64,000 bases of DNA from Oopsacas minuta. Taxonomy: Eukaryota > Animalia > Porifera. Below, piece by piece: positions 1 to 64,000 of the stretch; the first letter of the stretch is position 1; each line of letters starts with the position of its first letter. The translations under genes and the position numbers were made by a program. The notes under the pieces were generated by a model, which made no database searches, was not told the DNA's origin, and saw only the letters and a program-made list of their open reading frames with translations. The stretch is from NCBI GenBank assembly GCA_024704765.1, contig JAKMXF010000222.1:1-64000 (forward strand), read 5' to 3'.

Positions 1-568
1 TACATTATCCATTATCTGCAACAATAATTCAACATTCATACACATTATCCATTATCTATTTATCTCTAATACTAGGAAGACACTCCATAACCCAGCTTTC
101 AATCCCAAAATCCATCCTTCACTGCTATCCATTTAGTCTCTCGGCGTGAATACACTCATCCACTCACACCCCTCAGATTCTTCTATTCTTCTACAATCAC
201 ATCAAAATCGTTCACTCCTATCCACCCATGTGTCTATATATGATCGGAACTGAACATAATATTTAGAACTTTCTCTTCTCTTCTTTGTTTCTTCTCCATC
301 TACTTAGTTTGAGACTCATCGTGGGAATTCATGCATTTGTCGCGGCCTGCAACTCTCGCCACGGAGCGGAACTTTACTAAGTTATTCAAATGTGTTCACT
401 CCCATCCATTTTACTCAGCTACAACCTGAGGAACTACAGAATGATTCATATTTGTTATGCTATTAATTGTATACAAGCTCTTGTAACGATCAGAGAAAAT
501 TCAATGAAATATACAATTGTATGATACTAATATTAATGGGTTAGAATCTAAAATATAAGTCTAATTAG

Positions 569-782
569 AAGGACATTTCTTATAATGATAAGAGCATTCC
601 TTACAAGGACATTTCTTATATTATAAGACCATCTTTATAAGGACATTTCTTATAATTATAAGAGCATACCTTGTAAGGACATTTCCTATGATTATAAGAG
701 CATTCCTTATAAGGACATTTCTTATATTTATTAGAGCATTCCTTATAAGGACATTTCTTATAATTCTAGGAGCATTCCTATT
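569..782. repeat. Minisatellite, about 6 copies of a 34-36 bp unit (aaggacatttcttataattataagagcattccttat)
   Basis: The aaggac anchor recurs at 569, 605, 639, 675, 711 and 747. Units are contiguous with no unique spacers and contain the palindromes tccttataagga and tcttataattataaga. Confidence 0.92.
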
Positions 783-904
783 AATGTATATTTCATCAAA
801 AAGGCAAAGTTTCCTAATGAAACTAAACAATAACATAGAAATAAATCACCAATACAGATACTGAATATAACAGTTCCATTTGATATGCATTCTTACAACA
901 TATA

Positions 905-3900
905 CTATTCGGGACGATTGCATTTCTTACGCTTATCAATATCTTCCAGTGGTCCCCAGCTTCCTTCTGGGAAGGGATTATACACCCTTTCCCTTGATTG
1001 AGTATTTCCTTGTTGAGCAAACTTTCCAGTCAAATATTTCCATGAATTAATTCTATCTGCTTCGGTTACAGACTCCCGATCGCTCCAGATTGTCTTTTCA
1101 AGGAATATCAATGGCTGCTGGCCAGTTGATGTCTGAGTCCGGGTAGCGGGTTTAGGCTTAGCAACTTGAACACAAGACGGACTAGGAGGGCGACTAGTCA
1201 TCAGTTCGGTTGGGAGAAGCTCTGAAGCGCTGAGTGATGGTGGTTCCTGTTTAGGCGATTGGTGACTCCATTGCTGTTCCCTTTCTTTCCTTCTCCATGG
1301 ATCTGATCGGGATAATGAACCTTCATCAATATCTTCATACTCCATATTACTTTTAAAGTAGAAACTATCGTCATGTGAGCCTGTAACTTTGTTATTATTG
1401 GGAGGTAATTTCCAGCTGTCTTTCTTATCATTGAATTTTTCACTCCAATGTGAAAACGCTCCTAGTAATTCTGTATTCTCTCGAGTTATACCACTAACTT
1501 TGGATAAATTACTAGACTTATTTGTGTTAGTACTAGCATTTATATCTTTGTTATCACGGGACCATTTAGTGCTATTAGAAGCTGGCAGTTTAGCATTCGT
1601 ATTAGATGTGTAACAGGATGGATGAGATACTATTTTAACCTTAGATTTCTGTTTAAGAGTAGACTCAGAGGGAGCCTCTCCAAGGATAGCAGAGCTTCCT
1701 GACTTATCTGGTACTGTGTGTTGTTGTTGTTGTTGTTGTTGGTGGTGTTGTCCTATATCTTGAAATTGTTTCAATAGAGAAGGAATGTCAAGAGGAACAT
1801 GGGACTTTGGATTCGATGTTGAATTCCCAAACACATTCACTAAATTACAGTGATAGCAGAGCCAACAATATTGAACATGTAAACTTAGGATTCTAGGTGG
1901 CATGCCTAAACTATTAGCGAGTAGATTGATGTAGTCGCCTTGTGGAACACAGCACTGAGCTTGATTCTGGAGGAGTACACTAAGTTGTGAGAGAGTCTGT
2001 TGGTCTAATACTCCAGACTGTTCCTGAGAATCCCTAGGAATAGTACTTTTCATTGACTGAGGCATAGGATAGTTTCCAAGTAATTTACGTAACACGTTAG
2101 CATCAGGCACGAAAGGCTCAGCATCTGTTGAAAGAATAGAGGATAGTTGTTCGTGAGTTTCTCCTGTCAAATTGGGAGAGTCAATTGTCAATGGAGCGCA
2201 TACTTGTTCAATTCGTAGTTTGAGTTCTTCCGACATTCCAGAAAAAGGAACTCTCTTTGGAATACTTTTTGGTTCATCTTTCGCACTCTCTCCTTTCCTA
2301 ACGCTAGCTTTTCCTCTCGTAGTAGTTTGGTCAATATTATTGTGAGTAGAGCTAGAGCCAGTATACCTGTCTTCATCACGTGTTAAGATCGATATTTTCT
2401 TTACTTTAGATTCATAATTAGGAGTAATCTCCTTAGCTACAGATGGAATGTTACCTGCTAGAGGTAGTCTATCCTTTACAGATTGTGTAGATTTGGGTAG
2501 AGTCACGGGACATGTAGTAGCCACATTATTTCGCACATCAGAGCTATTTCTCAATCCTTTGGAAGATTCCGAAGATAGAGAGATATTACTTTTGTCTTCT
2601 TCCTTCTTCAAGGCTATATCCTCACATCTAGGCCTATCAGTATACGAAATTAACGAAGGTACAGAATGCTTTTGAGTGTTGTCACATTGAAATGGAAAAG
2701 TAGGAATTGAATTGCTTTCTGGCAGACTTTCCTTCTTAGTTTGTGAATACTTGGGACCTTCATGATTCATGCTCGTGTGTAGTGGGAGAGGACCCTTAGG
2801 AGGCGTGGTAACCTGAATGTAGGCTGTCTGGTCTGTCTTCGGATCTGAAACCTGGTATATACCTTGCTTTGTAGAATTAACAATTGGTTTCCGGAGATTA
2901 TCTGATAAGTTCTCATCAATCACCTCAGTTTCGAATGCTTCTTGCAGCCCTACTCCTTGAGGTTGTACCTCTGGTATAGCAGAAGTAGGTGAGTTAGTTT
3001 TAAATGATTTGCTTCTATCCTTTTCCTTCTGCTTTTTACTTTTAGACTTTTTGTATCTATTGGTACGAATAGGCTGGAATAGCTTCTTAGATTCTAAAGT
3101 CGGTTGAGTGGTAGGAGAATCTCTTTTCAATTCATCCTCATTAGATGGTAAAACAGATTTAATATCAGATTTTATATTCCGATCTTTCTTCTCTTCGTTA
3201 CGATTCTTTGGTATTATTTCTATAAATTGTTCCGTAATATGAGTTGGGTTGGCTTTGAAATTTGGCGAGATAGATGAGTTATTCTGCTTAAGATCTTCCA
3301 CTAATTGCCGATTTATTTGGCTTTCTTTCTCAAGTATTTGTATCGGCTTTACTACGCTTGTTTTCTGTGGAGTAGCAATACCACCAATCGTACCATTCTG
3401 AGGTTTAGAATCCTGTTTAATTATGCTTGATGACCCGTTAGAAACTCTGAAAGATAAATCAGGAACGTAAGAACTATGCATAATATCCATCAGATCCTGA
3501 TGAATTGGGCTCTGTATCGGAGAGATTATAGCACCAATCCTAGTTCCTTTTTCTCCCTCCCTCTCCCCACAAACTTGTCTATGCATATTTACAATGCTCT
3601 TCACAAGAGCACTTGATTTCTCCAGTTTCCGCTTCAGATCTTCAGGATCTTCTTCGAGTCCTTTGGAAAATGAAAACATGTCAGCAAGCTTAAATACTTT
3701 ATCCATTCCCTCTGCACTGTAAGAGGTCCTCATACCAGGAATAGGCATATTCAAGATATCCTCCTCTTCAGGCTGTAAGCTAAGGTAAATAGCCAAGATC
3801 AGTGCAGCTAACAAGACAGGTAATGTAATGTAAGGTAAGTAAGGTTCCCATGAAGCTTTCATAGTAACGCGTGAACATAGTGGTAAATAATCAGCTGCAA

Positions 3901-6900
3901 TTACTGCATAGAGTTTGAATATAAGTTTCTGCCCATGTCTTGTCATGAGAATAAGATCGCGATGAATGTAGTAGAGAGTAAAGTCCGGAGTAAATGTAAT
4001 ATCAATTTCAACAGATGTGTTTGGTTTAAGAGTAAATGCTTTGCATTGTCTAATAGAAAACCCATAGCCCTGACAGGGATAGCCATTAATAGAGAGAGAT
4101 TCAATGTGTATAGGAAGCTGTCCTTGGTTACGAGCTATGAATTTGTGAGTTAGCGAGAGAGCAGAAGGAGATATTTGATTTGTAGAAGTGCATTCAATAA
4201 GATTATCCTCTGTCATATTAAAGAATAGTGTTTCCATTGAGTCAGGCATTTTACCATCCAAGGAGAATTTACCTTCAGCTCCGCAACCTTGTATTACTAC
4301 TGCATCCATCACTGTAAGGTTATTACGAAATAGAATAACCGAATAGGCAGACTCTTCATCAAGAGGCTCAAACGCTACTGTAATATTAACTACAGATTTG
4401 GGAGGAAGAACATATGTCCATGCAAAATCAGAGACAGATCTATCCAGAGCTTCCAGATAGCTCGTAGGATGAGCGGTGTCTGGGTAATGATAGATCCCTG
4501 AAGCAGGAGTTTCTATGAGGGAAAATGGAGAAATATGACGAGTAGGGAAAGATGGAATATCTAACCAATCATCTACAATATCTAACGCAGCTTGTTCATC
4601 AGGATATATATGAAGCAGGAGAGCTTGTACTACGAGAGGTAGGTCTCCAGGATTGAATACTGGTACTGATCGTGTTGAATAATTGCCTATCAATGTGAGA
4701 GGAAACTGTATAGGAGCATCAGGAGTTATAGAAGGCCACTGAAGTGAAGCTTCAACTTCTACTTTAACCCCAGAAACAAAATCTGTGTCTAATTCAAAGT
4801 TAGCAACAGCTCTAGTAAGTTCTTCATTTTGGCACTCTTTCCACACAGCTTGTATTCGTTCGTACTGGCGAGTGTCTACTTCTGCTACACTGCCTCTCAA
4901 GTCTAAGCTGCTGAGCCAATCTGTAGATTGTACTTCAGAGAAACCACCAGTGAATACTTTACCGGGAAATCCTCTGATAGGATCAAATGCTAACTTAGCT
5001 ATGTGAGTGGAAGAGAATGCAGATAGTTCTATGTTACCAATACTTGGATCTTCAAGGTATATTCTAGGATCTGTGGGGTCAATCCTTCTCAAATCATTTA
5101 TCCGCACTGTTTGAGTAAATGTATTTCTAATAATTATATCTTTCTTCTCCACATGACCAGGAAAGGAAGGTTGAAATACAATTCGTTGTGCTTCCAAAGT
5201 TCCAGAGATGGATCGGTAGTGAACACGTACATGAAGTCGTTGGTGATCAGTAACTAGAATAACCTCTGAGGTGACGTCACCACTAGTTGGTCTGGTTAGT
5301 TTGTAGTGGAGTGTAGCTTCGTGCTTCGATTGAATTACAAATGGTACATCTGAGCCTAAATCAATACAAATATAAATGATACTATTATTAGCCTAATAAG
5401 AATACAATCTTACCTGTCATAGAGATGAGCTGTCCTTCCTGTAGAGGGAGTATTACCATCTTTTCAAAAGTTAAGTGAGGATTAGAAATAATCATTTCAC
5501 GAACTGTAATAACATCAGCATTCATATTTCGCAGTTTGAATGATTGGTTCTTGGTAATATCAGGGTGTATTACTCCAAACTCAAGCTCACTAGCTCCATC
5601 CGTCAATTCAAGCTGTTGGTTGTATATACGGATTGGAATTTGGAAGTTAGAAGTGTTTGTATAAAGTTGTAAATAAGAATGCGAGTTGATCAGAGCCCTA
5701 CTCGGCATAAATCGCAGGGAAAGAATAACAGCTCTATCATGTGGGAGAATAAGAAGTGGCCAATGGAACTCGTGTAGACTCAAATATCCGGTCTCTTCTC
5801 CACCACTCTCACCATAAGATATTTTAGCATCAAACAATGCTAGAGAATATCTGAAAGTGTGGCTAAGCCATACACTCACTGTCTGAGGACGAGATGGCAG
5901 TGTACTTGAGTGTAAATTCAAATTAGGAACATTGAGGTGTCCATATACGATACTAGCTCTGTAGGGAATCCGTATTGAATCAGTCCACTTACTACTGCCT
6001 TCTCCGCTACTGACATTAACGAGAACAGATCCTGTTATCAGTGAAAGGTTCAGAGGCAGGTCTCTCGGGTTTAACTTGAGGACACCTACAGATAGGGCTA
6101 TCCCAGGATCCAATTTCAGATGCTGGTACTGCTGTATTGTAAGATAACGACCTGATTTACTGGCGGATAGAGAACTAACTTTTACAATAGCATCAGATGG
6201 ATTATAGAGAGAAATATTCAGAGATTTCAATTCGTCTGAAGAACGTATCAAACCGAAATCTAATTCTTGAGATGTAGAGACGATATTCTCGCGAGACACG
6301 ACTTCTACTTCTAACGGGATTATCAGTTGGGCGCCTGTATCCTTATCAAAATTAGTTCTGATACGAATAAATGCTGTATAACGATCAATTCTGTCTGCGA
6401 AGAAGGTTAGACGCATCACTTCCTTGCTCTGATAAGGTGGTACCTCCCAAGAACTAGACTCATCTGAGGAGAGCAGCTCAAGATGTAAATCTAAGGCAGT
6501 AGAGTACATCTCTGTAATCTGTAAGGGATTTTCGTGAGGATTGTATACAGACACAGTAGGACTGTAACTATAGTTAAGAGGGATACGTGCAGAGAGCGAG
6601 TGAACATGGTAGGGATTAGCAGTCCCTGTCCCGGATACTGGTAGCGGGAATGTGAACCCGTCTTCTGAGTGGATATGAAGAGTAGATTCAATCGGTCCGA
6701 CCTCTCTGGGTAAGAAGTAAACGTCGAAACAGGTGTGCTCTCCTGGAAGTATGAACTCCGATTGGAAGAAAGAAGGATGGAAGTCAGAAGAAGTCCCTGA
6801 GACAGATGTCAAATGCAGCACTCTTTTCTGACTGTGATTGATAATTTGAATTCTCTTATCTGTATGCTGTCCTACTGGATGGTTATTAAACCAAAGTACA

Positions 6901-7250
6901 GATGGCACAAACTCTACCAGATTATCTATTAACATGGAAGAGAGAGTATCTTTATCATCATCATAGAACTTATGTACGCCAGGGCAATTAGGACCGCGAG
7001 GAGTCACTCGAGAGAGTCCATTCTTGAGAGTACAAGTTGGTATGTTGTCGGGACGTGAGCTATCTGCTGCGAGGGGATTACTCTGATGAGCTTTGTTAGG
7101 GATATCGCTATGTGGAATACCGTGAGGAACTAGCAGGAGGCAAGATATTATGAGCAGGTATAGAGCTGTGGATTTTGTAGTTTGAGAGAGAGAGGAGATT
7201 AGTCTAAGCGGAAACACACCCATGAATGAAGAAGTCAATAACATTGCCAT
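905..7250 (-). CDS. TMEM131: Transmembrane protein 131 (TMEM131 family), 2 exons: 7250-5414 and 5355-905, ~2095 aa
   Basis: Motifs typical of TMEM131: FHPSFFQ..ILPGEHTCFDVYFLPREVG, LQWPS, FPLTLIG, RNNLTVMDAVVIQG, PCQGYGF. A TM segment (PYLPYITLPVLLAALILAIYL) precedes a long low-complexity tail. A 58-bp GT-AG intron (5356-5413) joins the two ORFs in frame. Confidence 0.92.
1719..1740 (-). repeat. (CAA)n coding microsatellite giving a poly-Gln tract in the TMEM131 tail
   Basis: tgttgttgt... run on the + strand; translated HHQQQQQQQH. Confidence 0.85.
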
Positions 7251-7585
7251 TAATAGCTAGGAATTAGGGGAATATAATTGGTAAATTTCATTGTTTCCCA
7301 CCTCAACATCCCTTTTATACAAAATGAAATGCTAACATATGATAAAATTGCATGGGAATAGTAGGAAATCATTGAAGAATAAAACCTCCCATAGAAAGGA
7401 CATATCATTGTAAATCATACTACTTACATATTATAAGTCAGCTATTTGTAATCAATCATAAAGAATTGTGTAATACATATAAATAATTAAATACTACTCA
7501 CAAAGGATAAATTAACATTTAAGTGGAAATTGCTGAAACAAAAGTATAAATCAAATTTACCTAAATCTACCTGAAACATTCGCAG

Positions 7586-9256
7586 CTATCGAATGTCATA
7601 ATCCTCAAAAAACACATTTTGTTCTATCAATATTTCCTCTCCGAAGTGAGTTTCAGATTTGTTATCATCGCTATCTTCAGAATCATACCCGGTTTTAGTA
7701 ATTGCTCCTTCTACTATATCATCTTGTCTACCACTGAAATTATCCTTTCTGTCCTCTCCTAGTAATGCCCCAGGGTCAAGACGATCATGTAACCCAGTTT
7801 TGTTAATAACTTGTTGCAAAACCTCTCGAGTAGAGCTTCCAGGACCAACTTGCACTTCAAGAATCCGTTTCTTCCTACAAACTGCTTGCTTGCTAGCAAT
7901 ATTCCTCCTCCTCTCAGCTCGCAGGACAAGCTCCGCTTCATATTCACCGAATTCAGACATCCAAAGCTCTGTCTTATGTTCCGATTCTTCATTTGTCAAG
8001 ATGTAATCGTCCAGTTCTATTTCATCAAGGCCTGTAGTATCAAGTTCATCTTCTGCTCCAATTTCTAACAAATTAATAACATAAATATTTATATTATTCT
8101 GAAACTGCTAAACTCACTCGTATGCTCCTCACTATTCTCTGCATAGAAAGAGAAACGCTCCAATTCACTCTGTGAAGAAGGCTCCAGAGGGAGAGGGCCC
8201 ACTTCTTTCAGTTTCTGTAAATATCTGGCCTTAGCTATTGTCTCATCAACATTCAAACTTTTCCTACTCATTGAGAAAGAACTGCTGTCAGGACTATCAT
8301 CTTCATCAGAGAAGTCAGAATCAATACTTAATGGACTCTGAGTTTGATTTTGTGAGAAGGAAGGTGGTTCCTCCTCTCTGAGCAGATCTACTCGAAAGAA
8401 TTCGTCAATGGTAAGGGCACAAGATGGAGTTCTCTTGAACTCATTGAGTCTCTTCTTAATGGTGGAATGATGGAGGCCCACTACACGAGATATCTCCCGG
8501 ACATGTATTCTGAATCCGCTTAGACGGCCTGCAATAAATAGCGATGCTCCGTAGAGTCCGCATGGATGTCTCCCTACATTCATCCAATCTCTCTTCATAC
8601 GGGCAACTAACCTCAGTGCTGTAGTAGCAACCTATGAGCAAATATACATAAGTTAAGCTACAGAAATAACTATAGTAATATATTACCTCGTGTCTCTTAT
8701 CTCCTAGAGATAGTTTGGAAGAGAAGCGAAGAATATACTGCCAGGGATCTCCCAGCGGGAGGGTTAAGTGAAGACCTTTAGTAAGTTTAAGAAATAGTCT
8801 GCCAAGTGTAAACAAGTTTACTCTCAGAATATCTGCAAAATCCATCAACATGTGTGGGGTACCCTCCAGCCGACAGGTTATATACAGAAGTACTGCATCG
8901 GCTATTTTATTCCTGAAACCTTTGAGCAGTCCCTGAGATGTAGCCAGTTTGAAAAATGAAAATCCTGTCTCTATACTGGCTGAGGAGAGTCTCAACTTAG
9001 CTCCCAGACACAACAGCCGCTTCTTAGCTTGTCCAGCTGTAGATTTGCTCAATTTACGTCTCTCATAGCTAGTTAAGCCATCAGCGTAGAGTAACTGACC
9101 GAATACAGATGGTCCCCCGCTCTCCTTATCAAAGGAAACTTCGGTTACAATGTTACTCTCATTACAGACAGCCCCGCAGTCAGTACACACAATCTCACCG
9201 CGTTCAGGACAGGTTTCCAGAGGTGCTTCAGATCCACAATACTTACAACTCACCAT
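7586..9256 (-). CDS. BRF1: Transcription factor IIIB 90 kDa subunit (BRF1), 3 exons: 9256-8687, 8631-8118, 8064-7586, ~520 aa
   Basis: TFIIB zinc ribbon (CKYCG...CTDCG), cyclin folds with LYITCRLEGTPHMLMDF and RMKRDWMNVGRHPCGL, and BRF homology block (LDDYILTNEE..KTELW). Introns of 55 and 53 bp restore the frame. Confidence 0.95.
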
Positions 9257-9439
9257 TGAATTATATGGCTATTACTTTGGTTGTTCCATTCAATATATAC
9301 TTTATGGTCACTATAATCTAAATTTAGCATATAGTACAATATGGTTCTGTGCTATTAATAGAATTGCGTAGTATTTATTATCAGCAATTTAAGTTAAAAA
9401 TTAATTAAGTGTCAAATGATTTACTTAATTAACAAGTAA

Positions 9440-10927
9440 TTAGAGATTATCGTGACTGTTAACCACAGTTTGGGAATGTCTAGGCAATTCAATTAGTTTC
9501 TCAGCTGGCCTGGAAGCAGAATTTTGGCTGAGAAATTTCGGTTTATTTGGTTTCTGAGGTGCATGTGCTCTGGGCTTGGGAGGGAGGGTTGGTTTATGGG
9601 CAATATCTTGAGGCATAAGCTTAGGAATGTGTGGTTTAGGGTGGATGAGTGGTCTGTATTTCTTGGTTTGTGCCTGACGTAGCTCGGTTATTTCGAAGTC
9701 TAGAGGGTCGTTATAATCTGCATCAGGACTAAGTACAGGAATAGAGGGGTCCTTATTAAACCTAGTCATTGGTGTACAGGGTGTATCCTCTGGTATAATA
9801 TACTCCATGCGACTGCCTGTGCTATGATTCCTATGAGGTACTCTAAGCTTGGGAGATTCTATAAAAGAGGTAGGAACAGAGGTCTTAGGAATAGGAGTAT
9901 CAGTCAGTAATCTGGGTTCTATGTAATCCTGTGTGAGGTTAGCATCAAATCCTCTCCCACGACTATTAGGCTCCATTATACGGGAAGATATGCGAGGAGG
10001 AGGAACAGGCTTAGATAATCTGCGTGGGACAAGATAACGACCTTCTGCTTCAATAATAATATTATTCAAAGGGGTAGGAGTCGGGGGCTGTGTAGGAATA
10101 AACACATTTTCTAAACTCTTAGAGTGTTGGCGAGCATAAGACTTGTCATGTTTGCTAGATTCTAGGTAAAAAGAGTCATCTTTTACATAAGTAGAAGAAT
10201 TAGGCATTTGAGTTATAATAGCTTCAGTGGATGTCCGTTTTTTGGGGCTTTGGAAATATTCGAATGAAACTGAATCATCAAATGAATTAGAAGTGACTAA
10301 TACCCCAGCACAGTACTTGTCTATTGGTTCTGATACAGAAGAAGCCTGAGGTCTTTTGGTAACTTGATTCTTTCTAATTCCTTTAAAGTTATTACTTAGA
10401 AACTGATTCAATCTATATTTTATAAAGTTCATCTTGTCCCCCTTCCCTATTCGTTTGTTTTCCTTTATAGAACTTCTACCCTCTTCATAATCTTTAGGAG
10501 GGTCAGCAGCTAATCTATTGGTGTCACTGTCAATGTATTCGTAATTACAGCCGGTTTGTTGTTTCATTATATTCGTGTCGTCATTCCAGGCCTCTTGGTT
10601 ATCCAGAGCAATAGAATTGTACCAGTTAAGAACCTCCTCGGGTACATTAGAGAATTCTCCTGATTCAATAGCCTCCAGGGTTTTGGCTATGTGATCATCC
10701 ATGTTTTCTTGATCCAAGTACGAGTAAATGCCAATTGGGTCCTCACTGGAGGGAGGCATCGTCTGAATTCGCTTTACTTGACGCTGGAAATTGTTTCGCA
10801 TGACTGGCATCTTTATTGGCGTTAGATAGTAGTCTGGATTATAATCAGAACCTCTTGGAGCAATGCGAGGCACAACTGATTGCCTTGTTGTCATTATAAT
10901 TGGTAGATTGTATGAATAATTATCCAC
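9440..10927 (-). CDS. Uncharacterised Pro/Ser/Tyr-rich, probably disordered protein (~485-495 aa)
   Basis: 1488-bp open frame in AT-rich DNA, fitting between neighbouring genes. The ORF track uses a GTG start; the first ATG is at 10894. Contains PxxP motifs (PVPPPR, PTLPPKP) and no fold I recognise. Confidence 0.7.
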   Translation of the reverse strand: MDNYSYNLPIIMTTRQSVVPRIAPRGSDYNPDYYLTPIKMPVMRNNFQRQVKRIQTMPPSSEDPIGIYSYLDQENMDDHIAKTLEAIESGEFSNVPEEVLNWYNSIALDNQEAWNDDTNIMKQQTGCNYEYIDSDTNRLAADPPKDYEEGRSSIKENKRIGKGDKMNFIKYRLNQFLSNNFKGIRKNQVTKRPQASSVSEPIDKYCAGVLVTSNSFDDSVSFEYFQSPKKRTSTEAIITQMPNSSTYVKDDSFYLESSKHDKSYARQHSKSLENVFIPTQPPTPTPLNNIIIEAEGRYLVPRRLSKPVPPPRISSRIMEPNSRGRGFDANLTQDYIEPRLLTDTPIPKTSVPTSFIESPKLRVPHRNHSTGSRMEYIIPEDTPCTPMTRFNKDPSIPVLSPDADYNDPLDFEITELRQAQTKKYRPLIHPKPHIPKLMPQDIAHKPTLPPKPRAHAPQKPNKPKFLSQNSASRPAEKLIELPRHSQTVVNSHDNL

Positions 10928-11486
10928 TATATTTTCTCTTTGTTATATATGATACAGCAGGAGATTATATTTACAGAGCCTACAAGAGTCATTGGAAATC
11001 TGATCTGGCCGCTAATAGAGAAAGAGATTTGGGTTTGAATATGTAAAACATAATACATTGCAATATCCCAGCAAAGTTAGGCTATAATAGTGCCGACATC
11101 ATAATTGTAGTAGAAATAGATTGATTTAGTCAACTCAATGATCTGTTCATCCGTTTGTACTTTCTGTGCTAGGTCAGGGTAGATAAGGAGTCGAATATAG
11201 AAAAATTTGTTCTATATTATATGTCAAATTATTGCAACAAGGTAGAAGAATATTTACGTATTGGGAGATTGGATATATTAAGAAATAAAGATAAGTTGCA
11301 TGTACGAACAAAGAGGTTAATTACAAATAAAAATAGAGATGTTTAGGCATGCAAACATTAATTAATTCTGGACAAGAATGTTGGGTTGCCAGCTGCGCGT
11401 AGCTAAACTGCCCTTGTTGAGAATTAATACATCAGATGCAAGCGAAATGCGGCGTTTATGTAAGGGAAACTTTCCATATTACAGAG

Positions 11487-11885
11487 TTACATATCTTCAT
11501 TCTGATAGTGAGCTATTTCCTCGATTAACTCCTCTTTAGTTCTGAGTAATACTTCTCTCTTCTCTTCAAGAACACGAACAGACTCTTCGAGCAAATGATC
11601 CTGCTCTCTATTCTTCTTACGTAATAGCTCAGTAGCGACGTTCTTTTTGGCTTGCTGACGTTTTCTCTTAAGAAGTACTTTCTCAGCGTCATTAAGCATC
11701 TTGCTTTTGAGGATAAGACCAAACTGGAAGATGGGGAGTGAAATAAGCTTGTCAAGGTCTACAAGGGACAAGAAGGGAGTACGATGATATTCATCACTCC
11801 ATTCTTCAATCAGAATATTTCTAGCTTCATAGCATTTCATGTAAGGTGCTGGTTCATTAGAGAATAGAGCATTAGTAGGATCCAT
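11487..11885 (-). CDS. Small CNC/Maf-like bZIP protein with a divergent basic region, 132 aa
   Basis: DKLISLPIFQFGLILKSKMLNDAEKVLLKRKRQQAKKNVATELLRKK aligns to the CNC pattern ([46 protein letters not shown]), followed by a leucine-rich heptad segment. Confidence 0.72.
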   Translation of the reverse strand: MDPTNALFSNEPAPYMKCYEARNILIEEWSDEYHRTPFLSLVDLDKLISLPIFQFGLILKSKMLNDAEKVLLKRKRQQAKKNVATELLRKKNREQDHLLEESVRVLEEKREVLLRTKEELIEEIAHYQNEDM

Positions 11886-12347
11886 TACAGTATAGAATAT
11901 TGTTACACAACAAGGTCAGCTACACAGGAAGATTATATACTTCTACTTCGAGGCGAACTCATTCCCATCCGCTAGCTACTATGACGATAACCGCGAAGAC
12001 AATTATGGGAACCTTGTCAATTCATTTCCAGTAATGAATATCTACGACATTAGCGTATTGATTTTGGTTAACTAATATTGGACCGAGTATGATTCAAACA
12101 AAAATAGAACTGGTAGAAATGGTACAGACAAGAGGATGATTCTAGAGAGTTGATCTATGCAAATTAAAGGTGCTACCTGCTGATAGTTTCAATGAGGATA
12201 TTGCAAATATTGACATTAAACAAAATGAAATAGAAACAGTTAATCTCGCAGCTATATACTTGTATACACCAAAAATGCAAATACACAGCTTAAATATACA
12301 GATAATGTGTCAAAAGTAAAATCCCGATAATTTCCATAATACAACGT

Positions 12348-15300
12348 CTAATCACTTGGTGGGGGTGAAACGAGCACATCTATACCCGTCACAAGGGATA
12401 CAGAATTTGATTTAGCTGAAGATTGGTCTAATTGGGAGATTTCTATCTCAAGTTCACCCAGTATTCTATCAGATATCTCTTGAAAACATTTTAACTCCCA
12501 CTCGTGAATAGCCTTGAGATCTGCTTGCTGAGATTCGATCATTTTCGACACACTGGCTAGCATGTCTGGTTGTATGTGTTCCATTTTCATCATAGATTGA
12601 ATCATTTCATTCTTCTTAATTTCAATCTCTTTGTCCAATTGTTTGCGTTCACTGCTCTGAACTTTAGTAATGAAGGAATCTCTTAGTTTCTGATGATTCT
12701 CAGTGACTAATTTAAGCGCTAATTTCTTATGAGTAATTTCTTGTAATCTCTGTTGTTCTGCAGATGCACGAGCTTTGTTACCCTCCACAGATTTGATATT
12801 CACTTTTTGCTGAGCCTCAAACATATCAATTTGCTTCTCTCTGGATTCTCTTAGCTTCTCGAGCTCTTCACTAATAGTCTGCATCTTCAATAACTTGCTT
12901 GGTCGGGAGACTAACTTCTTCTTCTCTTTCTCCAACTTTGAAATTTGAACATCCATCGTTTCCATCCGCCGGAGATGTGCTCCTCCTTTCTGAACCTCCT
13001 TACAGCTTTCTTTGCCAAAATATCTCTCAAGATCTTCACTTTCTTTTTGATTCCTACAAATCATATAAGCATTCTATTAGTTATATAAGGCAAATGATAG
13101 AACATACTTTTTAACCATCCGGTTATACTCTTTACAATCTTTCAATATAAATTCTATTGATAATGGAGTTATCATATTCCTGTTACGAGCTGCCGCTATC
13201 ACTGGTAGCGGCTTACCAGATAATTTGTCCATTTGTGATACATTTCTTGCTGAAGGGAGGCTGGATGTAGAATTGCCTGGAAATTTAGGAGGAGTCTTCA
13301 ACAACGAATCTGAATGAATTCTCTTTGTCCGTATATGAGGCTGATCATACTCAATATTAGGATCTAATGGGCCTATAACTTTAGCTGGATCAGGAGGTGA
13401 TGAGGGTGATTCCTTAACCTTATTTGACCTAGGCTATATAAGGAATTGAGTAAGGTAATACGTAACATCATACATATTACAGATATGTAGTGGTAGTAGT
13501 AGTAGTACTAACCTCAGTATTTTCAATGTCTGTGCCGTAAAGTAGAGCATCCAATGCTTCCTGTCTGAACACAGCCTCATCTGTCTCTTCTTGGTTGACT
13601 GGCTGGTTCTTAACGATCTCAGGATTCTCCAGCATCTTCACGTAACAAAGCATTTCAGGAGACACATAGTCCTCCAGTTTTATGTGTACAAATAATGAAG
13701 CAAGAGGAATAGAATGGTTGTACTTATCACGGAGAAATATATGTCTAAATCCAGTTTCCAAGTAATTGACAGGTAGCACTTTATGAGCCACCAAATTATT
13801 ATTATCATCTACCACAGCTAATCTCAATAGAGCCAATTCTTCACAAATGATACGAGGAAATTGAATTGGTTTATCTTTCTCGTAATCCCAGGAGGCAAGC
13901 ACACCATTATAAGGCACAAATTTAGTCCATTTGTTCTTGTGCTTCTGACCACGACAAGTGTCTGCTGGCAGGCCGAACAGCTCGCACTGTACTTGTACAT
14001 CTTTGAAGAAAGCGCCCAGATACTGAGCTGATATTATCTTGAGTTCTAGAACTGTAGGAACGTTGTTACCTGGCTGAGTTTGAGAGAATGGATCAAATGT
14101 AATATCAGCATTCCGTAGCAACTCAGGCTTCAGGAGGTAACCACAATTACCGTTATACTCAAACTTAGCCTGATTGAGCTGCATGCTAAGGTCTGGAGTT
14201 TGGTAGTTAAGTGCTACCATTTGACAGCCAGCATTCCAGAACAATTGTGGCATGTAGTTAGAGGAGTTAATACGAGCGCCAGCTGGATAAATTCGGGAAA
14301 AATGTGTAATATTATATCTGCGAAAGTTCTCGCCTTCTGCCTGCATATTGTCAAGAGCCTTCACTTCCGAGAAGGAACTCATCTGGTAGTTAAATCTGAG
14401 ATTTTCTGATTGCTCGAAAGACTTAAACTTTATAGGTTCAACGTAGTTAACAAGATCCTCTATAGAAGGTAAAATAAATACATAAGAATACAAACAGATA
14501 GCTATAACTTACTCAACTTCTGATCAACACTATCTGTCTCTAATTCCTCGTCATCTCTATCAGCTTTATCGTCTACTGTAGTTCCAGAGCTCTCTGCAGG
14601 CTCTTGAGTATGATTACCCTTTTTGTTCTTAATAAGAATCTTATTCCTCAATGCACTGGGTGGAGGGAGAGGGGCTCCTGGGTCCAGTGGGTATCGAGTG
14701 AGAGGATGATCCAACAACTTGCTTCCAAAATACTTAATACAGTACCGAGCCATTATGTGCTGTTGTGCGGGGGAGCAATGATTTTCAAACGATAGAATTA
14801 TCTAATAAAATAACGTTATAACTAGCTAGTTACGATTGCTGTAATGTAGTATATAGTACTAACAGGTAAGTCAGATTTGAGAAAAGCAAAGTCCGCGATA
14901 GCTCTGACAACCTCCTCAAAATAAATTCTAGAACAAAGAGTGTTCCCGTGTGTTATTACAGGCTCAGTGTTTCCATCCCAACAGTCCAGTTCGATACAAC
15001 GACTGCCCAGTAACAGTGCTTGTATATACATTTCTACCGACGAGTGAGAAGCTATCTGGTTTCCAGTCAGATATGTGTTGTGGGAGGAATTGATAAAGTA
15101 GTTTGAGAGAGAAAAATTTAAATCTTCGCTGCGAGAAAGGAAACTCCTATCCACAGCCGAGGAATTGTCTGACATGAGCAGTTTGTGGAAACAGTCAAAT
15201 GTAATCCTCTTTTCGCTGTCACCTTCTAGCTTAGATTCTATTTCGAATTTCCTGATCATTTGTAAAGTAGGTCTCACAGTAGTCTTTGGATACAATTGTA

Positions 15301-16252
15301 TGTTCCTACGAAGATCTTTCTGCTCGTCATTCAGGAACTTAACGTACTTTTGAACCTCTAAGAACGGACGGTTGGAGCTTCGAGAGTAGAACACAGACTC
15401 CAAGTCTTGCCTTAAACCAAATCTGCACACAATAGTAATGAGTAATACAATATGAAACAGACTAATTACTTTCATACAAACCTCGAGTAGAACTCCCAAA
15501 TGCTGTCTAATGTTAGCATATCTGCAATAATAAGATTTGTATTAGATTCTTGTAACACTCTTAACTGTCCCAAAACTTCAACAATTTGCTTCTTCTTATT
15601 ATTGTGAAGGCCGAGTATTTTTTGAAAATTTTTCATTTCAATTATCCCAGCCTCGTTGACAAATTCGAATTTGAGTTTTACAAGAATCTTATCGAGCTGA
15701 TGGAACAGATCCATGTTAAGTTGTGCTGTATGGTAGCATAACTTGTTTACAGCTTCACACCAGTGAGCAATCACTCCAGGGTCTGTGTGTGCAAAGTATG
15801 TATAACTAGTGTTAACAATATAATGGACACCACTGTCTGAGCCCTGAAGGGAAAAACTAATAAATGTCAAATTTAATAAATTGTAAATAACCTATTATAT
15901 AACAGACCTGAATTCTCTCCACCAAACACATAAAGCAATCTTCTTTCTCAGCTTTTAGCTCCAGACCCTGAGCTTCCATTAGGTTAGCCATATTCCTACA
16001 ACGGCGGATCCTACCGGGGGACATGTCAGAGACCAGCAGCAAATCGTGTGTTCGTTTCTTCTTCTCGCTGATCAGCGCTTGTCCCTTTGGGGTCTCCAAG
16101 ATGTAATAGCCCTGAGGATCGATAGAAAGATGGACAGGAACATAACTGGGATCGCCTTCCTTCCATCGGAAGAATTCATCCCCTCCTAACAATAACTCAT
16201 CTAGAACCTCTCTAGCAGTTTCGTGAGGTGTCAGAGATGCCAAATAAGACAT
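12348..16252 (-). CDS. PLCB: 1-phosphatidylinositol 4,5-bisphosphate phosphodiesterase beta (PLC-beta), about 7 exons
   Basis: PH-like N-terminus (LSIDPQGYY), X box ([41 protein letters not shown]), Y box ([40 protein letters not shown]), C2 domain and a C-terminal coiled coil typical of beta isoforms. Both catalytic His residues are present. Confidence 0.95.
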
Positions 16253-16822
16253 AACTTGAGGTAATTACTATTAAACAGATATACTACAGCCACTAAATAA
16301 TTGTTATAACCGCTAAACTGAAAATGATATTCAAATACTATACTAAATAGGAAAACGGGAAGTGAGAGTTGTAAGGTCAGGTTTGAGCCCAAGAACTCAC
16401 CCAGGGTTTTATACAGTAGAGAGATCCGAGCAGAGAGCATACAAAGTTTGCAATGTTGTATTAGGAATACAGCTGGTGGTACTCACCACAATTGCTAACA
16501 CTGCTTACAGTAATTTATCAAAATGGTGCTCTGTTCATAGAAACCATATGGTACTATAGTTATGTGAATGATTTCCAAATATCTTTACCCCGAGTGTAAT
16601 ACCACAGTGGATTAATTGTTAGTAGATTTACTTACAATTATGTCCGTATTAGCTTTATTCAAATTCCATTGAACATATGAATTGTGCAATAAGTAAAACT
16701 GTAATTAAAGATAGTTGCAAAAATTATAAACAATTTGAAAGAAATAAAAGCTGTTATAACACAAGCGTATGCAAATTCTAAAATAATGCGATGAATACTC
16801 TGTGCTGATCTGTACAAGTGTG

Positions 16823-19028
16823 TTACTGCTTACAAAGGAGATCAGGATTGTATCTCATAATCTTAGACAATAATTCGTCAAGATACCTCTGAGTCTCTAT
16901 GTGTGTCCTCTCCAGAGAGCTGTAGTCTTGTTTCAGCTTTAAAATAATGTGTACAAGTTTCTATAACAAATAAGTATAAATACATGTTGCTATGGAATAA
17001 ATTAAAATATGCAAACAAACCTCTTTTGAGTTAGATCTGAGCTCAACAGCTGTCTTAGCTTCCTCAGAACTGAAACTAGATAAATTCCAAGTCTGCTCCT
17101 CGTCTGAATCTGCTTCTAATTCCTTAGCTTCCAATTTAGCTATAATAGCCGGAGCGTTGGATTTGCTGAGTTTAGGATTAGTATCATTCTTTGAATCAGC
17201 AGGAGAGAGGATGTAAGAAGATTCATGTCTAGGTGTAATTAGCTGAGAATCCTCAGAAGAGGGAATAGAGAGCTTAGATGTAGTTCTTACTGACCGTCTG
17301 CCTGTGATAACGGCTGATTGGCTGGGACCAGCTAATTCTTGTTGAGAAGAAGGGTTACAATCACTGTTAGTAGAAGGTTTGAGAGGTTTGAAGAGAGATG
17401 TTGCAGATTTAACGTTAACTCTGACTGATATAGCACTACTGCTTCTCCTCAGCTTTGCAGGATCTGAGAGCAGTGGAGAACTATCTCTACTATCTGTAAG
17501 ATAAAGGATAATTACAGACAATTAATTAAGAGATAATAAATTACTTTCTTCTCTGTGAATAGTAAGCAATTCTTTAGATTTGTGAGCTGAGCAAGATCCA
17601 TCAGGAGATCCTCTTACCATAGGAATATTTCTAGAAAAGTTTGTTTCACTAAACTTGTTTTTATAGCTCACAGCTTTTGTGCCACAATCCTAGGAACAAT
17701 TCATGCAATAATATATCTAATAAAGTTATAATTAAGCATAACAAACAAGATCAGAGAGGGAATCTATATCTGAATCAGAAAAGTTAGGATTCGTAGGACT
17801 GTCTTTAGCGCTAGCACTGGTCTCAGATTCTGTGTCTGCCCACTGCTCCCGGAACTTAGCCTTCCTGGCCATATTCTCTCTTTTCAATAATCTAGCTTCT
17901 GTACAGTCAAAGCTTGGCTTAATTAAATCTCTGCTGGATAGATTAGGCCTGGAGCGTGACTTAAAGCGCAGAGACTGGGATCGACTACTCAAGGAAACAA
18001 ATATAATCTTCTAAACAAAATATGTATAGCTAATATTAACAGCACTCACGATAGAGAAGAGTTAATGAGAGGAGTATCTCCAGACAAGAGATCTCCTTTC
18101 TTACTGACTCCTCTAATAGCATAGCTATCTGGATCTGAATTGGAGTTAGGCTCTGAAGGAACTGAAAAATCAATTGGAACGAAATCAAACGAAATATAAA
18201 CTTCTCCTCTATCTTTATCAAAAAGATCAGTTTTATTTCTGAACAAATATCCTACTGTTTCTTTAGCAGAAGATTTAGAAGAAGTGTATAGAGACAGAAT
18301 ATCACTCACAGAGATTAAAATACGACCAAGAAATTCCTTCTTTAGTTTGCGGTGATGGAAAGCAGTTACTTGTATATTAGTCTTAGGCTCAGGGACTAGA
18401 CTGACAAGTAATTATAATATGAGGAAAATAGTATATGTAATTATAACTTACAAATCAAATGATTGGGACCAGACAGGAGCCCGTTGCTTCTCAGCTATCT
18501 CTGTTTCCTGAACCTTCTCTCCGACCTTAAGACGTATAGAGGTGTTGTTATAGCCTAAACAGTTAAACAATAAATTGACAACAGATATGTTAGCAAATAT
18601 TGAATTGCAAAATGAACCACATTGTAATATTAGCAATTATCAATAAGTTATTCTAAGTAATTAATTATATCATTGTCATAAGATCGCAACAGATTAAGAC
18701 CACAGCTAAATTATTAATTTTCCTAAATATCAGTCATTAGTGAAAAGCAATAGGCCCTAGAATGTCCAGATCACTTACCTTGCTTCTGTTTGCAAACGAG
18801 GCCCTGAGCGCTGTGGACTAAATACAGAAATCGTAAATAAACAAACAAACAAACAAACAAACAATATACATAGAAATCATCTTAGAAAGATGACAAACTT
18901 GTCAACAAACAACACATTGAAAGCTGTGTATATCGCTAGTGCAGTATAAAATTATTACCTTTGACTCTTAACTTGCTTTTGAGCAGTACACGCATTGGAC
19001 CAGAATTAAGCATAGGACAGTCAGTCAT
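16823..19028 (-). CDS. RAB11FIP: Rab11 family-interacting protein, class I (N-terminal C2 + C-terminal FIP-RBD), multi-exon
   Basis: Spliced N-terminal C2 (VHSAQGLVCKQKQ, IRLKVGEKVQETEIAEKQRAPVWSQSF, DKDRGEVYISFDF), a Ser-rich linker, and a last exon reading ..TQRYLDELLSKIMRYNPDLLCKQ* that matches the FIP Rab-binding domain (YIDNLLVRVMEETPSIL). Internal exon boundaries are only partly resolved. Confidence 0.85.
18839..18864. repeat. (AAAC)n microsatellite in the first RAB11FIP intron
   Basis: aaacaaacaaacaaacaaacaaacaa read directly. Confidence 0.85.
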
Positions 19029-19392
19029 AATTATAAGTAGCGAGGAGAATAGAACAAATAATAGAGTATTAATCTGGTGAATGCTTGTGTGCTTTTATAG
19101 AGCATTCGTACGTAAGCTGTAACCTGATCTAGTAGCATGTTATGTATTGAGGCTAGCTTAGCGGTAAGCAGGAACTTTGTTCGCTATTTCAGGGCAGAAC
19201 CATGGAAATTTTAGAAAACTGGGATACATAATGATTAGTTGGTAGAAAGAAGTTACATAGTTCATATTAAAATGGCATGATTTATGCAACTTTTTAGAGA
19301 AAGATAGAGTCAAATAAGTCTGCGAAAAGTGCGAATTTATAAGCACATAAATCTATAACAAATAGCATATACATCATAATCACATAACTGCA

Positions 19393-22300
19393 TTATATGT
19401 CAGCTCTGAAACAGAGCAATTGTAGTCTATTGTCCTCCTGGAATCGTTGAATTATGTCTTTTATATTATCTGTGTCGTCACGAGAGGCATCCAAACCCAA
19501 ATATGTATAAGCTTTGTCAAAGTTACTGACACTAGTTTGTGATAAAAACCGCGAGAGAGTCTTCTCAACAACAGTTAGCTCAATCTGAGCATGCATAGCC
19601 CCCTCATGACAAAAGGTTTCAATCTCTTTCAATAATAATATCATAGATAAACTCGTATTTTCTAGCAAACTAACCAACACACGATGTATAAGTAAGCCAG
19701 ACACGGAGTAACATTCTGAGTGTACCTACAATACAATCTATATGTACAGTAATAGAATTAAAAATATTACATATAGCTTACCTCTATGAATAACATTATT
19801 AACTCCTTTATATAACCTCTAACAGCTTTTGGGTATGAACATTCCTCCCAATCAAAGTGCTCACATCCCATACCAGCATTCAGCATTTCATCAACTAACA
19901 AACTCTTACACTTTACATACGCATTGAATACAGCTGTATCTAGCCCTGTCAGATCCCTACAAGATCCGTTCTCTACGAGTCTAGCGTCAGGATACCCGTG
20001 TACCTTATAACAGTCCATGATACGAGGAAGCACTTGTGACTTTATAAACTGTATGTTAGATAATATTATCAGTAGTCGCTTGTCTGGTAATATTACGGAT
20101 CTGTAATTAGAGGATAATATGGTAACTAAGTACAATATGTATATAATACTGTTACCTAGTCTCTCCATCTGTCTCTAGGTCTGAGTGAGAGCTGTCCTGA
20201 GTGCTCTCTTCATTATCAGAATCATCAGAGCTGGAGGAGTGTTCGTTGTTAGTAATGCCCTCTTGTTGGTATCCATCTGTTTGTTTCTCAAAAGCTAAGT
20301 AACTAAACACGCAAATAATCCATTGTGTATATTATAAGTTCATGCGAAAAGTACCTGAAGCAGTCATTCAACCTCTGTAATATAGAAGCTACATATTTTG
20401 AACCAGTATTCAGTAGTCTAGTTGGTTGATCAGTAGCTGTATCCTGTACTATATCCTTGAGAGTCAAAAGAGTCTCTACTACAACACTCTCAAACAGAAC
20501 AGGTAGAGAAGAGATAGATCCGTGTTCCTCTGCTTCCATAGCCCAATTCTCTCTCTCATACAGCAGACCAGTGTCTGTTTCTGCTCTAGTGAATAACTTC
20601 TGTACAGTAAGAATACGTAGATCAGAGCTAAGCTTAACACAGCACTGTAAATCTAACATTATCACAGGTAAATATCATATATAAATATTATGTAATGAGA
20701 ATAATTAATAAAATAGATTACCTTCGATAGGAACTTGTTGTAATAATATAGAAGTGCAATGGCGTACCTGCCTGACACAAAAGGGTAACCACTCCTCCAG
20801 AGGCTCTTCAGGCTCCTTCCACTCTCCTACCCTAGCTCTCCTCTCCTCGTTCCAATCAGCTGACTCTCCAAAGAATGCACAGCTGATCATATCACAGAAC
20901 AGCTGTAACAGTGCTTGTAACATATCTCTAGCATCAGCCTCTCTCCTTCCGGAACTGAATGCCTCTCTAGCTTCAGTATCAGTAATGCCATGTAGTAGGT
21001 CACCGGATAAATAGGCACGAGCTAGAGCCCAGAAGTCAGGGAGAACTTCTAAATATAACTCACATAACTCTTCAGTCATACCGACCCTCTTAGGAGGTCT
21101 TGTCTCAGGCTCTCTCTTCCAAAGACCTAACATAAACCTTATAAATAATAATACATTGAATACTACCAGTCTATGACATACCTTGTGTAACAGCTTGGTG
21201 CTGTAGACCAGCTGTATGTAAATCTGATAGGGGTACAGGGTCAGATCCTGGCGTCTGATAACGGTCTCGAATAACCTCTACAAGATTAATTATCCATCTA
21301 AACATGTGTTCTAGAGCCTCCCATCCTGGATCTCCGCTGTAATCCAATTGAATAAGATACTTAACCATTCGTCTCAGTTCCTCTAGTGTAGAAGGTAACT
21401 CAGTTAATCGGCTCCTTAATTCACGTCTGAAGTCTGCTACCAGACGTGTAACCTCTCTCAGAACTTTCTGGAATACTTGCACCTCTCCACCCGCGAATAG
21501 AGACTTGGTACGCTCGTAATCACTGACAACCCTCTCAATATCTCCAGACTCAATATTCTGAGTTATACTCTTAGGCAAAGAGAACAGAAATCTATCCAAC
21601 AGAGAAGTAATAAGCTAATTGGACATATCCATGTAGTATATAATTCAGCTAACTTAAATCTCTGTAATACATTGAGAGCATTTCTAGTAGCATCAGCCTT
21701 CTCCTTCCTCTCTAGGACTTCCTTGAACAGAGAAGATGATATCTCATCAGATTTACCTAGCAATCCTTCCAGTCTATCTGTAATAGATCCTCCGTCTGAC
21801 TTGGATTCTGCAGTTACAATCATTTTACGTAGATCCTACACACAATAATACTTACAGCAAACACTAAGTTATGTATATATTAAGCCAATTACTTGCAGAG
21901 ATTGTTCACCCAGCAGATAGGCAGTGAGATTCTCCTTAGCGTAGTTACTAGGAGCTACACTCTTTCTCTCTACCTCCTTACGTAAAGTAAATAATCCTCT
22001 CTGTAGATCTGAGAAGCCAGTGTTACGATGCTGCTCTAAGAGATACCAGGCAGCTACGAACTTCTCTGAATGCAGATCTCCGTTACCTCCTGGAAAGAGT
22101 CCTTCTAAGAACTCAGGGGTCACTTTCTGACCTTGCCCAGCCTTGTTTCCTAGACCCAATGGATCGAAATTGCCCCCTCGGACAGAGAGCTTCCGGTCTT
22201 CTCTCTTCCCTCCATCCAGATGATCCTCAAGGAACTCTGACTCATCCACCCATATAGCAGACTCCACCATGGGTCCTACATGAGCAACCTGGGAGGTGAA

Positions 22301-22608
22301 TAATACGTTACACTGTCCCTCTCCACCAGATCTAGTCGTCACTACAGACAATACATAACACAAGACTCTACTACTAATGGTATACAGCTCAGCTCACCTA
22401 TGATCTCCCCCGGACCATCAGCTGCTCCAGTCCTACATACTATCATACTAGGTTTATGCCATTCCGCCCAATGTAAGCAATTCAAACCGCAGATAGTTAG
22501 AGCTATGACGTCAGACTGAGACCTTCCTAGACGCTCTCCTCTAATGGTAATCTTGGTACCAGGCGGTCCAAAGCTGGGAGATACTCCTGACACTAACGGC
22601 CCTAACAT
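19393..22608 (-). CDS. EXOC2: Exocyst complex component 2 (Sec5), multi-exon
   Basis: N-terminal IPT/Ral-binding domain ([25 protein letters not shown]...IVCRTG), FDPLG motif, [31 protein letters not shown], and C-terminus [13 protein letters not shown]. Confidence 0.95.
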
Positions 22609-22779
22609 ACTTATAGAATTTATATCAGTAAATTCAATACCTACGTAGAAATAATAATAACAGCCAATATAGTCAATATATGATTCTTATAGAATATTGG
22701 AAGTGATCTTAAGTTCTGATATATAAAATTAGCTAAATAGGGTATGAAAGAGCACTGGGGGTAATAATGAGTTGTATAT

Positions 22780-23586
22780 TTACTCTGTATCTACGACCCT
22801 CTCAATCTTAGCAGCTATCTTCTTATACTTCTCTAATAGCTTTCCTATTACATTATCAACTGAGGCCTGGGAGATAACGTATATCTTGGGAGCTATGAAG
22901 CATGTGAATAGCAAGGCAATCAGAATATACGGCAGAGTTATGTATATTGTGACGTAAGAGGTAAGGTATAACAGAACAGAGAATGCTATAGACATACGGA
23001 GATCATAGAATAGGACCAAACTTAGTAACAAGTTTAAAAGAGGTCCAAATACTTCTAGGATTGATATCGTCCAGGTTTCTAGGAGAGCTGGATCTATCTG
23101 AGTCTCTGTCTGAGAGAGTAAATGTCTGAATGGATGTGAAGCAGGTTTACCTACTATTATACGGAATAGCAGGAGAAATGCGGAATATACGATGGAAACT
23201 GCGAAACCTAACAATAAGATAAGCACAAGACAATGGAGGAGGGGGTAGCAGGTGAGAATAACCGCGAATATGATACCTCCAAGGATGAGAATAGTTTTTA
23301 TATGATTCTTGAACAGGAGAACATCCCAAGCAAATAAATTAAGAGTGAATAGAAAAGACAGATAAGCTCTGTTCTGGTTTCTATCTAGTGGAGTAGGAGC
23401 TGATTTTTGGGGTAGAGATGGTTTAGATTTGTTAAACAATCCTCTTTTCAAAACAGTACCGCTCTCCTTCTTCTCCAGCTCTTTATCGGGAGAAATTATC
23501 TCTGATTTATCAGGAGATATAATTCCTGTTGGAACCTTATTATCAGAGGGAGTATCTACGGCAGAGCATTCTGAAGTAGCATCCAT
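22780..23586 (-). CDS. RTN: Reticulon-family ER-shaping protein, single exon, 268 aa
   Basis: Reticulon homology domain with two long hydrophobic hairpins separated by a loop containing HPFRHLL, then a C-terminal amphipathic helix (VDNVIGKLLEKYKKIAAKIE). Confidence 0.85.
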   Translation of the reverse strand: MDATSECSAVDTPSDNKVPTGIISPDKSEIISPDKELEKKESGTVLKRGLFNKSKPSLPQKSAPTPLDRNQNRAYLSFLFTLNLFAWDVLLFKNHIKTILILGGIIFAVILTCYPLLHCLVLILLLGFAVSIVYSAFLLLFRIIVGKPASHPFRHLLSQTETQIDPALLETWTISILEVFGPLLNLLLSLVLFYDLRMSIAFSVLLYLTSYVTIYITLPYILIALLFTCFIAPKIYVISQASVDNVIGKLLEKYKKIAAKIERVVDTE

Positions 23587-24302
23587 GGTTACCTAATATT
23601 AATTGAATAGAAGCAAAGTGAATTTCGTGAAATATAGCATTTATAGCTTAGGACAGCCATTTAACGTATAAATCACGTGTAGCTACAGCGAAGTGATTCT
23701 TAGTCTGTCATTAACTGTGCAATCAAGCAAATCAGAGAATTTGATGGCTACATACATGGATAATAATTATTGTAATCTTTGTAGAATAAGAATTTACACA
23801 TGTGAATTGAAGGAGGGAAATAACATCGCCAAATGAAACATAATACTGAATGTCTATTAAATTGTATAAGAAGTATAACTTCATTATAACTCACGTGGAC
23901 ACTGCATTTGCAATGAAATAAACACAATATAATTTGAGCACAGATCATGAGTTCATATCATAATATTAGCTATGTGTCCAATAGATTATATGAGAGGGAG
24001 GATGGTTAAACTTAGTCTGATGTTCTAGTGGTCATAACATAAGAACATCAAGGATCAGCTCATTCATAGAATGCAATAGCTCATTATATATCACAGAATT
24101 ACCAATTAATACTGTAATAAGCAACATTGCTACTATTATGTAAGCTAAATTAGCCGCTATAAGGATATGATGCAGTTATAACGTGCTACATTCACATAGT
24201 GGACTATTTTATAAGTAATTAATTGTGTAAGAGGAATTAATAATTGATAATACTCTCTGTACAGTGAACAAGTGAATCAGTGGAATAATATAACGTAATT
24301 TC

Positions 24303-25970
24303 TTATAAGTCATAAGGAAGAGACCAGAATTCTAAGAATGGTAAGTCTGCTTTAGAGGCGTTAATAACCGCGAGTAGCTTGCTCTCCAATAACTGCTGTA
24401 ATTGTGAGTGTTTGCCTGTAGGAATAAGAGCACATTTCTTAAGAATAGCAACTTTAGTAAGAATGCTCTGCTTAGTGCTGTCAATAGCAAGTCTCACTAC
24501 ATCTTCTGAGTATATCTTGGGGTATATAATGTTATGTAAATGTGTCAGTACAGTAGGGAGCAGTAATTGGGAATGATAGTCTAGAGGAGTATCTGGTTGG
24601 ATCTGAAATGCGTAGTTATCAAGAGGATCTTCCCCCAGACCTACCCCAGAGTCTGTATCCGTCTCAGAGAAAGAACTGGAGTGTGAATCTAACTGGAAAA
24701 TATCCAGAATAACTCTACACTGCCTCGTATCTGTAAAGAAGTGATTTGGTAAATGTGCTTTGAGGTGTAATCCTAGTAAATTACACCTATCAACAGACTG
24801 GTATCTCTTCTCGTATTCATACATACGTACACAGTGTTCAGGCAGCAGAGAGCTGAGATGATGTAGAGCAGATGACACTAGGCTCTGAGACTCTCCACGG
24901 ATCACTACTTGGTGTCCTGTGTACAGATGGTATAACAGCTGATCGAATATATGTCCACCAATTGTACGAGATAAATGCCTTAGATTAGAGAATGAATCGA
25001 GGGAGGGAGTGACTGCTGGAGAGGAGGAGGGATGCTTACCCAGGACTACATGCTGTAGCTGGTGCTTACCTATGATAGGATCTATATAACTGATAGGGTT
25101 AAGGGAGTGTAGAGTAGGAGGTAGATGAGTTTTAAGAAGAGAGGAGAACTTGCAATGAATGAAATGGAATATATCAGGATCCCCGGTTATGACAGATAGA
25201 GGACGTGGTTGTGTTATGACGGTAGCACGTGCTCTTATCAACAAGTCAGGATCGACGTATCTATTCCCTACACGATGGATATTGTTACTGTCTTCTCTTG
25301 CATACACGAGATCTGATTTCTCCTTGAGTCCGGTTATTATCACCTCTAGCTGTTTAGTAATACAGCTACTGAACTGATAGAGATAAGCAGGAGTATGTGT
25401 AAGGACGATTATGCTATACAGCTTCTTAAGACCGCGGGCGTGTGTGTCTTTCAAATAGAACTTATAACTCAGCACGTAGTCAGAGGAAGGATCCCCGAAT
25501 ACTACTTCTCCTTCCTTCTTAGCAGTCTGTTCAGAGTTGTAACAACGACAGCAAGCCTTCCTGAGAGAATGCAGGGAGTCTTTAGAAGTAGGCAGATGTT
25601 TGGAAATAAATACTGAGTTATTCTGAGAGCTAACAAATCCGAGGTTATTGTCAGGCATGTCTGGGGTGCAGGCACCACAAGTTGACTTAGAAGAAGAGCC
25701 GAGAGAAGAGACCAAACTCTGAGAAGGAAATCGCTTTGAAGCATCATATTTCCGTGATATGTTACAACCATTAGCAGAGTCAGAGAACTTCTCAGGCGGT
25801 GGAATAGCAGGAGAGGATTCCAATTCTTCTGTACTGACACCTGTCTGTGTACAGGTAACTATACGAGGACCATGATTGTCACAAAAATGACATAAAGCAA
25901 TACAAGCGTATTCCATTTGATAAGCAGCAGCTCTAGAAATAAAATTGCCTGCATGCAATGTGGCATTCAT
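24303..25970 (-). CDS. FLCN: Folliculin, single exon, ~555 aa
   Basis: IALCHFCDNHGPRIVTCTQ, EGEVVFGD..YVLSYKFYLKDTHARGLKKLYSII, and a C-terminal DENN-like region (GHQVVIRG...LSSLLPEHC). Confidence 0.93.
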   Translation of the reverse strand: MNATLHAGNFISRAAAYQMEYACIALCHFCDNHGPRIVTCTQTGVSTEELESSPAIPPPEKFSDSANGCNISRKYDASKRFPSQSLVSSLGSSSKSTCGACTPDMPDNNLGFVSSQNNSVFISKHLPTSKDSLHSLRKACCRCYNSEQTAKKEGEVVFGDPSSDYVLSYKFYLKDTHARGLKKLYSIIVLTHTPAYLYQFSSCITKQLEVIITGLKEKSDLVYAREDSNNIHRVGNRYVDPDLLIRARATVITQPRPLSVITGDPDIFHFIHCKFSSLLKTHLPPTLHSLNPISYIDPIIGKHQLQHVVLGKHPSSSPAVTPSLDSFSNLRHLSRTIGGHIFDQLLYHLYTGHQVVIRGESQSLVSSALHHLSSLLPEHCVRMYEYEKRYQSVDRCNLLGLHLKAHLPNHFFTDTRQCRVILDIFQLDSHSSSFSETDTDSGVGLGEDPLDNYAFQIQPDTPLDYHSQLLLPTVLTHLHNIIYPKIYSEDVVRLAIDSTKQSILTKVAILKKCALIPTGKHSQLQQLLESKLLAVINASKADLPFLEFWSLPYDL

Positions 25971-26525
25971 TTATAGCTACTCTATTCATCAGATCGGAGT
26001 CATGAGATTACACTATTGGCTTCATTGTGTACCTAACAGATCTTGTGACTGACAGGCAAAGAACATTTACAGTGTTGTTCTTGCTTATAAATTTAGTAAT
26101 TAATTTCTTGAATATTTTATAGCATTCTTTGAATTCTTATGGATAACTAAGTGAAGAGTAATAACGATTCCTAATAATCTCGTGATAATCTATACAGGTT
26201 ATTGGAATAATGTAAACTCACGATTCACAATGTAATCACATTTTAACAATATAAACAAGTAAATAAATGACTATCCAAAAAGGTGACTTATTAGAGATTA
26301 CAGTAGCAGTAGAAATATTATTGACACTGTAAAGTCAAGTCTTGAATTGCAATTTAATAATACTATAATTTCATTGTAAAGAAATAAACAATCACATATA
26401 ATAGAGTAACAACAATAAACAAGAACAACATCCTATAATGTTATAATACTAACCTTAAATTTGACTATACCAATCGCGTGCATCATATACGAACAATCTG
26501 TAATTCCGAAGAAAGGATCTGTTGA

Positions 26526-29500
26526 TCATGTTTGTTTGCTATCTGTAAGCTGTTGCTGGGAGAAACACACACCAACTGGGAAGAATTCCCAATTCCTTGA
26601 TCGGTACATATCCATAACGTATGACTCTTGACCTGTATATTCGGTCTCTTCTTTATGAATGAGATGCATCAAGAAAAATAGGTAATTAGGATAATGATGC
26701 TCTTTCTCTGTATGCATCTCAAAGCCGCGGGGAATATGTTGATCAAATGTTTCCTTGTTAAGACCACAAATAAAGCATTTATTCTGCATAGCCTCTCTGG
26801 CAGCTTCCTGCTTGTTTCGGAGCTCTCCAAATGCGTCAATTATTAAACCCTGAATAAGGGCAACAAGCACGAGTTGTATAGCAAAGAAATATGCTATACT
26901 GTAGACTGTTATTGTAGTATCCTTTGGGGATATCTCGAAATGTTCAGGGGGGAATCTTTCTGAGAGGTTCAGGGTCCCTCCCGGGATCTGACCGAGCAGG
27001 AAGAGGAAAATATCGCTGAGATTATCCTGATGAGGCTTGAATAGATACATACCGATTATAGCAAATATCAGCTGTACGACTAACAATATGAACACACTCA
27101 TAAATAGACGAGTTCTGTTGTGATAGATAGATTGGAATATTGTTCTTAGAGTCTCAAAGTTAGTATAAACATCCAAGAGAAGATGGATGCAGAAGAAAGC
27201 TGGTGAATAGAATACTCCCAAGGCTGAGAACATAAAATATATAATCTTTAGTAGGAAAGTAAAGTCTGTAAGCATAACACGAGCTACTATCCATAAATTG
27301 TAATTCAAATCTATCCCTTTAGTATCTTTCTGATTGTATTCATCGTTCATTTCCTGACGAACTAATTTGTTCCAATAGAGCTGTGGAAACGTAGCAGATT
27401 CAATAACAATACTGTCCCACCAACGCTTGTTAATGAATCGCCAGGAAGTACTGAATTCTTCTTTTAATTTATCTTTATTCGTTTCAATTTCATGACAAAG
27501 ATATTTTTCTTTTCGAAAGATAATCAGAGGGAATTTCAACTTCCAATAAGTCCATATTAACAGCATAGATAGGAAGAAGTGTAATAGAGAGATAGAATAC
27601 AGTAATATAACCTTCATGAGGTTAAATGATTGTGGTATTTGAATATTCAACAGTTCTATTGAGGAAGTGCTTGTAGCATTATGGAATCCTGACAGACCGT
27701 CAAGATTACATAACATGAGGAGGAGGTTTAATACGAATACAATTACCATACTAGATTTCCTAAGCAGATAATCCATCTGAGCTACGTTAGAAGAGAAGCG
27801 AGTAGTAGCCCTGATAATCTTAGGCACATAGAATTTGGTTATCAAATCTTCACTCGGTTTGCTCGTTCCGCTATGTCGTTTAAGTTTGGTTGCCAGCTGA
27901 CTAGTCACTGTAATTATGTTGATACAAAACTCAAGGAGTATAGGTATTATCAATACGAACCTTAGAAGACCGAGCTTTGAGTAGAAAGATCTAAAACAGC
28001 GGGATGCTCTCTCCAATCTGCTCATATTCACACCAGCACGAGCTCTGTAATTAACCGCGAGTTTATCTACTGGGTCTGTGGGCATCTGTTTGAAAAATTC
28101 TCTGGATTTCTCATGATGTTCATAAGCTCTCTTCTCTCTCTCCTTCTGTACAGACTGACTAAGCATTGCTGCGTGTTTCATCTCAAATATTGAATCTTCA
28201 CAAAAATCCATAAATCTGTCCATCTTCTCTTTCGTGAATATTTCGTGATCCAAATTTCTAACAAAGTTATGCTTAGACTCTTGAATTTGAGATTTGTCCC
28301 ATTGCTCTAGGTTAGTCTTATCGATCTGAAAGAATACCTTCTCTACTTTCTTGCTCTTACCTGTATAAACAGTAATAGAAAATCAATTAATGCATTAAAA
28401 TAATCAATAGTTTACTCACCAATAATCTCAATACAGCCAGTATAAGGTCTGAAGTATCCCATTAACGTCTCGGTCCCCTTCCTGAGATCCGTCAGCTCAG
28501 TATTAGCATCCCCTTCAAACAAATGATCGAATAGAATAGTGAATAGGACACTTAGATTAAATCCGATCTTCCCGCAGGGATTATAGAACCTTTCCATAAA
28601 CTCCATATAATCTATAACTCCGTCCTGATTGCTGTCTGCACATCGCATTAGATAATCTATGTCTTTAGGTTTATACTTGTTAGGTTGAGTAGATAGAGCA
28701 TTCTCAAACTCAATCCTACTCACAACTCCATCTTTGTTAATGTCATAACTCTGAAAAGCTTTGGAGGTGATCAGGTCATTCAGTTCAATAAAGGTACAAC
28801 AGAACTCTACTATCTCCAGCAGATTCTAATAAAAAGAAAGCTCATTAGAGAAGTAATAAGAATAAGGAATCATATGTTAACAAAAGATGTACAAGAACCA
28901 GATAGAAGCTCAGTACAGTAGAGTACACAAGTAGATTGTCAGAACTGTCATTGTTATAACAAAATGAATAGATAACTAACTTGTCTTGATTCAATCAGAG
29001 CATCCTTCATCTGTCCTGATATAGAATGAGCCTCTATACTAACATTCCCTTCTAACATGCTTAGCAACAGAATTATCATATCAGCATGTACATCTAACAC
29101 ATCTTTAAGCAGCTCTATAGAATACTCGTACTCTGAGGATAACTTCTTCTGTAGCTTAGCGAATATGTAGAAGAACCCAGACATTGCATCCCAGAGCCTA
29201 GACTGTGTCAGAGCTAGCTGATTCCCGTAGCACGGACCCTGTATATATTCTGTTAGAGTGTTGAATACCTAATAAATAAGCAAGTAAAAACTGTGATGGG
29301 ATAACTGTATATAATTACTTCTTACCTGTCGCACTACCTTGAATACTTTAGTAAAGTTAGACTGTCCCTGTTGATCTATTCGCTCTAACCCTGCATACTG
29401 TCCATAGAAGTTCTGTATAGATTCCTGTAACGATAACAAGTAGTCTACAGAGAATACGATCAAGTTAACGTTAGAGGGTTTGTCAGGCTGAGAACGTAGA

Positions 29501-32500
29501 TAGTTCTGCATATTCATGTTATGACCCTCGCAGAGGAGTTGTAAGAATCTGAATAAATTTTGTGTGAATTCTTCGTCCTTTATAGCAGCAGGCAGGTTAT
29601 CCATACTAGAGCCATAAACCTTGCATTGACGTTCATAAGTAGATCTATCTAGTACAGCACAGTCTGCTATTAGCTTTGCCATGCTAGTGAAGAAATCTCC
29701 CCCAACCTTACAAGAAGTTTGTAGGAATTCTAGAATATTCTTTTGTACTTCATAATTCCCTCCTTTGAGTAGAGCTATCCCAAGCTGTAGCGTCTCTTGT
29801 ACCAGATCTCCTCTCTCTCCATGAGCACCAGCTAGCACTACAATAACCATTCTAGCTACATTAGAGTTAATTAACGTAATCTGTTGTTTCTCAAGTTTCT
29901 TCTTCTTAGACTGTTGAGTGAACACATCATCTACAGGCTCTGACTGATCCTTTGTCTCATCATCTGGTAGTATGCGGGTACAGCTCTCTGTCAGAGAGTT
30001 AGCATACTTCATGTACAGCTCCTGCTGATTTGTATGTGAGAGATCACATTGACAGAACACGTCAATTAACAATCTTATCGGAGCAGGAGATTCACATCCT
30101 GCGACATCATTAGAATTCAGCTGTGTTATGATATCACCTCTCTGGTACTTCTGATTCAACCAAGTACCTCGATAGGATTCTAAGAAATAGTTACTGATCC
30201 TAAACCAAGGTAGTTTATATAATGGCACAATTAGAAATCCCTTCATTATAGCTCTCTTTTTGTGCAGAGTTAGAACTTTCTTCCATCTACCCCGCCCAGC
30301 TCTGGGATGCTCGATCTTGTAAATAAGAGCTTTCACTCGGGACACTTCCATTAAGTCAAGTTTCTGAGTATTTTGTGATTCATTCTGTGGTACATGGTAA
30401 CTGTGTATGAGAGTTGGAATTCTGTAACGAGGCTGTGAGGATTGATTCTGATCGCCAGCAAATTTCTGATCAACTTTCTGGGAAATGTATTCCATATTTT
30501 GATTCTCACTAAACATCTTTTCGCAGTATTCAAGCACATCACTGTGTTGTGAGAATTGTGGCAATTCTAGGATCAAATCAAGATAAGCTTTCATACAGTA
30601 CACCAAGATGTGACTACGTTCATTATGTACACGCTTTTGTGTCTGCAGCACTAGCAGAATAATGATAGACAGCTCACTACGTTCTGAAGAGAAATTAACC
30701 TCCATAGAGTAGTCCAAACTTAGGAAAGATCCGTGAATAATAGCTTGCAGACCCTGTCTAGCGTACTGAGAAGTTTGCCAGCAGTTAAACAAGAAATCAA
30801 GGTCCCAGAATAGAGAGAGATGATCTTGCTGTTGATTTGGCTGCAAATCTCTAAATTCTGATAAATCCCTTGAGTGTAGAAACTTCCCTAACAACATCAA
30901 TACAGCAAGTAAATGAGGGAGTATAGTATTGAATGAATTCTCTAGTTCACTATGTTCAGCTTCGTTATATCCTTTACTTGCTTCATCGATAGTCAGCTGC
31001 TGCTCGTCTTTCCAAAGAGTCACTAGTCTAAGTCTAATACTGTGAAGAAATGGCCTTATAACTTCCCAAAGAGTAGATAACGGTGTGTAAGGAATAATAA
31101 ACTCCAGACTCTGTACAATAATATATTGGTCAGGTATATCAGCAGAGAGATGTATGGTGAAATATCGAACCACTGATGATATTACAGATTCTATATCCGC
31201 GTTATGATTAGGAGGTATAATGTTAAAATGACTTCGTAAGTCACTAGTCTGCATTTCATTACATTTCTTGATGTATCTTGTCAACAGAGGGAGATATACA
31301 CATACATATTCTCTGTACTCTGAAGACCCAACTTCTAAAGAGTGTAATGATCTTACTCTGTCTCTGATTGAAAAGTACAGAGGGTCTACCTGTCCTAGAG
31401 GCTCCTCCAAGAGAGGATATATTCTTGTAGAGCATACAGTAGTCAGACACTCTCCACATGTAGCTAGATTCGCTGGTGAGTTTGGAGATTGTATGAGAGT
31501 ATAAATACTGCGAAATAAATCAGTCATTCTCTCGTCTAACTGCATTTGAGAGTTATCAGTAGGTTTGTCATTAATTTTCTGACGTATATTACCAATATGT
31601 TTGATAAGCACGTTAATCACAGGCAGTATAGCAGATAGCATAACGTTCCTCAGTTTATGGGATATTTCTTCTAGAGAGGACTGGATTATACTAATAACTT
31701 CTTCTATGTATTTCATAGCATTTGAATTATCTAATTCTGTTAATTCTTGACTGGAATCACTAACATCATTGTCTACAGATATGTTGCTAGCGAAAGGATC
31801 CAAACATCTACACAGTTTTTCCAATGCTACACTAATCTCTCTGTTTCTGTCCTCAGCACTGCTGAATAGACTGGGGTTCTTGTGTAGATGTAAAATAACA
31901 AAATGAAACAGTTTAGCTACTTCTACCAGCTCGAAAGGAGATGCCATACTCATATAGACCAGCTGATTGGAGTCTGACACAAAGTAATTCCTATGTACAC
32001 CGAAGTAATTAGTAATTAGAGGAAGTACTATGCGATGAAGGAAGGCAATAGCTTCTGGACTCTTAGCTCGTTCAGGTTGAAGCTTCATCTCAGTGTACAA
32101 TTCATTTACAACTAACAGAGTTACCGTCTTTCTCTCGAAATTATCACCGCTATCCTCTACAGACATTGACGATTCTTTGGTAGTTTGTAGCTTGTAGCCA
32201 CAAGAAGCGATTAGATTAAAGAACTCGTACAGTCCCTCTACAATTATATCCTGTTCTCTTGTATGCAGTAAATGGAATGGAATAGATAAACGCTCGTTCT
32301 TAATCTCTATACTACGGAAATGTATATGATTATTCAATAGAGCAGAGAACTCAAGAACAACCAGGGATATAGACCGCATTAAACGTTTCCATGTTTTGTC
32401 TCTCAATTCCTTCTTAGTTAAACCAATATTGAATACGTTCTTTACAACAGACAAGAAATCTTTGGAAGAGAATATAGTCTCAATTCTCTCTTGAGCAGAT

Positions 32501-35500
32501 TGCACCTGTACAAATCCTATTCCTTTCTTTATAAGAGCACTCAGTAATAGATAAACAGATGAGTCTGTCTTCTCTAGCAGTAGCTCTACGTCAGAGATTA
32601 ATCCTGGGAGATCAGACAGATCTAATGAGTATAGTCTAGACTGTAACATCCTTATCCAATCAGATGCGTGTACATTTAGGAGTTTGTTGATCAGATCTGG
32701 AGGCGGAGTCTTAGTCTCAGGGGCAGTGAGGAGGTTAGGCTGTGGATGATTGAAAGAGGATAGAATCTGTGAGTGAGGACCAATTGAACTGTCTAGTAAC
32801 TCCAATCGGTTATTAGGCAATAAGACAAAGTGTGTAGAATCACTCTCGCTAGACACGAGCATATCAGGAGCTAAAGCGTGAATAACTGCACATAGACACT
32901 CATTCAGTCTAGAAGCAAGAGAATCGACAAGAGCAGCGAGTGAATTGTTCCTAGCAATCTTGGTAAAACTCTTAGGAGACCTAGAGTAAGCATGTTCTAA
33001 TAAGAAATGAGCTAGTTCTAACAGCTGACGTTGTTCTTGAGGTGTAGCACCATTAACAGGATCAAAATTAGCTCCCGAGTAGTACCCCTGATATTCTCTA
33101 AAGTGAGCTCTCAGCATTTGAAATATTATAACGCGATTAGGTAAAGGCAAAGAGTGTAGGTCTAATATAACTTTAGAGAGCAGTGGAAACATAGTACTGG
33201 GGGTGAGAGTTTTCGCGAGAAGCTGTATATAATCTGAAATAGAATTCTTAGCATTAATAGTTCTCTGTAATTGAGGTACAGGTAGACACACTAACCAGTA
33301 GCTAGCATGTAGAAGTTTCGCAGATAAAGCATCTGACATAACATCTCGCGGCATTTTAGCTATAGCTCTCTGTAAGAACGGTAATACAAACTGTGTAGTG
33401 TACTTGATAAGGGTGATAGCTGTATCGTCAATATCTACCTTACAAATACACAGAGTATATAGCATATCTGCTATAATAGATTCCTCTAATGTTATTATAG
33501 TCTGTGGAAGTATTGAGTAAACTTGTTCATAAAATAAGAGAATAGATCCTTTAAAATTTGACCATTCTTCAACATGTCTCTTATTCCTAATCTCTACCAA
33601 TTCTCCATCACTCTCATTTAACGGTTCTAAGGAATGTCTCAGTAATCTCCTTAAATCATCCTCAGAGATAATCTTCTGTAACACAGACCGAATAGGTCCC
33701 ACATCTTCCTTCCTATTACTGGTCCCTTCCTTCTCATCTGTGGAATTAGAAGCACATTTAGCTAATAACTCTAATAACGATATATAGTACTGTAAGCTAT
33801 CTTCTGGAGTGATGTCATCATCATTTTGAGGCTCACCAGACATAAAGTAGTTTGAGAATCCAATCGTCTGACTAGACTTAAGAGCAGGTCCTAAGCATTC
33901 CCTGTTAGAAATCAAATGTGTGACAATTATCTTAGCATTCTCTTTGATATAGCAATCACTAGCCCAAACAGCTAACTTAAGAAACTCTAAATATTGCTCC
34001 GTGCTATTCAGGTGCTCAATATCTGATACAGCTACAGCTAGTAGCTCAATAACCTTACGTATTTGCTCTTCCTGGAGTGATAGAGCTAAGTGCTCGTTGT
34101 TACGGATAACAGCATTAGCTACCTCCATGGGAGACGTGTCAGTCTCTCTGTGCTTTATCGTAAGACTGTTATGTACTCCAGATAACTCTAGCAGATAGTC
34201 TAAGTGTGGGAATAGCATGTGTTGTGAATGAGCGTGTGCTTGCTTAGAGTTACCTGTGCGACCTGAAAAGCGAGCAATGTTACATAGATACTTACAGCAC
34301 TCTGAGATTGTATCGTGAAATATATTAAAGTTTGTAGAAGTTTGAGAATGAAGTAACTTGCTGCTTGGTTCTTTAGACTGAATATCATCCAAAAGATGTT
34401 TCATTAGATTTAACACAGTTTCATGTATTCTGAGGGAACATAGCAGTTCAGGATGATGGAACACTAGTCTGGCGTTGGAGAGAATATCGAGATACCGTTT
34501 CAAACTGTCCTTCTCGCTCTTATCGATCCTAACCAGCATGAGAGAGCGCAGGTGTCCCAGAGCTCTGAGGATCTCGCTAGGATTGATATAACTCGGAGAG
34601 TTTTTAGAGGAAGGAAGGATATACGTGTTCTTAAGAGCATTAGAGAACTCTTCTTGTTCATGGAACTGTCTGTGTAATAAATTGAATATAGCACAAACGA
34701 GTCTAGGTTCAGCTACTTTAGTGTTAACCCAATCTCTCAGTGTATCTTTTATGATAGAGTTAAGTGCTTGTAGCTGAAAGTGTCTACCCTCCTTAGACGG
34801 ATGCTTCTTAAGATAAGATCTCAAATTTTCCTTCTTTTGGTCTATCTCTATGTCAAAGCTCAGTAGCAGTTCGTTATGATAAGACTGTACTTTCTGTTGT
34901 AAGGGATTGTCTTCATCAGATTCTGAGCCTATTTTCATTTCACCAGATATCCCCAAAAGTTCTTGCACTTGAGGTAGAGGTTTCAGACGAAACTGCTTAG
35001 TCTTCTGCATAGCAAACGAAGGATTGTTCTTAAGTTGTTTCTCTACTTCTCCGTGTTTTCCTTCCTGCTCTCTCCCTAAGTCATAAGCCATATCTCCAGA
35101 GAACAGGACCAGATCTTTAATCTTCTCTCTCAGCTGTCTGTCACAGATATAGTCTAGTATTATACAAATTTCGTATTTGACTTGTTCTTCAAGATTCTCG
35201 ATATTAAGTAACCCCACAGCTTCCCCAGATATAGCTGTACTGTCACGATTAGAGTGTATATGAATACCAATATTTACACTTGACTTTGACGAGTCTAACA
35301 GGTAGATAAGCTTGATTAAATCCTCATCAATCAAATGGTTAGTGAGTAGCAGATGCTTTATGATACGTAGAATAGGTACGAATAAACCGACACGATCATC
35401 CTTAGAAATACTACGACAAGCATACTCCTTATACAACAGCACTTCATTTAGCTTAGAGAATATAAACTGTTTGAATTTAGCATCCTGTAAGTCTGCACTC

Positions 35501-38500
35501 ATATCTTCTCCTATGTCACTGTACATTGAGCACTGAGCACTCAAGGGGGGTCTGGGAGGTAGAAGAGAAGAGGATTTAAGTGGGATTGGATCTTCTGGGA
35601 AATCTGATTCAAATACAAAGTCGTTTCTTGTTTGGAGACAGCATATGGATTCTTTCTCAAAGTTAAGAGTTATGTACAGATCGTATATGGAAATCTTGAG
35701 ATCATTAGGTAGGTAGAACTTTAGAGATAAATACATCATAGCTAGTAGCGTGTCTTTAGTTATATGTCTCTGTACTGTCTCAATAGCTGCTGAGAATACG
35801 TGAGAACAAATAGCATTGAATAACCGGAAGGAGTGAGTCAAGAATCGTGATAAGACAGGACGTTCTGAGATGTCTGTGAATCTGAACAGAGTCTCCTCTT
35901 CAGGTACCAATACGTAGAGACAATGTGATTTGTCTTCTATCGTATCAGTGCTTTCAAAACTAGAAGTTATAGTATGCATCTTTACAAGTTTGCTCTGTCC
36001 ACTAGGTACCAATTTCTCTATGAAACCCTGTCTACTTGAGTACTTACTCTCATCATAAATAAACATACATGATTTATCAGGTGACTTCTCTATCCTGTAA
36101 TCAATAGAATTGTTCTCCTTATATGTCCATGAGTAATTAGAAGCTACTTGTAGTTCCATCCAGGGGAACCAGTAGGCCAGTGAGTCCTGGGGAGCTCTCC
36201 CACGTTGTCTACGCGGGGATGGACTGTCTGTAGAAAGGATAGCCTCTGCGAGAGATGTTCTCCCCGGGAGACGATCTAAAAGGAAGTCCAGAACCTGTAC
36301 CTTAGATGGAGCTATTACAACAGTAGGAAATAGCTTTACACTACTGTCTGTTAGGGATAAGGATTTTCCTTCACATTCAGAATCAAAAGCCAGATGATAC
36401 GTAATCTTCCTACCAACCAGGTCCAGTACTGTGTAAATCTCCAGATGATCATCCTGATAGGTAGAGTCAATTAGCTCAGAAATTGGTCTCAGATATGTAG
36501 TCCGAATACAGCTGGGTGTACCTCCATTAATTATGCACTGCTGTCCACCTGTTTTCATCTTTTGGTCAGAGAATAGGAGAGGGTAGAATTTGTATGAGGA
36601 GGTTGTCCAACCTAAATATGCCTTACTGATATCTGCGTTCTGTATACGAACTCCAAAGCAAATAAGATTCTTTTTATTTTCAGTGAGGTTTGCTGTAGGA
36701 TTAACTATAGGAACAATATCTTCAGTCTGAGCCTCTACTCTAACGCCTAAATTCATTCTAATGCACTCTATCTGAGGGTCACTGGGTACTGTCTTCATCT
36801 GTATACAAATCTCATTAATAGCAAACTGTTCGTCATTATGTACAGTAGTGAATATAGACTGAGGAGATGAGATAGGTTCATAGTGCATGTCCTGTAGTGA
36901 GTACCATAAAGGAATGCTAGTGTGTACGTCTGTAGAGAATGGATAGTATACGTCAAGGAGGTCATAGCTTCTGACGTCATCCCCCTTAGTGAAGGATATT
37001 TCTACACTCTGACCTCTGCCTAGGCTAACAGCTGGGAAGTACTTTACTCCTTTATTGACTTGAAAGCTAAAAGCTATCGTGCTGTTCTCTGTATCTCTGA
37101 GGAGAACTCCGTTACAAGCAAAGCTGATAGTACCAGCCCTAAGATTGAGGAAACATCTAATCTTATCTCCTTTCTTCCAACGCTGTCCAAACGTTATAGA
37201 CAATTTATTCCATTTCCTAGCTAGATACCCGTCATAAGCATAAGACAGCTCATCACTGCCTAACAAATGACCAGCCTTGAATTCAGAGGTAGCCCAGCCT
37301 ATTCTCATGAACTCAGCTGTTTCTAGCGTGACGTCATAATACCAGAGGCCTTCAGACACCCCGTAGGATGACTGTGTACGGTATGTAATAGTCTGTATGT
37401 TAGAGAGATCTACATTCCTAGCTAGCTCTAAGATTTCGTGGTCAGATCTCATAGAAATGATAAAGTGACCCCTGGCTATTAAAGCCTCAATAATTCCTTT
37501 AACCATTCCTCTATTTGATTTCTTATCAGCCTCTGACAACTTCTCATAAGGGACTAAACTCAAAGTAACTTTAAGAGTTTTATTCTTATCATTATCGCCA
37601 TAAGAATAGCCATCTGATACTTTCGACTTTGCCCATATATGGTGTGCATTCTCAGCCAATCTATCTATCATGTCATTAAGTGCAGGTAGCTCTTTCAGAG
37701 CATCAAGATTGTATAAGGCAGGTAGATAACCGTTAGATAGTTTGTACTTGTTTGGGTCTAGAGGTTTTTTCTTAGCTTTAAATCCCTCTTTACTAGGAGG
37801 CCTGAGGTCATAACCTAGAGCTCTTAAAGTTTTTATTGTCTTCTCTGCTAACTCTATATCAAATCTCTTCTGAGCCTCAGTCATAAGTGAGTAAGGTATC
37901 AAATCAGGATGTAGCTTCTTCTCATTATTCCTCTCTGCTCCGTGACCCCAACCATAGTCTATCTTGTTAACAGCCCAGACATCATGTAAATATTCAGCGA
38001 TATGTTCCATTATGAGTGAATAGCTCCGAGGTAGCTTTATATCTGATACGTCAATTGGATTAGGAACAAAAGAACTGTTTTCGTCAATGGCAGTAGGTCC
38101 TTCTATTTTGAACACGTTAACATGTGAGTTATCGTCCTCATTAGTCATAGGAATGTTACGTAGAGCAGATGCGAGTGAGAACAAATCCGAATCAAACTCA
38201 TTCTTAGAATTAGCTGGGCTCCTAGTGCTAGCTAACCCCATAAACTTAGGATCAGGAGGATATGTAAACTCTCCGAGATTATCACCGAACCTGAAAGTAC
38301 ATCTCGAATCAGAAGCAAAGCTGATAGCAGGACAGATCATTTCTGAGGAAGATACCCCGAATATTCGGGGTTCCAATTCCTTACCATCTAGGGAGAACCA
38401 GCAGCAAATATTCATCTCATCAGTTAAGTCAATGTAACAACCAATGACATGTTTAGAAGAGGCTTCATCTTGTTGAGAGAGATTGGGACATAGGAAAGGA

Positions 38501-41057
38501 ATGCCTCCTGTCCACACGTACTGGCCATCGAATCCATACGAGGATAGATCATCTCCAATTCCTCCCTCGCAGAGAGCTTGCTGATTCGTATAATCTTCAA
38601 ACTCAAAGTGAGAAGAGTTAGAATTAGCACAACGAGATGAATCATATGATGGTAGATTAGAGAAGTAATCCAAAGCAATCCATCCTACTCTAAAGTGTCT
38701 AGTATGTAGGAATAATTCAGCTTCTACCTCGTAATACCATTTAGTGTATGTAGCAGAGCTAGGTAGCTTGCTAATACAGAGATTAGCACGTACTATGTGT
38801 ATCTTAGTTACGTTAATTGTTCTTAGTAAAAGATTCTCAGTCAGTGGAGTCTTCAAAAGATTATTGCAGATTACGTTTTGATTTCGACGAATAGCCGTCC
38901 CATTACATACACAGAGACAGGTTAATAACTCTAATATCTTTTCATTACGTCCGAAACAACGGAATAACTGAATTATTCGCAAAATGTCTCTCTTTTGAAA
39001 GTTATTCAGAATTTCTGAATTTTCTTGAAATGCTCTGAGCAGAACAGTCAGCACTTGTCGATTGTATTTAGGATCTTCTAACATGGAAATAAACAGCTGT
39101 AGATTTTGATTCTTAGCAAAATGTTTACAACACTCAGGATTATGTTTTAAGAACACTGACAGTGTATCGAGAAGAGAACATTTTATCTTTTCTATTCTAG
39201 GAGACATAGAAGTAGAGCCCCGAGAGATACGACCAAAGGACAGCTTAGGAATTCCAGAGCCTGAATAGTTTCTGTAAATTTCATCCACGTCAAAAGAAAG
39301 AGGTAGAAAACTCTCAAACAATCCTTCATGAGTAATAAGATTATCTACTTTAGGGGAGAACTCTTCTAGAATCTCTATAAGACGTTCACAAATCAAATGG
39401 AATTGTCTGTCATATTTTGTTTCCTTCACTTTAGTTCTGAAATTAGATATTCGTCTACATAGAATGGGAATAAATATATAACATATGAATATAGTTATAA
39501 CATCTTACCTGTCAGTTATATATATGTTAGTAGCTCCCTTTCTCTTCTCAGAAGATGTAGCGGTTATATTGAGTCCGTATTTAGAGTTAATACCCTCAGA
39601 TAGGAACATAGCAGGTCTGGACTTCTTCTGGTCCTCTACCGTTCCAGTTGCAAATCCAACCCAGAGAAGGTGAGGAGATGACGCAGTAGTTGTGACGTAG
39701 CCGCGAGAGGATTTAAAGTCAGGTAAGTGTTGTAGTAATACTAAGGAATAAAATTTAAAATATATATTATATAAAATAGCAAATAAATACCTAAAGGATC
39801 TCCCATCTTAATTTGAGCTTTAAATAACTGATCATCTTTCTGTCCCCATACAGAGGTATCATCTACATTCTTTCTTAAACAAAATATAGAATTATTAAAC
39901 AGAGCTGTTTCTTCTGATAATAGAACTATGAAATTCTTTTTCTTATCAGTATCCATTCTAGATCCAAGAAACTTCCCAGAGACAATATGTCTGAGTCTGA
40001 ATGGTTGTCCCCACTGTAGATGGAACCCTCCCCATTTGAGCTGTAACAGTTCTATCCTCCAAATAGATTGTACCTAATAAAGTGTTAATAAATAAACAAA
40101 TAAAATACAATAGCATAATATACTAACTTCATTCTTATTATTAGTTAATTCAAACTTAAGAACTTCATCAGTACAATGACCTCCCTCTTCTTCTGTACAT
40201 CCTACCATGAAGTAGCTACTGGTATGTCTGCAGTAGAATTGCACAGACTCCTGTCCACACAGGAATCCTAGAATATATTGTGATAAATATTAATAATACT
40301 AATAACAACAACATTAATAATAACAAGTACAGACCTACATCCTGTTCTCTAGCTGCTATAGATGTGAATAGTTGCAGAGCCCACAGAGTCTTGTTAAAAG
40401 ACGCGATCACAGTAGAAGATTGAGTCATCTGTGGTAAGTTAGGGAAATCAGGAGCTTGAAAGGGGGAGACTACATCTCTACTAGTGTCTATGTCAGCACA
40501 CAGATATCTGTCAAATGAGAAATTCTTCAACAGGACATCATCTCCTGCTCGAACCTTCTCTCCTTCCGATCGAGTAACTTGTCCGGGTACAATAACAAAC
40601 CAACAACACGCGTCATCCTCCTGCTGTAAGTGTATTTGATATGATAGCTTATCGCTGTTGAGAGGAAATCCCCGACAAGACAAGAACTTGTCAGAATGTG
40701 AATGTTTGAGTTTAATAGCATTACCATATAATACTGCTCGTTTCGTCTTAACTTTTCCCTAACAAACACATACACGTAATTAATGCAATATAAATATACT
40801 CAAATAAAGCCACAAACCTCTTTCTGATCTAGAGAATGTACAGAGCAAACTGTATCAACTACAAACTCAACCTGCCAGGCTAGCCTGAATAGAGATCCGT
40901 CTGACGGAAGTGTTGGTACAAGATGACATCCCCCTGTACCGAACCCTTCTGAGCAGATAGCCAAGTTATTCTGAGCTTCATTTGATGTATGAAATTGTAG
41001 ATAAACTGAATCTTGTGTCTTTATGTAAGTGGTGTAGTCTTCGAATTCAGAACTCAT
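26526..41057 (-). CDS. RYR: Ryanodine receptor (RyR-family Ca2+-release channel), 9 exons, ~4,650 aa
   Basis: N-terminal domains (SEGFG..CHL, RSEGEKVRAGDDVLL, WGQPFRLRH), SPRY domains, RyR Repeat1-2 (FVPNPIDVSDIKLP..AEYLHDVWAVNKIDYGW..LHPDLIPY), FLQLLCEGHN, LTEYIQGPC, an EF-hand pair, IIDAFGELR, CFICG and TGQESYV. SPRY domains and RyR repeats exclude an IP3 receptor. Confidence 0.97.
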
Positions 41058-41544
41058 ATTAGCATGGCTTGTAAATATGTACAGAATACAATTTATACTA
41101 CAAAAAGGTCACAAGGTAGACACAGATAGAACATGTGCGTCATCTTAAAGTAGGGCTTTGCTACATTAGAATTCATGAAATATTTACAAACAATAGACCT
41201 TAATATGTTGCATTTATTGAGCGCTAGAAACCAGCGAGGTAAATTGTGATATATTCAATTGTGAGAATAAGATTTGGGTGTATTTATAGATAATCAAGGT
41301 ATGTGGAAACAGAACCTAAGTGAATTTGAAAAGTAGCAACTTGAAGCCAGACTGTAAGTATAGTAATAGCCCTAATTGCCTTCAGAATCAAATTGTGAAC
41401 TGAAGCCATCTCTGACCAGCTTAGCAAGGTTCCAAGTGAAACCAAAATAGATTTCCTTATTAGCTCTCTAATCATATACAGTCTTATAATATTAAACACG
41501 CAAACTAGATATAACACATTGCATGCCAATTAAAGGAATTGTTA

Positions 41545-42521
41545 CTAAGCAAAGAATATAAGGAAAATAATAACAAATATTACTATAACACAGAATACTT
41601 GTATCATAAGCCATCTCCCTGAGCTGAGAGATCGGAGATACTTCAATAGTTCCATGTGGGCAGCTTCTACATTAGCAGACACGTCAGTAACATTCTGATC
41701 TATCCTTAGCACTTCTTCCTCCTGTTCTTGTATCATGGTAGCTAGCTGTCTGAATATCTGAGCTAGTTCCTGGACAGTAGATTCTATGCTCTCCATAGTC
41801 TCAGCTCTATCCTACATTCACAGTGTAAATTGTAATCAATTAATCAGAAGTAGTGTCTAACCTGGTAGAAAGATTGTGATTGATCTGTAAGGAACATTTG
41901 TTGCTGATTAGAGTCAGAATTAGTAGGAGAGTTGTCTATGTTAATAGTAACGTCATCTTGTGTAAGAATAGAATTCTGTTTCCTCTGTACAATCTGGTTA
42001 GACTGCATAGATTGAATATCAGAAATAAAATACTCTTCTCTTCTACTCTTCTGAGCCTTAAGATTCTCTGTACGAGATTCTAACACTGTTTTAAAGTTCT
42101 TTGCTACATTAGCCAGATTAGATTGTAACCACTGTAGTACATTACTGGAGTATGTAAAATGATTCCTGTTATTGTGATCATCAGGCTTATGAGTAATAGA
42201 CAGCTGTTTCAGCTCTGCTATCTGTCTGTTCAGGTCACACAAATCTCCTCGTATTATGCCAGTCAGCTCCTGGATACGAGCAGAATGGTTCTCAAACAAT
42301 TTGGACTGAGAAGCAAGCATAGATAGTTGCTCTAACTTCTGATAAGTATCACCTAAATTCCTTCCTAATCTCTTAGCCCTATCAGTAAATGAAGAGGGAG
42401 TATTCTCACTCATTTCTGCTAGAGCAGCTCCTCTCCTAATCCCGTTATTAACAACAGCATTATGACCTATATTACTCTTGATAATGCTACGGAACTCTAC
42501 GGTCCGATCTCTAGACACCAT
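41545..42521 (-). CDS. STX5: Syntaxin-5, 2 exons: 42521-41862 and 41811-41545, 308 aa
   Basis: N-terminal RDRTVEF Sly1-binding motif, Habc domain, SNARE motif (RAETMESIESTVQELAQIFRQLATMIQEQEE) and a C-terminal TM (RWLMIQVF...). 50-bp intron. Confidence 0.95.
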
Positions 42522-42829
42522 ATGATATATACTTCTTTATAAGTAATACAATCCTTGTATTAAACCTCTAAATATTATCCAATCAATAAACTCCACAAAG
42601 AAATAATATACGTATATAAGGTAATAGGACAGGCAATACGCAACTATAAAGTGAGAAGAAATAGAAAAGAATATCATATTTATAAGCTATACGATCCTCT
42701 TTATAATTGCCTTATATTATATACGCATGTGTCTATGATATTAATATCGCATATACATATATATATTATGAATATTAACATTTATAAAATACAAAATTCA
42801 AACATAGGAATATCGTAATATTCAGTTAT

Positions 42830-45800
42830 TCAGGTAGAACGAATAGAGAGACAGTTAAACCAAATTTCCGAACAATATTTGGTGGAAGCATGAAACTTCT
42901 CTGACTTACCTTTCGAAGAGAAAGATATCGTGAGGGAAGAAGGGTTACTTCCGGTAGTCAGGTGAACTTTATCTATTTCTGATAGTTTGAATATATACTT
43001 TGGAACTTCCTGCTTTATGTGAGCCTCTGGGGCGTGAAAAAGCGCAAAATAGTTCTTATTAAGATCGCATACTGCCCAGAACCTTTTCGAAGTTCCAATA
43101 ACCGGTTTGTTTTGACGATACAAATAACCAGAACACACATACATTGATATAGTTACCTCTTTAGTTGCTTGTGCCTCTGATTTAAGTTCTTTAGGCAGAT
43201 GGGAATAGAAGTTCTCATCATTAGATTGTGTGGATAGAACACAGTTCCTCTTGAGACTACCTCTCTGTTTCAGTCCAAAAGATAGAGCTCTAGCTTGTCT
43301 CTCTTTACTCAGCCACACACCAGTATCTTCTTCAGATTCAGAGCTAGAGTCAGAGTAAGGGTAAAGCAGTTTTTGCTTCAAATCGTGTTCTTTCTGCTTC
43401 AAATCTTGTAGAGTAGAGTTCAATAGACTCAGAGTATTAAGCAAATTCACTCCAGACCCATAAGGTATCTGTGTATTAGTGTTATACTTCGCATAATAGC
43501 TAGTCCATGGTTTGAGTGCAGGTAGAGCACACACTGGGGTGAGACATACAAATGTGTGGAAAGGTGTAGAATTACTACGAAGTAGATGGTAAGTAGAATT
43601 GTAAAAATTGTTATACTCAAGATTGTGGAAATGTAACCATGTCCATAAAGATAGGGTCTTCTTATCCAATTCCAGAGCAAAATACTCCTCAATACTGTTA
43701 GCTAGAAAATCACCGAATCTAGCAGAATAGGAATGAAGAATCAAAAAATGTAGAAACTCTTCATTGAACTCAAATACAGAAGGGAACTGCTGCATGATCT
43801 GCCATACACACTCAATAAACTGTAAGAATACAGGACTCTCTTCTTTGTGGTGCTCAGATAGAGGAAGGTTCCTTTGCTGGAATTTGTGTCCAAACCAAAT
43901 CCATTCTTTCTGTATTAGTACTTGGAACCCATCCATAGTCCTGTAGTAAGGATCTAGCATAAGCTGTGCTAAACTCACTACTTGTGTTGTAAAGTCATAA
44001 CCTGACTCAAATGATACAAGAACAGACATTTGTTCATCTTCTAGCTTCTCTGCGACATATTTCGCGGTTTGTAATAATTTATTAATCTCTCGCATCCATC
44101 TAGTACTCTGTAACATGGTCAAATAGTCCCCAGTAGCTTCAGAATTGAGGAGAGCTTGCAAACGAGATAGTAGTACCTTTAGTTTGGGAAGAGGGGTATG
44201 AGAAAAGGAATGTTCTAGAACACAGCCAGGATAGAGGAAGGTTTGCATCTTTTCCTTTGATATAGAAGATGGTTGACTACCATCTATTAGTTCAGAAGAA
44301 TCTCTCTCGCAGAGGATAACAAGTTTATCACCTTGTCTAGAATTATTATGACAGACAGCTGCCAAATAGTCTCCATCAAGTTGAGACTTCTCAAACTTCT
44401 TCCTGGGGATAGAACCAGATCTCAGGAGAGCAGCACCATTCCCAGGATGTCTCCAGCATAGGACAGGGAACCTATTATCTCTGAAGAGGGGAGCCAGCTT
44501 ACAAATATCTGTATTAGAATAGGAAAGAGGTACAACTAATCTAGGAGGATAGCTGTAGGGAAGGGAATGGTTCTGACTCTCTAGCTCAAACAATCTCCAG
44601 TCCTGTGTCTTCTTAAGACCTAGTCTAACCAGCTCTTTGTCCAGATCGTACAAACCAGCATGATCGCCAGCACTGAAAGTATCAGGTATCCTCAGAGCAT
44701 TACGATACGATAGAGCTACTTCATAGACAGATCTGTGTGATTGGAAGTTAAGGAAGAACTCTATTGAGGTCACTATAGCATCTAGATCGTGTGTAAACGC
44801 GGGGTGGAACAATATAGTTAGAGTATGACAGTTCTTACAAATTATTCTAAATCCATCTAAATAGGAAGCGAATGGAAGCTTAACAAACCGATTAACCTTC
44901 TCAATACGAGAAATCAGGCCATAAGGGATATTAACCTGTTGAGCATTAGAGAAGTCTATGAATGATTTCTTCTTGGTATCCGGCACTTCAGGAATGAGAG
45001 AGGGTGGGGTTGGATAAAATTCAGGGAGACTGTGTACCTCATTCTTAATTGATGACGATGTGAAGGATCCAGATCTCATAGGGGGTAGTAGAGGATTGAA
45101 AGGAGAGGATGAGTTCTGTTTGTAGTTAGGAATCATTGGTTTATTAGAAAGAGGATGATCGTTAATAGCAACAAGGCTATCTACAGTCTTGACAGGACAG
45201 AACGTCTTATCGTGAGTAGTAAAGGATTTAGAAGCTCTCTTCTTACTACGAGTAGTGCTAGGCTTTAGGGAATTAGGCTTAGTTATTGGTAGCTCGTGTA
45301 GATGCACATCATTAACATCAATAGGACAGTAGAATGTAGATTTATTCTCTAGAGACATAGAGTTAGCTTTAGTCTTACGTAGTAGTGTAAGCACCTTCTT
45401 AGATTTATTTGGTTGTCTTAAAGGTGAGGGATTTTCTTCTGAAGTAACAGATTGAGACAGGTCACGATGTTTCGCGGATTCTGAGTCACTAAGTTGCCCT
45501 CTGCTGTTAGCTATTCCGTTTTCAGGAGAAGTACATTGTCCTACCTCCATACGAGAGATATTCTCCTCACTCCTCCATGTAACAAAATCATCAATTTTCT
45601 TGATCTTACTACTTCGCCTAGTGGAGCTATTCCTGGGTGTGGTAAGACTGGAAGCTCCGTGTAATTGAGGATGTGTTTTAGGCTTAGCGGATGATTCATC
45701 AAACCATTGACGTAGTTTTGTAGGACTAGCAGACTTTATAAGCAGTAACAGACGTGATGAAGTAATACACAGATTAGCTAGTTGTACAGGAGACCCCGCC

Positions 45801-45982
45801 CATAAGGTCAAAACGTGCTCATGTTCCTTAAGAGGATCCTCTCCAGGAGTGAGAGAGAAGGAAAGACCCAGACAAGACTCATTTGTAGAGGATAATCTCT
45901 CAAACAGAGAGAAGCTGATCCTATCTTCTATGTGGCTGAATCGTAGTCTAGGTGACGTCACGGGCTCTTTCAGGCATGCCAT
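42830..45982 (-). CDS. Myotubularin-family pseudophosphatase, SBF1/SBF2 (MTMR5/13)-like, with coiled coil and C-terminal PH domain, single exon, 1050 aa
   Basis: RFPVLCWRHP and LAQLMLDPYYRTMDGFQVLIQKEWIWFGHKF motifs. The catalytic loop reads SFESGYDFT (no Cys, no Arg). C-terminal PH-like domain (CSGYLYRQ..KRFWAVCD..FALF). Confidence 0.88.
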   Translation of the reverse strand: MACLKEPVTSPRLRFSHIEDRISFSLFERLSSTNESCLGLSFSLTPGEDPLKEHEHVLTLWAGSPVQLANLCITSSRLLLLIKSASPTKLRQWFDESSAKPKTHPQLHGASSLTTPRNSSTRRSSKIKKIDDFVTWRSEENISRMEVGQCTSPENGIANSRGQLSDSESAKHRDLSQSVTSEENPSPLRQPNKSKKVLTLLRKTKANSMSLENKSTFYCPIDVNDVHLHELPITKPNSLKPSTTRSKKRASKSFTTHDKTFCPVKTVDSLVAINDHPLSNKPMIPNYKQNSSSPFNPLLPPMRSGSFTSSSIKNEVHSLPEFYPTPPSLIPEVPDTKKKSFIDFSNAQQVNIPYGLISRIEKVNRFVKLPFASYLDGFRIICKNCHTLTILFHPAFTHDLDAIVTSIEFFLNFQSHRSVYEVALSYRNALRIPDTFSAGDHAGLYDLDKELVRLGLKKTQDWRLFELESQNHSLPYSYPPRLVVPLSYSNTDICKLAPLFRDNRFPVLCWRHPGNGAALLRSGSIPRKKFEKSQLDGDYLAAVCHNNSRQGDKLVILCERDSSELIDGSQPSSISKEKMQTFLYPGCVLEHSFSHTPLPKLKVLLSRLQALLNSEATGDYLTMLQSTRWMREINKLLQTAKYVAEKLEDEQMSVLVSFESGYDFTTQVVSLAQLMLDPYYRTMDGFQVLIQKEWIWFGHKFQQRNLPLSEHHKEESPVFLQFIECVWQIMQQFPSVFEFNEEFLHFLILHSYSARFGDFLANSIEEYFALELDKKTLSLWTWLHFHNLEYNNFYNSTYHLLRSNSTPFHTFVCLTPVCALPALKPWTSYYAKYNTNTQIPYGSGVNLLNTLSLLNSTLQDLKQKEHDLKQKLLYPYSDSSSESEEDTGVWLSKERQARALSFGLKQRGSLKRNCVLSTQSNDENFYSHLPKELKSEAQATKEVTISMYVCSGYLYRQNKPVIGTSKRFWAVCDLNKNYFALFHAPEAHIKQEVPKYIFKLSEIDKVHLTTGSNPSSLTISFSSKGKSEKFHASTKYCSEIWFNCLSIRST

Positions 45983-46002
45983 AAGTTCTAATTAATTATT
46001 TT

Positions 46003-47256
46003 ATGTATAACCAGCTACTACAGACTATAATACAATGTAAGTACATAATATTAGCTATGAGGACAGTATTTAAAGTATTGATAACGTGGATAACACTGTT
46101 GATACTGGATACATCACTAAAATATGCCTGGAGAGATGATGAACTGAAACAGCCAAGACCTAAGAGAGTATTGCTACTGTTAGCATTCGTTATAAACTCA
46201 TATATTACAGATCTAGCTATTCAACAGATAACCATAGGTTATAAGAAGAGAAATAAGATTACAGCAAGATATGTGACTAAGGGGTTAATTGCTTTTGGAC
46301 TAGTCACAAATTCCGCGAGTTACACAATCTCTAGCAACTATCAACTTATCAATGACCTCGCGAAATTAGGATTTCTAATGTTAGGCTACACACAGATGAT
46401 CGGACTGACATTTATTGCTACATATATACTCACCAAATCGCAAATTTTAACACTTTCCCGTAAACTTCATTCAATTTCTTTACTACTAGCAACTATAGTG
46501 ACTGTATACGGAGTATACAACTGTATTAGTGACTGGCATATAACGGAAATCGATTATAAAATGCAAAATTTCAAAGCTGATAACTTCAAAATAGTATTCA
46601 TAACAGATATTCATATCAATCCAGCTATAGGTGAGAGAGATATAGAGTACCTGATCGCGAAAGTTAATACATTAAATCCAGACCTAGTACTGCTGGGTGG
46701 TGACCTTATAGATATGCCAGTGAAGGAGGGAGCACATATCCTAGCACATCTGCGAAATTTAACACCTAAGATAGGAGTATATTTCGCACCAGGTAACCAT
46801 GACTACAAATCTGACATAGAGGAATTAGTTAAACAGCTGAATAAGTTAGGTGTTAAGAGCTTAATGAATCAAAAAGTGAGAATATTCGGTGATGAAGGTT
46901 GGTTCTATTTGTCAGGGGTAGAGGATCTGGGTGCTACTAATCAACACAGATTAGACTTTGAACTTGCACTAGATGGACGTGTGACAAACCGCGAAACCAT
47001 CCTCTTAACACACAGACCGATAACAGCTGACATGGCACTCAGTAAGTACAAGAATATAAACCTAATCCTATGCGGACACACACACGGAGGGGAGAGCTTC
47101 CCTATGAGCATCCTAATATACCTAACTAACCCGTATTTCGCAGGGGAATATGACGTCACAGATAGTAAGATATTCGTTAGCGTAGGAGCTATGTACTACA
47201 ATATTCCTATACGACATGTGTTCAAGAGGGAGATTGTTGTAATTAATTTAAACTAA
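46003..47256 (+). CDS. TMPPE: Transmembrane protein with metallophosphoesterase domain (TMPPE/YkuE-like), single exon; the real start may be the second ATG at 46057
   Basis: Several N-terminal TM segments followed by the calcineurin-like motifs DIH, GDLID, GNHD, LLTHRP and GHTHGG. Confidence 0.9.
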   Translation: MYNQLLQTIIQCKYIILAMRTVFKVLITWITLLILDTSLKYAWRDDELKQPRPKRVLLLLAFVINSYITDLAIQQITIGYKKRNKITARYVTKGLIAFGLVTNSASYTISSNYQLINDLAKLGFLMLGYTQMIGLTFIATYILTKSQILTLSRKLHSISLLLATIVTVYGVYNCISDWHITEIDYKMQNFKADNFKIVFITDIHINPAIGERDIEYLIAKVNTLNPDLVLLGGDLIDMPVKEGAHILAHLRNLTPKIGVYFAPGNHDYKSDIEELVKQLNKLGVKSLMNQKVRIFGDEGWFYLSGVEDLGATNQHRLDFELALDGRVTNRETILLTHRPITADMALSKYKNINLILCGHTHGGESFPMSILIYLTNPYFAGEYDVTDSKIFVSVGAMYYNIPIRHVFKREIVVINLN

Positions 47257-47366
47257 CACATTTTTATTATGCATATAAGCTCTAATTAAATCAAGTTCCC
47301 TGCAAACAGATGGATACATTCCTTCCCGACTAATATGCTGCCAAGATACGTATTAATTAATATCAG

Positions 47367-49767
47367 TTATATCTGCTGTACATTTTGTTGCTGCTTATAA
47401 CGATACTCTAGAGATGAGGTACCCATAACAGCTGATTCTGTGACGTATACTGAATTAACCTCTGTACCAGGTAGGTCAAACATCGCGTCTAGTAACAGTT
47501 TCTCTAGGATAGCTCTAAGTCCTCTAGCACCTAATATATAAGATCAATACAATTACGGTAGATGCCGGTTATAAGAACATGTATTGCTATTCCCACGGGT
47601 TCTTATAACCAGAATCCACTGCACTTAATCTTATACGTAGTTAACTCACCAGTCTCTTTCTGCTTAGCTAATTTAGCTATAGCACAAAGAGCTTCAATAG
47701 AAAAGCTTAGTTGTATCTTATCCATATCAAACAGGTGTTGGTACTGCGGTATAAGAGCATTCATGGGCTCTGTGAGTATCTTAACCAGGTCACCTTCTGT
47801 TAGAGGACTGAATGGTACTATTATAGGTAATCTCCCTACAAACTCTGGTATCATACCGAATGTTATAAGATCTTTGGATTCAGCTTCTCGCATAAGGAGA
47901 GGGTCTACTGTCTCTTCTTCATTCTATAATTCAGATTAAATAAAATTCGTTAAAACGATAATATATTCTACTTACATTACTAGAATCTGGTTTCTGAGCT
48001 TCAGAACTGCGACTAATAACAGGAGCTCCAAACCCAATCAACTTCTTCTCTTTCCTCACAGCTATAATCTTGTTAATACCAGAGAATGCTCCAGCTGCAA
48101 TGAATAATATATTAGAAGTGTTAATAGTAACGGAGTTACTCTCTGCTCCTCTCCTCCTGCTTTTATCTGGTATATTAACAGAAGATCCTTCCAGCAACTT
48201 TAACAAACCTAAACAAATATAGTAGTAACGATATAACTAGAGTATATGTATAATCAGTACATACCTTGTTGTACTCCCTCTCCACTGACATCTTTCAGAT
48301 ATCTCTGTCCTCCGCTAACACAAGCTATCTTATCCACTTCATCTAAGAATACTATACCTGTCTCAGCTCTCTCTACAGAGCCTCTAGACTCATGTACTAG
48401 TTTAACTACAACAGATTCAATATCCTCTCCTACATATCCTGCTTGTGTTAGTACAGTACAATCACAAATAGCTAATGGGACATCTAGATACCTGTAATAT
48501 ATAGCATAAATATGCACTACTGCATTAATTGGGGACTGCGTAACCTCTACAAATGGGGTGACAGGGACGCCGAAATAATACCCTGGCCCCACAGGCCTCG
48601 TTAGTGGAGGTTACACTGTATTATATTAAACTCACTTAGCTAATGTTTGTACGAGCAGAGTCTTGCCAGATCCTGTAGGTCCTAGCATTAATATATTACT
48701 TTTGTCCAATAACGTAGCGGGAGTAGGTTTATGTCTCTTCTCACTTGATGACGTCATATCTTGCTGTTCCTTATTAGAAGTAAGAGTACCTTCATTCAGT
48801 CTTTCTATTAGCTCCTATTAGAATATACTTATACAGAACTGCTACAGTAAACAGCTGTTAATTAGCTACCTGGTAGTCTTTAGGAGGCTTAATAGGTACT
48901 AGAATAGATGTAAGAGGTATACCTTTCATATCGTTAGACTGGTGCCATAGTTTCGGCTCGTCTTGTTCACTACTAGCACTTGTATTAGCAGCGGACTTTG
49001 CATTTAAACTACACAAAATAATATCCATGGTTCATCTGTAGTATAAGATATATAATTAATGGGAGTTATACCTTAATCGTTTGTAATGGTTATACACGGC
49101 TACAGCAAGTACCTTCTTAGCATGATCTTGTCCTACTACATACAAATCGAGATGTTTGTATATCTCTTTAGGAGTAGGTACCCCGTTATTGAAAGGAGAA
49201 TTATTCTTATCAAGATCTTCTTCATCAAATTCATCATCAGGAAGTGAACTAGCAGTACTTATATCATTTCCCAGCTGTTCAGATTCCTGCTGTATTTCCT
49301 CTTTAGTTAGTTCCCCAAGGAATTTGTTATCATTGTTAAGTCTGTAGAGACGATTGCAGTTCTCACATCTCGCGAAATTCGAGTGAGAAATGGGATAGAG
49401 GAGGAGAGGGTGTTTACAGTAGTGACACACTAATGTGTCGCCTGTGCTATCACTGCCATTTCCTGTTACATCATCTGATTTAAACCTAGCAACTAGATCA
49501 ATACATTGGAATTTAGTGGTGAATAAAATACCTTAGAGAAATAGTGCTAGATATCTTGGAGTAGATATTTGTATTTAAATACAAGTATAGAGTGTTATGT
49601 GTGAAGTTCCGCGATGTTATATTCATGATAGGAGAGGTGTTGTGTGCCAGCTGTGAGGCTGAGGTGTGAATTTTCGCATGTGTAGTCAGATGGTATGTAC
49701 AGTGTAGATGTACAATGCAACCTCTAATCCATTGCAGACTCTGTTTACCTCTAGCATGTAGCATCAT
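47367..49767 (-). CDS. CLPX: Mitochondrial ATP-dependent Clp protease ATP-binding subunit ClpX, multi-exon
   Basis: Presequence-like N-terminus, C4 zinc finger (CHYC...CENC), [34 protein letters not shown], Walker [19 protein letters not shown], Walker [20 protein letters not shown] and [10 protein letters not shown]. Confidence 0.96.
48534..48620. mobile_element. MITE-like element, family B, in a CLPX intron (48492-48635)
   Basis: Imperfect terminal inverted repeats gactgcgtaacctctac / gtggaggttacactgta. Ends and an internal cagggacgcc..aataat segment are shared with copies at 60022-60176 and ~60690-60739. Confidence 0.65.
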
Positions 49768-49785
49768 GTCTTGTTACAGGTGTGG

Positions 49786-49799
49786 AATTTCGCGAAATT
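49786..49799. promoter_or_regulatory. Perfect 14-bp palindrome AATTTCGCGAAATT just upstream of the CLPX start (CGCG-core element)
   Basis: Palindrome read directly, with another ttcgcgg ~30 bp away, in a 240-bp intergenic gap. Function is inferred only. Confidence 0.35.
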
Positions 49800-50007
49800 T
49801 GGATTATATTAACATCTATTTCGCGGTTATCACGCTACACTCACGAATGTATTAATATATCCTAAAATAATTAAATAGACATATAAGCATGTATAATACA
49901 TCAAAATATTCATATATAGGATACAGGTGAGTGTGGAATTTCAGTTTGTGAAATCTAGAAATAAAATTGCGTCAATGATCTTTAAAACTGTTAAAAACCG
50001 CGAACAG

Positions 50008-51912
50008 TCATACAGAGTTCTCCGGGAGTTTGCTTAGACTCTCGTAGTTAATTCTTGAGAGTCTCTGGCTGTCTATCATCCGCATGAGAGAGGACATGGA
50101 GGCAAAAGACCCGAAATCTATGCTGTCACAGAAACTTCTATCGTGCTCGCTATGTCTCGCATTAGGCATATTCTGTTCAAATCGACTGGTTACGGTGCCT
50201 GCGGTTATTCGCGCCTCTGGTTCCTTGTACGTACAATCTAGTATCGTTATTCTAGCACGTGACAATAGATTATGGTCCTTCCACTCATTTGGCATAGATA
50301 ACAGTCTATCAATAGGAGTCTGGTGTAGGTCTTTCAGCTGATGAATCAGTTGAGTTCTGTTAAGTCTAGATTTGTCTAAGAGAGATCCCTGCACCAGATC
50401 AGAGAATGGGATCTTATGTTCTAGGCATAGAGAAGGACCATTCTCAATCTCACATCTACAGAATATCTCCCAGAGCACTAGGCCTAGTGAGAACACATCC
50501 ATCTGTTTGAAACTATCCAAATTCTTTAAGTTAATCTTAGCAGTCAGAGCCTCTGGAGCCATATAGAAGGGTGTTCCTACTTGTCCTGCGTTAGCGAAGC
50601 TTTCTTCTGTATGATTAGGATTGAGAGCTATAGCTAATCCCAGGTCTGATACACAACATGACATATTACCACGGATTAACACGTTAGAGCTCTTTATGTC
50701 TCTGTGAGCTATTGGACACTTAGCTACAGCAGAATAGCCTTTATCTGCACGAGCTAGCCCTGTATGTGAGTGTAGATAGCTTATACCGGAAGCTATCTCG
50801 AAGGAGAAGCGAGAAGCAACCTCCCAACTAAGAGTATTCATCTCTAAGAAGTTACAGAGAGATCCTCTAGAACATAGCTCCATCAGTAACACACCTTTAG
50901 TTACTAATTCTAACTGATTATTCTCCTCAATGAATCCTGAGTGTATATACCGTACTATATTAGGATGATATGTAGTCTCTTGTGAGAATATAGCTCTTTC
51001 TGATCTCCAAGCATTCATCTCAAAAGACAGCCAAACCTTACAAGCCATCTCTCTTCCGAGGTAAGTACATCGCCATACATGACCGTATTTACCCGATCCA
51101 ATCAACTCAGAGAGATGTAAGTCTGTTAGGATGGGTACACGGGCCAACTCAGGGTCCTCATGAAACCCCTCCGGACTGGATAGGGTAGCCATTTCATGAG
51201 GACAGGAAGTGGTCTTATCATCGGCTAGATGGTACGATGAGAAATCATTCCTAACCCTATAACACTTCCATATAAGGAGAGGACATATCATAAGTACTGC
51301 TATTAGAAACGCTACAAATACTCCTACAGCTATAAATGCTAAATACTCAGGGGGGATATGTACCAAGGTGGGTAGTGACGTCACTGTAGTGTTGTATATA
51401 GTAGTGTTGATGGGACTAGTAGGAAAAGATATGACGTCATGAAGAAATGAGAACTGTATCAGCTGATTACAATATGATGTGTTACAAGCGCAGAGAAATG
51501 GAGGGAATATGGTTGATCTCCGTGGATCGCTAGTATTTTGAGGCAGTAGAGAAGTGTTCATATAATTTTGTGTAAACAGAGATAGTATATAAGAACTGTT
51601 AGAAAACTCTACTGAGTTAGTAGCACTACAAGTGTCATTCAAATCTAATCTCCCAGGACTAGGACAGCCTATATACGTCATTTTATAGAAGTTTTCTGAT
51701 TTGGTGTTTGTAAGTAAGACCCGGCAATATGGACAGTCTTCTGTCTGGTTGCAATTAGCAGTACATTCGTAACGTGAAAAGCCGTTATCAGCTGTTAGTT
51801 CAAGTAGTCTGCATGTGATATCGCGATTATTAGCACAAGTGTAGCATATTACAGCAGAAGAGGGAGTGATTACACAGTAAATTGCAATGAGAATAATAAT
51901 TATTTGCAACAT
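50008..51912 (-). CDS. TGF-beta/activin/BMP type II receptor serine/threonine kinase, single exon, 634 aa
   Basis: Signal peptide, Cys-rich ectodomain ending in the Cys box CACNTSYCN, one TM and no GS box. Kinase motifs IGSGKYG, HRDIKSSNVL, GQVGTPFYMAPE and FKQMDVFSLGLVLWE. Confidence 0.92.
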   Translation of the reverse strand: MLQIIIILIAIYCVITPSSAVICYTCANNRDITCRLLELTADNGFSRYECTANCNQTEDCPYCRVLLTNTKSENFYKMTYIGCPSPGRLDLNDTCSATNSVEFSNSSYILSLFTQNYMNTSLLPQNTSDPRRSTIFPPFLCACNTSYCNQLIQFSFLHDVISFPTSPINTTIYNTTVTSLPTLVHIPPEYLAFIAVGVFVAFLIAVLMICPLLIWKCYRVRNDFSSYHLADDKTTSCPHEMATLSSPEGFHEDPELARVPILTDLHLSELIGSGKYGHVWRCTYLGREMACKVWLSFEMNAWRSERAIFSQETTYHPNIVRYIHSGFIEENNQLELVTKGVLLMELCSRGSLCNFLEMNTLSWEVASRFSFEIASGISYLHSHTGLARADKGYSAVAKCPIAHRDIKSSNVLIRGNMSCCVSDLGLAIALNPNHTEESFANAGQVGTPFYMAPEALTAKINLKNLDSFKQMDVFSLGLVLWEIFCRCEIENGPSLCLEHKIPFSDLVQGSLLDKSRLNRTQLIHQLKDLHQTPIDRLLSMPNEWKDHNLLSRARITILDCTYKEPEARITAGTVTSRFEQNMPNARHSEHDRSFCDSIDFGSFASMSSLMRMIDSQRLSRINYESLSKLPENSV

Positions 51913-52174
51913 TTCTTGAATATTGTACTGTTCTCTGCTAGTATTCCAATAAATACAGTCTAATATACATATAATGTTGGTGTATAAATAACAAATTAGA
52001 CTAGATTGATAAGTTAATTATGTGATATCAGTAGACAAAGTCTTTAAGCAAGTTGCTATGTGGTTGCTAGGGTGCAGAGAATGGAATGCATTTTGTGGCT
52101 CAGTAATTGAATAAATTACATTGTTGGTTTGTTGTAATTCAATTATTTAATTTTAACATATGCTACTAAAATAT

Positions 52175-53182
52175 TTAAGTTGTCATATTAAACTCAGACA
52201 TAAGAACACCAATTGGCTCTCCACATTTCACACTTGTACTAGGGGTGACAATAAACGCGAAATCTTTAGGAGCTTCAAATACTAATACAATGGTAGAACC
52301 TAATTTAAACTCACCAACTTCCTGTCCTATCTGTATAACATTATCAAGCTTGTACTCCTTAGTATTCAAGTCCTGCGTATTTGTGTGTATTTCTGGTAGA
52401 AATGTTATTTGTATATTTCCAACGTTATACGCACCTACAGCTACAAATGAGAAGAATCCCCATTGCCACTCTCCAGTCAATGCAACACGCTCATTCTTAC
52501 TGAAAATATTTGATACCCACTTCAGTATCCATGGAGACACGGGTAGCAGATCCCTAGGGAAATGTATAGCATGTTTCGCCCGCCAATCAGCTGGTGAGTG
52601 GAAGTGATGATAATCTCCAGGAGAAAGATATAGAGTCATAAAATAGAACACTCTGTCTTGATTAGAATGCGGTACTTCACACCCTAGCAATGATGCTACG
52701 GAATATTTTCTACCTTTAATTTGCTCGATAGTCAAATCAGCTGATACTATACCGAAATTCAACACCTTGCCATCGCAAGGAGCTGCTAAAGGATGGTCAG
52801 AGCAAATGGGTCGCGAATTCGGCTTCAATTCGCGAGAAAAAAAATCAGACAGAGTGGAAAATTTCGCGATATCAGAGACCAGAGATTCTCTCAAATCACA
52901 CTTGAATATTTTAGCGTATATAGAAATAAAATGTGAAGAAAATGTTGTATTAGTAAATCGCCCCCATAACCGTGATAAAAACCGCGTGGGTACAACCCTA
53001 ACCATTTCATAGACTTCATGCTTATTCATAGATGTCTTATTCCTTCCGAAATATAACATCCAATAATAACTTCCTACACCCAATAATGCTGATAATGCTA
53101 ACACATTCCTCAATCTGTATCTCTTGGTCGTTAAAGTGTGAATATTCGCAATGGAGAAGTGTCTGAACATAACACGAGCCAT
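52175..53182 (-). CDS. PISD: Phosphatidylserine decarboxylase proenzyme, mitochondrial type, single exon, 335 aa
   Basis: PTRFLSRLWG, DFFSRELKP..RPI, YLSPGDYHHFHSP, NERV, VGAYNVG and the autocleavage motif FKLGSTIVL. Confidence 0.96.
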   Translation of the reverse strand: MARVMFRHFSIANIHTLTTKRYRLRNVLALSALLGVGSYYWMLYFGRNKTSMNKHEVYEMVRVVPTRFLSRLWGRFTNTTFSSHFISIYAKIFKCDLRESLVSDIAKFSTLSDFFSRELKPNSRPICSDHPLAAPCDGKVLNFGIVSADLTIEQIKGRKYSVASLLGCEVPHSNQDRVFYFMTLYLSPGDYHHFHSPADWRAKHAIHFPRDLLPVSPWILKWVSNIFSKNERVALTGEWQWGFFSFVAVGAYNVGNIQITFLPEIHTNTQDLNTKEYKLDNVIQIGQEVGEFKLGSTIVLVFEAPKDFAFIVTPSTSVKCGEPIGVLMSEFNMTT

Positions 53183-53324
53183 AAACTACTATTATTAGCT
53201 AAATGATTATAAGCAGGTCAGTTAATAAATGTAACATCTTACAAACAGTAATATCTAATACAGTTATATATCCGTAAGTAGAACAACAAGGTATTATTAA
53301 TCTCTTTGATTCAATCATCTGGAA

Positions 53325-54869
53325 TTATAGATAGGGTCCAAATATGTTCCCATCAGGGGGCTCCTTGCCCCATCTAGGTTCCCTCCCAGGATTGGGGAAC
53401 ATTCCAGGAATAGGACCGACAGGATCGAACCTAGGACGTATACCTCCTCTGATACCGCCCAGGGGATTATTAGGGGCGGAGAAAGGGAGACCTGGCCCTG
53501 AAAAGGGGTCCAAATCATGTGACCCTCCTATTATGAGCGGATTGTGTCCAGGCCCGTGTAGAGGAGCAGGGAGGAATTGTCCATGAGGAGGGTACACACT
53601 TGGTACAGGATCATTCTCCAAAATAAACTCCCTTTCTTTCCTCGCTTTCTGAGCTCTCTTCTCCTCAGAATATACTTGTTTGTATTTACGTTGATAATCC
53701 ATAACTCCGTGTACATACACATCAGGGAAGTCACGTGTAAGCAGACTACGCCAAATATTAGGAAAGTGTGACATTTCGTTAATATTATGGTTTACAAGAG
53801 ACACAGATACAAGGGAATGTAGGTCTAAGAAACCGAGTATTCTCAGTAACAACTCTGGACATAGTCTATCTAATCCAGCTGGTTTATTACCAGAAAGCTC
53901 TTGAATCTGTTTAAGCAATGGAGACACGAGTTTACGAGTAAGTTCATAAGTCAATCTCCTCGGACTAATGAATATATCAGCTGAATGATAATCAATGAAA
54001 GCAGATAGCATCAGTGTATGTGATACCGTAAATGCTGTATCCAGACATATTGTAATATTAGTGAGATTAGGACTGACACTAACTAGAATAACAAATATAG
54101 AAGTATCAGGCAGTAACTTCTCGTGTTTATACTCCAGCTTAATAGTATCTATTTGGTTAGATGAATCAGCTGGTAGAGTGAGGGGTCTCACTGATCTGAA
54201 GTTATGCTTAAGCATCAATAAGTGTAGGAATATACAGAGAGATTGGTGGGAATTAGACGGACACATGTCTGCCATAAACTGCTCTATGTTTATAGAGGTG
54301 TCATTAACCGCGAGGATTGGCTTTGGTTGATTAGAAGGAGGTGCTTGCATTGTCTGTAGATTTATATTCTCACACTCCACTTCACGCTCATTAATTCGCG
54401 GTTTTTCACACCTCCCAACATCCATCTTTCCCTCCAACTCCTGATTAGATAGAATTATATTAACCAAATCAGATGTATTAGGAACTATGCCAGGAGGGAA
54501 ATTAACTATTGCAAATTCTATCTGATATTTATTGAATCCCATGTTACACATCTCTTCCCTAATGACGTCATAAGAAAATCCACATGGTGTACTCATAGCA
54601 TCCTTGGATGTGTCAAAGGTACGAGTGGGTACTTGAGTGAGGATCTTAATCGCATCCCCTGATACTATCCCCAAATCACTGATACACATGGAGGGCTCCA
54701 CAGGATTTAGGGGGGTCTTGCCATTCAATGATATATCAAAATCTGTCAGGAATAATCCCTCTTGAGTTAGTCTGTCAGAAACAATAGCTTTAAGCTGATC
54801 AAACCGAGTAGAAGGTAGTACATCTGATATGTAGAAACTACTCTGATTGTACTTAATACGGAGCTTCAT
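53325..54869 (-). CDS. FBXO7: F-box only protein 7-like (Ubl, UBA-like insert, FP domain, F-box, Pro-rich tail), single exon, 514 aa
   Basis: N-terminal Ubl (MKLRIK...LGIVSGDAI), FP domain (LCIFLHLLMLKHNF), F-box (GLDRLCPELLLRILGFLD...IWRSLLTRDF) and C-terminal IIGGSHDLDP...RPRFDPVGP. Confidence 0.9.
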   Translation of the reverse strand: MKLRIKYNQSSFYISDVLPSTRFDQLKAIVSDRLTQEGLFLTDFDISLNGKTPLNPVEPSMCISDLGIVSGDAIKILTQVPTRTFDTSKDAMSTPCGFSYDVIREEMCNMGFNKYQIEFAIVNFPPGIVPNTSDLVNIILSNQELEGKMDVGRCEKPRINEREVECENINLQTMQAPPSNQPKPILAVNDTSINIEQFMADMCPSNSHQSLCIFLHLLMLKHNFRSVRPLTLPADSSNQIDTIKLEYKHEKLLPDTSIFVILVSVSPNLTNITICLDTAFTVSHTLMLSAFIDYHSADIFISPRRLTYELTRKLVSPLLKQIQELSGNKPAGLDRLCPELLLRILGFLDLHSLVSVSLVNHNINEMSHFPNIWRSLLTRDFPDVYVHGVMDYQRKYKQVYSEEKRAQKARKEREFILENDPVPSVYPPHGQFLPAPLHGPGHNPLIIGGSHDLDPFSGPGLPFSAPNNPLGGIRGGIRPRFDPVGPIPGMFPNPGREPRWGKEPPDGNIFGPYL

Positions 54870-55049
54870 GCTACTTTTTAACTAATTAAAATTAGGATAA
54901 AAAGTGAAAATTACTATTTATACGTTTGTATGATCTAAAATTAGAACAAAATGGTCCAATCATTGCATTATTAGTTCATCATTAATTAAAGTTTGCTATT
55001 ATTAGATGGCTGTTTATGTACATAAATATGATACTAAGAGATGAATAAA

Positions 55050-55057
55050 TGACGTCA
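55050..55057. promoter_or_regulatory. Consensus CRE/ATF palindrome TGACGTCA ~180 bp upstream of the FBXO7 start
   Basis: Exact motif in a 220-bp intergenic gap. Regulatory function is untested. Confidence 0.35.
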
Positions 55058-55089
55058 TATATGATGTTTTAAGTGTTAAAATTCGCATA

Positions 55090-58000
55090 TCAAATGGCTC
55101 TTTTATCAAGAATGTCAGTAATTAGTTTAACGTTAATATGCTGTATTTGTGAGTCGTCTGTGTTTGAAGGTGTGAAGAATAGTTGTTTAATGTTTCTATT
55201 CTCTTGTAACAAATCTAACAGTCTCTGTAGTACTTGTTTGGATAGGTAGTTACCTTTCAGGGATAAAGTGTGAATAGCCGCATTAGAAAAAAGGAAATTG
55301 AAGAGTTCTAACAATTCTGGTTCCTGTAGCTCTGTGTTATCCAGGTGGAGTTCTTTGAGATTAGGTGTGTGCAAGGAATCGAATCTAATCGCGTTTTTTA
55401 ACACATTTCCTGATAGGTTAACTGAAGTTAAATGTACCAAAGAGTTCAATACATTAGTGATAGGGGACTCTAATCGTATATCACAATATGAAGTGTTAAA
55501 TTCCGCTAACTTGGGAGCAGCTACTGCTAGGTTATTCATAAAAACGATAAAGTGATCGGGTGATATAACAGAGTGTGAAATTTCGAGTGTTTCTGTCTGC
55601 TGTAAATATTCTAAAATAATGTTTAAATGATCCTTGGTTAATTCACTATGTGTTATCTGTATTTTATTGATAGCAACCATGTGTGTAAATAAAGTGTCAA
55701 GATGATTAGGTGTGAAATTCCGCGTATTTTCTAATATTAAACTGTGTATAGTATTATCCTGTATCAGTTGAACCAATTCCTCAATCTGTGTATGTGTTAA
55801 ATTCCGCGTTATATGAAGAGAAGTTCCTATAAAGTATGTGTAAGCTCCTATAGAGTATGTACAATACAGAGTTGTAAGACTATTAACAAACCTGATATAA
55901 TGTATGGAGTAATACAATTATTAGTATCGTTATTAGTAACCATGGATAAAGGAGATGAAGTGACATCAGCAGAGGTGTGAACAGATGTGTTTAATTCCAC
56001 AGCTGTATTATCAACCTCAGGTGAGGATAAGAAGACACTATTCTGCGGAGAATTATCGAGATTATCAGTAACAGAATCCACACCATGGATACTAGTACCT
56101 ACATTATGAGTAGGAATATTTATATCTTCTACTTCAGTTATAGCAAGCTGTTGCTCTGTAACAATAATATAATTAGTATTAGTATTATTCGTAAGATACC
56201 ATGGATATACCTGCTATTATATTCTCTACGAGTGCTTCACTGAAGGCTGGAGAAACTGCTGTAAGAGCTGAGGGTACCAGTAATCTATCATCAGGTGTAA
56301 CGTGACCAAGAGAAGAGCTATAATCACGAGACATAGCAGTGTATGAAGATTGTGATGTAGATGATACAGTGTTAGATACCGCAGAATCAGGTCGTATCTC
56401 TGATTCAGATTGACTCTCATCCAGATCACTGTCTAGACTGACAGAACTAGTTCCATCTGAATCAGAAGACAATGAGGATCTTCTGGACACCATCTCCGGG
56501 ACCTCAAGATTTTCTTCAACCTGTGGGTATGCAGGTACAATACCTTCTGGTATACTCGCGGCATTTAAGGCCTCTGTATCTTCTAATTTAATCGCGGTTT
56601 TTACCACCTCATTATCTTCTCCTGCACTTGATGACACTTCATCAAACTCGCTAGAAAAGTAGCTAACCTCTTTATTAACACTTAATATCGATGTGTTTAC
56701 CCATGCTTCTTTTATATGAGAATTCTTATGAGAATTATTAATACTAGATTTCTCTGCTACTATGAACTTGTCTGTCTATAAATAGCTACAATAAATAATC
56801 ATAAATTCATAATAAAGTATTTACCTCTATTTCAGCTTGACATTTGAAACATGGTGTAGCATCCTTGACAGATACCCACTCGTAGTGACAGGTCTTACCA
56901 CCACCTCCTACCCTGTGTCCCGGTTTATAACGGTACTCACAGCAAGCACTCAATCTAGCATCTACTAGTCCACTCAGATAGAAAGTTAATCCTAGAGTAG
57001 AGTCCATATGTCTTCTGGATATGAATGAGAATCTGGAGCCTGGAGACAGATATCCATGGTACACTAATACAGCATTACCTCCACAGTGCTGTTGATATAC
57101 AGACACATCAGATTGAGTTTCTATAACAGAATACCTTAACTATATTCCAATAAAATAGTGTTAGTATTACCTTGTATTGTTTTACCATTAAGCTTAATCC
57201 CTCTGCCTTTATATAGAAGTGTAATAGTAGCTTTAGATTGTACAAGAGGAGTACCTCCGTAAACAGGTTTAATAACATTCCTTCTGTGCATATTGGTAAC
57301 ATGGTATTGTGTGTTACGTAACTCTGTCTTCCCACTACTAACAACAATACCATTATATTACGTCACAATATATCAATAAGCTACAAACCTCTTGTAACTA
57401 GGGTGTGCATTCTTAGATGGTGGTTTAGGAACATAAGGAGAATTTCTGTAAAGAGATCTTAGAGAGCTAGAGCCTATAGACTGAGAGGATTTAGTAGTAG
57501 CAGTACTGGGTGTAATAAGATCTCTATCTGGTACCACAGGAGTAGACTTAATCCCTAGTGCATTACTGTCTGCACGAGACAGAGGTGTGAAATTTCGCTC
57601 CCTGACATACGCAGGATGATGTCTCTCTGCTTGTAATCTAATACGGTCTGCTAATGCGTAGTTAGATTGTAGTAGTTGCCTATTACAACACAAATAAATA
57701 TACAATCAACTCCCGTCATATCGAAGTCTTAAATTTATACAAATGTGATCCCAAACCGTCAATGCAACATAAATTCGGTCGGTTATATCGAAGTAATCAT
57801 CGCGGTCCCTTGAGCTTCGATATAACGTGAGTTAACAGTACGTATATATACCTGTGTCTATGCTCAGCTCCTCTCCTCACTACATCTTCCTCTCTTACTC
57901 TCCGTCTCTGCTGCTGAAACTTATCTCTATCCATCTTCTCCTTAACCTCCCGTCTGTGTACCACAGCTCTCCATTCCTCCTCTCCAACAACCTCACCACC

Positions 58001-58126
58001 CCCTTTAATCAGTCCCTGTCTTCTCAGATGTCTTCTAACAGCAGGTCTTGACAGATACTGTCCTAGATGTTCATCCAGCAAGCTGTTATAAGTCGCGAGG
58101 TAGCTCATATCAGCCCTCGCGGCCAT
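55090..58126 (-). CDS. ERICH3: ERICH3-like (DUF4590) protein with a Ser/acidic linker and a C-terminal leucine-rich-repeat region, about 7 exons
   Basis: N-terminus LATYNSLLDEHLGQYL..VRRHLRRQGLI and DUF4590 (SKATITLLYKG, VYQQHCGG, FISRRH, RLSACCEY, PCFKC) match ERICH3. Phase-compatible GT-AG junctions lead through 56211/56098 and 55892/55847 into the LRR-like ORF (LVHLTSVNLSGN, LKELHLDNT, IHTLSLKGN). ERICH3 identity is firmer than the LRR linkage. Confidence 0.8.
57701..57840. mobile_element. MITE-like element, family A (Tc1/mariner-pogo-type ends), in ERICH3 intron 1
   Basis: TIRs tacaatcaactcccgtcatatcgaag / cttcgatataacgtgagttaacagta with TA at both ends. Related to copies at 59715 and 63281. 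Confidence 0.8.
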
Positions 58127-58204
58127 AACAATACTCTAATTCAGACAAAATATAATAATAATAAATATAATATTAAGTGAATAATTAATCACAAAAATAT
58201 GTGA

Positions 58205-60626
58205 TTAAGGTTTTATAATAGCCAGTAATAAATCTCTGTAATCTCCTGACGTATCCCCATCTACCATGATGTGTAGAGCTTTGTTATATTTCGCGAGGAA
58301 TGCCATCTTAATGTTACCCATGTCAATCTAGATAGGAGATAGAGTACAAGTAAAATATCATATGAATAATAATATACATGTATATACCTCTGCTCTGGAT
58401 ACGATTATTCTTATCAATTTCTTGTTATCAGTTCCTAAGCCTTTCATAGATGTGAATAGTTCATCTGCGAAATATTCCGCGGGATTTAGGACACATTTAA
58501 CAACTGAGATGTATGCTTTTTTCGTGTGACCAGACATTTCGCGTTCTATCGAGTTCAGTATACTTCTCTGTGCAATCTATCCATACAATTAATTAAGAGT
58601 GATGTCATACAAATTACAGCTATTTAGAGAGACCATATTGAATCAAGTAATAAAGCTTATAACCTCTTCATAAGCTATGAATGTAGCTCTAAGCTGAGCA
58701 TGGCTACGTGATGCCAAGACCTTTAAGAACACAGACTCATCTGTACCCCACTTCTTCTCTCCAGCCTAGATACATAATGTGTTAATTGGTATGCTATATT
58801 ATATTATTATTATTATTATTGTAACTTACTGAGTATAACTCTTCTGCTTCTTTTCTAGCTTTACCCTGATCAACCTCAGGTTTCTCACTTCTCTGTCCCT
58901 ATACATAATATATATATATACATATATATATATACAACGAGTTATTTGTATCTTAGCAATGTCTTATGAACAAAAACCGCATTTCTTAAAGGTTAAGCTA
59001 ACAGACAGAATAACAGAATTCCTTACAGCTAGTATACATGAGAGAGAAATTAGAGATAAGTTGGATGAGAAGATTATACAAGAAGTGGAGAGGATATTGG
59101 AGACATGTTCTAATGGCGAAATATACGAAGAAAGCAAAGGTGAAGAATTCCGCGAGCTTAAATTCAGCTCTCTCAGGAAGGTATTCGAGTTATACAAAGA
59201 ATCAGAAAACCTAGAGTCCCAATATTTCCTAGATAAGATCTACATACATCAGCTGATGAGAGGGAGTGACGTATACTTCACAGCTCTTAAGAAGCCCGAT
59301 CGGAACCCAGAGCTAGTAGCACGTCTGGCTAAGATACAACAGAAATTAGACAACCAAGCATACTCCAAGATGGTAGCAAACCTGGCAAAAAGGAATGTAG
59401 AACAAGGTACTCTAGCAATAGACATGAAGTCTCTCAATATTCAAGCCATACACGCTTTCAACATTCTTCTAAGCTTTGTGTGTGCATTTGTATTCGGGTT
59501 TGCTGCAGGCTACTACAATGGACTAGAGCATGCTCTGAGTGCTATTATAGGAATAACACTGTGTATACCTGTGTTACTAGCTGATATATACTTCCTATTG
59601 AAGTATTATGAAGACGGAGCTAGAATAATAAATGAGAGAGAACAGGCTATTACGTCATCTAGTGTAGTTGATAAGAAGAACCAGTAGTATATGTATATGT
59701 ATTGAGATTATTAGTATAGTCAACACTTGTTATATCGTAATACCCGCTTCAAAACGAAGTAATTATCGGGTCGTTGAGCTTCGAAATAACGGGAGCTGAT
59801 TGTATACGTATTAATAATTACTAACAGTGGATAAAGATACCAACAACTTCCGGAGAGGTCCACTAGTATCCCCTGTAATATCCTCATCTAGTCTCCTACG
59901 GAATTGTTCCATATAAATCTCATTAATAGCTTTGATCTCATCATTAGTTCTAGAAGAGAGTATCTCTATGAGAGCATCTTCATCTGTACCAGCTCCCTAT
60001 AACATTAGGAAATTTATAAGTTATAGCGGAACCTGCACAAACAGGGCCTGTAAAACCGGAAACTTCTGGAAACGGAGTGACAATAAATTCCCGAATTCCT
60101 AGTCTCATACAAATGAACTTCCGAAACGGAGTCACATTTCAGGGTCCCTGTACCCATTTGCGGAGGTTACACTGTAGTTCACATACCTTCATAGCTTTAT
60201 ACAAGAGCTTAGCATCATACAGTGCTGGGGGCTCCATCAGTGCTAGAGCTGTCTCCTCGAAGTTGCCACTAAGATCAGACTTAAGATCCTTAATAAGATC
60301 AGATCCTGTGATTAGCTTATACTGCTGTATTATCTCCTGTCTCTGTGAGGATGATCTATTAGCTAGTATGGTTATTATAGTCTCTTGGTCTGTGCCTATA
60401 AATTGATAAACAAAAGAAATAGAATAATCAACTCTACTAATATTACCAAGTCCTTTGACTGCATTCTTAAGAGCCATGACGTCAGCCTCTGCATGGAAGC
60501 CTGGGAAGGTAACAATAGTAGGATAAGGAGAAGTAGGTCCCACATAAGATCCTGTATACTACATAACATAATACTCATAATACACTCGTACTCAGTATTA
60601 TAATGGTTATAACTTACTGTAGCCAT
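58205..60626 (-). CDS. Annexin (four-repeat core, short N-terminus), about 8 coding exons
   Basis: Repeats [63 protein letters not shown] and [30 protein letters not shown]. The 9-nt first coding exon (MAT) splices in frame to [14 protein letters not shown]. Confidence 0.95.
58908..58934. repeat. (TA)n microsatellite between the annexin acceptor site and the TMEM199 start
   Basis: tatatatatatacatatatatatata read directly. Confidence 0.8.
58959..59687 (+). CDS. TMEM199: TMEM199/VMA12 V-ATPase assembly factor, single exon, nested antisense in an annexin intron, 242 aa
   Basis: [37 protein letters not shown] matches TMEM199 ([30 protein letters not shown]). Two C-terminal TM segments. Confidence 0.93.
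   Translation: MSYEQKPHFLKVKLTDRITEFLTASIHEREIRDKLDEKIIQEVERILETCSNGEIYEESKGEEFRELKFSSLRKVFELYKESENLESQYFLDKIYIHQLMRGSDVYFTALKKPDRNPELVARLAKIQQKLDNQAYSKMVANLAKRNVEQGTLAIDMKSLNIQAIHAFNILLSFVCAFVFGFAAGYYNGLEHALSAIIGITLCIPVLLADIYFLLKYYEDGARIINEREQAITSSSVVDKKNQ
59715..59804. mobile_element. MITE-like element, family A, internally deleted copy
   Basis: Ends tatagtcaacacttgttatatcg / cttcgaaataacgggagctgattgta; internal aagtaattatcg..ttgagcttcg shared with the other copies. Confidence 0.75.
60022..60176. mobile_element. MITE-like element, family B, in an annexin intron (59997-60186)
   Basis: Right end cccatttgcggaggttacactgta and left end tatagcggaacctgcacaaacagg are imperfect inverted repeats (17/24 by eye). 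Internal direct repeat aacttc..aaacggagt.aca. Confidence 0.7.
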
Positions 60627-60689
60627 TTGATAGATTGTAAAGCTAATATAGTAGGAAGAGGTAATAAATCCCATGTAAGTAGAACGTCA

Positions 60690-60739
60690 CAACCGGATGT
60701 CAGAGACGCCAATAATGCTACCCGTTTGTGGAGGTTATA
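60690..60739. mobile_element. Fragment of MITE family B upstream of the annexin start
   Basis: cagagacgccaataatgctacccgtttgtggaggttata resembles the internal segment and TIR of the 48534 and 60022 copies. Confidence 0.45.
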
Positions 60740-60984
60740 TGGGGCTAGGAAATCGTTCTATATCCCGTTCCCACGGTTTCACTGTACCATATGTATCCGT
60801 AATAAACAAGATAAATTGTAAAGTCAAACTCAAATAATCTCAAATAAAGTTGAAAGAAGAAAGAAATGAAACAGCTTAATTAAGTGCAGCGAGGAAGGTT
60901 CTTTAACATGTGTACAGATTTGAATCTGCTTTTATCCTATATGTTCTTGCAGGTATGTACAATTAATTAATATAAGAGAATTTA

Positions 60985-62484
60985 TTAATTTTCATTGCTA
61001 ATAAGTTGAGAGATGGGAGGAAGTGTGAATAACGGTAGGTTAGAGTGAGGCTCTATCTGTGAGAATATTTGAGCAGGGCTAAGAGGATAGTAGAAGAGAC
61101 TAGGAGATATGTAATCAGGATTTATTGTACCTACTACTTCAGGGATTTCCTTATCGTACTCAAACTCTTCCTTGGGTGTTATGAGACTGTCCTCTATTCC
61201 TTGTACTCCTAGATCGCTGGTTGTATACTCCGGGTACTCTTCTAAGTACTCACTGCATTTTGTAGATGTAAGTGCGTGATGTAAGTAGATATTCTCATCA
61301 AATGGACTGCTCCATCCGTACTGGTTATGCTGTGAGAATATATCAGGGAGTGATGTCATGTTACCGTAGGAGGAACAGGAAGGTTGTGGGTAGAGAAATG
61401 AATCTATAGAATAAGTGCTAAATATATCCCTCATTTAAAAAATGATAATACGAACCTTGAGGGAAATCGTGTTGATATTCAGATAAATATTCCATATCAT
61501 CCTCTATCTTAACAAAATCAAGAATATCAGTCCTCCTTGATTCAACAAGTCCATCGCTACAAGAGGATAGTAGAATATCTCTGAGAGAGAATGTAGGGGG
61601 AATTTGTGAATTAATCTTTTAAGTTTGGAGAATGATCCATCTCTTTCTAAATAATCACTAACAGCGATATCTACAGCTTTCTTAGTGATAGGACGTGGTC
61701 TCTTACGCTTAATTGTATAGTTAAAATGAGGGAATTTCATTCGGTGGTTATTCTTCTCAATCTTAGCGAGTTCATTAAAATTTGATTTTGATTTAGCATC
61801 CAAGTTTTTCCACTTTTCTCCGAGTATTTTGCTAACTTTATTGTTGTCTAAGCAAGGGTTTTCCCTAAATAACAACAAAATAAATAATATTGACAGATAA
61901 TTTTATGAAAACTACTCACTTCAGAAGTTGCTTCCTTTGTCCCATACTGAATAGAATAAAACTATTTTTCGGTCTTTTTATACGTTGTGAGTCTTTATGC
62001 TCTTCCTGACGGTGTTTAGCCCTCCTGGAGCTGAGCAAAGAGGAGAGATAAGAGGAGGAATGCTGTGATTTATCTTCTGCATCCTTGGTGTCATTTATAT
62101 CAAAGAACAGATCGAATACGTGATTCTCCAGCTGGTATATAAAGTCACTACATGTTTCAAGAATGATAGCCTACAAATAAAACATAAATATAGAACATTC
62201 CAATTAGCCCTAATGGTTACCTTGCTGAAGTGTTTCCCATTTCCTGGACTTCTCTGTGTCTGGGGCAGCAGCATGTTCAAGTGGTGGAGAGATGAGTTGA
62301 GCTTTTGAACACGACATCTTTCACGATGACAATTCTTAACTCTTTTAGTTTCTATCTTATCGACCTCACTCAGTCCTGTAACTGAAGTATAGCATTTTTC
62401 AACGTGAGTGCACAATTCTGGCAATTCCTCATCCTCCGAACACAGAATTTCAGATGTTTTTGGTTGAAATTCCAATATATCCAT
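60985..62484 (-). CDS. Putative transcription factor with an N-terminal bHLH domain followed by a Sox-type HMG box and an acidic/Pro/Tyr-rich tail; 3' structure uncertain (may stop at 61504)
   Basis: Exon 62484-62221 gives KRVKNCHRERCRVQKLNSSLHHLNMLLP..KHFSK. A 50-bp intron leads to AIILETCSDFIYQLE...RIKRPKNSFILFSMGQRKQLL, and a 55-bp intron leads to KENPCLDNNKVSKILGEKWKNL..HRMKFPHFNYTIKRK. Both junctions are GT-AG and in phase. Confidence 0.82.
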
Positions 62485-62812
62485 AGCTACCTTCAATTCC
62501 TAATAATAAAGTAAATCTGCAGACTAAAATACTAACTGACTGACTTCAGAATCTATCCTAATTATACTTTTTATAAGGCCTATCTCTACAGAATCGGAAT
62601 TGTAAAGTAAAAATAGCTTCGAGCGAAGATATGGAAACTATCAAATTTGATTGGTTCCAAATTCGTCTAAAAAATCACTAAATAAAAAATATTTACAAAA
62701 TCCCACAAAAACAAATTCCCATAATAATTCCATTCTTAAGCTTTAGAATCACAATAAACAATCTTGTTAATTAAAGCAAATAAATTGTAACTAACTGAAA
62801 TACACATAAATC

Positions 62813-63247
62813 TTAATTCCTAGTCAGATAACTAATTAAGGACCACAACAGCATAGCAGCAAAGTAAAAGAACATAACAATATAGTAGGCAAGCTTGATC
62901 CAGCCCTCTCTCTGACACCTTTCAAGCTCTCTACGATTCATGATAGTAGTAGGATCATATATCCCAAGAGACCGCGAAGTTCTTCGTGTGTATCTGAACG
63001 CGTGATAAATCGTTATAGGAGCTGTGAGTAGAAGAGATACGAATTTGAAAGTTAGCAGAAATGTGAGTGAGAAAACAGCCTGTAGCGAGTACTCGGGTAA
63101 AACCAATGGATTAAGAGATTTACAAAGATCAACAGGGTTCTTAAAATCGTTTTTGAGTTCATCAAATGACACTACATTCCATATAGTAAGGAATATAAGG
63201 GCAATGTCTGCCAACAGTGCAGCTCCATACATAAATATGTGATACAT
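62813..63247 (-). CDS. CNIH1: Protein cornichon homolog (CNIH1-like ER cargo receptor), single exon, 144 aa
   Basis: FDELKNDFKNPVDLCKSLNPLVLPEY, GIYDPTTIMN and CQREGWIKLAYY. Confidence 0.95.
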   Translation of the reverse strand: MYHIFMYGAALLADIALIFLTIWNVVSFDELKNDFKNPVDLCKSLNPLVLPEYSLQAVFSLTFLLTFKFVSLLLTAPITIYHAFRYTRRTSRSLGIYDPTTIMNRRELERCQREGWIKLAYYIVMFFYFAAMLLWSLISYLTRN

Positions 63248-63280
63248 CGAGCTAGTGGTAAATTACGTCATAAATATTGT

Positions 63281-63432
63281 TAGTATACTCCTGTTATAGT
63301 TAAATCGAACGAGGATACATCTAAATACCCGCTTATATAGAAGTCTTAAATGATACAAATATGCCCCAAACCGCGGTTATATCTAAGTAATTATCGCGAT
63401 TTCTTGAGCTTCGATATAACGGGATATACTGT
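63281..63432. mobile_element. MITE-like element, family A, immediately upstream of cornichon
   Basis: Right TIR cttcgatataacgggatatactgta; internal gaagtcttaaat..atacaaat..cccaaaccg is nearly identical to the 57701 copy. The left end is approximate. Confidence 0.72.
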
Positions 63433-63591
63433 AAATAAAATACGGAATATTATTAGTCAATAGTGATGGAGATTTGTGTGTTAGAAATATGAAATGAATA
63501 CAATGTCTCATGGAATTAAAATAATAATATCAATAAAATGCACGAAAAAGAACACATTAGTAAGCAAATCTCCGAGTAGTGTAAGGAATAA

Positions 63592-64000
63592 TTAGATATC
63601 AGTAGAAATACAATTGCTAGGAATATGTATCATCTCTACACCAGGTACGTGTTGAGATCCATTGGGCATCTGTAGGTTCTGGTAAAAAGGCTGTGAGTTG
63701 CTGTCATTAGAGATATTATCGAAGTTAGGAGCAGTCCTTACCGACGAAGGGGGAGATCCAACTCCATCTCGCTCGTACCTGAAACTGTTCATGCCTTCTG
63801 TGATTGTGAGACGTTTAGGGAGAGATACACTATCTCCAAACACTTCCTTCGTAGAGAAGGGGGGTGGTGGAGGGGGTCCTTGTATGTCACTGTCCACTTT
63901 ACTAGAAGGACTAGATGTACCCTCTAATCTTTCGAAATTAGCTCCAACAATAGACGGTCTGACTAGATGCTGTCTCTCAAAGGTACCAGACGGTGTGTTA
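63592..64000 (-). CDS. 3' end of an unidentified gene extending beyond the window (Pro/Ser-rich tail with PPPPPP)
   Basis: The frame is open from the window edge to the stop at 63592. Low-complexity sequence with no recognisable domain. Confidence 0.6.
   Translation of the reverse strand, partial: NTPSGTFERQHLVRPSIVGANFERLEGTSSPSSKVDSDIQGPPPPPPFSTKEVFGDSVSLPKRLTITEGMNSFRYERDGVGSPPSSVRTAPNFDNISNDSNSQPFYQNLQMPNGSQHVPGVEMIHIPSNCISTDI

Follow-up and report, generated by a model that had tools for sequence, protein, structure and literature searches.

A conserved four-exon gene of the glass sponge Oopsacas minuta encodes a bHLH together with an HMG box in one protein

The gene described here lies on the minus strand of a 64,000-nucleotide stretch of the Oopsacas minuta genome (positions 1 to 64,000 of contig JAKMXF010000222.1, GenBank assembly GCA_024704765.1), which we refer to as the window. 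It is very likely a single, expressed gene of four exons, and its product of about 447 amino acids a nuclear transcription factor that combines a bHLH with an HMG box. The four-exon, approximately 447-aa protein with its conserved C-terminal half is new here, and the public 291-aa model of the protein is truncated. The combination of the two domains is not new: it is already known from vertebrate MEIOSIN, with an HMG-like domain from STRA8, and from an entry in Table S14 of the O. minuta genome paper. What remains of interest is that a bHLH-HMG family is conserved outside vertebrates and may be linked to MEIOSIN.

Gene structure and the public protein model

The gene sits between a cornichon gene (62816-63247) and an annexin gene, and consists of the following features.

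62221-62484, minus strand: exon 1, with the ATG at 62484-62482 and 88 codons; a variable N-terminus, then the bHLH basic region, helix 1, and loop (from 62346). Basis: translation; Pfam HLH 1-29/53.
62171-62220, minus strand: intron 1, 50 nt, GT..AG, phase 0; interrupts the bHLH behind ...FSK of the loop.
61920-62170, minus strand: exon 2, 251 nt; bHLH helix 2 (62170-62126), a 48-aa linker, and the initial 20 residues of the HMG box (from 61981). Basis: translation; Pfam HMG_box 1-19/69; open over its full length and alignable in six orthologues.
61865-61919, minus strand: intron 2, 55 nt, GT..AG, phase 2; inside the HMG box, behind its helix 1 (...QLL/K), splitting a Lys codon (AA/G).
61456-61864, minus strand: exon 3; completes the HMG box, which ends near 61720, and continues with the basic tail YTIKRKRPRP, a helix that is conserved (AVSDYLERDGSF), and acidic sequence. 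Basis: Pfam HMG_box 22-69/69 (E 7.5e-10); alignment A3; AlphaFold2 pLDDT of about 90 over residues 158-215.
61596-61600, minus strand: run of C within exon 3, one base short in the window (assembly error), which yields a false stop at 61504-61506.
61404-61455, minus strand: intron 3, 52 nt, GT..AG, phase 1; missed by the earlier note on this DNA.
60985-61403, minus strand: exon 4; an acidic and aromatic C-terminal region with SLFYYPLSP, and the stop at 60985-60987. Basis: ORF; tblastn matches in six loci, four of them aligned with the window (alignment A4); depth of the RNA-like run X4 to about 60888.

The earlier note had proposed, from hand splicing, that a bHLH and an HMG box are fused in one protein through two canonical, in-phase introns at 62171-62220 and 61865-61919. 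Both introns are indeed GT..AG, with phases 0 and 2, and the spliced product is already public. A profile search with exon 3 against 1.84 billion representative proteins returned just two close matches, one of which is KAI6654243.1 (P0006, UniRef100_A0AAV7JZ12), a 291-aa protein of O. minuta that is letter-for-letter identical to window exons 1, 2, and 3. GenBank names it “HMG-box containing transcription factor.” Pfam finds both domains in it at full length: HLH at residues 47-103 (profile 1-53/53, 33.9 bits with a cut-off of 20.7, E 2.8e-8) and HMG_box at residues 152-220 (profile 1-69/69, 70 bits with a cut-off of 25.4, E 2.3e-19). The spacing between them is 48 aa; the earlier note put it at about 45 aa. 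Run exon by exon, Pfam gave the partial matches listed above, with one HMG_box piece closing exon 2 and the other opening exon 3; because the profile is split in this way, the box is continuous only across intron 2. The linker, encoded by exon 2, carries a conserved YLSSLL..RRA motif.

The public model departs from the gene at the C run. An extra base behind 61595 is present in same-sample DNA contigs (X1 and X3) and in some X4 contigs, a close relative (X5) has the extra base behind 61597, and all orthologues read KFPPxFSLRD in one frame at this position. With the extra base, the frame passes 61504 and leads to the donor at 61456/61455, the 52-nt intron, and an ORF ending at 60985-60987. KAI6654243.1 is truncated and lacks exon 4 because the C run of the window is one base short. 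Consequently, it is wrong from residue 261: its final 31 residues are an artefact, and about 190 real residues are missing. The corrected coding sequence comes, by arithmetic, to 264 + 251 + 410 + 416 = 1341 nt, or 447 aa, and exon 4 ends in an invariant LPLFxLPPISQLIS(N/H)EN (60988-61038). The searches and folding reported below used the public 291-aa protein and exon-by-exon references, not the 447-aa product.

The gene has very probably been listed before. In Table S14 (Additional file 3) of the O. minuta genome paper, LOD99_642 is annotated “Hmg box + bHLH” (PMC10280926), and we consider it very probably the same gene as KAI6654243.1. Its best (reciprocal) hit is fungal, from Capronia, and covers 25% of the protein (PMC10280926). 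The main text of that paper does not discuss LOD99_642, and the gene is absent from the ten O. minuta bHLH genes of Table S13 (PMC10280926).

RNA evidence for the exon junctions

Five public runs cover the stretch and were examined over 60500-63400. One of them, the bulk run X4, behaves as RNA: its depth is zero at intergenic 62537-62827 and dips at the intron bins, and it contains a spliced CT..AC joint in the neighbouring annexin gene. When the loose ends of X4 contigs were compared with the window by script, 16/16 letters matched across intron 1 and 14/14 across intron 2, the junctions for which the earlier note had proposed an RNA check. Across intron 3 (61404-61455), 13/13 and 10/10 letters matched. 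Each matching overhang string occurs only once in the window. Of the six overhangs, the one behind 61864 is noisy, with 3/13 letters matching. X4 consists of contigs with overhangs of 10-16 letters, not of reads, and therefore demonstrates the junctions rather than a full-length molecule.

Over 60888-62536, X4 is broken into hundreds of small contigs, which together reach a much greater depth than the neighbouring cornichon and annexin genes. As X4 contig depth cannot rank genes, this no more than hints at high expression of the bHLH-HMG gene.

The sequence just before the start codon (62485-62520) contains AG dinucleotides, in …aaggtag/ct ATG and in ttattag at 62501-62500, and one of the orthologous loci described below (L006) has TTAG right before its ATG. 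X4 depth upstream of the ATG falls from about 15500 at 62489 to 3550 at 62501, 54 at 62517, and 0 at 62534. The AG and the drop in depth before the ATG fit a spliced-leader acceptor at the start codon. Farther upstream, just upstream of the cornichon gene, a segment of about 45 bp (63319-63363, tctaaatacccgcttatatag...) is found on many different DNA contigs of the sample organism and its relative, with an approximately tenfold rise in depth. The segment is either a repeat dispersed in the genome or a regulatory element shared by several places; Rfam and tRNA scans gave no match, and it is neither a tRNA nor a member of an Rfam family.

Orthologous loci and selection

Six other assemblies were compared with the window (ERZ25072730, ERZ25071281, ERZ25069837, ERZ20067936, ERZ25072740, and ERZ25766962). 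An exon 1 query led to four ORF fragments in ENA assemblies, and the exon 3 profile together with the public model led to two more. The contigs concerned, L001-L006, have a common gene order of 14-3-3, Ig/fn3 protein, cornichon, bHLH-HMG gene, annexin, and Vma12. The orthologues that the earlier note had suggested looking for in related genomes thus exist as six syntenic loci with the same four exons and intron phases. Using tblastn with each window exon, all four exons were found in 6/6 loci. In every locus the introns are GT-AG, lie at the same three positions, and have phases 0/2/1, and there are no internal stops. The coding sequences are 436, 442, 442, 446, 440, and 438 aa long, and the codon split by intron 2 is Lys or Arg across the six.

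Synonymous differences from the window are saturated in 6/6 loci (about 0.5-1 per site). Non-synonymous differences per site, again across the six loci, are 0.01-0.09 in the bHLH and 0.00-0.09 in the HMG box, 0.05-0.19 in the tail after the HMG box, and 0.23-0.50 in the linker. In the close relative X5, with DNA about 95% identical, the bHLH is unchanged. Saturated silent sites together with two almost unchanged domains indicate strong purifying selection over a long time span. Both domains are strongly constrained by purifying selection in the seven assemblies, and that they are kept so strictly in sponge assemblies of deep divergence shows a need for both.

Two introns of the orthologous loci stand out. 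Intron 2 of L003 (L003:6565-6834) is 270 nt long, compared with 49-74 nt in the others, and contains a T run and repeated “ttaatacgaa..cgga taa” units; the extra length is probably a small inserted element. Intron 1 of L005 (L005:6271-6342) is 72 nt long, in frame, and free of stops. Since it is open, one prokaryote-style ORF call (P0155) spans exon 1, the intron, and exon 2.

On other related contigs, prokaryote-style calls assign the bHLH and HMG exons to two different ORFs. This could be taken to mean that a neighbouring bHLH gene and an HMG gene were wrongly joined by the gene model or by a chimeric assembly. However, exon 2 encodes helix 2 as well as the start of the HMG box (HMG_box 1-19/69) in one open frame in 7/7 assemblies, and neither domain is complete without it. 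RNA-like contigs also bridge both junctions, and in L005 a single ORF runs from exon 1 into exon 2 through the open intron. We rejected the reading as two neighbouring genes on these grounds and regard such an artefact as extremely improbable. The middle exon does carry the end of one domain and the start of the other, as the earlier note had argued, and we proceed with a single gene.

The bHLH domain

In a five-sequence alignment, the basic region (KRVKNCHRERCRV) and helix 1 show no variation, and the L005 and L006 copies are nearly identical. Within HRERCR of the basic region, E9, R10, and R12 are invariant in the aligned copies, in agreement with the claim of the earlier note that the E-box-contacting RER.R residues are kept. 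Exon 1 alone scores 24 bits against Pfam HLH. In the AlphaFold2 model of the public protein, helices span residues 32-72 and 84-111 with a loop between them, at low to moderate confidence (pLDDT of about 50-80 in the bHLH half). The bHLH part of the ESM Atlas model has TM scores of 0.66-0.76 to bHLH clusters. The domain thus has what defines a bHLH: Glu9, Arg10, and Arg12, two helices with a loop, and a match to Pfam PF00010 above the cut-off over its whole length.

Its placement among bHLH groups is less firm. The basic region shares with Twist the pattern R-x-x-x-N-x-x-RER-x-R-x-x-x-LN. Like group A proteins (Twist and atonal-related), the sponge protein has Arg at position 8, and it has no His or Lys at position 5 and no Arg at position 13. 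However, its similarity to solved bHLH structures falls short of significance and involves members of groups A and B alike, with E values of 0.065 for USF, 0.13 for Pho4, 0.19 for Twist1, and 0.53 for E47. Because this similarity is weak and mixed, the “group A-like” label of the earlier note holds only as a reading of the basic region.

The start of the basic region, KRVKNC (62340-62323), resembles the start of the HMG box, KRPKNS (61975-61958), closely enough to mislead MAFFT. The resemblance is probably due to chance.

The HMG box

The HMG box belongs to the sequence-specific class. It matches the whole profile, has the Asn of RPxN (RPKNSF), is modelled with the L-shaped fold of three helices, and is followed by the basic tail YTIKRKRPRP. 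The closest solved structures are SRY, SOX2, SOX17, and SOX18, with E values of about 1e-13 to 1e-14. When the public protein was modelled with AlphaFold2 from an alignment of 18 rows, the HMG part superposed on DNA-bound SOX/SRY boxes at 1.6-1.9 A, with TM scores of 0.75-0.84 and 37-41% identity.

Members of the Sox family proper share roughly 50% identity or more with the SRY box and carry the signature RPMNAFMVW. The sponge box falls below this, at 37-41% identity to SRY/SOX boxes, and its RPKNSFILF agrees with the signature at 5/9 positions. It resembles SRY and Sox boxes in the Asn of RPxN, the hydrophobic wedge (FI), and the basic tail after the box. It differs in context, as the sponge protein lacks the Sox group domains and Sox proteins lack a bHLH. 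In the whole protein library, the nearest named neighbours of the box and tail are fungal HMG proteins of the MATA type, from Naumovozyma, Aspergillus, Penicillium, Purpureocillium, and Sporobolomyces. These fungal proteins score weakly (about 40-46 bits), are similar in the box only, and have no bHLH. The term “Sox-type” used in the earlier note is therefore only approximate, given the identity, the signature, and the fungal neighbours. We can say with good confidence that the box is SRY/Sox/MATA-like and sequence-specific.

Proposed mode of action

A simple scheme would account for the two domains in one chain. The HLH may dimerise the protein, with the basic region reading an E-box in the major groove. 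The HMG box of each subunit could then bind and bend a nearby A/T-rich, Sox-like site through the minor groove. In this way, the dimer would recognise a composite, possibly symmetric, target site, and the C-terminal half may activate transcription or recruit cofactors. A dimeric major-groove reader and a minor-groove bender only 48 residues apart would offer a compact natural test case for composite-site recognition.

The bHLH could instead serve only to dimerise or to bind a partner, leaving DNA specificity to the HMG box alone. MEIOSIN provides a precedent, in that it binds STRA8 through its bHLH (PMC13637641). As this is mainly what the MEIOSIN bHLH does, its sponge counterpart may likewise work chiefly in protein interaction. 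Two unusual cysteines in the basic region (NCHRERCR) and the weak similarity to solved bHLH proteins, at E 0.065 or worse, point in the same direction. However, no part of the protein is conserved more strictly than the basic region, with E9, R10, and R12 in all aligned copies, and such conservation is hard to explain without DNA contact. We therefore regard a bHLH that does not read DNA as rather unlikely and retain DNA reading by both domains as the preferred scheme.

Comparison with known bHLH-HMG proteins

The earlier note knew of no characterised animal protein carrying both domains and treated a previously described architecture as grounds for setting its reading aside. The architecture has indeed been described, so that its novelty falls. 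Vertebrate MEIOSIN/BHMG1 has a bHLH and an HMG box, both regarded as DNA-binding domains (PMC13637641; PMC10267585), STRA8 joins a bHLH to an HMG-like domain (PMC13637641; PMC10267585), and Table S14 already contains the “Hmg box + bHLH” entry (PMC10280926). Mouse MEIOSIN (Gm4969, BHMG1) is 589 aa long, and its bHLH lies N-terminally, within aa 10-70, its HMG box C-terminally, within 484-534 (PMC13637641; PMC10267585); these bounds are those of deletion constructs removing aa 10-70 and 484-534 (PMC13637641). MEIOSIN was studied in vertebrates only, and more distant species were not analysed there (PMC13637641; PMC10267585). A literature search for “bHLH-HMG” and its variants gave no match, and BHMG1 was found in the literature as a gene symbol.

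The sponge gene, a mollusc cluster with HLH and HMG box, and vertebrate MEIOSIN might form one ancestral animal bHLH-HMG family, in which case the sponge protein might act at germ-cell or meiotic entry. The domain order is identical in mouse MEIOSIN. In an ESM Atlas feature search, the two nearest clusters were one from molluscs (HMG_box 100%, HLH 42%) and one of chordate “meiosis initiator protein” (HMG_box 97%, HLH 41%). Adults of O. minuta carry embryos all year, so that an adult RNA sample could contain germ-line transcripts. However, the Atlas scores are only 0.80-0.81, a level that shuffled proteins reach a third of the time, and the Atlas match to MEIOSIN is therefore a lead rather than a result. 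The bHLH part alone matches ordinary bHLH clusters in the Atlas. Among the 148 next-nearest HMG proteins after the two close ones, from the 1.84 billion representatives, none carried a bHLH by a family HMM of exons 1 and 2, by Pfam (on 122 of them), or by the bHLH pattern; consequently, the closest boxes do not include MEIOSIN-like ones. When exon 1, the public model, and its residues 44-222 were used in word searches, these returned solely the orthologous ORF fragments and the model itself, with no other HLH and HMG protein and no MEIOSIN or mollusc sequence. The two domains lie 48 aa apart here and about 410 aa apart in the mouse, the literature knows MEIOSIN from vertebrates only, and two very common domains can fuse twice. 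Taken together, we consider a single ancestral family unlikely and, on present evidence, regard the sponge genes as a bHLH-HMG family restricted to its lineage, with a possible relation to MEIOSIN.

The question matters because of what would follow. If the family is one and ancient, the two-domain architecture of the meiosis initiator would predate vertebrates, and even bilaterians, and would speak against a recently proposed origin of the bHLH module as a derived addition in vertebrates. Sponges would, moreover, gain a candidate for the control of germ-line or meiotic entry. The sponge protein is the sole non-vertebrate bHLH-HMG protein here for which gene structure, expression evidence, and comparative data are all available. 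With these in hand, a pre-vertebrate age of the MEIOSIN architecture becomes directly testable.

Of the known proteins, STRA8 is like the sponge protein in combining a bHLH and an HMG-like domain in a single germ-line regulator. It differs in that its HMG part is merely HMG-like, in its Glu-rich region and LXCXE motif, and in its restriction to vertebrates. MEIOSIN/BHMG1 has the same domain order as the sponge protein, with the bHLH N-terminal and the HMG box C-terminal in a single chain. In the mouse, the two domains are separated by about 410 largely disordered residues, eightfold the 48 of the sponge. MEIOSIN, known from vertebrates only, partners with STRA8 through its bHLH, whereas the conserved C-terminal half is the sponge protein's own.
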